The notes under the pieces: generated by a model
The model's database searches: none
Told to the model about the DNA's origin: nothing
The model's input: the letters and a program-made list of their open reading frames with translations, nothing else
Shown here: in pieces, positions 1-64,000 of the stretch
Layout: every line of letters starts with the position of its first letter
Numbering within the stretch: position 1 is the first letter of the stretch
Source of the DNA: Phoronis australis
Taxonomy: Eukaryota > Animalia > Phoronida
Assembly: GCA_002633005.1 (NCBI GenBank)
Contig: NMRA01000175.1
Location: 379,831 to 443,830, forward strand
DNA length: 64,000 bases
Direction: 5' to 3'
Made by a program: the position numbers and the translations under genes

Positions 1-418
1 AGGTGTATACTTTGTGTTACTTCGTGACTGTGAAGGAAAAGTTCCAAGTAGAAATTTGTTTCTGGCATTCTAATGCTGTGCTAATCTCGTATGTTGGTAA
101 ATTTGTTTTTAATTCTATGTTTCTGTGGTGCTTTAAGCAACTGGTGTATAGGATGTGCTTGTATTATGAAGATTACTCACATTTTGCCCCTAGCCTATTG
201 AGGAGACAAGGACCATGCCTTTCCATTTTGCAAAGTATGCCCTCTACTGGCCACTTTATGGTACCAATAAACAACCCTAGAAGGATACCGTATGCGGTGC
301 AATTGTGGGCGCATTTCAACGCTCCGCGTTGCTCTTGTTTACTAAAGAATTGAATTTTGGGGGACTTTGTCTGTAGTGCTGCTGTCATTTTTCGATGTGC
401 TTATATACCTAGTGATAT

Positions 419-575
419 CAGTGGCGGATTTAGGGGGGGCCAAGGGGTCCATGGCTCCCCCTAAACTTCTCCCAGATTCCATTTGATAGTTCGGCGGTGC
501 GAATGTCTGATGGGCAAAATCCTGGCTAATACTTTGCCCTGGCACCCCTAACTCAAAATCCTGGATCTGCCCCTG
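419..575. mobile_element. MITE with CAG(T/G)GGC(G/A)GAT termini and 5-bp TSD (GATAT)
   Basis: Imperfect TIRs; GATAT at 414-418 and 576-580; homologous inverted copy at 10302-10458. Confidence 0.85.
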
Positions 576-1808
576 GATATCTTCAGCATTGGATGAGGCA
601 TGCCTTGAGAATTGTCCATGCACGGTCATTTTTTTGAATTGTCACACAGTTCTAACAGTCCTTTGTTGGATCCTTCTGAAATTTGATGTCTTTTAATGGC
701 TTAAGGAAGTGTATCATCTTTTTCGTGGGTATGACCTTCTGCTCTTGTGTTATTTGGCATTTTCTGATGACTGGTTATTTTTTACTTCTCGGTGCCATAG
801 CTCCGGCGTCCTGTCTAAAATTTGACTTGTAAAGAGATCCGTCGAGTGCTACAAATAAATTATTGTAATTTTTTGTCTTATTTACCATTCTTGAGTTATT
901 AGAGATCTACTGATGGTCCAAGACTGGTACTATACTGTAGCGTCCATTTTCTCAATTTTTTACTTTCTCTGGCATCCCTTGACGGAAGTTTTTGTGTGGA
1001 TCGATCTCAACCAACACCACCAGTGTTGTCCACACGCTCTTTGCTAGGACTTACTGTTCCCAAGTTATTTGTCATTTTCCAATTGCTTGTCTCTAATCAA
1101 AGGATTTTTACTCTATCTACCATGTCAATTGATGGGCCCGTCTCATATTTGCCGTGGTTCATGCCTCTGAATGCTCTTGTTTTGCACTCACCAACTTATC
1201 TGTGGTGTCACCAGATGTTTACATACCGACAACTGTCCAACTGTTGAAAAATGATAGCAGTGCAGTGGATGAAATTCTTTCGAAATACACCATACTGAAT
1301 GCTGTTTGGGAAAAGTATGTATCTGAGATGTCTTGGTCGATACGCGGAATAATGTCTCGTAGGACATTACTTTATGTACGCCACTCTTTGTATGTTTTGT
1401 GTATGTATCTCGGATGTATGGTAATTGAAATCAATTGGTATTGGAAGCATGCTACTGAAACACAGCTTCATATGTTTGGAGCACTTAAAGTGGTTTAAGA
1501 TGCAATTTAAAACATACATTTCCAGTTTGTCTACATTTTGTCGTTAATTCCACCCCAACAGACTTGTGTTCTTCTGTGTTGTCTCTATGCCCTGTGTTGT
1601 TGTTAATTTTTTTCTTGTTTTCTAATCAGTTCATCGTAATTGATGTTTACTTCCTGCTAAAAGTTTTACTTGTTGAATTATATGACTCTGCTCATCTATT
1701 ATCTGGGTGCTGGTTTTCACAACTCCAATCTATAATGTTGTCATGTTTCTATGGTGACGGTGCTCATGTTCTCCTGTGTTTTCTCTCCCTCCCCCTTCTT
1801 GCTCAAAG

Positions 1809-1918
1809 GTGCCAAGACCTACCCGACTGCAAAGTTGTTGCTAGTAGCATAACTTTTGTTGACGATCCGTGTGGTGAAACAAAAAAATACCTCAGAGTTG
1901 ACTATCGTTGCGCGTTAG
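1809..1918 (+). CDS. ADGRL: Lectin (SUEL/RBL) C-half exon, variant A: [36 protein letters not shown]
   Basis: Pyrimidine tract + aag|G at 1808/1809; G|gtaagc at 1918/1919; 110 nt, phase 2 to 1; DPC and KYL motifs. Confidence 0.9.
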
Positions 1919-4900
1919 GTAAGCCCAATTGCTTGCTGAAACATGTTCTGGCTCTGTTGTTTGAAACACAGTCGCATAACTACCAAATTACCCCAAATTC
2001 TCTTTAGGAAAGCATGCCTTCCAAGATCGACAATCCTCCAATCATTCTTTCTTTCTTTACCTTTCTTGTAGTGTCCCCTGTTCATTTCTTGACCTTTTAC
2101 CTTTGACTTTTCACAATTTCTTTGCTTGGGTATCCAGCTGTACTGGACAGCATATCTGCGTTGTGGAAGCTAGCAGCGCACTCTTTGGGAATCCTTGCGA
2201 CGGGACTCTAAAATATCTGGAGGTCGAATATCAGTGTATCATAGGTAAGGGGAGGTGTGGCATGATTCGTCTAGCGCTACGGTAAAGTTACCCGAGTTGC
2301 ATGTAGCGAGACGTCGGAGAAAGTTGGCACCCTATTATCGCTGCCCATGAAATTACTAACGCAGAGAAATGTTTGTCCTGTTTAGCTGCTTTGTGATTTA
2401 ACAACTAGATTTTTGGGGTCTGAAGTCAAATAAGCATGTGCTTTCCATGTATCGAAAAGTATTGAATGAAACTGACTTTGTGCATGAGGCTGCATGTCTT
2501 CAAGGGGGCCGTTACATTTTTGTGAAGTTGTAGTTGGTCAATTGGGCATTTTCTTTGTCAAAGTAAGCAAAATATGCCAAGTTGACCAAATAGTCTTAAA
2601 AAAGGTGATGTTCCCCGAAACTATCTTGTTGGTACGTCATTGGTGTGGACTTGAAAAATCTCTATTTAATACCATTTTGACAAAATGTTGTGCATTGTTT
2701 TGTCCCTGTTGCAAGGTTTTTGCACAACTTTGTTAAATCCGATTGTTGCACATTGTATTTTTCATATCAAACATTTAAGAAACAAAAAGTCATGATGAAA
2801 TTTGAGAAAATTTTAGCAGTTTGCAACGTGTTAAAATTCTATCATGTTGCATGAAAACGAGCATTTGATAAAATTATCAACTTTCAGTTTAGTTAATACT
2901 TAAAAATTGTTTTCAGATACGGTATTTTTTCATCAAACTGGCTTGGAAATATCAACCAGAAACACTTTAATTACCTGGTCTGCACGCCACCTGTTGGCCA
3001 CATCATGTGACCCAATACAAGTCTGAAAAGATTTTTGCCCTGACCGGGACTCAAAATCAAGACCTTTGGCTAAACATGCATCTGAAATCTGTATTATTCA
3101 GGTTTCTCTATATGAAAAATCAATCAAAAAGTGCCTCTGGTATCCCGAGACAATTGATCTAAAAATTTTCTTTACTGGACACGGCATGAAGTCCCTGTTG
3201 TAACGCAGAACATCATTGAGCATATACAAGAAGTGACTAAACTCTGAGGAATCACAGGGACGGTCAGCTTTTGTCCTCTTATAAACTTTGCCAGCTCCGT
3301 CACGGCTAGTCTCTCAATTCCTACTGAATGTTGAAACCATTGCTTTCATGCCAACTCCAGTTTGATGGGATTTATTAGCTTATATTTTCTAGATTTAGCA
3401 TTTAAGCAGTCCTTAAAGATGAAGTGCTGCTTTAAGTGATTTTGTGGAAAGTCGTATCAACAAGGTGTGTTTGTGCAGAGGGTCAATTTGATGTTGGCTA
3501 GCTTATATAGTCTAACTAACTAACATGCTGAATATTTTCTTAACTTTCGCTCTTTATGACCACTCTCATTCAAAGCTAACCTAGTTTGTTCATTCTGTGT
3601 ATCAAGTCAGTCAACCATGATGCTTTGTTGTAGTTCAGCAATACTGGCTCAGATTAGTGCATGCTGTTCTGCTACACTGAGTCTAGTGGTTTTGAGAGAT
3701 ATTGCAGTACCTAGTTTAGCTCAACTGACTGTCATAAAATGATACAGGTTTTGCTGAGCCAGATGTCCTTTTCACAATTTAGGTGTTAAGCTGTACTGAC
3801 TCCGATGTAATGAATAGAGTGGGTTGTATTTAACAACACAGAAAGTCATCTTGAGATATTGCAGTAATTCAGCTGTAGTGTCTCAGGTGTGCTGTGCATG
3901 TAGTTCAATGCATGAGGCTCGATCTTTAGCCAGTCTTGCCTGCCTTCTCTCTCTAGGTGCAATGACAAGCTGCAATGTTCCGTTAGGGCTTCTAACACCT
4001 TCCTTAATGGCGATCCGTGCAGAGGCACTCCCAAGTATTTGGAAGTTAGATATAAATGTAAAGCAGGTAAGATTTTAACCAATAAGTTTAATAACTTTCA
4101 TTGATCTTTTCATTTCTCTTTCTACAACATTCTCTCTGGAGTTTTGCTCCCATGAACTAATTTATTTGAATACCAACGTGGATTCACAAAAAGTTCTAAG
4201 TTTTCAGTATTTTCCTCCCCCCGTTGTGGAGCAACTGTCTTCATTAGTATATATGTCTGACTCGAGATGTATTCTTTCTTTTGCCTTGTCTGCTCTGTAT
4301 TAGCATGTAGACAGTAACTGATCTGTAGCATTGACTAATAGCCTGTTTTGTTTTCTTTCTGTGGTTTGAGTTTGTTGCCTTGTGTCAACTGTTCTGCTTT
4401 AATGTAACAGTTGTAATTTTCTTTTGTTACAAAAATTTGTTTCTTAAATTTAAGTCTAGTTTAACGAGTGTATAGTATATTATTCTTCATTTTGAGTTGT
4501 CGTTTTAACAAGACATTTTCAGATTTCCTGTACTCATTAATATTTCTTTGTGATGTATAACATTTCTTCTAGTGACATGTGCATGGAGGGTTCATAAAGA
4601 TTGTCACTTGATTTCATAAAAGCCTTTCTTTTCCACAGTAGACAAAGATAAACCCAAGGGCAAGACCACTTTGTCCATGACAACAGAACTTACAACACTG
4701 CAAATGACAACACCGCAAACGACAACACCGCAAACGACAACACCGCAAACGACAACACCACAAACGACAACACCGCAAACAACAACACCGCAAATGACAA
4801 CACCGCAAACGACAACACCGCAAATGACAACAACACAATTGACTACTGAACAAACTACACAAAAACAAACAACAGCACCTGGTGAGATAACACGATTTCG

Positions 4901-7900
4901 AACGTCATCTACAACACAGCAGGCTGTGGAAGGTTCAACTACAAATGAAAAATCTTCAACAAGGCAAACAACGACATTTGCTACTACATCCTTGCCAATA
5001 GTAACAATGAAACAAATAACTCTCACACAAACAACAACAAAACAAATACCACTGGAGCAAACAACTCAGCAACAAACAACAATGCAACAAACTACAACAC
5101 AACAAGCAACAACAAAACCAGCCATTATAGAACGAACAACAGCGGGAATGACAACAGCAGAACTGATGACTACGGAACAGACGACACCGGGACAGACGAC
5201 AGAGGGACGGATGACAGGGGGACAGACTACAGCTGGACAGATAACAACGGGACAGACTACAGCAGGACAGATGACTGCGGGACAGACTACAGCAGGACAA
5301 ACTACAGCAGGACAGACAACTGCGGGACAGATGACAGCGGGACAGACTACAGTGGGACAGACTTCAGCGGGACAGACTACAGTGGGACAGACTTCAGCGG
5401 GACAGACTACAGCGGGGCAGACAACAGTAGGACAGACTACAGCGGGACAGACGACAGCAGAACAGGCGACAGCGGGACAAGCGACAGCGGTACAGACGAC
5501 AGCGGGACAAATGACAACTACTAAACAGACAGGAGCAGAACAGACAACTGCTGAACATACAACAACAGGACAGACAACAGCAGAGCATTCAACAGCAGAA
5601 CAGACAACAGTGGGACATACAGGTGCTGAACATACAACAGGAGGACATGTAACTTATGAACAGATGACAACACAACAGATGACAACACAACAGATGACAA
5701 CACAACAGATGACAACACAACAGATGACAACACAACAGATGACAACACAACAGATGACAACACAACAGATGACAACACAACAGACTACTGTAGAACATAT
5801 AGCTTCTGAACAAACAACTGGAGGACATATAACTACTGAACAGGCAACAGTCAAACAGATGACAACCGAACAGACTACAGCAGAGCAGTTGACAACTGAA
5901 AAGAAGACGTCAGAACTTACAACAATGGAACAAACAATAGAACAGTCTACAACAGAACTGACAACTGCTGAACAAACAACAGAACAAACAACAGAACAAG
6001 CAACAGAACAAACAACTGTACAGACCAGAGCAGAACTGACAACTCCTGGAATGACAACTACTGAACAAACAACAGAACCGCCAGTCCAAAAAACAACAAT
6101 TAGACAAACAAGCGAACTAACAATGACACAACAGTCAACTACAAAACCTACAGCCAGTGCACTTAATACAACTTCTGAACAAACAACACAGGCGTTAATG
6201 GGGACATCAATGCATCAACAGTTAACAACCACCAAGCTTACAACAATGCTATCTACAGCAACAGCATCAACACTTGAGCCAACAGCAGAATTGGCAACAA
6301 CAACAACCACAGAATCAACATCCAGTGCAATGCTAAATATATCGGCAGAAATCACCACAAATCCACAAACAACAGATGAGTACCTGACAACCAGCTCTGT
6401 TGCCATGGATACGTCACCCATGACGACTGTCAGTAGTAAGTGTATTCAGCCCACCGCAAGCAGTCCTACCAACAACAGAGCAGTTACCGTTGCTTATTAT
6501 CTGGCTGATTTCCTACATGCGAAATACGTAGAGTAATGTGTCAAGTTTAAAGTAAATTGTTAATGTTGAGGATTTGGTGGACTCAACAGAATGTTCTTTA
6601 ACTTTTTTGCTGTTTTTTCATGATGACTCTTAAGAATTAAATGTGACATGTCATTGTTGGTCTGCTCAACCAAGAGAAAATTATCAGCTCTACAGCTCGG
6701 TCGAAACCTTGGTGGAAAATGCTAGTTACATATTACTTGACAGGTGACTCTACTTGTTCTCTTGTTGGATTTGAGATGTTTCAAGATGCTTTTCCACACT
6801 TTTGTTGACTGGAAATTGCCAGTTGCCTTCAAATAACACACTTTCACCTTTGGCTTCTGTCATACTCCGATGAAAATTTCGAGAAGCTTAACGCGTTGCT
6901 TGTTAAATGTTTTTGTTACGTTCTGCTTTTTTGTTTTCATACTTTGAAATTTTTGTAAACTTCTACACTTGCTTTACGTGATCTCACATGCCAAAGTTGA
7001 AAGGTTGAAGGTCTGATCCTTGTTCAGTTGTTGTTTCTTATTAATTACCTTTTTATTGAATTTTACCGGAAAATTACCAGACTTGTGCAGAAAATGACAT
7101 TATGGTAATTAGCGTAATTAGCACCATATTGGTGAATGTTAATGGCAATGGCACAATGGCAGGAAAATTCAGTAGATTGGTCTGACTCAGCAACTGAAGC
7201 CGGTTATCTGCTCATAGCTCCCACCATAGAATTACCTCCATCCACAGTCGTTGTTGGTGTTTGAGAGGGAAGGACCCTTGGTTAGGACACAGGTCTTTTA
7301 AGTGCTGATGAACACCATTTTCATTTTTGTTTTTAAACAACCATTTAATTGCCATATCCATAATTACTGTCTAATAATTCTCAATTGTGGTTTGAACTGT
7401 GAATGTCCATTTACTATCTTCTTTCTTTTTCTTGAGAAATAAGGTTCATAAAATGTGATACGAGAAAGGTTTAAAATGATAAAATACGACAAAACATGCT
7501 GAATGGTGTTCATATGTTCTTAAAAGAAATGTTGCAAATGCTTATCTTTGCTTGTTTGTTGTCTTTTTAACACAGAATTATTTCAGGAAAATATTCAGGA
7601 ATTAGAATATTAATTGAAATTATTCAAGTGTTATTTAAAAGTGGATTGTAATTGAAAATCATTGATGTGATAATAGTCAAGTGAATGAAAATGATTGAAT
7701 TGTTAAATACTTGACTATGGATTAACATATGTCTATTGGGTGACTGCTAGAGAAAGCTCAATTTTTTAGCATTGATATAGCACACTTCGTTATTTAGTGT
7801 AGACAATTGGTTCTCATAATTCATCACCGATGTAACTGACCTGGTATTACCAGTGTTGATTCACACCGAATTGAAAATTTTCGACAAACAGCGGTCCATA

Positions 7901-10900
7901 TGAAATTAAGATGTGTGCTGTAATCAAATTTCTACTTAATGGTGATTTCTACCTGAGTTTTTTAGCTATCATTCTTTAGAAACAAAATTTGAATAGCTTT
8001 AGTTTGCGTTTGGTTGTTTGGTAACAGTAAAATTCATTGAAAAGCAGCACCATTTGAATTTTCGGAGATGACATCTTAAAGAGTCCTTTTTAATTTCTAT
8101 GTGTCTGTGATTTCCATTCTAGATGAGAGTGTTACCATGACGACTGAGGAAAGTACTCGTAAGTGGTCTGGCCAGAATGATGCGTCACTTTCAGCTGTGT
8201 GTTGGCTCTTCCACCTGTCTCACTAACTTCTATATTTTCGTCTTTTCAGTTAACACTTCACGGAATGTGATTGTAGCTACAGTAAAAATTCTTCAAATTA
8301 TTAAAAATGAAATTTCATTTTGTTGGATTTCTCTACAGAAATAATCATTGGCTTGAAGGAAGTTAAAACTGTTTTTGCCTTTGAGCTGTCATAAAAACAT
8401 GGAATAATTTTGAGCATATGCAGAAAAGTACCAAGCCTGTAAAATTAAAAAATACCAATTTTGATATTATTGATGACTTTTTACTTTATAGACATGTGTT
8501 GATGTTTTTGAGACTTTGAAATCGATATTTACTTCACTAGTAACCTAACCATGAAAATTAAGAAATAGGCTAGTTACAAATATCACTTGAACATTTTCTT
8601 AACCTGCGTGCAGTCGTTTTTTAACAAGAGAAGGAAATGAGAGACCTTCTACAATTATTTTTCAGCTCTTGTAAGCTCAACCATCATTTTCAAAGGTATT
8701 AAAGGTTAATTGTGGGTCCTGGGATTGATCAGTTAAGACACTAAAGTGATTATCTATCTTGGTATGGAAACGTTCAAGAGATATTTACTGTGGATGAGTA
8801 TGTTAGTTTTCCTTTTAGGGTTTGAGAACTTTTGGTGGTGGAATTTGCCGTTAGATTATTTTTCATGCTTCATGTAATGTCAGTAGTAAATGGCATATAA
8901 TAGTGCTTAGAAAAATCTAGTGTTATGTTCAGGTGAAACGAACAAGCTTTTACCATGGCCTACACCCTTATCCCAAGCAACGCGCTTACCACGGGCTACA
9001 CCCTTACGACACACACGCACACTAAAACTATTACATGTGCAAAAAATACCTCGCAACCAGAACTACAACCACACTCGGGCTCCCTTACCACAGACAATTT
9101 TTAGTTCAAGTCTACTGAAATACACTACCTAGTTCCTATATGATGCGTAGACCACAGCATGGTGCTCTGATACACTGTGGCCCCGGAGCATGTGAAATAA
9201 GTACTTTTAATCCAAAACTAATAGTAATGCGTACCTTTTGAGTTAAATTATATCGTAATATCTACTATGGAATTATTTAGATTTAAAATCTGAATTTCTG
9301 ATGCCAATATATTAAATCAATCTTCCAGACTACAGGGCTGTGGCTCCTGAGGAGCGGTTCATACACAACCATTTTTGTTCATAGTTTTGCTTCTGGGGCA
9401 CACAGTTTGTGAAGGTGGTAAGGTTTCCGCTTTCTAGCAACAGTTTTGTGACTCTTGGTAATTGTTTGTTTCCAACTTGATACTGTAAACTCTGCAATGC
9501 TTTTACACGACTTAGAGAGGTCATGCGGGTCAGTTTTTAGGCACCAGCTGAATAGTGCGATATGCAGCTTTAAACTGCAAGTGGGTTGTGACAGCTTGTG
9601 TAAAAGCGACTGAAATCGTAGCTCCATTTTGTGCTTAAAGTGGTATCAAGTGCTTGGTCGGTAGCCATTTCTTCTTCATTCCAGCATGTTTTTCATTTCT
9701 CAGTCTCACAGGTCAAGGTCGAATCTGTGTGTTGTTCAACAGCTGTCTTACACATTTTGTGTTTTTTCTGTTTGATGTCAATGTGTTTTTAAGTTGCTTG
9801 TTCTCTCTTTCAGGCTTTTTAAGTGTTACTCAAAAGCTGCCATAAAACGTTAAGTGGCCCATTTCACATGGTAGTTATTCACATTTTGCTTATTTCACAG
9901 AACGTTCCACTAGACCTTCCACTCTAACCCGTCCAACCAAGCGGCCGTATTTAACCACGACCAAGCCTGTCACCGAGGTCACAACTCGGGGACAGATAGG
10001 TGGGGAAATCAATGCTAACTTCTGTGAGTACACTGTTGAGGCAAACATCACATGGACGCGCACAAAAGCTGGCAAGACTGCAAGGAAACCATGTCCATTC
10101 AACCCCCAAAAGAAAGCTACCTGGGCGTGTAGTGATGAAAACCCTGCACGGTGGGTGGGGATGCCGGATGTCAGTCAATGTACAGCTGAGTGGGTGAACA
10201 ATGTTGAGCGGCAGGTACGACTCTATAACACCATGTAAATGGATGTAATATAAAGCTTATGGAGGCTGAAATGTAATTTCTTGGCACAGGCACTGTAATC
10301 CCAGGGGCGGATCCAGTATTTTGAGTTAGAGGGGACCAGAGCAGAGTATTAGCCAGAATTTTGCCCGACAGATATTTGCACCCCTATATCGCCAAATGGA
10401 ATCTGGGAGAATTTTAGGGGGGCCATGGCCTCCTTGGCCCCCTCTAAATCCGCCACTGAATCCTGAATACAACCCCACAAAATGCCCCGTGTTTTTGGCA
10501 CAAAATATTGTCATTGAAGCACTTTGATTGCTAAGCTCGGGCCAAGAAGCCCATTAAAATTGGAAGTGAAAATGGACAAAAGACTAATATTGCCGAAAGA
10601 TCCCAATTGGCCCATAGACTTGATGCTATATAGGTAAAGGTCAATTCACCCGTATCCACTTTTCTAAAAGGATCCCTGGTTAGATTGCCAGTACTATATG
10701 ATTCTATTGTTTCCTATTCAGTAAATGAATACATTGTTGTCACTGTGGAAATATAAGCTATCCATCTGACCATTAACTAGGCGGATGAAATTGTTATGAG
10801 TTACAAGTGTTATTGACTGACAATAGATTAATATTGTTCTTAAGTGTTTTAATAAGGGAAATCTCAACATACCTTTTATTGTCCCTTTCTTGCTCCCAAG

Positions 10901-13900
10901 AATTGAAATAAAGTCTTGCCCATGGTGGAACTCTAGAGGCCTTAACTCTGTATTCCACCTTGTTCTGTTGCTTGCTATCTGTTTGACCAATGATATGTTG
11001 TCAACAAATGAGTGTATCTCACTTAATTATGCTCATGACCACTTATCTTCGAATACGCAGTTGGAAAACAGCAGCGTTCCTATGGAGACCGTTGCCAGTG
11101 TCATTGCCACCAACACTGGCTCTGGCCGTATGAAAAGTGCTGACCTCAGCAGCACTGCCTCACTCTTGAACCGGGTGGTGACAGTGAGCAAGAAACAGAA
11201 CCAAAACTTGACACGCGTAGAAAGGAAGAAGAAAGCAAAGGCTGTCACAAAGGTATATGTTTAAACGTGTGTAAGAGGTAGAACAACCACTTTGCTGTGT
11301 TGCCTGAGGAAGTATGAAAGGATACTAAGCCCTGTTTGTGGTGATTTTAACCAGTCCTCATTCTGTCACCTGCTAATGCATCATTGGCGTCATACTTGAG
11401 TGATAAAAGCAAGATTCAATGGAAAACAAGTACTCACTGTCTCACATATTGGATATCATGGTTCTTAGTGGTTGGACTTTCCATGCTTGACCGTTAAGCA
11501 GACTTTGTAAGTTTTCAAATTTTTTTTCAAATGTTTTAGGGTTGTCAAGGGTTACAGAGCATTATTTTGTTTGAGAGAAATGGGAAAGATGTTTTAAATA
11601 TTTATTAAAAGGCCAAAAGCTGGGTTTGGTATCCTTTTAAGAGAATGGATTTGCATGTTGGATGGACGAATGTTACGTGGATGGATGTTATATGCAGAAA
11701 AGAGCTCTTATTTCAAAAAAGTGCAGGCTCAACAAGGCCATGTTAACTTGATGCTCATCTTTCTTTCTAGCCACATCCCATGTTTATTTCCTTCACTTAT
11801 TTCTTCAGTCAATCGCCAAGGCAGGAAGTAATATGCTGTCCAGCCAACAGGAGGCATCATGGAAAGCCATGAACAAAACGAACAAAGCCAAGGCAGCAGC
11901 TGACATCTTAACATGCATGGAGTCCGCTGCCTTCAGCATAGCGGATCAAATGAACGACACGGAGGTGATCATGGAGGTCAGCGAGAACATAAGTAAGTGA
12001 CAAGGGGGCATAATTTGGCAAACTTGCTAGAAACTGAAAACTGATTTAATAATGTCATTGAGTTTGTGAGAAAACGAATGCAAAGATATACTCTGCATAA
12101 TTATTTTACTTTCTTCAGAAATTATGTTATGAAATATTGCGTCATGAATAAAGCATACAGTCCAGTAATAATTTTTCCTCCATCCTATTTCTGGTAACAA
12201 GAGATACAATTACTCTTTTAGTTCTTGAGGTCAATGTTGTCAAGGTAACGGATTCTGTGGAGCCCATTGTGTTCCCAGACATGTCGGCATTGTCCAGCAG
12301 TAGTTGGAAGGTTATGAGTGACCAGGTGATCTTCCCTGCCCAGGGACTGAAGGACAACAGTGTGGATGGTGAGTCATGGCTAGCAAGCAGTTCAGTGTAT
12401 ATGAAAAGCTTACTAGATGGTTTCATGAGTTTTAAGAACATTATTGGTGAGAAATTGAGTTTCTGAGATCGACATTAGTGGGAAATCAGTCGCAGTGAAA
12501 CATTCTCTGGGTAGAGTTAAATCATGCTCTTGGCAACATATTTTAAGTGAATGTAACTGTTAAAGTCACTCCCCTTTATTACAGTGGTTGGCAAGCACTG
12601 ATGAGAATTAGCAATTCTTGATTAAGTCACAAAAACACAATTGTTTTTTTGACGTTTTTTTAGCTCAGATGAAGAAGTCTTTTCCATCAAAAACCAAACC
12701 CAAAAATGCTTTTTTCGGTCGTAAAATCAAAAATGTCCATTTAAAGGAAAATCGATTGACATTCGATATGGAGTAACTATGTTGAGTAAACCTCTTTGTA
12801 TTGGATACGGGATAATTCTAATTGGGTGTGGAATGTATAATATACAAGTTATTGTTAGAACCTATGAAATAATTAGATGGTAGTTGAAATGACATGGAAC
12901 ATGTTTAAAGAGAACCAAAAATGTGCAAATTTAATCTCCGTAAGGTGAAACAAATTTTAGAGCATTGAGCCTGCCAAAAATACTGCCCATGATGTCGTGA
13001 CCCAGACACACTCATTGAAATAATAGGCTTATCTCGGCGTAATAGTTTCAAGTAGCCGTGAGGCTGCTATCTTGCTGTCATAACTGGTAACAATAGCATT
13101 ATGTGTTGAAGTTGAAAGTAGTATTAATTTTTGCAATTACATTATGTTTAAAAAACATGCTGTGCCTTCTATCTCCTCAGGTCTTGCCAAGGTTGTGATC
13201 ATCTCGTATAACGAGATCAACAAGTACTTGGGACCTCAGATCGACCAATCGGGCATCGGAGAGCAGAAGAACTCGACACTTGTCAACACTCGTGTGCTGT
13301 CGGCATCCATCAACCAAGCAAAAGAGAGTGTGGCTCTGTCACAGCCGCTTATCTTTACACTACAACACAGCAACGTCAACTACACGGTCAACCCACAGTG
13401 CAGTTACCTGGACTACACTAAGTAAGTGCAATCATCCTACTGCATGCGTGTGGGAGACTGGGCAGCTCCGTATCTAATACACCTGTCTACATGCCATTCC
13501 AAGGAGGTTGCTGTTCATAAGCTGCCATTCAGTGATTATCCAACTTGTCTATATTGAGGGGCAGAAAACATCAGGTATCCTAATGGTGTTCAGCATTAGC
13601 GAAAAGGGAGATAACTCCACTGCAGATTTAGAATTAAGTAGTCAAGGGGAGGAGATGTTGCGAGTACTGTATGTGTTCTGGTTAATGACCAAGGATTTTA
13701 AAATCTGGTTGGATGTTAAAACAAAGTATGGAACTTAATATTCAAAAGTAGGTGTTTGAACATGAACGTTCAAAAGGGAAACTGCTTGAACATGAACTTT
13801 CAAAAATGAAAGTATATGAACATGAATGTTCAGAAGTCAAGAAATTGTTTGAAATTTGATGCGAGGATTTTTTCAAATCATGAGTATTGACTTGAATGGG

Positions 13901-16900
13901 GTCAATATTGCTTCAAACTTTTGAGTCTAAAATATTGCGTTTCAAGTATTTTCAATTTAGGAATTCTGAATTTTTGAAAACTAGTCTTAATGGCTTTCTT
14001 AGTGAAGTCATCTAATGTAGTTCTGTACTAGTTATAAACAAAAATTCCATAGCGACAGTAGAATGCTATTTATTGGCCTCTGAGCAATTCACAACTAGCA
14101 AAACTTGATAGCGTTCAGTTTTAGTTGATAGATTGCTGAGTTTCAACTGTGGTATGGCGTGGACTATTTAGCAACTGCATCATGAAATATTCACTTTGTA
14201 AACTTGGTCAACACATGACAATGTTGTGAGTGTAAAGGACGTGTAATATTAATACAGATGTGGAATAGTCAGTTGTGGCATTAGACACCGGTCATATGTT
14301 AACCATTTTTTCATGAACTTGTTCTTATTCTGTACCTTACAGCAGTGTCTATGGTACGTGGTCAGAGAAAGGTTGCCGCGCTACATCCTCAAACAACACG
14401 CACACCACGTGTGAATGTAACCATTTGACTAACTTTGCTGTTTTATTGGATGTGACTGGTACAGAGGTGCGTTTCTCAAGTGAAAGGGACTGGTTTGTGA
14501 TTATGATACTGCCAATTTACTTGCCTTTTTATATGCTGATATGAGCTGTGAATGTTTCTCTTAAAGAACAACGTCTGTAGAATTGTAGTTTTGACTTTTT
14601 ACCAATCTTATGATTAATTGGGTTATGTGACCATGTCTTCCAAGTTAAATTTAGTAAAAACGTAATGTACAATAACATCAATAGTATCAATATCGTGATC
14701 AAATTTTATTTGATTTAAATGTTTAAGAGATCTCAAAAATACTGTAGAGTTTTCAAAAACATGGTTTTGCTTTCTTTTAATGCAACTCGCAAAATCATAA
14801 AAGTCCCACGTTTTGATTACCCCTCTTGCAAAAGTGGAACATTCTAAAATAATTCCTAATGTCGTTTTGAAGAACAGTGCATAAAGCGTAGTATCTGAAA
14901 ATTTCATGTGAATCCGATCCCGCATTTCTGAGATGTGATCTTCCAAAGCTAGGCAAATTTCTACAGTTTTGTAGGGTTCTCTGTAACCTTAAACCACTCC
15001 AGCCTGAACTGATTTTGAAGTCATGCCAAATGTTGAATCCTCTCATCCTCCTGATCGTTTGCATCATTGTATGTATTCCTTGTTACTCTACTTCCTTACC
15101 AGCTGAGTCAGCCACTAATGAAAAAACATCAAACTTTAATAATTAAAAAGATTTATCGCTACTGAAATTTTAATACAATTTCTGCTTACTGGCATTGTCA
15201 CTTAAGACAAAAATCCCCAATGGTAAAAAAGATTGCTATTTCAGTCTCGCGTGAGAGTGGTGATTCCAGACAGTTTAACAATTTATCAATAACTGGCACT
15301 ACTGCTACAATCTCTAAAAATTTTGGAATTTTTAGTGATATACCGGGCCACCGCCTAGTTCATGGCAGAACGGTTCCATCAAGTGAAATATGTTTAATAT
15401 TCTTTTACATTCAGGAGACACGTCACCTTTTTTAACTTTTCAAAGACTTGTAATGACCAGCACCCGGAAGTTCACATCTGAAATCTTGAACTGGCATTAA
15501 CAGCTGGCAGCATACCCGGTCATTTTGACAATTATGGTTGTTAAATTATGGCATCTCTTCTTGAATTCTCCGAGTCAAACTTCTCCAAGGTCACGGGCAA
15601 CTTTCTTCCAGTAATTACCATAGTCATTTAGGCTTGGGTCTGAAATCTCAGTTTCCAAATGTTAAACTCAAACTTTAATTTACTTGTTTGTTTCTCTATA
15701 GTTGTCTAAAGAACATGAGCTGTCACTCATCATCATCACATATGTGGGCTGTATTGTGTCCCTGGTGTGTCTGCTGCTGAGTTGGCTCACCTTCCAGTTG
15801 TTCAGGTGGGTCTGGCTTCTTTTGATCTTCTGTATAAAGTGATGTGGTGAGATTAACACCAGTAGTCAATGTTACTGCTGATTTTTAAACTGCGGTGATC
15901 ACCAGTGGTAATCCTACTCCTTTGAATAGAGCCAACAAGTTAAAGTTAATAATACCGAGTGAGTGGAAACTGCCATGTAGTGCCTCTCACATGAACAGGG
16001 TGTTTGCGTGATCAGGTCTACCAAATTCTACCATGCTTTGAAAAGAAAGGATTATCTAACACAGTCACCACAGGTGACCCGAAGGTATTATGTGTCTGAT
16101 TTTTTCTGTAATAGGTGTCATCTTCATTGGGAAACTGTAATTTGTTGAAGAGGCAGTTATTCATTCCATTGCGTAAACAACATGATTATTTCGTGTTTTT
16201 GCACTGTTCCAAAGCAGAAGGCGGGTTATATAAAAGTTATACACTCAGGATAACGCTTGCCCCTCTTTCATTGTTGAGCAATGCACTTGACTTCATGCAA
16301 CAGTCTGGGTTATCTATTGACCATTTCTCTTTTAACTTTATGCATTTCCATTTATCCTTCCAGGAACTTGCAGAGCGACAGGAACACTATTCACAAGAAC
16401 CTCGTCTTTTGCCTTTTTGTTGCTGAGATCATCTTCCTGCTGGGTATCAAGCAAGCAGACAAACCAGTGCTCTGTTCCGTCATTGCGGGCTTCCTACACT
16501 ATTATTTCTTGGCTTCGTTTGGCTGGATGTGTCTGGAAGGAATACAGCTTTATGTCATGTTGATTGAAGTGTTCGAAGCGGAGAGGTCAAGAGTGAAATA
16601 CTATTACCTCGCTGGATATGGTGAGATACTAAGTGCAACACAAAAAGTGAATAGATTTGATATATGATGCAGCTGTAGATTCAAAACCTGAAACTAAATG
16701 AAATGTATAAGTCCAGGTACATCTGCGTACAAGTTATGCTGCCTAAGTTATGCGTAGATGTTGAAATTCTATTCTTGATTGTTGTGGTTATTAAAATAAC
16801 AATTCTCTGCACATGTGCTAATTACAAGCAGGTATTTGAAGTCATAGCTCCGCAAAAATTGTTAATAAAGCTGTCGAACTTCATCATTTAATTCAGCAAT

Positions 16901-19900
16901 CATTTAAAAGTCGGCCGGTCATATTTTACGGAATTATGTTGAATCTTTGAAATTTTATCGTATGGTTCTGTGGTGTTCATGCGAGTTGTCTGGTGATTCT
17001 TTTTAGGTGTCCCTGCAGTGATAGTAGCGCTCTCTGCTGGCATTAGTTATGGTATCGGACAACCAGGATATGGGACAGATAAGCAGTGCGTAATGAGTGT
17101 CAGAGACGTATTAATTAGTACTTAGTTTTTGCTGATAAACCACTTGCACCATAAACTCTTGAAAGAAGGAATGTAATACATTCCTGTTTATGAGGTGGTA
17201 AACTGAAGTAAAATGAGTTTGAGATTGTCAACTTGAAAACGTTTTCACAAAAAAATGTCAATATTCATCTGATATTCTTCGTTTATTGTGTCAAAAAGTT
17301 GTGAATAAGTGCATATATTAAAGTGGCAAAAACCCGCACTCCATCAAGGAAATTAAATTGGATTTTGATAACGTACTGCTATGAAATTGGTCTAAACTTG
17401 TTCCTCACTTGGATGAGAAGTTTTTTGTTTTGTCTTGCAAAGAAGTTGCATTTTGTTGTTCTCGAGACCACGCTCTGTGAATAAAAGGTTGCGCCATGAG
17501 AAGTCAACTTGTAGAGACTGTTCTTGAGCATTAACAGTCTGGCAATTCGTTTCAAGCTCGGAAATCTTAACGTATTTTGGCATAGGAACAATTGGTGATG
17601 AATTTCACAACGATAAGTAGTCCAAATCAAAAAATCGTTTTTTGTGATGGTAGGTGGGTTTATAGTTGCTTAGACTAATTTGACCAATGTACGTTATAGC
17701 TAATTAGTTTAACTTTTTTCATAGTTGCTGGCTGAGGGTTGACAATGGCTTCATCTGGAGTTTCGTTGGCCCTGTTGCCGTGGTAATTACCATTAACATC
17801 ATTATGCTGAGCATCGCCATTTACATGATGTGCAAGCACGCCAACTCATCAGCTGCTAGGTCCAAGGACAAGTCAAGGTCAAATAACATGAAGTAAGTTT
17901 ACTATTCATATGTTACAAAATGTCAATTTCAATCTTTCTTTTAAGTAGATGTTTGTATTTTGTGCTTTTTCAAACATGAAGACTTTCAGGTTCATAACAT
18001 TGTCAATAGAGGTTAAATTGAATTTGTCGTACCGATAAATTATGTTTCTTGTTCGCAACTTAATCGTAACCTCTTTGTCTGTCAGATTTTTTTGAAGTCC
18101 TGCTTTGACAATGATGAGAAGGGATGGTTTGTCCGAACAGCAAACATTCCTAATGGCTTCTAGTTTTCTCAAAAGTTGATACTTTGTGACTTTTGAAATT
18201 TGGTTTAGACGGTAGTCTTGCAGTTTTTGTAATTTATTGTCTGTTTTGTCTCAAGACCAGAGTCTTGTGACCAATCGTGCTCTAAGCGTGATGACAAGAG
18301 TGGTGAGAACACAGCCAATGGCTCGGCCAATCAGTAAGCATCAATGTTGTGAATGCATGCTGTTCCATTGTTTCTTATTGGATGATTGCTTCTGGAGTTC
18401 TGCTGTTGTTCTTTTGATATTGCCATGTGTGCTGTTAGCATTTAATTTAGTTTTTTAATGCCAAATAAGTATCTAGATTGACAGTTGCCACATTATCCCA
18501 CTGAGAACACATAAAATGCACTAATTGAAGCACTGCTCCTTAGTTTGCTAAATCGAGCACTGGGGTATCTGAAGTTATGGTTTTGATGTGTTCCTTTGTG
18601 TTAATGCATGGTGTTGACATTCACCTTCTTACTATTACATGTTGTAGCTTCATATGCCACCACCTGAACAAATTTCACAGAATTCATACTAAAAGTGTTA
18701 TTTTATAGCGATTGGAGTTAGTTGATAGGTTGAGTGACCTTATTGTGGTAAAAAATGGGGGTTACTTATAGAACATGTGGGACCATTAAGTACTCTGTGA
18801 TAATCGAGATCATTTCTAGGAGCAGAGGAAGAAGAGGACGAATTTTATACTCTCATAGGGTCCAATATTATTATTAAGATTCTGCGTTGATATTGATTTG
18901 TGATTTTCTAGTTGCCGCTGTGGTTTCATCTTTTTATTTTTTATTCTTTGTTGTGAGTTGATGCTTTCCGTTATTAGTTTCAACACGGTAACGAAAGTTA
19001 CAGAATGGAACTTGTTGACATCATGTTATATTTGTAAATATGTCTTAGCTTCATCCTTAAAAGTAGATAATTTGCTAACTTTATTCATTCTGTAAGTACC
19101 GTAGTAAATTTGTCTTCTGAATTCTCCTAATAATTGTTTCTTTTCACTTAAAGTATTCTTTTGCTGATATCTGTTATAGAGCTGATGAAGAATACTCTTC
19201 TGTGTTTGAAGATACAAACACAGAGTTCTCTGGCTATCAGCCGGGATATAAAGGTCCATACGTTGTCTCTGGTGATGCTGATAATTTCTGGAACTTCAGT
19301 AATTGCCCAGAAGGGCGTGCCTCAGCACCGTAAGCTTGGGTGGTGGGAACGCCATCTGTTGTGTATTTGGCATTGGATTATTTCCTCCTATTTGCTTAGT
19401 TTGTTTTGTATATACCACCTACAGAACTGTGCTTTCGAGTCTAGTGATGTTTTAGGACCTTGCCGACCTCTATCTGTGCTTAAGCAAATCAATGAGGATT
19501 TGTGTTCAGCGGTCACTTGTTGAAGTATTTCATATTGCAAGGTTTCCTCCTGGTTTCGGGTTTACAATTGATTCTGGATTTGTTTACTCGTGTAAAAATT
19601 AAATGTAATGTACTCTGAGAATTCCAAGCATGTTGTTGTCGTATAAGTGGTTGATTGATTGATTGATATAGTAAGACGTAGGCATAGAGGCTTTAAATTT
19701 GAGTGTGATGTCTGAAAATCTAAAAGAGGGCCGGTACCACTCAGAAAATCGTGGTTGGATATCATAATGCTCATTCATAGCTATCCCTCTGAGCTGTGTT
19801 GGTTTGCCTAAAGGTTGTCTGGTCTTAATCTGTGTGTACTGCTTCAATTTGTCTACCGTACCCCCTGGTTGGAGAGAACTGGCATGGGTCTTGTTTGAGT

Positions 19901-22900
19901 GAGCTGTGTTCAGACTTACACTTTCACTGGCATCGTTTGAAATGGTTGAGAAAATGACGTGGAATAGAGATGGAAATGATACTCTGATTTTTGATCAACA
20001 TACTGATAATCTTGCTGTTGATGCAGTTCAGGCATTGATTCGCCTGCAATTATCTTTATCTTAGTAAGAATATTCATGACTCTTCCTTCTCAAAAATATG
20101 TTTTTCTCATACTGTCATTAATAGCTTTCCAGTACAAAGATGCCTTTTTTCTGCAATCATAGCAGTTAGATGACTCACCACAAATTAAATAAATGGTGAA
20201 TTTACATTTGGGCAACCCTTCAGATTTGTTATTGAAACTTAATTAATTAGTTTATTTAATATCAATATCTTGGCATCTGTATTAATTGGCTTGATGCTGA
20301 AATAACAGCCTAATACTCCTAGTTGAGCCTAACGTATGAAGAGGCATGTAAACGTGTTCTCTGCAGCAGAGAGCTAGTTGAACAAAAGTTTGTGATTCAT
20401 TCAAGTACGAATTTTACTTTCTAGAACATCGCATCCTGTTTCTGACTCTGTAGCGATTGGAGATCTCAAGGATCGTCCAGTACCTTCTGCTGAAAAGAGC
20501 AAAAGATCTGTGACGTTTAGTGCTCCGTAAGACCGGTTGTTGTTCTTGTTGTTGTCTGGTCTTTTGGTGGTGTTGGCCATTAGCATGCTTTGTTGGGATG
20601 AGAGTCGGATCATGGTTTCATTTCCATCTGTGTCATTGGATGACCGTGCTTACAGTTTTGTATTTTTGAAGTTTTTCATTTCAGCTGGCTACATTGCGAC
20701 CGCATACAGCTCCTAATTCCACACTTGCTTTTCGTATTCACTTTCTTTCTAGATTGCTGTATCTGTACACTAGTTTGTTCTGGATCAATTAAGATTTTTT
20801 TCAATTTGGTGAAGCACTTTTTGAAATTTTCTCGACTTAATTAGTTTCAATTCTGCAGTACAACACATTCACAAATCACGTTAGGATGGGCCGTGGTGAT
20901 AGCATGCTTTCTTGAGCTGTGAAGCATGTTGGTGCAGGCATAGAAACACAATGGGTGTTTTTTTTTTAAAAACGCATGTAAAGTTTGCTGCCAGAGTCAA
21001 CTTTCTGACTTTCCATTCCTTTCAGTAGTGTCAATTTTTGATACTAGTCTATAATGTAGGCTAAATCATCTACAGTACTGCATTAAAAATCATGGAGATC
21101 AGGTGCCATCCTGCAGGCGTGTAATACTATCATCAAGTGAATACTCTTCAAAACTTGACTTTTATGTAGGGTGCATGATATCCCCAAGTAAGGTGTTTTT
21201 GTGAAGCGCAGTGGAGCTTCTGCATAGTTCTTTCCATATCAGAATGAAGAGTGTTTACTGGCCGTTTTTTCATATACATTGAATTCTTGGTGAAAACTCG
21301 CCACTTGCGTACAAAAATAATAGCCAAAATTGCCATTATCATTTTTCGACTGAAGGTCTAACATTTTTGTGAAGGACAATGTTTTTACAAAATATTTCCT
21401 CATAGTAGCTATGTTACAGAACTTCAACACGGTAAAGCATTGAATGGTGCTATGCATCTATTATGAAGAATGAGAAGATTAAAGTATCAATTCTCCTCCA
21501 TGTTGTGTTCTAAATTGATGAGATTTCTACACACAACCTCTCATGATTACAATGAGCTTATCAGTTGGTCTGGCTGAATTTATTCAAGCCTTTCAGAGTG
21601 CAAAATGATAATGTCAACCTGAGAGCTTCCTCAAAAACTGTGATGCATAGGGTCTATGGCAAAGGAACCGTTAAACGAGAATGCCACCCGATTTCATTAG
21701 TCTTTTTTGCAGTCTTAATCGGTCTATATCCACTTCACCTCGCATACGGTCGACCTTACCTTGCCAAGAGGTGTCGCGTTAACCTGTGAGGAAGGTGAGA
21801 AACGACGCTAGCGACGTCAGTGGTTCATATGCAGAGTGAATGCCGCTATGTTGCGGTGCATCGTTCCCGCTTGTCCGAACTAAGCAGCTGCGAGGAAAGC
21901 GGGTATTTCGTTTTTTTTTTTTTACTTCCTCGACAGTCCGAAATGCTTAGGAAGTGGCTCATGGTAGTGAAAAATGAAATGTACGCTGTAAATAGCAAGT
22001 ATGAGGCCGTGAAACATCTCCGNTTACATGGAAGTTTTATGATTTATTGGTGTTAAACGATGACTTCAAGCGATAAGCTGACACCAGTAACCCTTGTTGT
22101 GAACTGCTGAACAGACTGCGTGTGAAACCGATGACGTCATTGGATAATTTCAACACCTCCGTCTGCCGTCAGGTGTCAGGTAACGCAACCGTACGTGTCG
22201 TTATGGAGTAGAACTACTCGATCTAAATTGATACTAATTAGGTTGCTTTTTGGGTGGCATGCTCCTTTAATGGGGTCAGCTCAGTCGTGTGTTTGACTTC
22301 AGTATCATGTTGCTTGGTCTGTTACAGTAGTGGTGAGAGTGGGGACTCTACTGATGTGACTGGAAAGACTAGTAAAAGCAGCAGCAGTAGCAGTAAGAAG
22401 CAGAGTACGCCACCTAGTGTCATCATGTAAGACCATGTTTACTGCAATAGGGGGTATTACTGCATTGTAATGAATTGCTTATGGTGTACAAAAAGTTATG
22501 TGGTCTGTCGATGTGATGATATGAATGTGTCATTAGTGTTGTGCTACAAGGTTGCGGATGTGTTCCATAGAGCAGTGCATTTTTTAGTTTGGAGAATATA
22601 GGCACTTAAGTTGTGCTCAGAGGCAGATGGGAGTCATTTCCAGCACCTACCGTAAAAGTGCTTGATTTTATTGTTGTAAGAATGTCTCAATTAGACTATC
22701 TTGTCATCTAAGCTAGGCCACATTTACATGTATTATTAATATCACTCCTCGTGCTTTGATGGATTAATCTTGTGATTTCAAAAAACTGCTAGAGTGCTGT
22801 CAAAAACACTAGTATTAAAGAATGTTCAACATCGGCTTGAGCCCATTACTTAAAACTGACAATTTTCAAAATTTGAAGTTCCTGTTTCTATTGAAAAAAT

Positions 22901-25900
22901 ATATTAGCAAACGTTTGTTATCTGTTTTGGGAGAATCGCCCTGTATTATGTTGTATATTGCAAATGTATTGTATTGTATTGTTTCAGGGCTTGGGTGAAA
23001 GGAGCTCTGGTCTTGGTAGTTCTTCTTGGACTGACGTGGGCCTTTGGCTTGCTGTTCATTAGTGAAGAGACATTGGTCATGGCGTATGTGTTCACTGTGT
23101 TGAACAGCTTCCAAGGATTGTTCATATTCATCTTCCACTGTCTTATGAATGAAAAGGTGAGCTTGTCATTTATGATGACTTGTGTGGTCACAGATTGAAA
23201 AAAATTCATATGCATGTTCAGATTCAGGGAATTTCATCAGTGTGATGGCTGTTGTGTTTATAGTATTGATCAATTTTCCTGAAATTGAACACTATAGACT
23301 TCCACCCTTTTTGTGGTGACATGCATGTTTTTATTCATCAATAGATTATGGAACAGCTTTCACTGGTTTAATAAGGGTAAGGGTTCTGCTTATACAAGTA
23401 CATCTTGTATGCATTGAACAGTGTCTATTACTATGGTTGTCCCCTACATTTCCATTCTCTAGTTCATACTTTTAAAGTAAAAGATCTCGACTATGCATCC
23501 TGTCATCAGGGGTAGTCTTCCTCACTGCCTCAAGAATTGCTTCTAACATTCCTTCCCATTCTTAGGTTCAGAAGGAGTACAAGAAGTGTGTCCGGCGCTC
23601 CGCCTGGTGCCCCATGTGTATCCGTGTCCACTATGGTGGCCACAAGGGGGCGTACCATGTGTCTACCTCTCCAACACCTTCCAGCACTTCGGGCAATGTA
23701 AGTCGTTAAACAAAACTTCCTTCTTTCAGAATAAAATTTCTTGAGTTCAAAATAAGATTTCTGCTATGACGTTATTGCGTTTTTTTACTGTGGACTTTCT
23801 TAATTTGTTAGCTGATGTGTTTATTTTTGTGATTATTTTTGCTTTTGTTTTTATTCATTATAATTGTTGTATTTCTAGAAAATTCATTCAACAAAAAATG
23901 CTATTCAGTTGAAGGTAAAGAATTAGCATCTTGATTTACCTAAAGTGCATGCGTTATAGAAAGATTCCGTCGTGTGTTACTAGAGCACTTTATTTTTGTA
24001 CAGACTTCTCTTGACTCACTCGCGCCCTGTTTTATGGAGAATTTTATCTGTTGAGTGGTTCTTCTGAAATACTGCAACTCGCAAGTTCCCATGTTTTACT
24101 ATTTGCCTCAATTCAAAGGCATGTACAGTACCGTCTTTAAAAGCCTCTGCTTTGGTGTGTAAGTTACCTTAAGTTTCAGGGGTTTTGTTGTGGTGGTAAA
24201 GTGTTCTCAGCCCAATTTTATCCGATTATTTTATCAATGATTCTCCATCTAAATTTGCTGTCACAGTAAACTTGATGGCAGTATTTTAGTTTTTTCACTT
24301 TGAAGTAGTCCTACTGTGACCTACTTATAGCTGCACGTGGCTTCAAGGAAGTCTTCTGTGGTATTAAGAAAAATACAAAATCTCATTGAGAGTTGAACAA
24401 AATTTTGGATAAAAAAGCTTTGGTTGGTTCAATAATTCACTCATTAACTTCAGCACAACTAGACGTCTTCGGTCAAATTTTGTCACTCCCTTTGAAAATT
24501 GGGCATTTTGCTGTTGAATAGAGCAGTTACGCAATACACTCAGTTTCTTGCTTGCACCACCCACTATAGCTATTTACATTGTTCCCCTCCAACTGACAGT
24601 TCATCCGAGTAGCCAGTTGCATGAAACAGTCCTAAATAGAGACTCGACTTAATGTTCCTTAACTTTTCATCGCATATTTGGATTTGAACTTTCGCATGCT
24701 ATTTTGTCTGCATTACCAAGTCAATTTTTTGCTTTGATACACGAGAGAAAACTCTGGGTTGAATTTTCAGTGTTGTTGAACATAAAGAGATCTTTTAATG
24801 AGCTTTCCTAAACTTAGGACTAAGTCCCAGTTTGGTTTTATTGAAATTAGGGTTCTATTTTTGGATATAATGAAATAAAGGCTTAAAATGAGTAAAAGAG
24901 GAATTGATAGAAAACCGTAACAGTTATGAGTAAACAAAGACACAAATGCCCAAAAGATATAGTGAACTTGGGTGAGTCCTTGTTTAAGACAGATTCGTGC
25001 AAACAGGCACTGTTGTGTAACCAATTCTCATTGAAGACATGTATTGCTATACAGTTGGCATAACTCTCTGAGTTGTATCATCATGGACTTGCATATTGTT
25101 TAGGTTCTGTTGCGCATGACACTCTGTCTGATGCAAACTATTTAGAAATATTTTATTTGGTAGTGTCTTGTTGGCTGGAAATTCTTTGAAGAAAATATTG
25201 GGTATACACAAGATTGGTGTATGTTTGTACTGAACTAGATTCATCTGTCCTCATTTTTGTAGGCTTCGTTCGGTATTATCATTTTCCTTCTCTGTTTTTG
25301 GACTCTTTTCCATAGAAACCATACAAGAATGAATGATTTAGAATCGATGTAATTTTTATGAAAATTCTGTCTCTCCAATTTTTGGACACTGTCCTTATCA
25401 GAATTTATTTCAGAAAATGGATTGAAAAGAATGGTCTTGTTGCAGCGTTATATTTTCGGCAATATTAATTCACATTTTTACTGACCAAATGTTGCTTCAA
25501 AATATCAGTCAGGAATCAATATTTCAGACATGTAAAAAGTTAAATTTTCAATGCCTAATAATTACAGTCGAAAGTCTTTGTGCTTATGTTTCGATCATCT
25601 CAAAAATTGAGTGCATTTTGGGTACATGTGCTTATTACAGTTAGTTAACAGTGTCTTATGGACATGGAACATTTGTTGGTTAAATGTGCAGCATCCACCT
25701 GGTGGTGAATTTTGCTTGCATGGATGTCCTTGCATGGTGAAGGCCCCTTTACGCCTGCTTAAGGTTCTGTTCCTGCTGATGATAGCTTCACAACTTTAAG
25801 TATTGTTTGACAAGTATTGAAGAATTTTTACTAAAATCTAGGCTTGCAACTACCTTATTTCTTCATTTTGTGAAATTTGAGTTTGAAATGCACAGCTTAC

Positions 25901-28900
25901 TTCTCGTCACATTGGTTGAAATGAATGGAAAGTCAGTGCTTCTTTCAAACGGATTTTGTGAAAAGCTTTGACTGCACCTACTGATTTTTGTATTCAATTT
26001 TATATTTGAATACGACAGTCGCTACCATTGTCCTCACACTGCAAATGCTGTTGCATTCACTGGTGAAAAATCAGAGCATTCATGGATGGCCTCAGTGCCA
26101 GTGTTGCTGTTGTATCTTGTGAACCATTTACACCATTTCTGTAGGCCTTGTGTTTTAAAATAACATGCATTAATTGGCCAGTTACATCGTTAACTTTTTT
26201 CTTAAATGGCTTCATTTAAATGCTCTCGTGATTACTATGAAATAAGAAAAAATGTGGATCACCGACTAAATAAAATGCGCCAATTTCAAGATCTCCATTT
26301 CCCCCAATGTATGCTACGAGATAGTGATTAACGTTGTGTTGTTGGAATTGTGACAAAAGTTTTGTGGGTGTGAATACACTGAAGTGAAGTGAATCATTCG
26401 TTAGTAAATTCAATATTACCCTCTAACCCAAATTCAGTCGCGTAATATCTACACTCGTGTTTATGCCTATTCCCATGTTTAATATGACGTCGTTTGGAAA
26501 TGTGATGCCCTATGCTATTATTTAATGCCTTGTTAACAAAAGCTCAATGCAAAATCAACATTTTTCAATCAGATCTCTGTAATACTATAACTTTGTGGGT
26601 TTGTGGCAACTGGGATGAATTGCATCAAGGTTAACGTCAAAGAAAAGAAAAGTGAAACTCTTGTTCTTTCTTCAGAAAGTTTTGCTTAGCTCTGAAGTAG
26701 GCTTAGGATTGCTTTAAATTTTTGCATGGGTACCTCACACTGTATTTAGTAGTTTCCTGGTATTATCTTTTAGCTTAGAAAATAACTTTTCTTTAATATG
26801 TAGTGAGCACATGCACTTCTGTTTAGCTTGAAGCCTGTAACTTATTACGTTATGATCCCCTACGCTGTGTGTATATGTACAGGTACAGAAAGTCCAATAT
26901 GGGACCATTTTGTTTTTTGTATTGAATCAGACATCCAGTGTTAACCAGTCTGGCAAAGAAATAGAAATTAATTGTACACTTCGCTTCTTCTGTGAATTAC
27001 AATTATTATCATGGGGGCTATGAATATTTGAATTCATTCCAAGTAATTATGGTGTCACAAATAATTGTATTTGGTAAACTGTCCACATTTTACTGTTAAG
27101 AAAATGCTCTAAAATGATTACCGTACGACCAGAGCCGACTACCACCAAAGCCGCTGTAACAATTGCCTTTGACTTGCTGTGTCAACGTTGAATTCCTATT
27201 TGTGAATGATTTACTTTCCCTGTCATTATATTTACAAATCTAATGAATCCCATCATCCTTTTCATGGTATAGCGCTGTACATCTCGCCAGTTAACAGGTA
27301 CAGTTTGTAGTGGTGTTGTTTTACAGTGCACAATTTCCGTCACTCACAATAGAGGGCAGCTTTGTTACCAGCTACTAGTAGTTTGGTACTGACATCTTTT
27401 GGCCAGCTCTTACAGTTATGTAGAACCCTTGGAAAATGTGGAAATTTGGCCAACTTTGGAACCTCAATTCCCATAAATGCTTTATGCACTATTCTCCAAA
27501 ACGCCGGTTGGAATTGTTTTTAGAATGTACTACTTTTGCACGAAGGCCTATCAAAAATAGGACTTTTATGATTTTCTTGGAAAAAATAAAAAATGTATGT
27601 AACAAAAACGAATTGGTATACTAGAAAATACCACTTTTGACCATTTACATCAAAGGGAATTTGGTCATTTTATTGATTATGTTTATGGTATAAATGTACC
27701 TTTCGTTTTTCTAAATTTTACTAATAAAAAGACGTAGTCACATGACTCAGTTAATGACACTGTTGCATAAAATTTAAAATCAAAGTCTACAGGATTTCCA
27801 CTTTCAGGAAATTCATTCTTTTATTTTGTTAATTTTGATAGATTTGTATTTATTCGGCTAAATGCACACATGTCCATTAGGTCCTACATAACTAACACTG
27901 GATAGTGGCAGCCTAATACTTCATAGGTCAATCTCCAATGAATGCAGCTGATGTCAAAGTTAAACTACGTATTAAAGTGGGAAGCAATTGTTTTTATGTT
28001 ACATTTTCCTAAAATTAAAACCCCTGGTTATCTAGGACACATATTTTGCAACTGTAATTACTGTTTCCTTAGCCCTTTACAACTATGCCTGCTACAACAG
28101 AAAGTGACATAAATGGGTCAGCAAAGAGAGTATATCATGTGACTTCACTCACTTCTATTGAGCAAACCACAATGAGCCAATCACTATTGAACAGTCTGTT
28201 CCGGCCATTGTGTTTTCCCAATGTGGACACCAAATGCAGCATGCCATTTACATCACTTGAAATTGTCGCATTTATAGTTGCAGAAGGTATTGGAAACGGT
28301 GATAAATACTGAAAATATCTTCCAAGGTAACCAGAGATTTTTATCATAAAAGTAGCATCTAAAACAGTTGCATAGCCCCTAAAAATCTATTTAGTTGGCT
28401 ACAGTGCATAATTGTGATTATGTGCATTAAGATAGCTCTTTATTTGCTTCTTGCCATGTAACTAAATAGTGGAGATAAAGAGGGAATAGCAATATCAACA
28501 AAATGGCCATTACAAGTTTCGGACATTGCGACGCGTGTCACCTGAAACTTATTGATTTTAAAAATTTGTCTCAACATGTTGGCTAAAAAGCGAAAAATCA
28601 AATTTGGCATTCTACTCTCATTTAGTCAGTCTTGTAATATTTCTTACTGTGATAAGATTTTAATTTTTATTGCTAACAAGAATATCGAAACCATCAGCAA
28701 TTAAAAAAAAGCTTAAGAGTTTATTGGGGTTGGCCAACCTTAAAGTTGCAAATTCGAAGAAAGGCGCATCTAAGCATTGCCAGGGGCTTGAGTTGGCAAT
28801 AGAAATGCAACACCATCATGATGGTAAAGAATATTATCAGATTTGACGAAAGAGGACTAATTAAATTTTTGTTTTTATCCAACTAAATAGTATTTTGACT

Positions 28901-31900
28901 TTATTCATGGAAAAATGTTTGTTTCAGTTAAATTTCACAACACAAAAAATATTTCTATCACACAAGCCTATTCATTGTTGGAACGATACTTCACCTGGAA
29001 AATTTTTCCCTTTTTTGTAATTGGTCATTCCAAGCCCTGGTTGCTTGTGTTGACTCAACACTTGTAGTTTTGGTGAATTGGTGTGGCCCTTTGTTGCTGG
29101 TATACCCTCTTGTTCTGTATCTAAGAAAATTCCATTTGTTTTTAAAGGTTTGAAATCAAAGTATTTTTGAAGGATTTATCTTTTAAAATGCTGAAAGGAT
29201 TTTAAGCACTTTGCGTAACCCAGTGCCCGTTTCAAATATTCTGTAGCATGTAAGGGGTCTGAAAAGTCTGCATTCACCATGGGCTTTTGCGGGAATGTGT
29301 GCTTTTGTAAGCTTAATATTTAATGATTCTTTAACGATAGTGGGCATTTTAACTTATAGTGTCGGCTTCTTCAGTGTTTTTGTCATCTAACATTCAGTAA
29401 TTCATAATTTTTATGTCACTAAGTGGTGGAGTTTTTCAACAATAACGGAACCCCAAACAGTTTAGAGGTGGCAACTTGTTCTTTGTAACATTTGGTCATT
29501 AGTATTTCTGTTGCTTGTTTAACGTGTAAAGACTGTAATCATTTTAACCACAGTTTCTGGGCATTGCTGTTCACTGTTGCAATGACAGTGTCACGGCATC
29601 TCCCTGTGCTGGATACTCCAGAATTTCTCTCTAACTTCTCACCCAATGCAGTGCACGGTTCCTTCAACTTAGGTTAGGGTGTCGGTGTGAGACTGTATTT
29701 AGGCAATTCATGTCCTTAAAGACTGCAGGCCCCTTAAATAGAATGCCAGTTGAAATGCAGCATTGTGGGAAATGATAATAAAAGTCATAATCTAAACATT
29801 ATCTCTTTGTGCTATGTCCAGATCATTGTACAAATTTTTTGCAATATGCTAAAATCTCACAAATTTAGGACAGAATATGGCAGCCAAGTGAAATATTTAT
29901 ATCTTATCATTTTTCATGAGATATAAGTAGCACAAAATAAAGGCTAGGCAAGGTTTAACTTGTATTACTATAGCTACTGTGGGAATTAACGTTACAAGCT
30001 TTTGAAAAATGAAAAAGTCAATTTTGTCAATTCTTTTTGTCTCAAATTAGTGCGATTTTATGACACTGAACAGCGAGGACAGCTTGATACATAGGTTGTA
30101 AACCACAGTTGAATGTGTGTGAAGTCCTGCTTCTTGCTGATGCTCTTAGTTGTATTGCATTAGTAGTAACAGTACTTTCTTTTTCCTTCCAGTACTTTCA
30201 ACGCCTGTGGAGCGGTCGGAAGAGAAAAAAGTCAGCACGCGGTCAAGTGCAACTGCATCCGAAATGTAAGTGAAGGACACATGGACTGCTGTTATGACCG
30301 TTGTGGTTCTGTACGGTAATGTGTGAATGGGTAACGGGGGTGTAGTTTTGCTGGGTGAGGTGTGACTGCAGTGATGAAGAATGAACACCTCCTGAAATAC
30401 CACAGAGCCACTGTGGCATTTACCCACAATGCCGCTCATCTGCAAGGCACTGCTTAGATCATTTAATGCTGTGCTCTTTTGCCATGCTAATAGCTATTTC
30501 AATTTGTCATTCTTTAGTTTGATACCAGGAAGTTGGTACTGACAAAGACAGTGAGTTACACAAGTTTGACATTCTGGGTGGGTCACGGTAAACGGAATGT
30601 CTTGTTATGTTAGGGATGAATTTGTTCCATTGTGTAGAATACACGTTTTGAATAAAAAGCATGATGAGAATTGTATAAATTAAGGCTTTTGCAAGTCTTG
30701 CCTGTTGACAAAATGAGTACAGTAAAGTTTCTTCAAATCAGAACACAATATGGCAGATCAGAAAATTTTATTTCATTCAAATTCTCAACAAGAGAAAACA
30801 AGAAAACAATACTCGGTTATTTGAAAACTTTGTTCAGAGTGTGATTGTCTTCAACAAACACAATGAAATTTTGAACTTTTTTGGCAATGCAGTAAGAGTT
30901 TGAAGAATGAAAAAGTGACAAATTTGGCCACTACTTTTTTTAGAATTTCAGGAAACTTGCTGTAACTTTTGATTTAGACCAATTTTTGGTCTCGACCTGT
31001 TTGTTATTCGGATTGGAAATTATCTCTGGACTTAAGAAGAATTGCCTGATTTTTATTGCTTGAGGCCATGTTCAGCACATAAAGGGACCCATCAGGTCAA
31101 GCAAAGTTATCAACCCTGGTCTCCAACAATGACAAGTGGTCTGTTCTTTCCAAGCCCAGTAGCCACTTCTAGTCAGAGCAAAGCCACTCTGGCACTTGCC
31201 GTTGAACGTAAATCATCGTGGTAATGATTAAACTCCTCGCGAGCAAAAGTGAAATGTCTGTGAACTGTCAGGGAGTGTGAGTTTTGTTGACAAAGAATTT
31301 TGAAATGTTTAAGGATTTTAACACACTTTCATTTACAAGAATAAATTGTAAACTGGACATCTGCTCAGAACTACGGACATTGTTTGTCAATCTCTGCCAT
31401 GGTTTATGTCCTTTCATTTATGGGGGTGTGCTTATTACATAACCTCATTTATGTATGTCACAGCGTGCCATTGTGGCCAATTTCTGTCATGAACAGTGCG
31501 TAAATTATTGTTGAAAATTGTGCAATTTCAGCAAAAATAAAGCAGAAATTGGAACCTGCCAAAATAGCACATTTTGTCACAACAAATTGCAAACCAGCGC
31601 ATGTCACAAACTTGTGCAAGTGTCAGGTTGGCTCAAAGAAAAAGTTGAGACCAGGACCCAGATCTCTGAACTCAGAATCGACTCAGACTCCAGACTTTTA
31701 CATGCTGGACGATTCAAGTACAAATCTTTGTGTTCACTAAAAGTATGCGATGCAGTTGGTCAATTTCTGAGACAAGTTTTGAGTACAAATATTTAGACTC
31801 AAGGCCCAGTATTATCTAAGGTAAGTGGTCTCAAGCAGGTTTTCCCACAAGGTGGGTGGATAACACATTTAGACCATTCCGTGCATCTTAATGGTTATTG

Positions 31901-32857
31901 CTTCATTCTGATCTTAATCTGTTTTCAGCTCAGCTTAAAGATATCAACATTCACAAAGCTCGTATATCGAGCGGCGACAGTGGGTGTCTATCACCGGATA
32001 CAGCTCACAGTTCACAGTTGAGTCCGGGCTTTGTGAAACCGCAGCCAGAAATTTGTCTGCCACTGGAAACCGACGAGGGTATAGACTTATCCATTATTGA
32101 TGCTTCGGTCGTCGATTCTGATTTTGTGTCCGAGTATTGCAAAAATAACATGACAGTGCAAAATGACTTGCAAGAACAAGAGAAATGGAACAGAATGGGA
32201 AATGGGTTGTTGAATGCCAGAGCAAAACCCGAAAGAGTGTCAATGTCGTCAACAGATAAAGGGGAGCTGTCTTCCGATTATGCTGACACAGAGATTTACA
32301 AAATGAACGATAAAGAAAGGATGCTGTTAGAGTATGAACTGGAGAATCAAATGAACGAGTCTGTGATCTCGACAGGGGAGTTTGGGGTGTCAGAGGTCAG
32401 TGATGAAGAACTGATCAAAATGACTGAACGTTTAAAAACGGCAGCAAGAAAGAAATCTGTTGAAGAGAAACCTCTGATTCTAGAGAAGGGTCAGTTAAAG
32501 GAGGAGAGCGGACTCCGTGGGAGTCATCGTAGGAATGACAAAAAGCCTTGGCGTAGTCGCAGTGAGAAAACTCTCTCCACAGTAGAGCTGCTGGGCAGCG
32601 ATGATGAGTCGGAGTGTAACACGTTGAAGAGAAGTATGCCAAACTTGCATGTGATCTCCGAAGGCGGTGGGAGTCATGAACAATTAACACACCAAAGGAG
32701 TGTTCCCAGCCTGGAGGAGGAGATACTAGTGGACTTTTCTGGAGATGTGAATGGCAATGGAGCCAATAGTCAGAGGTCAAAGGTCAAGCGGATGAGCTCA
32801 GACTTAAGGACTAAGTTTAACCCACATCGGTATCGACTGAATTCTAGCGAATGTTGA
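1809..32857 (+). CDS. ADGRL: Latrophilin/Cirl-like adhesion GPCR, multi-exon, 5'-incomplete (RBL lectin - mucin stalk - HRM - GAIN/GPS - 7TM - C-tail)
   Basis: Phase-consistent chain of GT-AG exons encoding DPC..KYL lectin motif, HRM (C..W..T..G....PC...W.C....W...PD.S.C), GPS ([19 protein letters not shown]), and latrophilin-type TM motifs ([69 protein letters not shown]). Confidence 0.95.
2138..2244 (+). CDS. ADGRL: Lectin C-half exon, variant B: [35 protein letters not shown]
   Basis: tccag|C at 2137/2138; G|gtaagg at 2244/2245; 107 nt, phase 2 to 1; NPC and KYL motifs. Confidence 0.9.
3957..4066 (+). CDS. ADGRL: Lectin C-half exon, variant C: [36 protein letters not shown] (absent from ORF track)
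   Basis: ccttctctctctag|G at 3956/3957; G|gtaaga at 4066/4067; 110 nt, phase 2 to 1; DPC and KYL motifs. Confidence 0.9.
4639..6435 (+). CDS. ADGRL: Thr/Gln-rich mucin-like stalk exon (599 codons)
   Basis: ttcttttccacag|TA acceptor (NAGNAG alternative at 4641); A|gtaagt at 6435/6436; 1797 nt, phase 1-1; open in the frame of ORF 4671-6536. Confidence 0.85.
4700..5900 (+). repeat. Coding 15-bp-period tandem arrays ([15 protein letters not shown] pentapeptides)
   Basis: Visible repeats; CAGATGACAACACAA occurs as 8 perfect copies at 5661-5780. Confidence 0.95.
8123..8158 (+). CDS. ADGRL: 36-nt stalk mini-exon ([12 protein letters not shown])
   Basis: tttccattctag|AT ... C|gtaagt; phase 1-1; S/T/E-rich like the neighbouring mucin exon. 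Confidence 0.7.
9901..10214 (+). CDS. ADGRL: S/T/P linker + hormone-receptor (HRM) domain exon
   Basis: tttcacag|AA; translates RSTRPSTL...[65 protein letters not shown]; CAG|gtacga; phase 1 to 0. Confidence 0.92.
10302..10458. mobile_element. Second copy of same MITE family, opposite orientation, 5-bp TSD (AATCC)
   Basis: CAGGGGCGGATCC...AATCCGCCACTG; AATCC at 10297-10301 and 10459-10463. Confidence 0.85.
11061..11252 (+). CDS. ADGRL: GAIN domain exon (subdomain A)
   Basis: cgcag|TTG ... AAG|gtatat; [12 protein letters not shown]...KAVTK; phase 0-0. Confidence 0.88.
11809..11992 (+). CDS. ADGRL: GAIN domain exon
   Basis: ttcttcag|TCA ... A|gtaagt; [21 protein letters not shown]...VSENI; phase 0 to 1. 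Confidence 0.9.
12222..12368 (+). CDS. ADGRL: GAIN domain exon
   Basis: cttttag|TT ... G|gtgagt; [28 protein letters not shown]; phase 1-1. Confidence 0.9.
13181..13421 (+). CDS. ADGRL: GAIN domain exon (subdomain B)
   Basis: ctcctcag|GT ... AA|gtaagt; LAKVVIISY...[10 protein letters not shown]...PLIFTLQH...NPQCSYLDY; phase 1 to 2. Confidence 0.92.
14343..14466 (+). CDS. ADGRL: GPS autoproteolysis exon with tethered agonist (HL|TNFAVLLDV)
   Basis: ttacag|C (NAGNAG) ... GAG|gtgcgt; [38 protein letters not shown]; phase 2 to 0. Confidence 0.95.
14561..14991. mobile_element. TTAA-flanked dispersed repeat; diverged inverted copy at ~27410-27805
   Basis: TTAA at both ends; shared blocks (ctgtaga..tttgact, ttccaaag.t.g.caaatt, agggttct) with the reverse complement of 27410-27805. 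Confidence 0.5.
15702..15805 (+). CDS. ADGRL: TM1 exon
   Basis: ctctatag|TTG ... AG|gtgggt; [30 protein letters not shown]; phase 0 to 2. Confidence 0.93.
16364..16620 (+). CDS. ADGRL: TM2-TM3-ICL2 exon
   Basis: ccttccag|G ... G|gtgaga; [13 protein letters not shown]...[18 protein letters not shown]...YYLAGY; phase 2 to 1. Confidence 0.95.
17007..17085 (+). CDS. ADGRL: TM4-ECL2 exon
   Basis: tttttag|GT ... CA|gtgcgt; [25 protein letters not shown]; phase 1 to 2. Confidence 0.92.
17725..17892 (+). CDS. ADGRL: ECL2-TM5-ICL3 exon
   Basis: tttcatag|T ... AA|gtaagt; [28 protein letters not shown]...KSRSNNM; phase 2-2. Confidence 0.95.
18256..18333 (+). CDS. ADGRL: ICL3 cassette exon 1 ([25 protein letters not shown])
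   Basis: tgttttgtctcaag|A ... CA|gtaagc; 78 nt, phase 2-2, open; TGCATG at 18354. Confidence 0.65.
19180..19329 (+). CDS. ADGRL: ICL3 cassette exon 2 ([49 protein letters not shown])
   Basis: ctgttatag|A ... CC|gtaagc; 150 nt, phase 2-2, open. Confidence 0.68.
20425..20526 (+). CDS. ADGRL: ICL3 cassette exon 3 ([33 protein letters not shown])
   Basis: ttttactttctag|A ... CC|gtaaga; 102 nt, phase 2-2, open. Confidence 0.72.
21675..22266 (+). mobile_element. Non-autonomous Kolobok-like element with decayed THAP-like remnant
   Basis: TIR A(C/G)GAG(A/C)ATGCCACCC flanked by TTAA on both sides; internal [15 protein letters not shown]...KH resembles the THAP core. Confidence 0.65.
22328..22426 (+). 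CDS. ADGRL: ICL3 cassette exon 4 ([32 protein letters not shown])
   Basis: tctgttacag|T (NAGNAG) ... AT|gtaaga; 99 nt, phase 2-2, open, Ser-rich. Confidence 0.7.
22988..23156 (+). CDS. ADGRL: TM6-TM7 exon
   Basis: gtttcag|G ... AAG|gtgagc; [20 protein letters not shown]...[18 protein letters not shown]; phase 2 to 0. Confidence 0.95.
23566..23697 (+). CDS. ADGRL: Helix 8 / proximal C-tail exon
   Basis: cattcttag|GTT ... AAT|gtaagt; [18 protein letters not shown]...SSTSGN; phase 0-0. Confidence 0.92.
30193..30265 (+). CDS. ADGRL: C-tail exon ([24 protein letters not shown])
   Basis: Long pyrimidine tract + ccag|TAC ... T|gtaagt; phase 0 to 1, bridges 23697 to 31929 in frame. Confidence 0.75.
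31929..32857 (+). CDS. ADGRL: Terminal coding exon, disordered C-tail ending ...YRLNSSEC*
   Basis: ctgttttcag|CT phase-1 acceptor into ORF 31898-32857; long open acidic/Ser-rich frame with stop at 32855-32857. Confidence 0.85.
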
Positions 32858-34803
32858 TAATTGCTTATATATACATGTGTAACACTTGCCAGAAGGAGTT
32901 AGTTGTGCTTGTTTCAAGTGTTCTTATGGCGAGGAGTTGAAAACTGAAATATTGTAAACGAAATGAAGATATTTTACACCAATTTCAGGATGGAGAGAAT
33001 TCAGTGGCTGGACTCGTAAATATTATCAGTAGATCATTAAAGCCATGGGCTAGACACCGCAAACTTTACACCGAGATGGAAATTAAGTCTAGTTTTAGAA
33101 CCAAAAACACGTACTGTAATTGGAAGTTCAATTAGTGACTGGACGTTGTCAATACTAGAGAACAAGAGAACAAGTCTTACATCTGGACCTAATGCATCTC
33201 ATTTGGTTATTCAGAGTATGAGGCAAGCTGCTGGTTTGTCTCTGTCCCCTGAATATTAGTCACTGTATATGTTTGTAGAATTCTGTGGCAGAAGTTGTGT
33301 GATTGTTAATGTAAACATTCAAATTTCTGAGACATTATGTCACCAAAATTAAAGTGTAAAATAATCTTTAGTGTCACAGTCTGATCACCATATAAGCTAC
33401 ATACAAACTTGAGTAGAGTGTTGTTTTTTAAATAACATGACGAGTCAAGTGGCTCAGCCTTTTCATAAAGTGTCTGTAGTCTGACAACCAGAAGACTGGA
33501 ACATTTAACATAATTACACTATGTTAGGAGGAGTTGTACACAGGAACTGTTACTGTCGTCATTTAACTAAATGTGTGGATTTAAAAAAATGTGCTGTATA
33601 ATAGTCACTAGTTTTGATGTAGCTACTTCAATACTCCTTGAGTTATAACTATTCCTACTGTTTTTGAACTATTTTATTGAAAGGTAATGACACTTTCTTC
33701 TTCAATTTGTGCCATGCGTGATTGTAATTAAGTCGGGGGCGTAGCCAGAGTTTTTTTTTGTTCAAGTTGCGCAAACTCTAAATTAAAGTAGGTTCGTTTA
33801 TTATTGTTCGGCAATGATGGTGCTCTCCCGTAATGTATTTGATTTTGAATTCAAAGTTTTGAATTATACGAAAATAATGAATTTTGGATAGGATATACAT
33901 CGTCTGCTGGCTATGCCACTGCAAGTGATTCAGTGTAGCAGCATAGCTGATAGGAGTGAACCAGTATTCAGCTGCTTTACAGCCTACAATGAAAATGAAA
34001 TTTTGTGACAAGTTGTGTTATTGATCTTGTTATTATCTAAGAGATGTAATTAAAATTTGACTTATAATAACTTGAAGTCTGATTTCAACCCACTGAACTA
34101 GTCGAAATCACTTCCAGGAATTTCTCTAAAAGGACCCACCCATTTGCAAGGGCATAGGTAAGGTTCTCTTAATATCTATACTACACAGTTGTTACTTTCT
34201 CGGCCGATTGCAAGGGTGTGTTTTTTCCTGGAAACTTCCCTGGGTGTGTGGGGCCTGTTTTCAGTATTTGGCGTCCACGATCAGAACCATAATATAGTCG
34301 GCGGACACAGATCATAAACAACGACTTAGTTCACAGAAGCCTCACCATCTACATATAAATGTCCCGCTTTTTGACACAGGGTAACATTGACATATAAAAT
34401 CATATACTATTGCAATTCCTGCGCGATGGAGCCAAATTCTCCCGCTTTTCTAAAGAAACGGGACGTACCATGAGTTTTGGGCACCCACAATTACCCATTC
34501 AACCAATAAAACAACAAAAAACATTTGTGCGCTTTTTTGGTTGTTACATCTCCCATTCGACCGAAATATGTTGTGCTGCAGCTAACATTTCACATTTACG
34601 GTTCGGCCTAGACCAAAGTGTCCAGATTTTTATCCTTTAGTCCCGCTTTTCAATCCAGTTGTTCCGTTTTTTGGTTCTTGAATGCTGACCGTGACTAATA
34701 TGCAACAGGTATCCAACAAAAGGTCTCATTTTATGAATATTTTTATTTCCACTTTCATTTGTAACATGACAATCGTAACATACACTACATATACATGTAT
34801 CAG

Positions 34804-36567
34804 CAGGGCTCAACATAACGAGCTTTGGAAATGCGAGCTGAAATTTTTGTCAGCTCGTATCAAGTCGCAAAATAAAACCTGAAATTTTCAAAGAATGAGA
34901 GCTGAGTTTTTACACTTCTCGGAAAATTACCTGGCAAATATAAAGCAACTCTTGTTAATCCGACCGTTATTTGGTTATTACCAAATCCAAGTTCAAAAGA
35001 GCGCCAACCGAGAACAGCCCTCCCGATGACTTGTAAGCAAGTTGCGTGAACATGGGATATGCAGAATCGATCTTTGACGCGTTTCATTAGCTCGGCCACT
35101 TTTGCAAATTTCCGGATTCGCCGAAGAAAATTTCGGGCCATGTGATAAAACGTCACAAAACACGCGGCGGTGTTTCTATTGATTCTTAAACGATCAGCTT
35201 ACCAAACTCTGTGGTGGACAAATATGTTTATATTTCGCATAAGATGTCCTTATTACATGTATCAAATATCCACGACAATACCCTTGATATCGCACTGCGG
35301 CACCGATCGGTCCCGTTGTTACCGCGCAAGCAGTCCCGGCAGACAATCGACAGTACTAAATGAAAGGGTATACCGGCTTGGCTGTGTTAAAAAGACACCG
35401 CGAACTAGCGGAGTCTAGTTTAACCTGTCCTTTTTAACAAGAAACTTGCCTTAATGAACGCACGTCTACCTGTAGGAATACCTTAGTTCTAAGAGATGAC
35501 CAGCAGCGACCGACGTACGTAAAAACCCAATCACGCTTAGGATCACGACGCCTCTGTATCGTGTGCGAAGGCCGTCGAAGTCCCGTACTTCAATCCCCCG
35601 ACCTATATTTTAACTGATATGCTTGAAGTCCGACGTCAGGGTAGCTCCGTCAGGGTAAAATCGGTCCTCCGTGCAGTAAGCAACAACTCCCAACTTTTCA
35701 AAATTTTGATTTTAACCGCCCATGCTCGGCTTACCGCCCACCCTGTTTTTTTGATTCCCAATTTAAGCGCCCTGGGCGGTAACGCGTTAGAGTACGGTAA
35801 GTCAAAATTTCAATGATTTGCTCGTCAACACATTTTCACACTTGATCGTTACAATTTATGATTTACGTGTAAGATTCCCATGTAGTAACGTCTTACGGCA
35901 TGTGTGGAAACTGTCGTCTGCGCCGGTGTCTGCAGTTGCAATGTCGAAATGGATACTTACATGTAGTTTGCGTATGGTTTCAAGTCAAAGAGCTCTAATC
36001 TTGCAACTGGTAACCAAACCCAAGGGCGTGAAACCACCAAGCAAGAGTGTGAAACTAATAAACGAAAATGGGAATTCCTTCCGAAATGGAAAGAAGATTT
36101 TGACAGGTTACGGTATAATAGCGACCAGAAATAAAATGTGTTGTGGCCCGTGGGAAAAATACGCCGACACAAACAGTTCATCTCGCGTCTGGGTCAGATG
36201 TGTTCATGTTCGAATCTTTGAAAAGTCACCAACAGTCGACGGCTCACTCAGCAGCTTATAAAAAGAATATATATAACTGAATATGGAAAACCCAGGGTAA
36301 ACTTGTAGCGTGTTCACTGTTGCAATCCAAATGCAAATACCCACTTTAATAAACTTGTGCAAAATTTAAAAGTTGTGTAATATATGCTCTTACCCATGTT
36401 TATTGAGCTTGTGCTAACAGGTATAATGTGCGACATTCACATATGTTTGAAAAGCTTAATTTGAGTTAAATTACCTTTGGACAAGTGTCTTATAGGTCAG
36501 GACAAGTCAATTTCATTTCTACTTGTCCGACTGGACAAGTTAAAATAAAAGCTAATGTCGAGCCCTG
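34804..36567 (+). mobile_element. Internally deleted hAT-like element
   Basis: TIR CAGGGCTC(A/G)ACAT(A/T)A; internal KRKWEFLPKWKEDFDRLRY...MCC resembles hAT N-terminal zinc-finger starts; no TSD seen. Confidence 0.5.
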
Positions 36568-36719
36568 CGAGTTGGGCATAATTGGATGGGATTATTGTAA
36601 CTACTTCGTTCTAACTAATGAACCCAAAATGCTTATGTCATGCGTTACAAGCATTTATGAAATTAACAATTTCGTAAGAACGGAAGAACTTATAATAATT
36701 GCTTGTTAAAAACTACATT

Positions 36720-39040
36720 GCTAACACTTTATTTTGCACTCACTGGGTTTCAGTGCCTGGACGCTCACTCCGAGCTTGTAGGTGTGCTGTAAAGTGTTAG
36801 CGTAGGCCCAATAGGCACAGGGTACGGGCGGCGCACCATAGGGGGCTGGGGCTATAGCACCCACTTTTTTCAGTGCTGCGCCGCCCATGCAGGCTCTTAT
36901 TTGCAGGGCAGAGATCCCTAAATGCCTGGCGTTTGAAACTGAATCAGCTCTAGCTGAATGCGCTTTGAAAATCGAATTATCAATTCCGGTTGCAGCCATA
37001 ATCTCTTTGAGCCATCATGCTATAGAATGTATCTCAGAAATAGGTGGTTCATTTGATATCGAGTCACTCTCAAATTGACTCTTCTACTTAAATATACTCT
37101 AAAGCAGTTAACCGCACATAGCTTCTCGTTATCGTTAAAAGGGTACAATGAAAATGTTAAGAAAGACCTGTTAGATTCTTTGGTCTTAGTCAGCCCCGCA
37201 ATAGGAATGTTAAGCAGGTCCCAAGGTAGGGTTGATTTTGTGGAAATAGGAGCTTCTGTCGATTGTAGTCAACTCTAACAGCATCACCAGTTTCTGTGGC
37301 AAATCTTTTAGTGACAACTCTTCCTTCTCTGCCAACAATTCTATGTACAGCAGAACGCATCGCACATTCCAAGTGGTGGTGTACCTTGCCCTGGTGGGTT
37401 GTTAAACATTCCTCGCAAGAGGCATTTAATGACCGGGTGTTGGCCTACTAGGGTCCCTTCAAGTGACTGGTGGTATCCGACAAGGATGACCTGAAGCCGG
37501 TGTTCCTAGTAGCATACTCGAGTCCTCTGTGGAACTGGGCTACAAGAAAGTCTGCTATATTTGCCAAAGTGATTTGAAAGGGATCAACCGCTGTTTCACG
37601 ACAGGTGCCTGCGTGCTTTCCGTGTGCTTTCTCGCCGAGTTCACGCAGCAAGGTTGCAATGTCTTCTGAAACCAAGTTTGTTGGACGATGACCCCCGAGA
37701 CTGTGGAAGCTGCACGAGTAAGACTGTTGGCTAGGATTAGGGGATGTGTTTCCCTTCGGAGGACGAAGGAAACGTGGAGCAGTTGGCAAGGGAATTAGCA
37801 AATTGGTGCTCGTGCTCAGGAGCATGGAATACCGTGGTTGATCTGGCCACCATGACACCAGAGAGACTAGTGTCAATGAGGCTAAGCACCGATGAGGCAA
37901 AACGGCGGGAAAGCATATGCGTCTCTGCAGTTCCACTTTAACCTGAAGGCATCCGTTATTATTGCTTGTGCGCCCAACTTCCAACTGGCAAACTTTGTCG
38001 TTTGGGATGTGAAGCTGCCTGCAAAGAGGTCCACCGCAAAAGTCTGCGCATTTTGTCTAGGTGGCTGAATACCTGTCGGCCAGGCATCCACTTGCTCTTG
38101 TCCGTGAAAACTCTGCATAGGTTATCCGCTATGACGTTCTGGTAGGTGGCAGTAATCATGATCCTGTGTGAAAAAGAGTAGTCCCACAGTCCCCATATAT
38201 CTCACTTGAAGCAGAGTTCGGGATCGCGGACATCCGATTTTGTTTGTTTGAGCCACTGACGCCGTGTTGTCGATTCTTAAGTGCACATCACAGTTTGTCC
38301 TTTCTCTGCACAGCACTGAATGGCAAAGGAGACTACCTTGAGTTCTAGCACATTGATGTGTTCCAAGGCTTCTGATCGGTTTCACTTTGCACTCCGCTCC
38401 CCAGACCTTTTGTTAAGCATCAGTGGTGATGATCAGGTGGGACAGGGGGTAATAATTGACTTGTCATTACATTGTCGGAAGTAATGTAGTCACCATCGGA
38501 TCTCCTTGTTGCAATCCGGTGTCAACTTGCGACGTTCCATGAACAGGTCTCGAAATTTCTGCATATGCAGCTGCCGATAGTGTAAAGGCGCTGGGAACAC
38601 TGCCAGAGTGGATGCCCTGAGCTGTCATATGAGCTGTGACAGATCCCTGACTGTAGTTGTTGTTTGGTCAAGTATTTGTTGGCACTTGTACAGCTTTGTT
38701 ATTTTCTCTTCTGGCAGGGACAGGTTCACAACCAGAACGAAACCCAGGTATTCTATTGTCTTAGTGCCTGAAAGTTGCGATTTTTTCCCAATTTATAACA
38801 AACCATAACATCTGAAGGAGCCAGAGAGCCGAGTTCCTGTCAGTTGCTAGTTTTTCCTCTTTTGGTGCAGTATGTTAATGCCGTCGAGATAATAAACAGC
38901 CAGACACCCATTTTTCGCAAGAATGTCACAGCTAGCTTCAGGAGCTTTTTGAACACTCGAGGGGCTGATTTGAGTCCAAAAAGGCAAACCTGAACCTCGT
39001 GCATTGTTAGGTTCCAAGCGACGAGTAAATGTCAATTTGT
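36720..39040 (-). mobile_element. Degenerate DIRS tyrosine-recombinase retrotransposon (RT-RNaseH-MT-like + YR)
   Basis: Minus-strand fragments in canonical order: LAVYYLDG (YLDD), IITTDA, LRIDNTASVAQTNKIG, NVIADNLCR, VDLFA..DAF..W..AYAFPPF, then GIDNSIFKAHSAR (YR HxxR); many frameshifts. Confidence 0.85.
36823..36889. mobile_element. ~67-bp mini-MITE inserted in the DIRS recombinase ORF
   Basis: TIR GGGCGGCGCA/TGCGCCGCCC; near-TSD CAGGG/CAGGC; homologous copies at 63751-63890. Confidence 0.75.
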
Positions 39041-39149
39041 CAGTTACTTAATGGGTTTTGTATTATCTGCTCTAGACGATTTATCTTTATTTTGCAAACC
39101 ATAAGTTATGTTAACGCTTTTGGACCTAAATGTCTTGCTCATAAAAATC

Positions 39150-39410
39150 CTCACGTGGCCCTCGTGACCCGGGGATAGGGGGAATCCCTGCCTAATTTTT
39201 AGGACATCACTGAAATGCCCATGTGGCCGGGTAGATCCCCACCGCAACCTGGGGATAGGGGGAATCCCTGCCTATTTTTAGGTCAATGTCAATGAAAGTG
39301 CCCATTTGGCCAGCTAGCCCCCGCCGTTAGCCAGGCCAGGGATAGGGGGAACCCCTGTCCAATTTTTTTTAAGGTCAACATCATTTCAATGCCCACGTGA
39401 CCGGCATACC
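39150..39410. repeat. ~80-87-bp GC-rich tandem repeat, about 3 units
   Basis: GGGATAGGGGGAA(T/C)CCCTG..AATTTTTAGG recurring near 39171, 39251 and 39338. Confidence 0.8.
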
Positions 39411-39529
39411 CACGCCGCTCGGGCATTACATTCGGGAACCCAATGGTGGTCCGCCTAAGCATAAAACTGGCTTGTTGTCGTACTCACACAATTATTCCAC
39501 TTCAAAGTTATGCTCAGAATAGGACATGT

Positions 39530-41350
39530 GGGATAGGATGAAGAGTGCTGGGAAAGACAAGAAAGGCAGACTAAGTCAGCGCTTTTTTGAGTTATACGCA
39601 CACGGCAGCATTAGCTCATCTGGCACATTTCACACACTGAATTGAACACGTTGATGTTCAGCTGAATACAAAGCTAATACCTGGTCAAGTCATGCAAGAT
39701 CTGAAGGAGCACTCGAGAAACACGGAAGTCATGAAAATCCTTTTCGATATGAGAAGCCTGGGTAGACAACAGATTGCTTTCCGGGGACGTAGTCATGACG
39801 AGAATGGGAATTTCAAATACAGATTGTCAAGCCTGCAGCACGGCATACAGTAACAACAATTTGAAAATGTGGCTTTCGGACGATGTTTCCAAACCATACA
39901 TTGCCATGTACTTATCATGGCAGATATTTCCCCTGACACTTCCAGATAGATTGGTAGTTGTTGTCAGGTATGTGGATGATGAAAACATGAGCCAAGAGAG
40001 AGTTCTTGAGGTGAAGGAAGCCTACTGGCGACGGCCAAGTAAGGGAAATTCTCGAGTCTTTGGAAACTAGAATTTCGGCAACAAATGAGTTGGTGTTTCA
40101 ATCGCACGATTTCACTGCTTTTTGTCAGTATCATGTCAGGGGGCACAGAACTGTCTACAAAGTTTGTTCGATCGCTTAACCCCACACATACCCTGTCAAG
40201 GATTCCGCTCCAATTCGTTCAATGAACACTGTTGCAAGATAACTGTGTTTTCCAGCATGTATGAACTACTGCAAGAATTGTACGTCTTCTTCAGCAAAAG
40301 CTGCAAACGACATGATGTACTGATGTCAAGCAAATTATAAGCTGCTGAAAACGCACTTACATTCCGAAAGTATCTAAAACTCGTTGGGTGCATTCTAGTG
40401 AAATATTTGAATCTGTGTGGAGATCGTTTGAGCCGATAGTGACGTACTAAGTGCCATTTCAGGCATGGAGAACATAGATAACGCAACTCAAGCAGGAGCT
40501 TACCTCTTTGATGAGAAAAATGCTGAAGCACAATTTCATCTTTGCTTTGGTGTTCATGCGTGTGAAGAAGACAAAACTTCTGCCTACAGCGCTACAGAAG
40601 GAAGAGCTTAATATCGTGGATGCATTGAAACTAATCGATGTAAATGTTTCATCGTTCTTGTGAATCAGGAATTCCACTGAAGAAATAAATGCTGAGTTCG
40701 ATTCCAGCATCCGATTTGCCAGACATTGAGAAAGAGTTTGCGGACAAAAGGACGAAGCGTATACCAAAACGGCTTGACCATAGCGCTTCAACTTCAACAG
40801 CTCTGTGTTTCCAAGAAACATACCGAAGATGAATGATTGAGGATCTTGATACGCTGGCTAGCGGGTACAGAGACAACAGTACGTTGCCTTAATTTTTGAA
40901 CCTCTAGCTAAATTATTTCAACTACCTCTTACAGTCCCTACAGAAGAGGAATTCTTGGCAATTTATGAGTTGTTTCCCCTATTGATAAGGCAAACATGAA
41001 AGCTAATTATGACATCTTCACCAAGTACGTCCTTTATGGAAGTCATCGCTTTACACAGTATAGCGGCGTGTGTAACTTCGCTTTCAAGAATAAAAGGATC
41101 TTCCCGTACGCGTGAATCTACAATTAATTTCCATTGTCCCTGTTAATGTGGCTAAAGACTAGAGAACTGTCAGCAAAATGAAAATTATCAAAAATTGCCT
41201 CCGTATGAATGACGAGAGACTGGACGACCTAATTGTTCTTGCAACTGAAATAGGGATTTGACAGATACCATAAGCGCTGAAGCCATGATCGACTTCTGGA
41301 GTAAAAAAGAACAGGAGGCTAAAGACAAAAATCGCAAGCTTGTAATGTTC
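39530..41350 (+). pseudogene. Decayed hAT (ZMYM1-like) transposase
   Basis: Fragments LAFRG, LVVVVRYVD...ERVL, HIPCQG, LQELYVFFSKSCKRH, TRW, LQKEELNIVDALKLI, ERTVSKMKIIKNCLR..DERLDDLIVLATE (hATC dimerization); multiple stops and frameshifts. Confidence 0.8.
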
Positions 41351-42540
41351 CAATGACTTCTCACAAGTCTACAGGTCAGTTTTTTGAAAACTTGAAACAA
41401 AAGTACGGTATGGAACTCTAGATGAAGATGGTAACGTTTAATCAACCCTTTTGCTTAACTGTCCGACCGCCGTTTTCTTGCCATGAATAAATCTTTTGAT
41501 ACTACGAATGTTTTTGAGTGAGCTAATCAGGGAAACTATCTAACAAGATACAGTTTCGTTGAAATACCTCCAACCGAATGTAAGTGTAGACTAGCCTATA
41601 TAGTAAATTACAAGAAAAGTTCCATTAATTGTCGTTATTCCCGTTGATTCACATTGTTGGATAAAGCAGTCTGCACCATCATTCTTGGCTTTCAGCGAAT
41701 TTGTAGGGCACTTACGCTTTATGACAACCCCCCACCCCCCCAAAAAGAGCAGAACTACTAGTTTCAACCCTGTTCGAATATCTCGAGAATGGTACGTAAG
41801 TCGTATATAGTGAAGGACTCGACATCTCCATAACGCTAAATCGTCGTGAGAGACCGTCCGGAGTTGGAATGTGGTACTGCAACTCGGTCTGGGCTAGCGA
41901 AAAGAAAAGTTCTTCTGTGAGCCTACACCATGGTGTGATAAACGAGAGTAGTTGTACTTGCCGCGTTAGCTGCAGGTATCATTATCTCTTTTATGACACA
42001 AAATGTGTGACTGGGCAAAGCTTTTTCAAATTAGTGTACATAAACCAGTGGAGCGTCAGATCGCTGAGGTCCCAGTCAACCTCTCGGCAATTCTACGTTA
42101 TGTCAACTTCCTGCATGTTAGCGCTTGAAAAGATCTATCCACTAAATTTCTGACTGATCCATCAAGGCCCGGATGCCGAAGATAGTACGGCACAAAAACT
42201 AAATTAATTGGAGAACAGTCATGGGAAAATCCCGAATAACTACACCTAGAGAAGTCACTGGCACACAGTCGATCATCCCGAGGCCTAACCCGGCTGCGAA
42301 ATCGTTTCACTCCACAGAAAAAAAATCAGAAATCCCTGTAGTTCGAGTTCTGGGCTCTGCAAACCAAACTTCAATGAAAAATTGAATGGCCGCCGCAACG
42401 TCCTCCAGTTGCTTCCGATTTCGACCAAAATCAATACGTTTCGACTGAGCCGTATCATCATGGCGCGGCTACAACAGACGACCCAAAAGTCAGGTGAGAA
42501 TTACTGCCAACAGAGTTGAAGCACCGTCAGGTGACGAAAT

Positions 42541-42758
42541 GCGTCATTCGCCCTTGATGTTCCCATTTGTTGCGTGTTGTGAGGCGTCAGTTGAGTGGTT
42601 AGGTGTAAACGACTGCTCTTATATGATAGGACTGGCGGGAACATAGGCAGCGTCATTCGCCCTTGATGTTCCCATTTGTTGCGTGTTGTGATTCGTCAGT
42701 TGAGTGGTTAGGTGTAAACGACTGCTCTTATATGATAGGACTGGCGGGAACATAGGCA
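42541..42758. repeat. 109-bp direct tandem duplication (2 units, 2 mismatches)
   Basis: 42541-42649 matches 42650-42758 except GG/TT. Confidence 0.9.
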
Positions 42759-42979
42759 TCACCCGTGCCGGGTCTCTCCGCCGCAACGGGGCTCCCTATC
42801 GCTGCTATATCTCAGTGTTCAAGCTGCGTTGATTCTGTTGGAGCTGAGTAGTCTTTGAAAGCCTAGCTAGTGAAATTGTGTAAGTATAACGGAGCAAAGA
42901 AACAAACAAAAAACAAATTTTATGACAAAACAAGTTGACGAACTCTTCAGGTTGACTGATGATTTCACCTGAACTTTAA

Positions 42980-44239
42980 AAGGGAACTGTAATTTATTCT
43001 GAATAAATTCTGGATAGTTTTCTATGAATTGTTGATTAATTTCACAAATAATTCAACACCAAAAATTAAACTTATATTCTCTAACGAAGCTAAAAAAATT
43101 ACCGGCTTGGAGCGCAGCTTAGTCTCGTGACGTATTTGGCGGGGGCAAAGTCACTGTCCTGTGTTAGCGTGCAATCAAGTAGCGTTTTTCATCTTGTCGG
43201 AATAAGAAATTTTAGTGTGAAATGCCGGGTCACCAGGGATACCTGTTTGAGCCGAGGCAACACAAAGTGATACCCAGTCATCGTCATCGTCAGACGAAAA
43301 TTTGCCGGTGCAACTGGTGTCAGTGACTGTGCCGAGGGCAATGTGGACTCTAGCCATCCAGTCAGCCAGCTGTCAGCCAATACTCCGGCAGCTCTGTAAA
43401 CTTGAAGGGTTGGTAAGTTACCTACTGTAGCTGTATGAAGACTATCGTACCACTGTGTGTTGAGCTCCGTTAACCCCGAAATTTCAGACAGCCGNNNNNN
43501 NNNNNNNNNNNNNNNNNNNNNNNNNNNNNNNNNNNNNNNNNNNNNNNNNNNNNNNNNNNNNNNNNNNNNNNNNNNNNNNNNNNNNNNNNNNNNNNNNNNN
43601 NNNNNNNNNNNNNNNNNNNNNNNNNNNNNNNNNNNNNNNNNNNNNNNNNNNNNNNNNNNNNNNNNNNNNNNNNNNNNNNNNNNNNNNNNNNNNNNNNNNN
43701 NNNNNNNNNNNNNNNNNNNNNNNNNNNNNNNNNNNNNNNNNNNNNNNNNNNNNNNNNNNNNNNNNNNNNNNNNNNNNNNNNNNNNNNNNNNNNNNNNNNN
43801 NNNNNNNNNNNNNNNNNNNNNNNNNNNNNNNNNNNNNNNNNNNNNNNNNNNNNNNNNNNNNNNNNNNNNNNNNNNNNNNNNNNNNNNNNNNNNNNNNNNN
43901 NNNNNNNNNNNNNNNNNNNNNNNNNNNNNNNNNNNNNNNNNNNNNNNNNNNNNNNNNNNNNNNNNNNNNNNNNNNNNNNNNNNNNNNNNNNNNNNNNNNN
44001 NNNNNNNNNNNNNNNNNNNNNNNNNNNNNNNNNNNNNNNNNNNNNNNNNNNNNNNNNCAGCCGATACCCCGCCGTTCACGTCACTGACACATCAGCCAAT
44101 CAGCGATCGCTTTCAGAATTCAGTGTTTTGACCATGAATTCGAATTGGCTTTAGTTTGGCACGCAAGTCAGGCAAATGTGAGTTTTATTTGTATGTTAGA
44201 ACCGATTAACTGCAACATTATTTTGACTACAGTCCCCTT
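42980..44239. mobile_element. Kolobok-like non-autonomous element spanning an assembly gap
   Basis: TTAA-AAGGGAACTGTA ... TACAGTCCCCTT-TTAA termini. Confidence 0.55.
43495..44057. other. Assembly gap
   Basis: Run of N. Confidence 1.
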
Positions 44240-44844
44240 TTAAGTTCACGCACTACACCAGCGCCTCTGTTGACGAAATTGCACGTTCCGAACAAACAGG
44301 TGGCGCTGAAAGGAGAACGAATAACTTTGGTATCCGTGTTCTCCTTAGTTTTTGCTAGAAAGCCACATAATTTAGCTGCTTACTGGTGTATGAGGGGAAT
44401 TTTGGACAATTCTACCGTATAGAGCAGTCACATCCCAGTAAGTATAATTTTGAGTTCTTGTTAAGTTCATATTTCATCAGTGCCACCGCTTCTACTTGGC
44501 CCAAGTACCAGAGTCAGAGACCGTACAGCGTGCCGTGCGTGAACTAGGAATCCTGCGTAATCTATTCTTAAGATTACGCGGAAGTGAGTGTTGCGTTACC
44601 GTAACTTGTGTCGCTGAACCAGAGGAAAATGTGAATGGCTAAATCGATTATTATTTAGTGAAACTGATCGCCGTAGTTGAAAAGGTTGGTTAAAATTGAC
44701 ATTATTTTATTCAAATGTAACTTGATTTAATGCAGTGCAAATTTTTGTGAACATGAACGTGATTACTTGAGTGAACTTGTCAAGTTGCCTCGCGTATTCC
44801 AAGTTCACGCTACACTCACTTCCGCTTAATCTTGAGATTAAGCA

Positions 44845-45299
44845 NNNNNNNNNNNNNNNNNNNNNNNNNNNNNNNNNNNNNNNNNNNNNNNNNNNNNNNN
44901 NNNNNNNNNNNNNNNNNNNNNNNNNNNNNNNNNNNNNNNNNNNNNNNNNNNNNNNNNNNNNNNNNNNNNNNNNNNNNNNNNNNNNNNNNNNNNNNNNNNN
45001 NNNNNNNNNNNNNNNNNNNNNNNNNNNNNNNNNNNNNNNNNNNNNNNNNNNNNNNNNNNNNNNNNNNNNNNNNNNNNNNNNNNNNNNNNNNNNNNNNNNN
45101 NNNNNNNNNNNNNNNNNNNNNNNNNNNNNNNNNNNNNNNNNNNNNNNNNNNNNNNNNNNNNNNNNNNNNNNNNNNNNNNNNNNNNNNNNNNNNNNNNNNN
45201 NNNNNNNNNNNNNNNNNNNNNNNNNNNNNNNNNNNNNNNNNNNNNNNNNNNNNNNNNNNNNNNNNNNNNNNNNNNNNNNNNNNNNNNNNNNNNNNNNNN
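44845..45299. other. Assembly gap
   Basis: Run of N. Confidence 1.
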
Positions 45300-45440
45300 G
45301 GATTCCAAGTTCACGTACAGCAAGCTCGCGTCGGGGTAGACACTGTGCTAGCGCACAGACGATGGAGCTCCCATACGAGCTTCATACGCCGGAAACTTTT
45401 CACTGAATTATACCTTGATCGCACTGACTAAAACATCAAA

Positions 45441-45835
45441 GTCACATTGTTATAAATACCTTTTGCACACAGTCATAGAGGGACACCTTAGCTTAGGTAA
45501 AGGAGGTGGTCGATGTACTCTATTTAATTCCTTCCAACTCGAACAAATACTCCTGTTATCAAACTATTTGTTCAAGCAGTCCCTTGTTCAGTTCCCAAAA
45601 TAGGTATAACTCGGCTTTTTCACACGGCGCACGCCAGAGGATACATACGTCATCCCACCTGTTGGGCGCAGTCTTAAAAATGACGAGTTTTCGATTTTTA
45701 GAACTGAACGAGGGACTGCTCGAAGAAAAAGTTTGATAACAGGAATATTTGTTGTTCGAGTTGGAAGGAATTAAATACACCGACAGCCTCCTAAGGTGTC
45801 CGTCTATGTGCAAAAGGTATTTATAACAACGTGAC
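45441..45835. repeat. Foldback inverted repeat with ~155-bp arms
   Basis: TGTTATAAATACCTTTTGCACA...TATTTAATTCCTTCCAACTCGAACAA...TCAGTTC mirrored at ~45700-45835. Confidence 0.85.
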
Positions 45836-45959
45836 CGGGATCTCAGAGCTTTTTTGAGCATGAAAAGGTAACCAATTTTCTTTGGTGCCACAGTGCTCTG
45901 TGGGTATCCTAATGCTTGGAAATGACCGTCTGGCATGTTCGCTTTGGTGGGTGTGGTCA

Positions 45960-46750
45960 GGGGAGCCAAGTGAATGACAGTAAAAAATTGAGCTAGATCA
46001 ACTTTTCTGGTAACCACTTCAAACTGCCTTGGATACCTACTACGTAATCCCCTGTATCAAAATTGGTCACTGCCAGACAATTTCAGTGGTGGGGAGTATC
46101 AGACAGACGGTTATAAACAAGGTAAAAAAAATTGAGCTAGATCAATTCACGTGGTAACCGCATGAAACCTGTTTCAAAATATTCATCGTGGGCCCAGGTA
46201 TCACAAATGAACACTGCCAGACAAATCTAGTGGTGGGTTAGACACGCCCAAATACCCGAGTTGAGCTAGATCAATCCACTATGTATTACCATTTGAAACC
46301 AATTGCACGATGTTCAGCATCACATGGCACAACTGTTAGATGCCAGACAATTTCATTGGTGGGGTGCCCCTGCCAGACGATTATCAAAAAGGGTTAAAAA
46401 TTGAGCTAGATCAACCCAAGAGGTAATCACTTAAAACCAGTTCCAAAGTATTCACCGTAAGCCCAAGTATCACGAATAAACACTGCCAGACAAATCTAGT
46501 GGTGGGTTAGTCCCGCCAGACGCGCCAAAAAAACAGAGTTGAGCTAGATCAACCCAAGAGGTAACCGCATGAAACCAGTTGCAAAATATTCGCCGTAAGC
46601 CCAGGTATCTAGAATAAATACTGCCAGACAAATCTAGTGGTGGGTTATCCCCGCCAGACATGCCCAAGTACCTGAGTTGAGCTAAGTCGACCCACCAGGT
46701 AACCGTTTGAAACCAATCGTCCGATGTTCAGCATCACTGCACGTGACACA
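45960..46750. repeat. ~138-bp diverged satellite, about 6 units
   Basis: TGAGCTAGATCAA-like anchors near 45989, 46133, 46262, 46402, 46540, 46678; TGCCAGACAA..TAGTGGTGGG in most units. Confidence 0.85.
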
Positions 46751-47101
46751 ACAGTAATTTGCTCTAATTAGACAAGTAAAGACTCGAAACAAAATTGATT
46801 ATAAGCCCATTCACTATGAATTAGCATCACATTGAGGAATCAAACACTTCAATTTTTTAAGAAAGCCACTGAGTCCGTACGACCTAGGTTACCACACAAG
46901 GTGAAAGATTTTTGTCTGCAAGTTTACGTCAGGGCATGAAAACCAGAAACATCGCGCCTGATGTTGCAGCGACCTCACAAGTCCATTCTAAAACAGTGGA
47001 ATACTCAACATTATTCACTATTAAAAACAAAACCTAAAAACCTGTCTGAGACAGATAGCACATTGTGTTTGCACGAATTTCGATTTTTCGTTGTCTTATT
47101 T

Positions 47102-48440
47102 TACCGGGGTATTCCTTAGATAAGCCCCTGGGCGTGTATTCGGAAAATAAAAATTTTCAGGCATTTTAGTGACACCAATAAAAGCCCGGGCGTTTATTCA
47201 GAAAAAAGGGCTAATAAATGGAAAGTCAGAACTTTAGCTACGTAAATACCAGCGTGAAGCGCAATATGTATTTTTGTATTGAAACAGCCCTTCTGGGTGG
47301 ATTAGTAGACCTTAAAAGAACTGTTGTGAATACGTTGATATCTGTTAACAATGTTAATTGTGTAGCAACTTATCAATTTTTGCAATATCTGCTCAGTGGG
47401 ATAAGAAAGTTAATATTCATGACACTTCTGGACCTCCTTGAGGCAAAGATAATCGCACCCAAGGTCGCTTGGCAGAAATTCTATGAACGTCAGGTTGAAT
47501 ACTGAGTATTGTGAAACAAATTTAAGCCAGCTTTCTTGGTATGTGCCCTACCGTAAGTCCGTCTTTGGCTAGTTTCATGCTTTACCAATCAAGCCTGTAC
47601 CCATTAACAACATTGAAGTCCAGGTAGGTAATCCATGAATGAGTCTCTTATGATGCAATACATACAGACAGAAATAATGAGGCAAAGTCCTTTTTTCAAT
47701 ACTGACAAATCCGTTTTGCTTATGAACACACACTAGAGCCACTGGGCTGAAACTGTATCCGCAGGGTTTCAAAAATTGAATATTGGCGTGAAGATAATTC
47801 CAGCCAGAATGGACGGTTTTCTTCAGCCACTTGATGTTTCTGTTAACGCTCCGTTCAAAGCTAGGGGTTGCGAGATCAGTATCAGTATTGGCTTGAAACC
47901 GCAAGAAAAAATACCCCGAGAGGATATCGCCGCCGCCCATCCAATGAGAATTTGTATCTTCAGCCATGCGGCAAATCCCGCAAGACATCATTATCAGAGT
48001 GTTTGAATGTTCCAGCATAGCTGCTGATGGGCAAATGGCCTCAACCTTATTTCTCAACACCCGGATTCGCGAACACATGGGGTACAACACGGGTATCCAA
48101 GAGATGGGACGCAAGTAAGTAGATCTCTTCATCAACTTGAAGATGGAATGAGTCACTCGGAGGAGGAGCTGAGTGAAAACATGGACATGGACACGTAGAT
48201 TTAGAGGTTTCCTGACTGGTTTTTACTTCAAAGTGTTTTTTGAAAATTTTATGTTAATAAACACATAATTCAGCAACACTTTGTTCGATTTTACAAACGG
48301 TAAATGCTCCAAAAACTGAATTTGTGGTTAAAAGTTGACGTTAAGTAAGCTTTTAAGAGATCATTTTTCGAATAAACGCTCCACTATCTGGACACTTGAC
48401 ACAAAATAAACGCTCATGGGCGTTTATTCGGCATAATTTT
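47102..48440 (+). mobile_element. Decayed pogo/Tigger DDE transposon
   Basis: IIPARMDGFLQPLDVSVNAPFK (DDE_1 motif) at ~47790-47860; GGGCGTTTATTCG / GAATAAACGC subterminal motifs at both ends. Confidence 0.7.
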
Positions 48441-48559
48441 CCAAATAAAGGCACATGAGCTATTCATTGGGTGAGCTTATCTACGGAAAACCCCGGTACC
48501 AGTCTGCGTCCCTCTGTTTTTGGACGAGCCATTTGTTACAACTGCTAAAACGAATAGTA

Positions 48560-48920
48560 ATCGAAATGCCGTCTTTTGCTGTTGTCTGCGTTACGTATGC
48601 GTGCCAACTATCTTCATTTCACACAGTGATCAGTTTTGGGCAATCTCCATCTTTATCGTAAGCCGAGCACACAGAGAACTCCAGAGATGCGTCAAGAACA
48701 ATGACTTCAGTGGCTATATCAACATTTTCCCGACTATGCTAGATATATTCTTTGCCCTGAATACCCAAACTACGCCAGATGGTGAACATTGTTTTACCAA
48801 AAGTTGAAATTGGCAGACCCAATATTACGTGAAGCGCTGGAAAATGGTGCGTTCTCAGTGTTATGTACGAGGAAGAACTTCAATAGATCGGCTGTTGACC
48901 TCTCTTTGAAACAGTCCGTA
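48560..48920 (+). pseudogene. Transposase fragment, possibly Academ-like
   Basis: Frameshifted IFFALN.PNYARW...LENGAFSV..TRKNFNRSAVDLSLKQ; family assignment from memory of the motif only. Confidence 0.45.
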
Positions 48921-50196
48921 TTTTTATGTTTGATATGGTGTTCTCCAAAAAAGCTGAAAACACCTCTGTGGCACCTGATATTGAGTACGTACGGTCGTGT
49001 TAGATTTTGTGGAAACTGAAAGCTGTAAGGCAGATAAAACATTCCGTTCATGTTAAGAACATGTTATTCACAATTCGTGGGTAAAACGAGTTCTCATAGT
49101 TTTTCAGTTTAGTTAGATTGACAATCATTTCATTTGCACGACACAGACATGCGGGCAATGGAACTGTTCGCTTTTTGTCTTTATAGTGATTATAAAACAC
49201 CTTCGATTTTCTTTATGGTGCTCAGTCACCTTGGTGACAGCCCCGCGATCCACATTGGGGGAGGGGGTTGCAGTTGAATTAAATAAATATTAGTTTATGC
49301 TTCACCTTTTTACTTTTATTATTAATAGTACAGGCCCATAGCCGGAGGGGTTTGGGGGTTCGATCGAACCCCTCCCCCCGCCGAAAAGGTCCAGCCCCAG
49401 CACATTCTTTAAACATGGGATATGAAAGGACAATAACAACAGAATTGTTGCAGCTACTGATGCTATTAACTACAATGATAACTAAGTTAGTAATAATTTT
49501 GAATTAGCCTCTTCAAAGCGTTTCACGTGTCATCGGGTCGTACTTGCCGCTGTTTGTGTAGATGACAGGATCGTGCAAATGATAAGAGGAGGCACTATGT
49601 TAAACCACGCGTATGGGTAACAAGTGAGTCCAGATGTGAAAGTCCATACCTAAACTCAAAAGTCTAGCCCTACGACCTTAGTAAGCTACATGTGAGAGCT
49701 CCCAAAAAATAGTGCAGTGTGAATGCCTTAAACTTGGCCAAGAAACAGAACTACAGAAAACTGAGATTTTTTATTCTGCTACTTTGGTTTTAATTGCAGG
49801 CATAGTCCGGTAGAACTGTAAGCATTTTCAAATTTTGAATTGAAAGTGATCGTTAAATATGCAAAAGTGGTGTTCACCCAGTGTTCACTTTGATTGTGGA
49901 TTGGTGGATTGACATGCATGCGGGTACATGTTTGAACGTTTCTGTTCTTTTAAATTCATTACACGCTGACGGTAAGTTCATTAAAGGCAGCCCTCTGTCG
50001 TGCTAAAAAAACAGACATTCAACTACAGTGTTTTCTTGCACTGAGAATACACCTTTGAGCATTTTCACATTATGGTGAAAAAGTAAGCATAGACCTCAAC
50101 TTAGGTCAATGAAAATCTTCTTTAGTCAATCGACCTCAATGGTGCACAACCCTGCAGACTTCATACGAGCTACAAACTTGATGGAAAAGATTTCCA

Positions 50197-51200
50197 AGGT
50201 TCCATGTCACTATTCGGAAGGTCCACTACTCCGAAGTTTCGCTACCTTCGAAAGTTCACTACTTCGAATGTCTACAATTACTCGGACTGGTCTGCTAATG
50301 CGTCGGAACCGACATAAATGAAATATTGTATTTGTGTCCATTTAGTAACCATTTAAAGTGCATGGCAACAAATGGAAACGTCTGTCCGTTTTCCTAAAGG
50401 AGACTGGCAGACTTGAAAACTTTCTTCACGAGGAGCCATAATTGCGGTCTCGTGCCTTTGCTCAAGTGTTTTGTGCAATGGGCCCAACCATGAGGCCTGC
50501 ACACGTCTGATGCACCGCAAATGACATCAGTCCACCTGCACTGTTTTTTTTTTGTTTTTTTTAACCATTTAAAGGGTATACAAGAGTTGAATGGTTAATA
50601 AAACATTGATTACATTGTTTGCAAATGAGCTCAGTTCCAATCACTGCCAATCGTGATCCTTGAATCTAACTAACATCATTCTCAAGCAGGGACAACATCT
50701 AGGGCATGGGTCAAGGCGGCTTTACATTTAACACTGAATGGGGCTCTCTGGCTTCGTGAAGAATGACAGGGACAGGGTAACCTACTAACGACATTTAGTT
50801 TGGCTCGGCCATGCGCGTGGTTCTGGTGGGTGAGGTTGAGGCGTGGCCCTGAACTTTTCAATCGCTCTGTGAAATGATGCGATCTCGACATGGATTTGAT
50901 GAATGTATCGTGGTTGATAATTCATCAATATCCCTACTTCATATTCTTTAAAATGCAAATACGCACTCATTTGTAAGACACGCAAGTAAATTTCGCATGC
51001 GCATGAAATCTGGGCGTTGTTTTCAGTATAGGTACACTACTCAATAATTGAAGTATCGTTTAATTTTGCATGTAAAAGTATAAAAATTACACTTGAGACC
51101 GAAATTTTAGATACTTTCGGAGTAGTGAATCTTCGGAGTAGTGAACCTTGGGAAGAGTGAACCTTCCAAATAGTGAACCTTCCAAATAGTGAACCTCCCG
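50197..51200. mobile_element. Element with inverted arrays of a ~15-bp subterminal repeat (AAGGTTCACTA(C/T)TCCG)
   Basis: About 4 copies at 50200-50270 and about 5 reverse-complement copies at 51115-51200. Confidence 0.6.
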
Positions 51201-52716
51201 AGAAGTGGTCTCCTATTTCCAGCAATGTAAGCAACTCAGGTAACACGCAAAACTACAAGCAGATAAAAATTTTGTCAAGTCATTCTCCTGCTAAATATTT
51301 CCGTCCGAGTATGTAATGAGGTGTAATCACTCATATAAGCACGCCTGATTTGAAAGTTTGGCAGGACTCAGTAGGGGTAATACGAGAACGTTCTCTGTCT
51401 GGACCACATTACATCCGAATATGAGTCCCGTTCTTTGCGAGCAACCCTTATTTCAGGTATTACGAATTCCGTCTCATCTCAGAAACAGAGCTGAGAGTCA
51501 TCGTTGCGTATACAGATTGCCCCCCTCCCCTTAATTAAGCTGCGTCAAGGGCCTTACTGAAAACTCTACAATGTCGACGTTTGGAAAATATCAAAGGTCC
51601 ACCGATCTAGAATTCGAACCACCCCCACGAAACGCTGGCTACGACCCTGGAATGAATGACATCAATGTCGGATTTAGGATGTCGCTAGGATGCCAACCAG
51701 GGCCATCCAGGTACTTGCCTAAGAGCCTCACAAGGTTTCCATGCCGAGCTATATTTGTAGAGACTCATTGACTTGTCAATAAGTAATATTAGTGACTGCG
51801 TAAGCGCTCGTTATTGCGCATGCACCTTTATCTAAAATGATGCATTCATAGACATAGTATTAATATGGATGCATTCCTCTTGTGTTGTGCCTAACATTCC
51901 CGGGCGCAGACGGCTGTTCTGTATGCATGTCTGTATCAAGTTGTTCTTCACCTTTTGGTCCATTTTTTGTTTCATATAAGAGTTTTAGCGGAGTTTTATT
52001 GAATACTCGTCAATATATAACATTCTGTAATATGTAAGTCAAAGTTTCAGTCACACAATATTCTAAAAATATGTTTATAGTTTATACTGACTGGAACTTG
52101 CTAAGAAACATTGGATTATTTAGTGTTTTAAGACAGTTTCAGTGTATGTAGAAAATGACACCTAATTAACATAAACTTAACTGTTGTCTATTGTACTTGT
52201 TATTCCATGCAAATAAATGGGATAAATTGGTAAAAGACCATGTTTCTGCCTGTGTGGTTCAAGATCACTTAAAAATTATAACTTTTGTACAGACTGATTT
52301 TTGCTGTGCAAAGCATGATTCTTTTTGTACAAAGTTGATGATTTTGTTCTTGCATGTTTGTGTGAACAGTTATGTTGGTAGGGGCCACATGCACATTTAC
52401 AACGGTAGCCAACGTATGCGATTAAGAGTGTACTGCGTGTCACAGTTTGACATCAGAAATACGACCTCGTTTTAGAAAAACATAAGAAAGTGAAATGAAC
52501 AAAGCGTTCTTGGATGATCTTTATGTGATCAGTTATCAAAATTGTTGAATTAACAGATAAGGGAAGTATTTTAATACTTCATGACGTACTTGTTTACTTG
52601 CACATAGCGAATTTGTGACATCCTTTAAAATGAAGTGCCTTCTTGTGAGTTCACACAACATGGTCTACAGCAGCATATTGATTTCTACTCGTAACAAGCA
52701 AAATAGGAACATAATA

Positions 52717-53253
52717 TGAAGCACCAAAGGGTCCTTAAACGAGTACCTGTCTGCACGACGAAATGTGCTCAATCAACGTGTAGTTTTGCTTAACCAACGC
52801 GTACTTTTGCTTAAACAACACACAGTTTTACTTACAATGTGGTGAATGTGTTATTCGTTATGTCCAGTCAAAGATAAGTTTACGTTCAGTAATAATGTAA
52901 CGGCGCCATCATTTATGTGGTTACTTGATAAGAATTTGCAACATCTTTAAAAGTTGCCTTGCACCGATATTGAAAGTTTTTCATTATTTTGAAATTTGAG
53001 AGCACGGGCGTCATTGGCCTACATGAACTGATTAAAAGTACGTGTTGCATAAGCAATAATGCTCGTTGATTATGTAAAACTACGCGTTGATTAAGCAAAA
53101 GTGCGCGTTGAATAACAGTAGAACGATGCTCGTTTAAGGACAAATTCAGCGCGTTGATTGTGCAAAAGTACGTGTTGATTAAGCAAAAAGGCCTTGATTA
53201 AGCACATTTCAACACGCAGAAAGGTACTCGTTTAAGAACTCTTTGGCGCTTCA
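52717..53253. mobile_element. TA-flanked MITE with long TIRs and internal ~23-bp repeats
   Basis: TA-TGAAGC(A/G)CCAAAG(G/A)GT(C/T)CTTAAACGAGTACCT mirrored at both ends; AATCAACGCG..CTTTTGCTT repeats in inverted orientation. Confidence 0.8.
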
Positions 53254-53447
53254 TAACATGACATTCGAAATCCATGCTTGCAAATACGATCAGTCAAGGT
53301 GTATTTAGTAGACTAGTCACATATAGCCGAGTTGCCATGAATGGGTACTTAGAAATCTTTGGCAGTGGAAGGTTTTTTAGTAGTTTCATGTCTAGATAGC
53401 CACCCTCAAGTGCTTTAGCTGGATTGTATTCTTGACAACTTTGAGCA

Positions 53448-56400
53448 TTTTTTTTTCATTTGTATTTTTTTATTGGTATACACAACAGAAATACAGATAT
53501 GTAAGACAAAAATCAAGCCATTCTCACTCTTAACATACACGCCACACGCACCCGCCCCCGCCCCCCACCTACTTTTAATAGGATGTTGCCAGGCAAAATT
53601 TATGGTGAACCAGTTTCTCCAGGTTTCATGTTATTCATCTAAATTACCATTATTTAATAAAATCCTTTGAATGTAAAATTCTGTTTCTAATGTCTTAAGG
53701 AAATGACAGAAACTGGGGATTATTTTTTTACACCTGAATAGGTAAATAAAATGTTTTAATTGCAAAAGTATCCAATTTAAAACTTTATTTTCATCACTTA
53801 TGGGCATGCCAAAAAAACATTGTTTTTTGTCAATAACCATATTTATACCTTTCACCAACAACACCCAACTGCGTAATTCTATCAATGTTTTTATATTATT
53901 GCATTCGAAAAAGATGTGATCTACTGTTTCACTTTTTGAATGACAGAAAGTACATACATCAGAGTCTATCAGGTTAATTTTTTTAAGAAAATAGTTCGTT
54001 ACAAGTATTCTTTGTAATAGTTTAAACTGCAGTATACATAACTTGAAATCATAAGTAGTTTTAAAAGACAGTGAATATAATTTTTTCCAGTCATCACTTT
54101 GAAAGTTATAACCTTCTTCTTGAAATCTTTTTTGGGCAATAGGCAAAATTTTGTTGTGGCAGACAGTTTCATATATCATTTTACATATTGATGTGCAGTT
54201 TAAAAAATTACGGTTATTAAGAGGTATTATTGGTCTATGTATCTTAATTATTTTGTAATGGTGTTCTCAGAAACGGCCTAATAAACTCAATCAGAGAACA
54301 ATATTCCAAAAAGTTTGTAGGTATATTCGAGATCTTTTTAAATTCAGTAAATGAGTAAAAACTTATTTTCATCAAGTAGGTCATTAATAAAAAGAACACC
54401 ACAACTAGCATACTTGTTAAAGAAGATAGATTTTCTGTGTATTAGTATTTCATCGTTATGCATAAACCTGTTGAGAGTAAATCATTCGCATCTTTATGAG
54501 GCTGTTTACTAATGAAAAAGACCAGTTACTTAGAACTTCGTTCCAAAAGGGATTGATTACTTCAGTATAGTATTTAACAAAAATATTTCCAAAATTTATA
54601 ATATTTGACTTTGCAATCCCTGTTTCAAGTTCAAACAATTTCACCCATTTTGATTCAGAATTAAGTAATCTGTTTATCCATGAAATTTTTATAGCCTTGT
54701 TAAAAAGAATATTTAACATTTTAACTACCTCTTCCTCATAAGTTTTAATTAACACACCTCTCTTCACTCTCTCAACTTTGTTATTCCAAATAAACTTAAA
54801 AATGCTTGCATTCAATTCATTCATAATAATGTCTGATGGAGTAAGCAGGGTTGTCATAATGTGAATAATTTTTGGCACTATCAAGGTCTTCCCCACCGTA
54901 ACTTTCCCAAAAAAGGAGATTTTTCTTCTAGGCCAAATCTTGATAAGGTTATTGATTTCATCAACCCTCTCATTGTGGTTGATGTCAATCATTTTTTTTC
55001 TAGGTTAACACTAAACTTGATACCAAGCATCTTAAATTCCGTTATGCCCCATTCCAACTTCCACCTTGCGTGATGGAAAACATCTTTACAAAAATTTTTA
55101 CTGCCCAACCAAATAACATTAGTTTTGGAATAATTTACTCTCAAACCAGACATATCTGGATATCTACTCAAAACGTCCATAATAGCTTCCAAACTACGCC
55201 TTGAACCATCTAAGAAAAACGTTGTGTCATCAGCATACTGAGTAAGTATAAATTCCTCATTTCCTATTTGAATGCCTTTAATTTCCCTATCTTCTTTTGT
55301 CATCATAGCTAATATTTCAGCACATAAAATAAAAACATACGGAGAAAGAGGATCACCTTGTCTACAGCCCCTGTGCAGAGTAAAATGTCTGGACAGGAAA
55401 CCGTTTTGAACAATGTATGACACGGGACAATTAAAAAAGGTTTTAATCCAGCGCTGAATTGAGGCCTTGAAATTAAAAATATCCAAATCATTATTTATGA
55501 AGTTCCATGACAAGCTATCAAAAGCTTTTTCAAAATCTATTTGTAATAACAGCCCTGGTATACCATTTATTTCACAGAAATTCATAATGTCAAAGGTCAA
55601 TCTTATGTTTTTACCCATACATCTCCCTTTTATAAATCCCGTGTGATCCAGGGAAATTATATATCCAAGTAACTTTTTATTCGTCTAGCAATGCATCCGG
55701 ATGCCAACTTGTAAACACTGTTGAGCAAAGTTATTGGTCTCTAGTTTTTTATGAATTTTTTAGCTTAATCTGGCTTTGGAATTAAAGTTACGACCCCAGT
55801 TTTTTGCGTGTTTGACAATTCACTTTTTTCATAGCTTTCATTTATGTGTCGTGAAACAAAATAGTCTAAATCTTTCCTGAAAAACTTGAAGAATTCATTT
55901 GTGAAACCATCTGACCCGGGGCTTTTTTCATTTTTTGAATTTTTCAATACAGTCCAGAGTTCATCATATGTTATATGTCCCTCAAGCTCCATAGCAAAAT
56001 TATCGGGAAGCTTATTTGAAACAATAAGGTTTTCTATTTTACTTTTTTCAATAGAACTGTTGTCAGAATAAACTTTTTCGTAAAAATTTGCGACCACGTC
56101 TAGTATCTTTTCTTGATTTGTAATCATTCCACCATTTTCCAATTCTATTTCATACATAAGTTTGTTATAAAAATGTCTCGATTCTAAGCTCCAAAAATTT
56201 TTTTTGGGTGTTCCCCCTCCTCTATCCATTTTGCCCTGGATCTGACGTAATTTCTCTGACCTAATCTCTAGAAGAGCACTCTTTTTCCTTTCTAAGTCTT
56301 CAAAAGTTGTATCATCAACACATGGTTCTAAATTTTCTATTTCCTTCTCTAACTTAGTCTCTTGACTGTCTAATTTTTTCTTTTTTTGAATTGAGTAAAA

Positions 56401-57140
56401 AGTCGTGTTTTTTTCTTATTTCCATTAACAGCACGTCCAAAAGTAGCTGATCATTTATAACAAACTGAATCTCACTGTTTGAAATATTTTGAATTTTGTC
56501 TAAATGATGCATGTAAATCGTGACGGCATTAGGCTTTTAACATCAGTTATTGTATCTTGAACGATGTCCACATAGTCCTTGTCATTTAAAAGTGAATTGT
56601 TAAATTTCCAGTGTCCCTTACCTCTAATAATTTCTCTAAATTTTAGGCTTAACAAGACCCAAGAATGATCTGATCTATAGCTTGGAGCTATAGAAATTCT
56701 TTGGACACAATGCATCAAAGTTTTGGAAACCAAAAAAAGTCAAGCCTAGCCTGCTTAATTGGATTTTTTCTTCGCCAAGTGAATCTTCTCTTTGAAGGAG
56801 AAAATTCTCGTAAGGGATCACAGACATCAAACGTATTATTTTCATAAGAAATTTTGTACCATTTGGATTATTGCAAGATCTATAATTGCAAGTAACCAGT
56901 TCTTGACTCAGAACTAAATTAAAATCTCCACATAAAATCAACTTATCGACATCAATTTCTTCAATTATTGAAAATATATTACTATAAAAATTCGGGTTAT
57001 CAGTATTTGGACTGTACAAATTTACTAGAATGATCCTCTCTCCCTCCATAATTAGTTCTATAATAACATAATTTCCCGTAGGATCCTTGCTCACATTTTG
57101 AACAGTAAACTCAAAGTTATTGTTAAATAGAATAGCTACT
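53448..57140 (-). mobile_element. Degenerate L1/Tx1-clade LINE ORF2 (APE endonuclease - RT - zf-RVT)
   Basis: ILCGDFN, SDH..V, WKFNNSLL, KSPGSDG, DFEKAFD, RGCRQGDPLSP, QYADD, CTFC..ETVDHIFFEC; AATAAA plus A-rich tail on minus strand at ~53448-53475; many frameshifts. Confidence 0.93.
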
Positions 57141-57169
57141 CGTTTGATTTTGTTTACGAGTCAGTCAAC

Positions 57170-57900
57170 ATGCCACGCTGTTGCTACGTACCAAGATGTA
57201 CTCATTATCGTCTCACATGCACTTTGGGTACGTTGCATCGCTTTCCGAAATATGACACACTTCGCCATACTTGGCTAGTTCGCTCGTGTGAAGAAGGCAG
57301 CGCTACCTGTTCATGCAACGCACAAAGCAGTGGCAAGCATTTTCAGCCGTCAGATTACGACAGAGATATGTACGCTGAATTGATGAAGGTCCCTGCGAAA
57401 CAACGCCTGAAAAAGGGTTCCAAACCGTCGCTGTTGATTCCCGGCAGTGCCCCGTCGCCACCTCCGAGAAGTGCGTGTCTGAAGCGAGAAGCCTCGCAAG
57501 TGTGGCCACTATATACAGTGACTGGAGGCACTTCATCTACTGTCACCCATGCCTCCGAACGTACCCCATAGCGTGCAATTCCAGGAACTAGTAGCGATTC
57601 CCCGTGTGCTGTTGTCTCTGGCCCAGAGCCTGTAAGCAGCCCTGCAGCGATGTTGAGTAGTTGGAGTGAATACAGGCGCAGTTTGACACCCAGTGAAAGG
57701 GATAGTTCGTCATCCAATGAACAGATCGGTGAGCATAAGTTTGGTAAGTTTATTGGAGCTATTTAAAAGGTGCCACGTGTGTGAGGAGGGAGTCGCACGG
57801 CGGGATGTAAGCAGTTTGGGTGCTCAAGTCACCATCCACTGGGAGTGGGTCGCGGGTCACTCGGGCAAGTGGGACAGTTCTTCCTCTGTACGTGAGACGA
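57170..57900 (+). pseudogene. THAP-domain transposase N-terminal fragment (Kolobok-like)
   Basis: MPRCCYVPRC...LHRFP...W....KHF..DY...LKKGSKPSL THAP signature (third Cys lost); downstream LLELFKRCHVC...G....W...GH..W.S. Confidence 0.75.
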
Positions 57901-58202
57901 TATTAAGTACATCTCGGTGGGCAGCAACAGCGTGGCATGTTGACTGACTCGTAAACAAAAGCAAACGACGACGGAACTTATCACAACCGAGGTAGAACAA
58001 TGACTGACTCGACTGCTCTCACAGTCAGACTGTATGAAAAGAAATTGGCACGAAATTATTGCCTCCCAAAACGTAACTTCCGAAGTAGACGACTAGTAAT
58101 TAATTAAATTACGAAAAGCTGTAAATAAGTGAAAAATATGTGTGGGATAATTAACGAACCCTATTTTTGCTAAAAATGACATGAAAAAAGGTTGCCTTCG
58201 CC
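57888..58202 (-). mobile_element. 5' end of a THAP/Kolobok-like element in opposite orientation
   Basis: Minus strand begins TTAA-AGGCGAAGGCAACC at ~58206 and leads into a second ATGCCACGCTGTTGC (MPRCC) copy at ~57938. Confidence 0.55.
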
Positions 58203-60265
58203 TTTAAATGTCACAATAACTTCTGGATCCATAAGTGCAGCTTTAAACTCATCTTTTAGACTTACTTCGTGTTGGCTTGATTTGCCGGCCATGCCTGCAA
58301 CAGTTTTGTCCAAAGTGGCCTGCTTTGTGCTCTTTATCAACTCCTCGCTGTTTTTACTAGTTTGTCTCATTTTCTGCAAATTTGGTGCTGGCTTATCATT
58401 CATATTAAGAGGTGACACATTTAAAGTACTGGAGATACTTAAAAATATCGAAAAAATACGGAGAGCACTGTTCAGTCAACTGCACACTAGTCCGCCATGA
58501 CCAGATACCAACTTTGAGCATATTAAATATGCAAATAAAGTCGCCCTTATGCAATTTTCTGTTTTTGTTTATAACGTCGTTATTAAGCAATGTAGGTGGA
58601 TTATTTTGATGTTTCACAAATGCTTATGTGGTCAGCGAATTTAATGGAGCTACTTTGGAGGTGGATACATCGATGATTTGCATATATTATTCAAATTAAA
58701 CCAGTCATTATTGAAAAAATTCTCATTGTGCATGTACCTGCGGTAAATTATACTGAAATTTGCAATTGTCAATTAATTCAATGAAATCAGTTTACAGGTT
58801 GTTCCATGATATGAATTTCCATAATTTATACAGATATAGGTCGTCATTATTTAAAATTGTTTTTCTGCTCCTAACCTCCTACGGGTATTAAATATGGATT
58901 ATTTTAAATTTACAAGTCATGACATGTTAAATATTCATGATCAATATAGATTGCGACCGTCAAAAGTTACGCGTCTCATCGTGTTAGTTACATGACTCTG
59001 AATGGTCTAATTAAGACTGAACAAACTGTATGATTGCACCAAGAAACTGAAACAAAAACTGAAATCACGTGTCTCACTCTAAGTGAAACGCCGAGATATT
59101 CGTATTCATATCTTTACCTGATTTGCCTGACAGCTTCGGTATCAAACCAACACCTAATACACAACCTCAAACATTTAATGTATCATTTACTTTTTTATCA
59201 GTTTAAAAACATTTGCTTGCGGAAAAGTTGTTCTCCAAAGTTAAGACATTTATCATTAAGATCTATAGGTGTCTGTGTACGTTCATTTTGGCTAGCGTAC
59301 ACGTTTTCAATGTACTGGTCAGTGCGTCGTCGTCACTAACATTCATAACAGCGTTAACCAGGTGTGCATTCAGTTAAACGCTAGGACCTAAAGTTGCATT
59401 TCACGCTGTTTGGCTGGCTAAAAACGAAATTCAGTCTTCTTTTTTTGCTCTCATAAATTGATCTCATAAAATTCCTTTCCGTTACCAACAGGAAAATGAC
59501 ACATGTACGCATTGCCTGTGGCTTGAGTTGTTAACGGAAATGAAATGGAATACTATCACGGCAACAAATATCTAAAGATCGATTTTATGAATGTAAAAAA
59601 TCCCAGTTTCATTTTCGTTTTTACCAAGGACGAAATGCAACAAGCGTATTTTTAAAACCGAGACATTAAGTTTTTCATAGGTTTGAAACAAACTAAATTC
59701 GAATCCTGATATCAATTCTTGTGCAGGTGTCAAATTGCAGCATTTATTTCACATTTGATAACATGATCTCTTCAGTTGGGGTTTAATCTTTCGCATAGTG
59801 TTGTTACACTATAAAAATACACTTAACGAATTTTCAAAAATCAGCCAAAAGAAGTGTGCAACACCCCTTGCATTTCATGTAGTTGTCAACATTCAAAAAT
59901 GAAAAATACGACGACTGTATTGAAAAAGCGGAACATCCGTGTGCGAAGCGAGACATCTGGGTATGTCAAAACGCAAAGTGAAACACACAAAAACGCCTCA
60001 ATTTCGCAGTGTTAAAAGCGTGATATTTCGATGGTGTCATCTCATAGGTCTTTACGGTTTTGACCTCATGCACTGTAAAAGTGAACCAAAAGGTTGTAGG
60101 TTGTACTACTTTTTGTAGCCAATAAACACGTTCATTGCCTATGTTACAATAAAAAGTGGTATTGTTAAAGCACAGACGTATAAACAGCAAAGAGAATGAA
60201 AACAAGACAACTGAAAGAGTTGTAAAAAGGTAAAATATATATTTAGGTAAATAAAACAACATATA

Positions 60266-60424
60266 CCGTAATCGTTCGGGTTAACGTCCTGGGCGGTTAA
60301 ATTGGCGAATCCAAAAAATCGGGGGAGGGTGGTTAACCGAGCAGTGGGCGGTTAAATCGAAAATCCACTTAAAGTCGGGGATGGGCGGTTAACTGAGCAT
60401 GGGCGTTAACCCGAACGATTACGG
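60266..60424. mobile_element. pogo/Tc1-mariner-type MITE with TA TSD
   Basis: Perfect 21-bp TIR CCGTAATCGTTCGGGTTAACG flanked by TA; related partial inverted copy at ~35700-35799. Confidence 0.88.
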
Positions 60425-61139
60425 TATATTCTACATTTCGTGAAACAACAGTATCCTTGAGAGGATCTCGATCGCCTTACTTAGTTTCAGATTTATTTTC
60501 TACGTTGAAAAGGTAAAAATTGATAAAACTTAACTACACATGAAAAATTGTCACAGTATTTAAGTGGAAACGTGTTTTTAGGTTTCGTATTATACAGATA
60601 TTAAGCGATTTTAATGCTAAACGTCACAGTATTGTGTAGAAATTTAATGTTGTACTAATGCTGTCAGAATGAAAAGGTTCTTGAAATCCAGTAGTTTCAA
60701 ATCTAATGTTGAAGTTCAGGTTTTCACAGGGAAACAGATAGGATAAATAAAATTTACTGGGATGACGAACTTAAAGTGTACAGAAATTCTTTCAATGAAA
60801 ATTAAAAATCATCATAACTAAAGTGTTATTAATAAGTCAAGCTATATCGTTCTTGTTTCTACAAAATCATTTTAATTATAAGAAGGGGTGCACTTTCAGG
60901 GCGTAGTAGAATTACACACAATTCACTAGACATAATGTCATCCATCTAGAAGTCATCTTGCCAGTACCGGTTGATTGATGTAATTGAATTGTCTGCCACA
61001 ATGACTTTGTTGCTTATATTACCAAGGGATGGATACGATTCCACGATAGCTACTTTAAAATCCAGCTAAGATACCACTCAAGCAACAGACACTCAACCAT
61101 CCCCAGATCTGAGTTGTGAAACTGAAGACATAAACATGA

Positions 61140-61143
61140 GCGT

Positions 61144-61174
<31 letters not shown>

Positions 61175-61177
61175 TAC
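61140..61177. repeat. Alternating purine-pyrimidine microsatellite (GC)n(AC)n
   Basis: GCGTGCGTGCGCGCGCGCACACACACACACACACATAC. Confidence 0.9.
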
Positions 61178-63750
61178 CTCGAAAATGCTCCGTGTGATCG
61201 CTGATTAAATGTTATTCCCAGGGACTACATTCCACATTCTTACCTCTAATTCTCAGCTGGAATTTAGAAATATAACTTGAATGTGCTCCCTGGAACTGGA
61301 AATTTGTGTGGGGAGCATTTTCGGTGCTTATGTGGAATTACAAGACTTGTATCACGGGTTCGGTGGCTGTTGGTACGACACTGGCGTTAGGGGTATTGTA
61401 ACTGGAATACAGAGGTGCTTAGATGAATAGAGTTTCCACCTCTTGATTACAAGACACTTAGCGGAGCAGTGTTCTTAATGAAAAAAACAGCGTGAATTAC
61501 ATGACTCGTGGATCTTTTATAATTATCTGCAATGGCTTGAATCACGTGCATACATTGGAATAAATGCAGCTGTTTTACGGTTAAGTAAGATCCTTTGAAA
61601 ATTCCCAAATTTGGGCAAATTCGGAATATCATATCTCAAAATTGAGTGATTGAATTCTTTCGAAACTTTCAAATACTATGCTTTATGCTAGTAATTGTTT
61701 CTAAATGTTCCACTGTTATACCGAGGGCTATCAAAATAATTGGACTTTGAAATTTTCATGAAAAAATCAAAACTATATAAAACGAAAACGAAATTATAAC
61801 ATAGAAAACTGTAACAATGTTTTTGAAAATTCATTTTCAAGGTATATATTAAGCAAAATTTGGTTATATTTTTGATAACATTCTGCTATCGACGTCCCTT
61901 CTTTTTTACTAAATTTTGATAAAAAACACATGGTCACGGGAGCCAATTTCGTGAACATGCAAAAATCAAACTTTAATAAGCTTTCTAGTTTCAAAAGGTA
62001 TGTACTTTTACTGAGTAAAATCTATAGTTTTGTACATATTTTGGTAAGTACACAGACTTTTCGATAAGACCTTACATAACCACTGTTTGTGAGGGGAGCA
62101 TTCAAAGTGAATGTTAATCAGCACGAATTATGAGTTCTGAAAATTTATGATGTAATGATATACAAACGGATTTCATTAAATTCATTGGCCATGAAATTTG
62201 AATAATGACGGCCATTATTTGCATGAGTTATGCAAAATGTTCATGTAGCAGCCTGCAGCTGCAAACTGATTTCGTTAAATTAATTGACGTTAATAGAAAC
62301 ATAGATGTTAACCGACTCCATATCGTTTACCTGTGGTACTTGGTACCCCAGTTATATAACCACAAGCATGTTTTTAGTAATGGCGACCTTAATTTGCATA
62401 ATTTATGCAAAGTCACGATTCATACACCTGCAAATGGTTATAGTGAATTCACTGACCTTAGAAACATAGGTAAAAACATTAAAATAACCTCATGTCTTTG
62501 GTGTTTGGTAAAGAAGTTATAATCAAAAACAGACTTTGCATAATGATGGCGTTAAGTCTTTGCAATAAAACTATTCAGTTTAAGAAGAAAAAGAAAGAAA
62601 GACTGATAGCAGCATGAAATATTTGAATGTACAAATTAACATGCTATTTGACGTGACCCAAAACCACTATACACCCGTTTTTGAAGATATTTTTAACAAT
62701 ATTAAAAGGAATTACGCGACCTACGTGAAGTTATCATGAAATGAACAATGATTACAAATCAAGCACGATGGATTGAACACAGTTAGAAGCCATCGAAATA
62801 TTTTCTAGTTTGTGAAAAATATCAGAGCAGTGTTGACTAGAACAGAGAAACAATTACATATCAAGCTAAATTGGAAGTAATCAATTTTTACAAGTTGCTG
62901 CTCAGAAGTAGAGATGGTCAGTTATCTGATAATAAATCAAATATTTTAGTTAGCAATTATAATGCTGTTAAAAATATATCACGCATACGCGATCTTGCGA
63001 TCAAGCAGGATTCCAAGTTAATGCATGCCAGGTTTACCTCTACTTAGCACTAGCAGTAGAGATGATGATGCTCCCATAGGCTGGAAGCATTATGCCTCAT
63101 GCTGATTAAGCAATCAAAAGTCTCATTGCTGCCTTTTACGCATAGAGGTAGCCTTGGTACAAAGCTGTATATAAATATACAGCTTTGCACCGATGTGGGT
63201 AAAAAAGTGGTAAGATAAATTCTGACACAAAATTAGTGTCGTTAAAAACTAGTCTTCCTTGAGTAAACAAAATTATTTAACAGTGTTGGAAAAATGGCGT
63301 TCTACCGTTATTCTGCTGCTAAAGTTGTGGAGCGATCTTTAGCGACGGCTTTCGGTGCCATTAAATATTGCGTCACCTATTGGCCAGTTTCTTTTTTCGC
63401 CGATTCTTCAATCAACTGCTGTTCTTTCACGAGCTTGCATAGTCATCACAACAAATTATTGGAACTGGTTTCACTTCATTACAAGTTTTTAAAATTTCGA
63501 TAACGAAAAACCGAATTTCAGAACAAATTTTACTTCTCTGAAGTTGTCGCGAAAATTTAGGAAATGGCGCGTGCGCGTGACAGGAGTGTATTGTTTTCAA
63601 AACGACGACATCAGGCCCGTAGCCAGGGGGGTTCGAGGGGTTCGATCGACCGTGTGCGTTTCCATTCTTTTAAATTCAGTACACGCCTGTGATAATTAAA
63701 TTCACTATAGATAGTCCTCCATTGTTGCTCAAAAATCAGACATTTAACTA

Positions 63751-63890
63751 CATGGGCGGCGCACCGTAGGGGGTTGGGGGGCTATAGTCCTCACTTTCTT
63801 CAGTGCTGCGCCGCCCATGTTCTATGCCGGGGGGCGGTGCACCACAGGGGGGATATATAGTCCTCACTTTTGTCGGTGCTGCACCCACAT
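63751..63890. mobile_element. Two tandem copies of the ~68-bp CATGGGCGGCGCA mini-MITE
   Basis: Perfect 13-bp TIR in the first copy (63751-63819); diverged second copy follows. Confidence 0.75.
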
Positions 63891-64000
63891 GAACTACCGT
63901 ATTTTCTTGCACTATGAAAATCCCGATGAACATGTTTATATTAGGGAAAAGTAGGTCCAGACCTAATATAAACTTTGGTCAATGAAGAAAGTCTTCTGTC

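Follow-up and report, generated by a model that had tools for sequence, protein, structure and literature searches.

Can the third intracellular loop (ICL3) of one receptor be built in several versions from short exons that lie within a single intron? The question is raised by a 64-kb stretch of Phoronis australis DNA (the window, to which all positions refer), in which the 5.1-kb intron between the TM5 and TM6 exons of a receptor gene had been predicted to hold four cassette exons.

The host gene is, judged by its sequence, a lophotrochozoan-type latrophilin (ADGRL/Cirl adhesion GPCR). Pfam searches with the exon pieces gave the domain order SUEL lectin, HRM, GAIN/GPS and secretin-type 7TM, with matches to the C-terminal half of SUEL (three), HRM, GAIN, GPS and 7tm_2 (three); the GAIN match, scored as a fragment, reached 23.8 bits, below the cut-off of 26.5. 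No N-terminal half of the SUEL lectin was found within the 64-kb window, and a layout with three whole lectin domains was dropped, as only C-terminal halves are present there. A Thr-rich open reading frame of 638 aa lies between lectin and HRM. The closest protein matches (66-79% identity) carry ADGRL/Cirl names, the protein searches found no relative more than 79% identical over a TM exon, and the latrophilin C-tail is conserved, with matches to E=5e-17. Among latrophilins, the olfactomedin domain is known from vertebrate members only; most of the invertebrate matches to the host receptor do not have it among their listed domains. A tree of 36 hand-picked proteins placed the receptor among lophotrochozoan sequences with support below 50, so the phylum is not assignable from the tree. 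Two exons on the forward strand flank the intron: 17725..17892, covering the end of ECL2, TM5 and the first part of ICL3 up to a phase-2 donor (Pfam 7tm_2 profile positions 149-199), and 22988..23156, covering TM6-TM7 (profile positions 203-250). A loose-end contig joins the TM5 exon to its upstream exon.

Recomputation reproduced the four segments, here called A-D, in every detail: each is bounded by AG...GTAAG, a multiple of 3 in length, phase 2-2 and stop-free, and all 16 combinations of joins stay open, adding 0-143 aa. All lie on the forward strand. Candidate exon A (18256-18333, 78 nt), recognised by frame and splice signals, would encode 26 aa; candidate B (19180-19329, 150 nt) would encode 50 acidic and aromatic-containing aa; candidate C (20425-20526, 102 nt) would encode 34 aa with an RVxF-like stretch; and exon D (22328-22426, 99 nt) encodes 33 aa, 16 of them Ser or Thr. 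B and C both finish in Ser-Ala-Pro, through different codons. The RVxF-like stretch of C, which we take to be a possible phosphatase docking motif, recurs in a single one of 89 distinct loops of relatives and is too rare to be called conserved. A TGCATG, presumably an Rbfox site, stands 21 nt past the end of A; it was given no weight, as TGCATG is not enriched in the 64-kb window (49 vs 48.6 expected). The segment pattern moderately exceeds chance. GTAAG occurs 10 times in the interior of the intron vs 3.5 expected, the remaining non-coding DNA of the gene (17.4 kb) having 12 occurrences (rate test, p=0.015). A frame-compatible, stop-free segment preceded by pyrimidines accompanies 5 of the 10 donors; among 36 donor-by-phase controls, 4 have one (p=0.015), A-C having been chosen after inspection of the intron.

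RNA was available from four runs under the label of the source species, tissue unspecified. Reads were taken from three runs (X2-X4; 18-19% of each, giving a coverage of 10-20 reads per run) and contigs from the fourth (X1; 0.13 of words present), and splice joints were listed at a threshold of three reads. D is spliced at both ends (GT..AG), at precisely the positions predicted from sequence. The joint from the TM5 exon to D (17892>22328) was supported by 30 reads (14, 13 and 3 over the three runs) and that from D to the TM6 exon (22426>22988) by 33 (10, 7 and 16), each with a contig in the fourth run. These counts approximate exon depth (44 at 17794, 27 at 23049), and in these runs D is the insert that ICL3 carries by default. 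As the TM5 exon is joined directly to D, the fallback of the original prediction, that all four segments are constitutive, is refuted. No joint skipping D (17892>22988) was listed at the three-read threshold in the four runs of unspecified tissue; D can thus be called at most a putative cassette in the source species. In X4, the joints into and out of D had 3 and 11 read starts, respectively (p=0.057, not significant).

The boundary check that confirmed D in four runs gave nothing for the other three segments: no splice joint entering or leaving A, B or C was listed in the portions read of these runs of unspecified tissue or among the X1 contigs. RNA depth over A-C (mean 4.4, summed) lies within that of the other intron bins (3.5, sd 2.2), 4 of 66 reads over A-C fit only partly, and A-C jointly account for at most about 6% of transcripts (upper bound about 14%) in the samples examined. 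All four X2 reads crossing the donor of C are unspliced by bin arithmetic. Two X4 reads that lie wholly within 20416-20464 (74 bases) might enter C by its acceptor; they were left uncounted, as only one X4 read fitted partly. A single one of 26 listed variant places falls within A-C, too few for a constraint test; this is an Ala>Glu change at 20454 within C, carried by six of six covering reads. The up to 16 ICL3 forms of the original prediction are therefore unsupported in these samples, whose listed joints run from the TM5 exon through D to the TM6 exon alone.

A non-autonomous DNA transposon of about 592 nt (21671..22270, strand unassigned) lies 57 nt upstream of D. Each end carries TTAA, the 15-nt inverted ends match at 13 of 15 positions, and depth over the element is in the hundreds. 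An empty-site joint (21670>22267) in an X1 contig and four X4 reads shows that the element is missing from some haplotypes. Its right end reads AGGRR, and the left end deviates at two places. The available text of PMC6004289 gives a TTAA target and an AGGRR terminus for T2/Kolobok elements; by its TTAA target duplication and AGGRR terminus, the element would be classed as a T2-type MITE of Kolobok kind.

How, then, are A-C to be read? With confidence slightly above even, we favour an intron that holds the spliced exon D and three exon-like segments, at least one of them likely a minor, tissue-restricted cassette, in a loop whose length and Ser/Thr content would likely act as a gate. The strongest competitor, which we consider somewhat unlikely, takes D as the sole exon and A-C as intronic look-alikes or decayed exons, leaving an ordinary single ICL3 insert such as molluscs and insects have, perhaps constitutive. 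The RNA results agree with it, as A-C have no listed junction and background depth; but with samples of unspecified tissue at this coverage, a neural exon could be missed. Donors 19092 and 20064 also pass the frame filter of the original prediction, which is therefore not exclusive, yet their coding scores are intron-like, and frame-compatible donors remain enriched when D is left out (4 of 9 vs 4 of 36 donor-by-phase controls, p=0.039). The acceptor of A is a weak AAG whose competing AGs would yield frameshifting segments of 73 or 71 nt. The coding score of A, however, is 0.40 bits per codon, above 444 of 444 intronic controls, and that of B (0.14) exceeds 441 of 444, where the controls overlap one another and the score partly reflects GC; none of four matched candidates in 17.4 kb of other introns scored positive. 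A, B and D are coding-like by this score. C (-0.04) was equalled or surpassed by 52 of 444 controls, from which it is indistinct, and is the weakest candidate.

The peptide searches gave no help to the exon reading of A-C. No homologue of A-D was found in 357 proteins with phmmer (one match at E=0.23), and a large protein search with B gave one candidate but no hit; a Pfam scan of B, C and D was blank. The insert peptides appear to be disordered. In alignments to 41 and 10 inserts of relatives, for which p-values are nominal only, the lowest shuffle p was 0.007-0.05 among 41 comparisons per peptide, and D aligned to mollusc inserts at p 0.05-0.12, which is not significant. Among relatives, 13 of 20 insert-bearing latrophilin clusters have exactly two loop forms, as expected if D were a single insert, but three-piece loops are annotated in the nemertean Lineus. 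On balance A-C look like real exons; if used, they would be at most rare or tissue-restricted.

Public gene models suggest that the site itself is widespread. Both a short (19-23 aa) and a longer ICL3 occur in 20 of 30 latrophilin clusters, and three or more forms in 7 of 30; an insert slot appears in models of molluscs, nemerteans, echinoderms, hemichordates and insects, and two fish clusters have an 18-aa loop alone among the members listed. In the 18 mollusc sequences picked, the long loop spans 42-50 aa, with one exception of 74 aa, and 17 of the 18 inserts end in Pro immediately before the TM6 exon. The residue at the junction changes from K to N or from R to S in Lineus, Tubulanus, Liolophura, Mizuhopecten, Anoplophora and Ptychodera, as would be expected of a phase-2 split inferred from proteins. 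Lineus longissimus ADGRL-like RefSeq models X1-X11 (P0017, P0081-P0090) combine pieces of 23, 40 and 21 aa in five ways to loops of 22-106 aa. Two Lineus pieces match pieces of Tubulanus polymorphus (p=0.002 and 0.010, among six comparisons). The slot thus appears to be old and optional in many bilaterians, with loop peptides that seem to turn over fast. A bolder version, which we hold to be unlikely, would make this ancient phase-2 slot a bilaterian-wide loop-length switch (from about 20 to more than 40 aa) with freely replaced peptides. In the present lineage four independent modules, A-D, would have arisen in it, and their combination by particular cell types would set how the loop is phosphorylated, the G-protein bias and perhaps the docking of a phosphatase through the RVxF-like motif of C.

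It is less probable again that A-C are real but substitute for D, with one insert per loop and about five loop forms in place of 16. The Ser-Ala-Pro ends of B and C, like the Pro ends of the mollusc inserts, look as if built to abut TM6, and models X1-X10 of Tubulanus have 50-aa and 91-aa loops with unrelated inserts, none of the listed forms carrying both. Yet A-D show no mutual similarity (six of six pairs p>0.6; lengths 78-150 nt) and are therefore not tandem duplicates; the similarity and like length of a mutually exclusive duplicated exon cluster were not found among them. With a spacing of about 1-2 kb and the frame kept in all joins, nothing forces exclusion, and the Lineus pieces are additive across models. 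Long-range inverted repeats around C or around A-D were marginal (p=0.13, 0.14 and 0.04) and were set aside, three of seven control stretches scoring higher. The strongest form of the prediction, with all four exons in common use, whether combined freely or constitutive, and a loop that could reach 164 aa, is highly improbable: the joins are all open and the 106-aa form is the commonest Lineus form (7 of 11 listed models), but the TM5 exon is joined directly to D in four of four runs and the share of A-C is small.

Alternative exons at ICL3 are known from vertebrate Lphn2/3, as the original prediction had correctly stated (Adgrl3 exon 24, Adgrl2 exon 23; available text of PMC10830413 and PMC13108381). 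The same texts give 15 aa for Adgrl2 E23 and describe the E24-containing form of Lphn3 as the most abundant in mouse hippocampus, much as the D form prevails here; E24 of mouse Lphn3 (Adgrl3) shifts coupling between Gs and G12/13 (PMC10830413, available text). The mouse genes share with the present gene an in-frame latrophilin ICL3 exon, but have one short exon with a measured Gs vs G12/13 effect, whereas D is 33 aa long and Ser/Thr-rich, is accompanied by three further candidates and was not seen to be skipped at the three-read threshold. Lineus is the closest by identity (71% over 299 aligned positions). It shares with Tubulanus and the source species the slot before the TM6 tryptophan and several hydrophilic pieces, but the nemertean pieces have no significant similarity to A-D, and its longest form is the commonest in predicted models while one piece was seen in the source species. 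Bivalve, gastropod and beetle models have a single optional insert, which lengthens a loop of 20-23 aa to 35-50 aa (for example Mizuhopecten P0048/P0163, Mytilus P0057/P0179, Anoplophora P0211/P0064); the mollusc inserts are often Ser/Thr-rich (14-42%) like D, but end in Pro, which D does not. In other adhesion GPCR subfamilies, BAI3/ADGRB and GPR124, ICL3 is described as the sole 7TM part whose length is varied by splicing, and the available text of PMC6667449 describes no multi-cassette array.

Under the favoured reading, with D spliced and A-C as minor exon-like segments, D lengthens ICL3 from 21 to 54 residues, D may be skipped in some cells, and one or more of A-C would be likely to serve as minor, tissue-restricted cassettes. 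Loop length and the Ser/Thr run of D would likely gate G-protein choice and the access of kinases and arrestins. GPCR ICL3s longer than about 45 aa gate G-protein selectivity according to the available text of PMC10033409, which counts loop lengths by a convention other than ours.

That ICL3 is a splice hotspot in latrophilins was already known; the window adds such an exon in a lophotrochozoan latrophilin, supported by RNA reads. The locus probably represents this known hotspot, possibly expanded, with D demonstrated and A-C probable. Calling it a much expanded vertebrate hotspot, as was first proposed, understates how widespread the slot is: short and long loops occur, apparently at a single site, across molluscs, nemerteans, echinoderms, hemichordates and beetles. 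We found no open-access paper on this invertebrate breadth, though it is visible in RefSeq models, and nothing on ICL3 splicing in the available text of bioRxiv 10.1101/2023.01.11.521585 or PMC13197933. If A-C are real, the set of ICL3 modules would be larger than in any of the 30 clusters examined. If it is loop length and not loop sequence that is conserved, these natural pairs of receptors would offer a ready test, in adhesion GPCRs, of the ICL3 gating rule of about 45 aa set out in the available text of PMC10033409.

Pfam matched exon pieces of the latrophilin gene to SUEL lectin, HRM, GAIN, GPS and 7tm_2; TM5 of its secretin-type 7TM domain derives from exon 17725-17892 and TM6-7 from exon 22988-23156. 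In a homology search its C-tail matched latrophilin tails. The TM2-3 exon matched 76 of 111 candidates, headed by Capitella (79%) and followed by molluscs, Owenia, Lingula and nemerteans; no closer relative was found among the 50% representatives searched. A tree of 36 picked proteins (299 positions) placed the gene among lophotrochozoan latrophilins with support below 50. Between the lectin and HRM exons lies a 638-aa Thr/Gln-rich repetitive ORF, a mucin-like stalk (4620-6536, forward strand); if included, this predicted stalk would make the receptor far longer than most relatives (1100-1300 aa). The long C-tail region (23700-31890) displays a single short homologous exon near 30190 and, by analogy with vertebrate latrophilins, may hide alternative tail exons. 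Three tandem forward-strand exons (1809-1918, 110 nt; 2138-2244, 107 nt; 3957-4066, 110 nt) are each 3n+2 in length, entered in phase 2 and left in phase 1. Every one codes for a C-terminal SUEL lectin half, and no N-half lies between them. They are likely mutually exclusive, because any two joined would shift the frame. Of 11 clusters checked, 7 (Lineus, Lingula, Liolophura, Mytilus, Ruditapes, Acanthaster and Anoplophora) list isoforms that swap this half.

The TM5-TM6 intron, at intracellular loop 3 (ICL3), contains four candidate exons, A (18256-18333), B (19180-19329), C (20425-20526) and D (22328-22426). Analysis confirmed the original prediction of four AG...GTAAG segments (78, 150, 102 and 99 nt), all 3n, phase 2-2 and without a stop at any join; the frame stays open in all 16 combinations. 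Counted from the first residue past TM5 up to the last residue ahead of the TM6 exon, ICL3 comprises 21 aa without inserts, 54 aa with D and 164 aa with all four.

To this region (17600-23300) we aligned four RNA runs carrying a single species label: one as contigs, and three stranded runs from one study as raw reads, sampled at 18-19% each. Joints were reported from three reads and two starts upwards. D is a real exon with ends exactly as predicted, because both its joints were found in RNA at these ends. Joint 17892>22328 had 14, 13 and 3 reads in the three runs plus a contig, and joint 22426>22988 had 10, 7 and 16 reads with a contig spanning the whole 99 nt. These were the only GT..AG joints found between candidate and flanking exons; their totals (30 and 33) are near the exon depth (44 and 27). 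The acceptor of D is a tandem NAGNAG (22325-22330), whose first AG is used in the listed reads. A high-copy T2/Kolobok-like MITE with TTAA ends (21671-22270) stops 57 nt upstream of this acceptor, and some haplotypes lack it. Elsewhere, a chain of broken ORFs (53631-57160, reverse strand) reads, by eye, like a non-LTR retrotransposon endonuclease and reverse transcriptase.

At the same threshold, neither a joint of A, B or C nor one skipping D was detected in the four runs over 17600-23300, and no contig covered A-C. At the predicted boundaries, spliced reads were found for D and, down to this threshold, not for A, B and C. A separate alignment to 18176-20574 without the flanking exons, where junction reads would appear as partly fitting, gave 66 reads, 4 of them partly fitting, with no joints or loose ends. 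Summed depth was 4.4 in A-C bins versus 3.5 (sd 2.2) in other bins.

A codon score trained on 860 codons (tblastn-supported plus last exon) versus 17.4 kb of other non-coding stretches of the gene gave 0.40, 0.14, -0.04 and 0.36 bits per codon for A, B, C and D, and 0.22 and 0.09 for the flanking exons, both part of the training set. The controls were 444 open AG..GT segments from introns, which overlap one another and average -0.23; none scored as high as A or D, 3 as high as B and 52 as high as C. The score is partly GC-driven, and A-C were chosen post hoc. The intron has 10 GTAAG sites where 3.5 would be expected, a 2.9-fold higher density (p=0.015 by rate test), and 5 of 10 donors are frame-compatible vs 4 of 36 controls (p=0.015; excluding D, 4 of 9, p=0.039). 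Donors at 19092 and 20064 also satisfy the frame filter, with codon scores of -0.22 to -0.33; the GT at 19092 is missing from a contig. The acceptor of A is AAG, and rival acceptors nearby would shift the frame. We consider B probably a used exon, lean slightly towards the same for A, and regard C as marginally doubtful.

Predicted models of relatives were surveyed in 30 latrophilin clusters chosen for multiple members, with up to 15 members taken from each. Short (19-23 aa) and longer loops occur together in at least 20 of 30, three or more forms in at least 7, and a single form in 10, among the members listed. In Lineus models, three pieces (23, 40 and 21 aa) are variously combined into five loops (106, 85, 83, 43 and 22 aa); predicted loops measure 91, 50 and 22 aa in Tubulanus, 74 and 22 aa in Liolophura, 42-48 and 20-23 aa in bivalves and gastropods, 36-53, 29-30 and 19-20 aa in echinoderms and hemichordates, and 35-37 and 22 aa in beetles. 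The insert lies ahead of the TM6 tryptophan in every case surveyed, and several short/long pairs change the junction residue from K to N or R to S, which would fit a phase-2 split. In 6 comparisons, two pieces from Lineus resembled ones from Tubulanus (p=0.002 and 0.010), the multi-piece inserts belonging to nemertean protein clusters P0017 and P0022. These genera suit tests of combinatorial loops better than the Phoronis window. Cross-species peptide conservation of A-D was not seen: similarity to the surveyed inserts nowhere went beyond nominal p-values, and neither protein searches nor insert alignments revealed a homologue.

The vertebrate ADGRL2/3 precedent was borne out by the literature. 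When mouse Lphn3 exon 24 (E24), which codes for part of ICL3, is left out, coupling moves away from Gs towards G12/13, and the corresponding site of Lphn2 is spliced too (PMC10830413); Adgrl2 exon 23 adds 15 aa within ICL3 (PMC13108381), and a review mentions ICL3 splicing of Lphn2 and 3 (PMC6629964). Splicing also alters ICL3 length in BAI3 and GPR124 (PMC6667449), and about 45 aa is a proposed threshold for gating G-protein selectivity (PMC10033409). The literature searches, judged mostly by titles and abstract openings, listed no published account of invertebrate latrophilin ICL3 splicing. The splice hotspot itself is already known, and is apparently very old.

Of the predicted four-module loop, the hidden exon D was correct, and A, B and C found no support in the RNA examined; four-module use is unlikely. 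With D shown in the mRNA, we slightly favour a reading in which its length and Ser/Thr content shape coupling, and in which D skipping or cell-specific addition of A-C would retune it. That D alone is an exon agrees with its joints being the only ones found, is at odds with the codon scores of A and B, and is rather unlikely. Replacement of D by A, B or C, one at a time, is improbable. The strong form of four-exon use is very improbable: constitutive inclusion is refuted by the direct 17892>22328 joint, A-C forms would make up about 6% of the transcripts, with an upper bound near 14%, if all 4 partly fitting reads are junctions and detectability is equal, and common free combination was not seen in the runs examined, whose depth could miss a neural or stage-specific exon.

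Ser/Thr phosphorylation clusters in GPCR loops give access to kinases and arrestin. D lengthens the loop by 33 residues, of which 16 are Ser/Thr; it would offer such a cluster and may carry ICL3 past the proposed length at which weakly coupled G proteins are screened out. Leaving out D, or including A-C in certain cells, would then retune coupling of the Phoronis latrophilin, as exon choice does at mouse E24.
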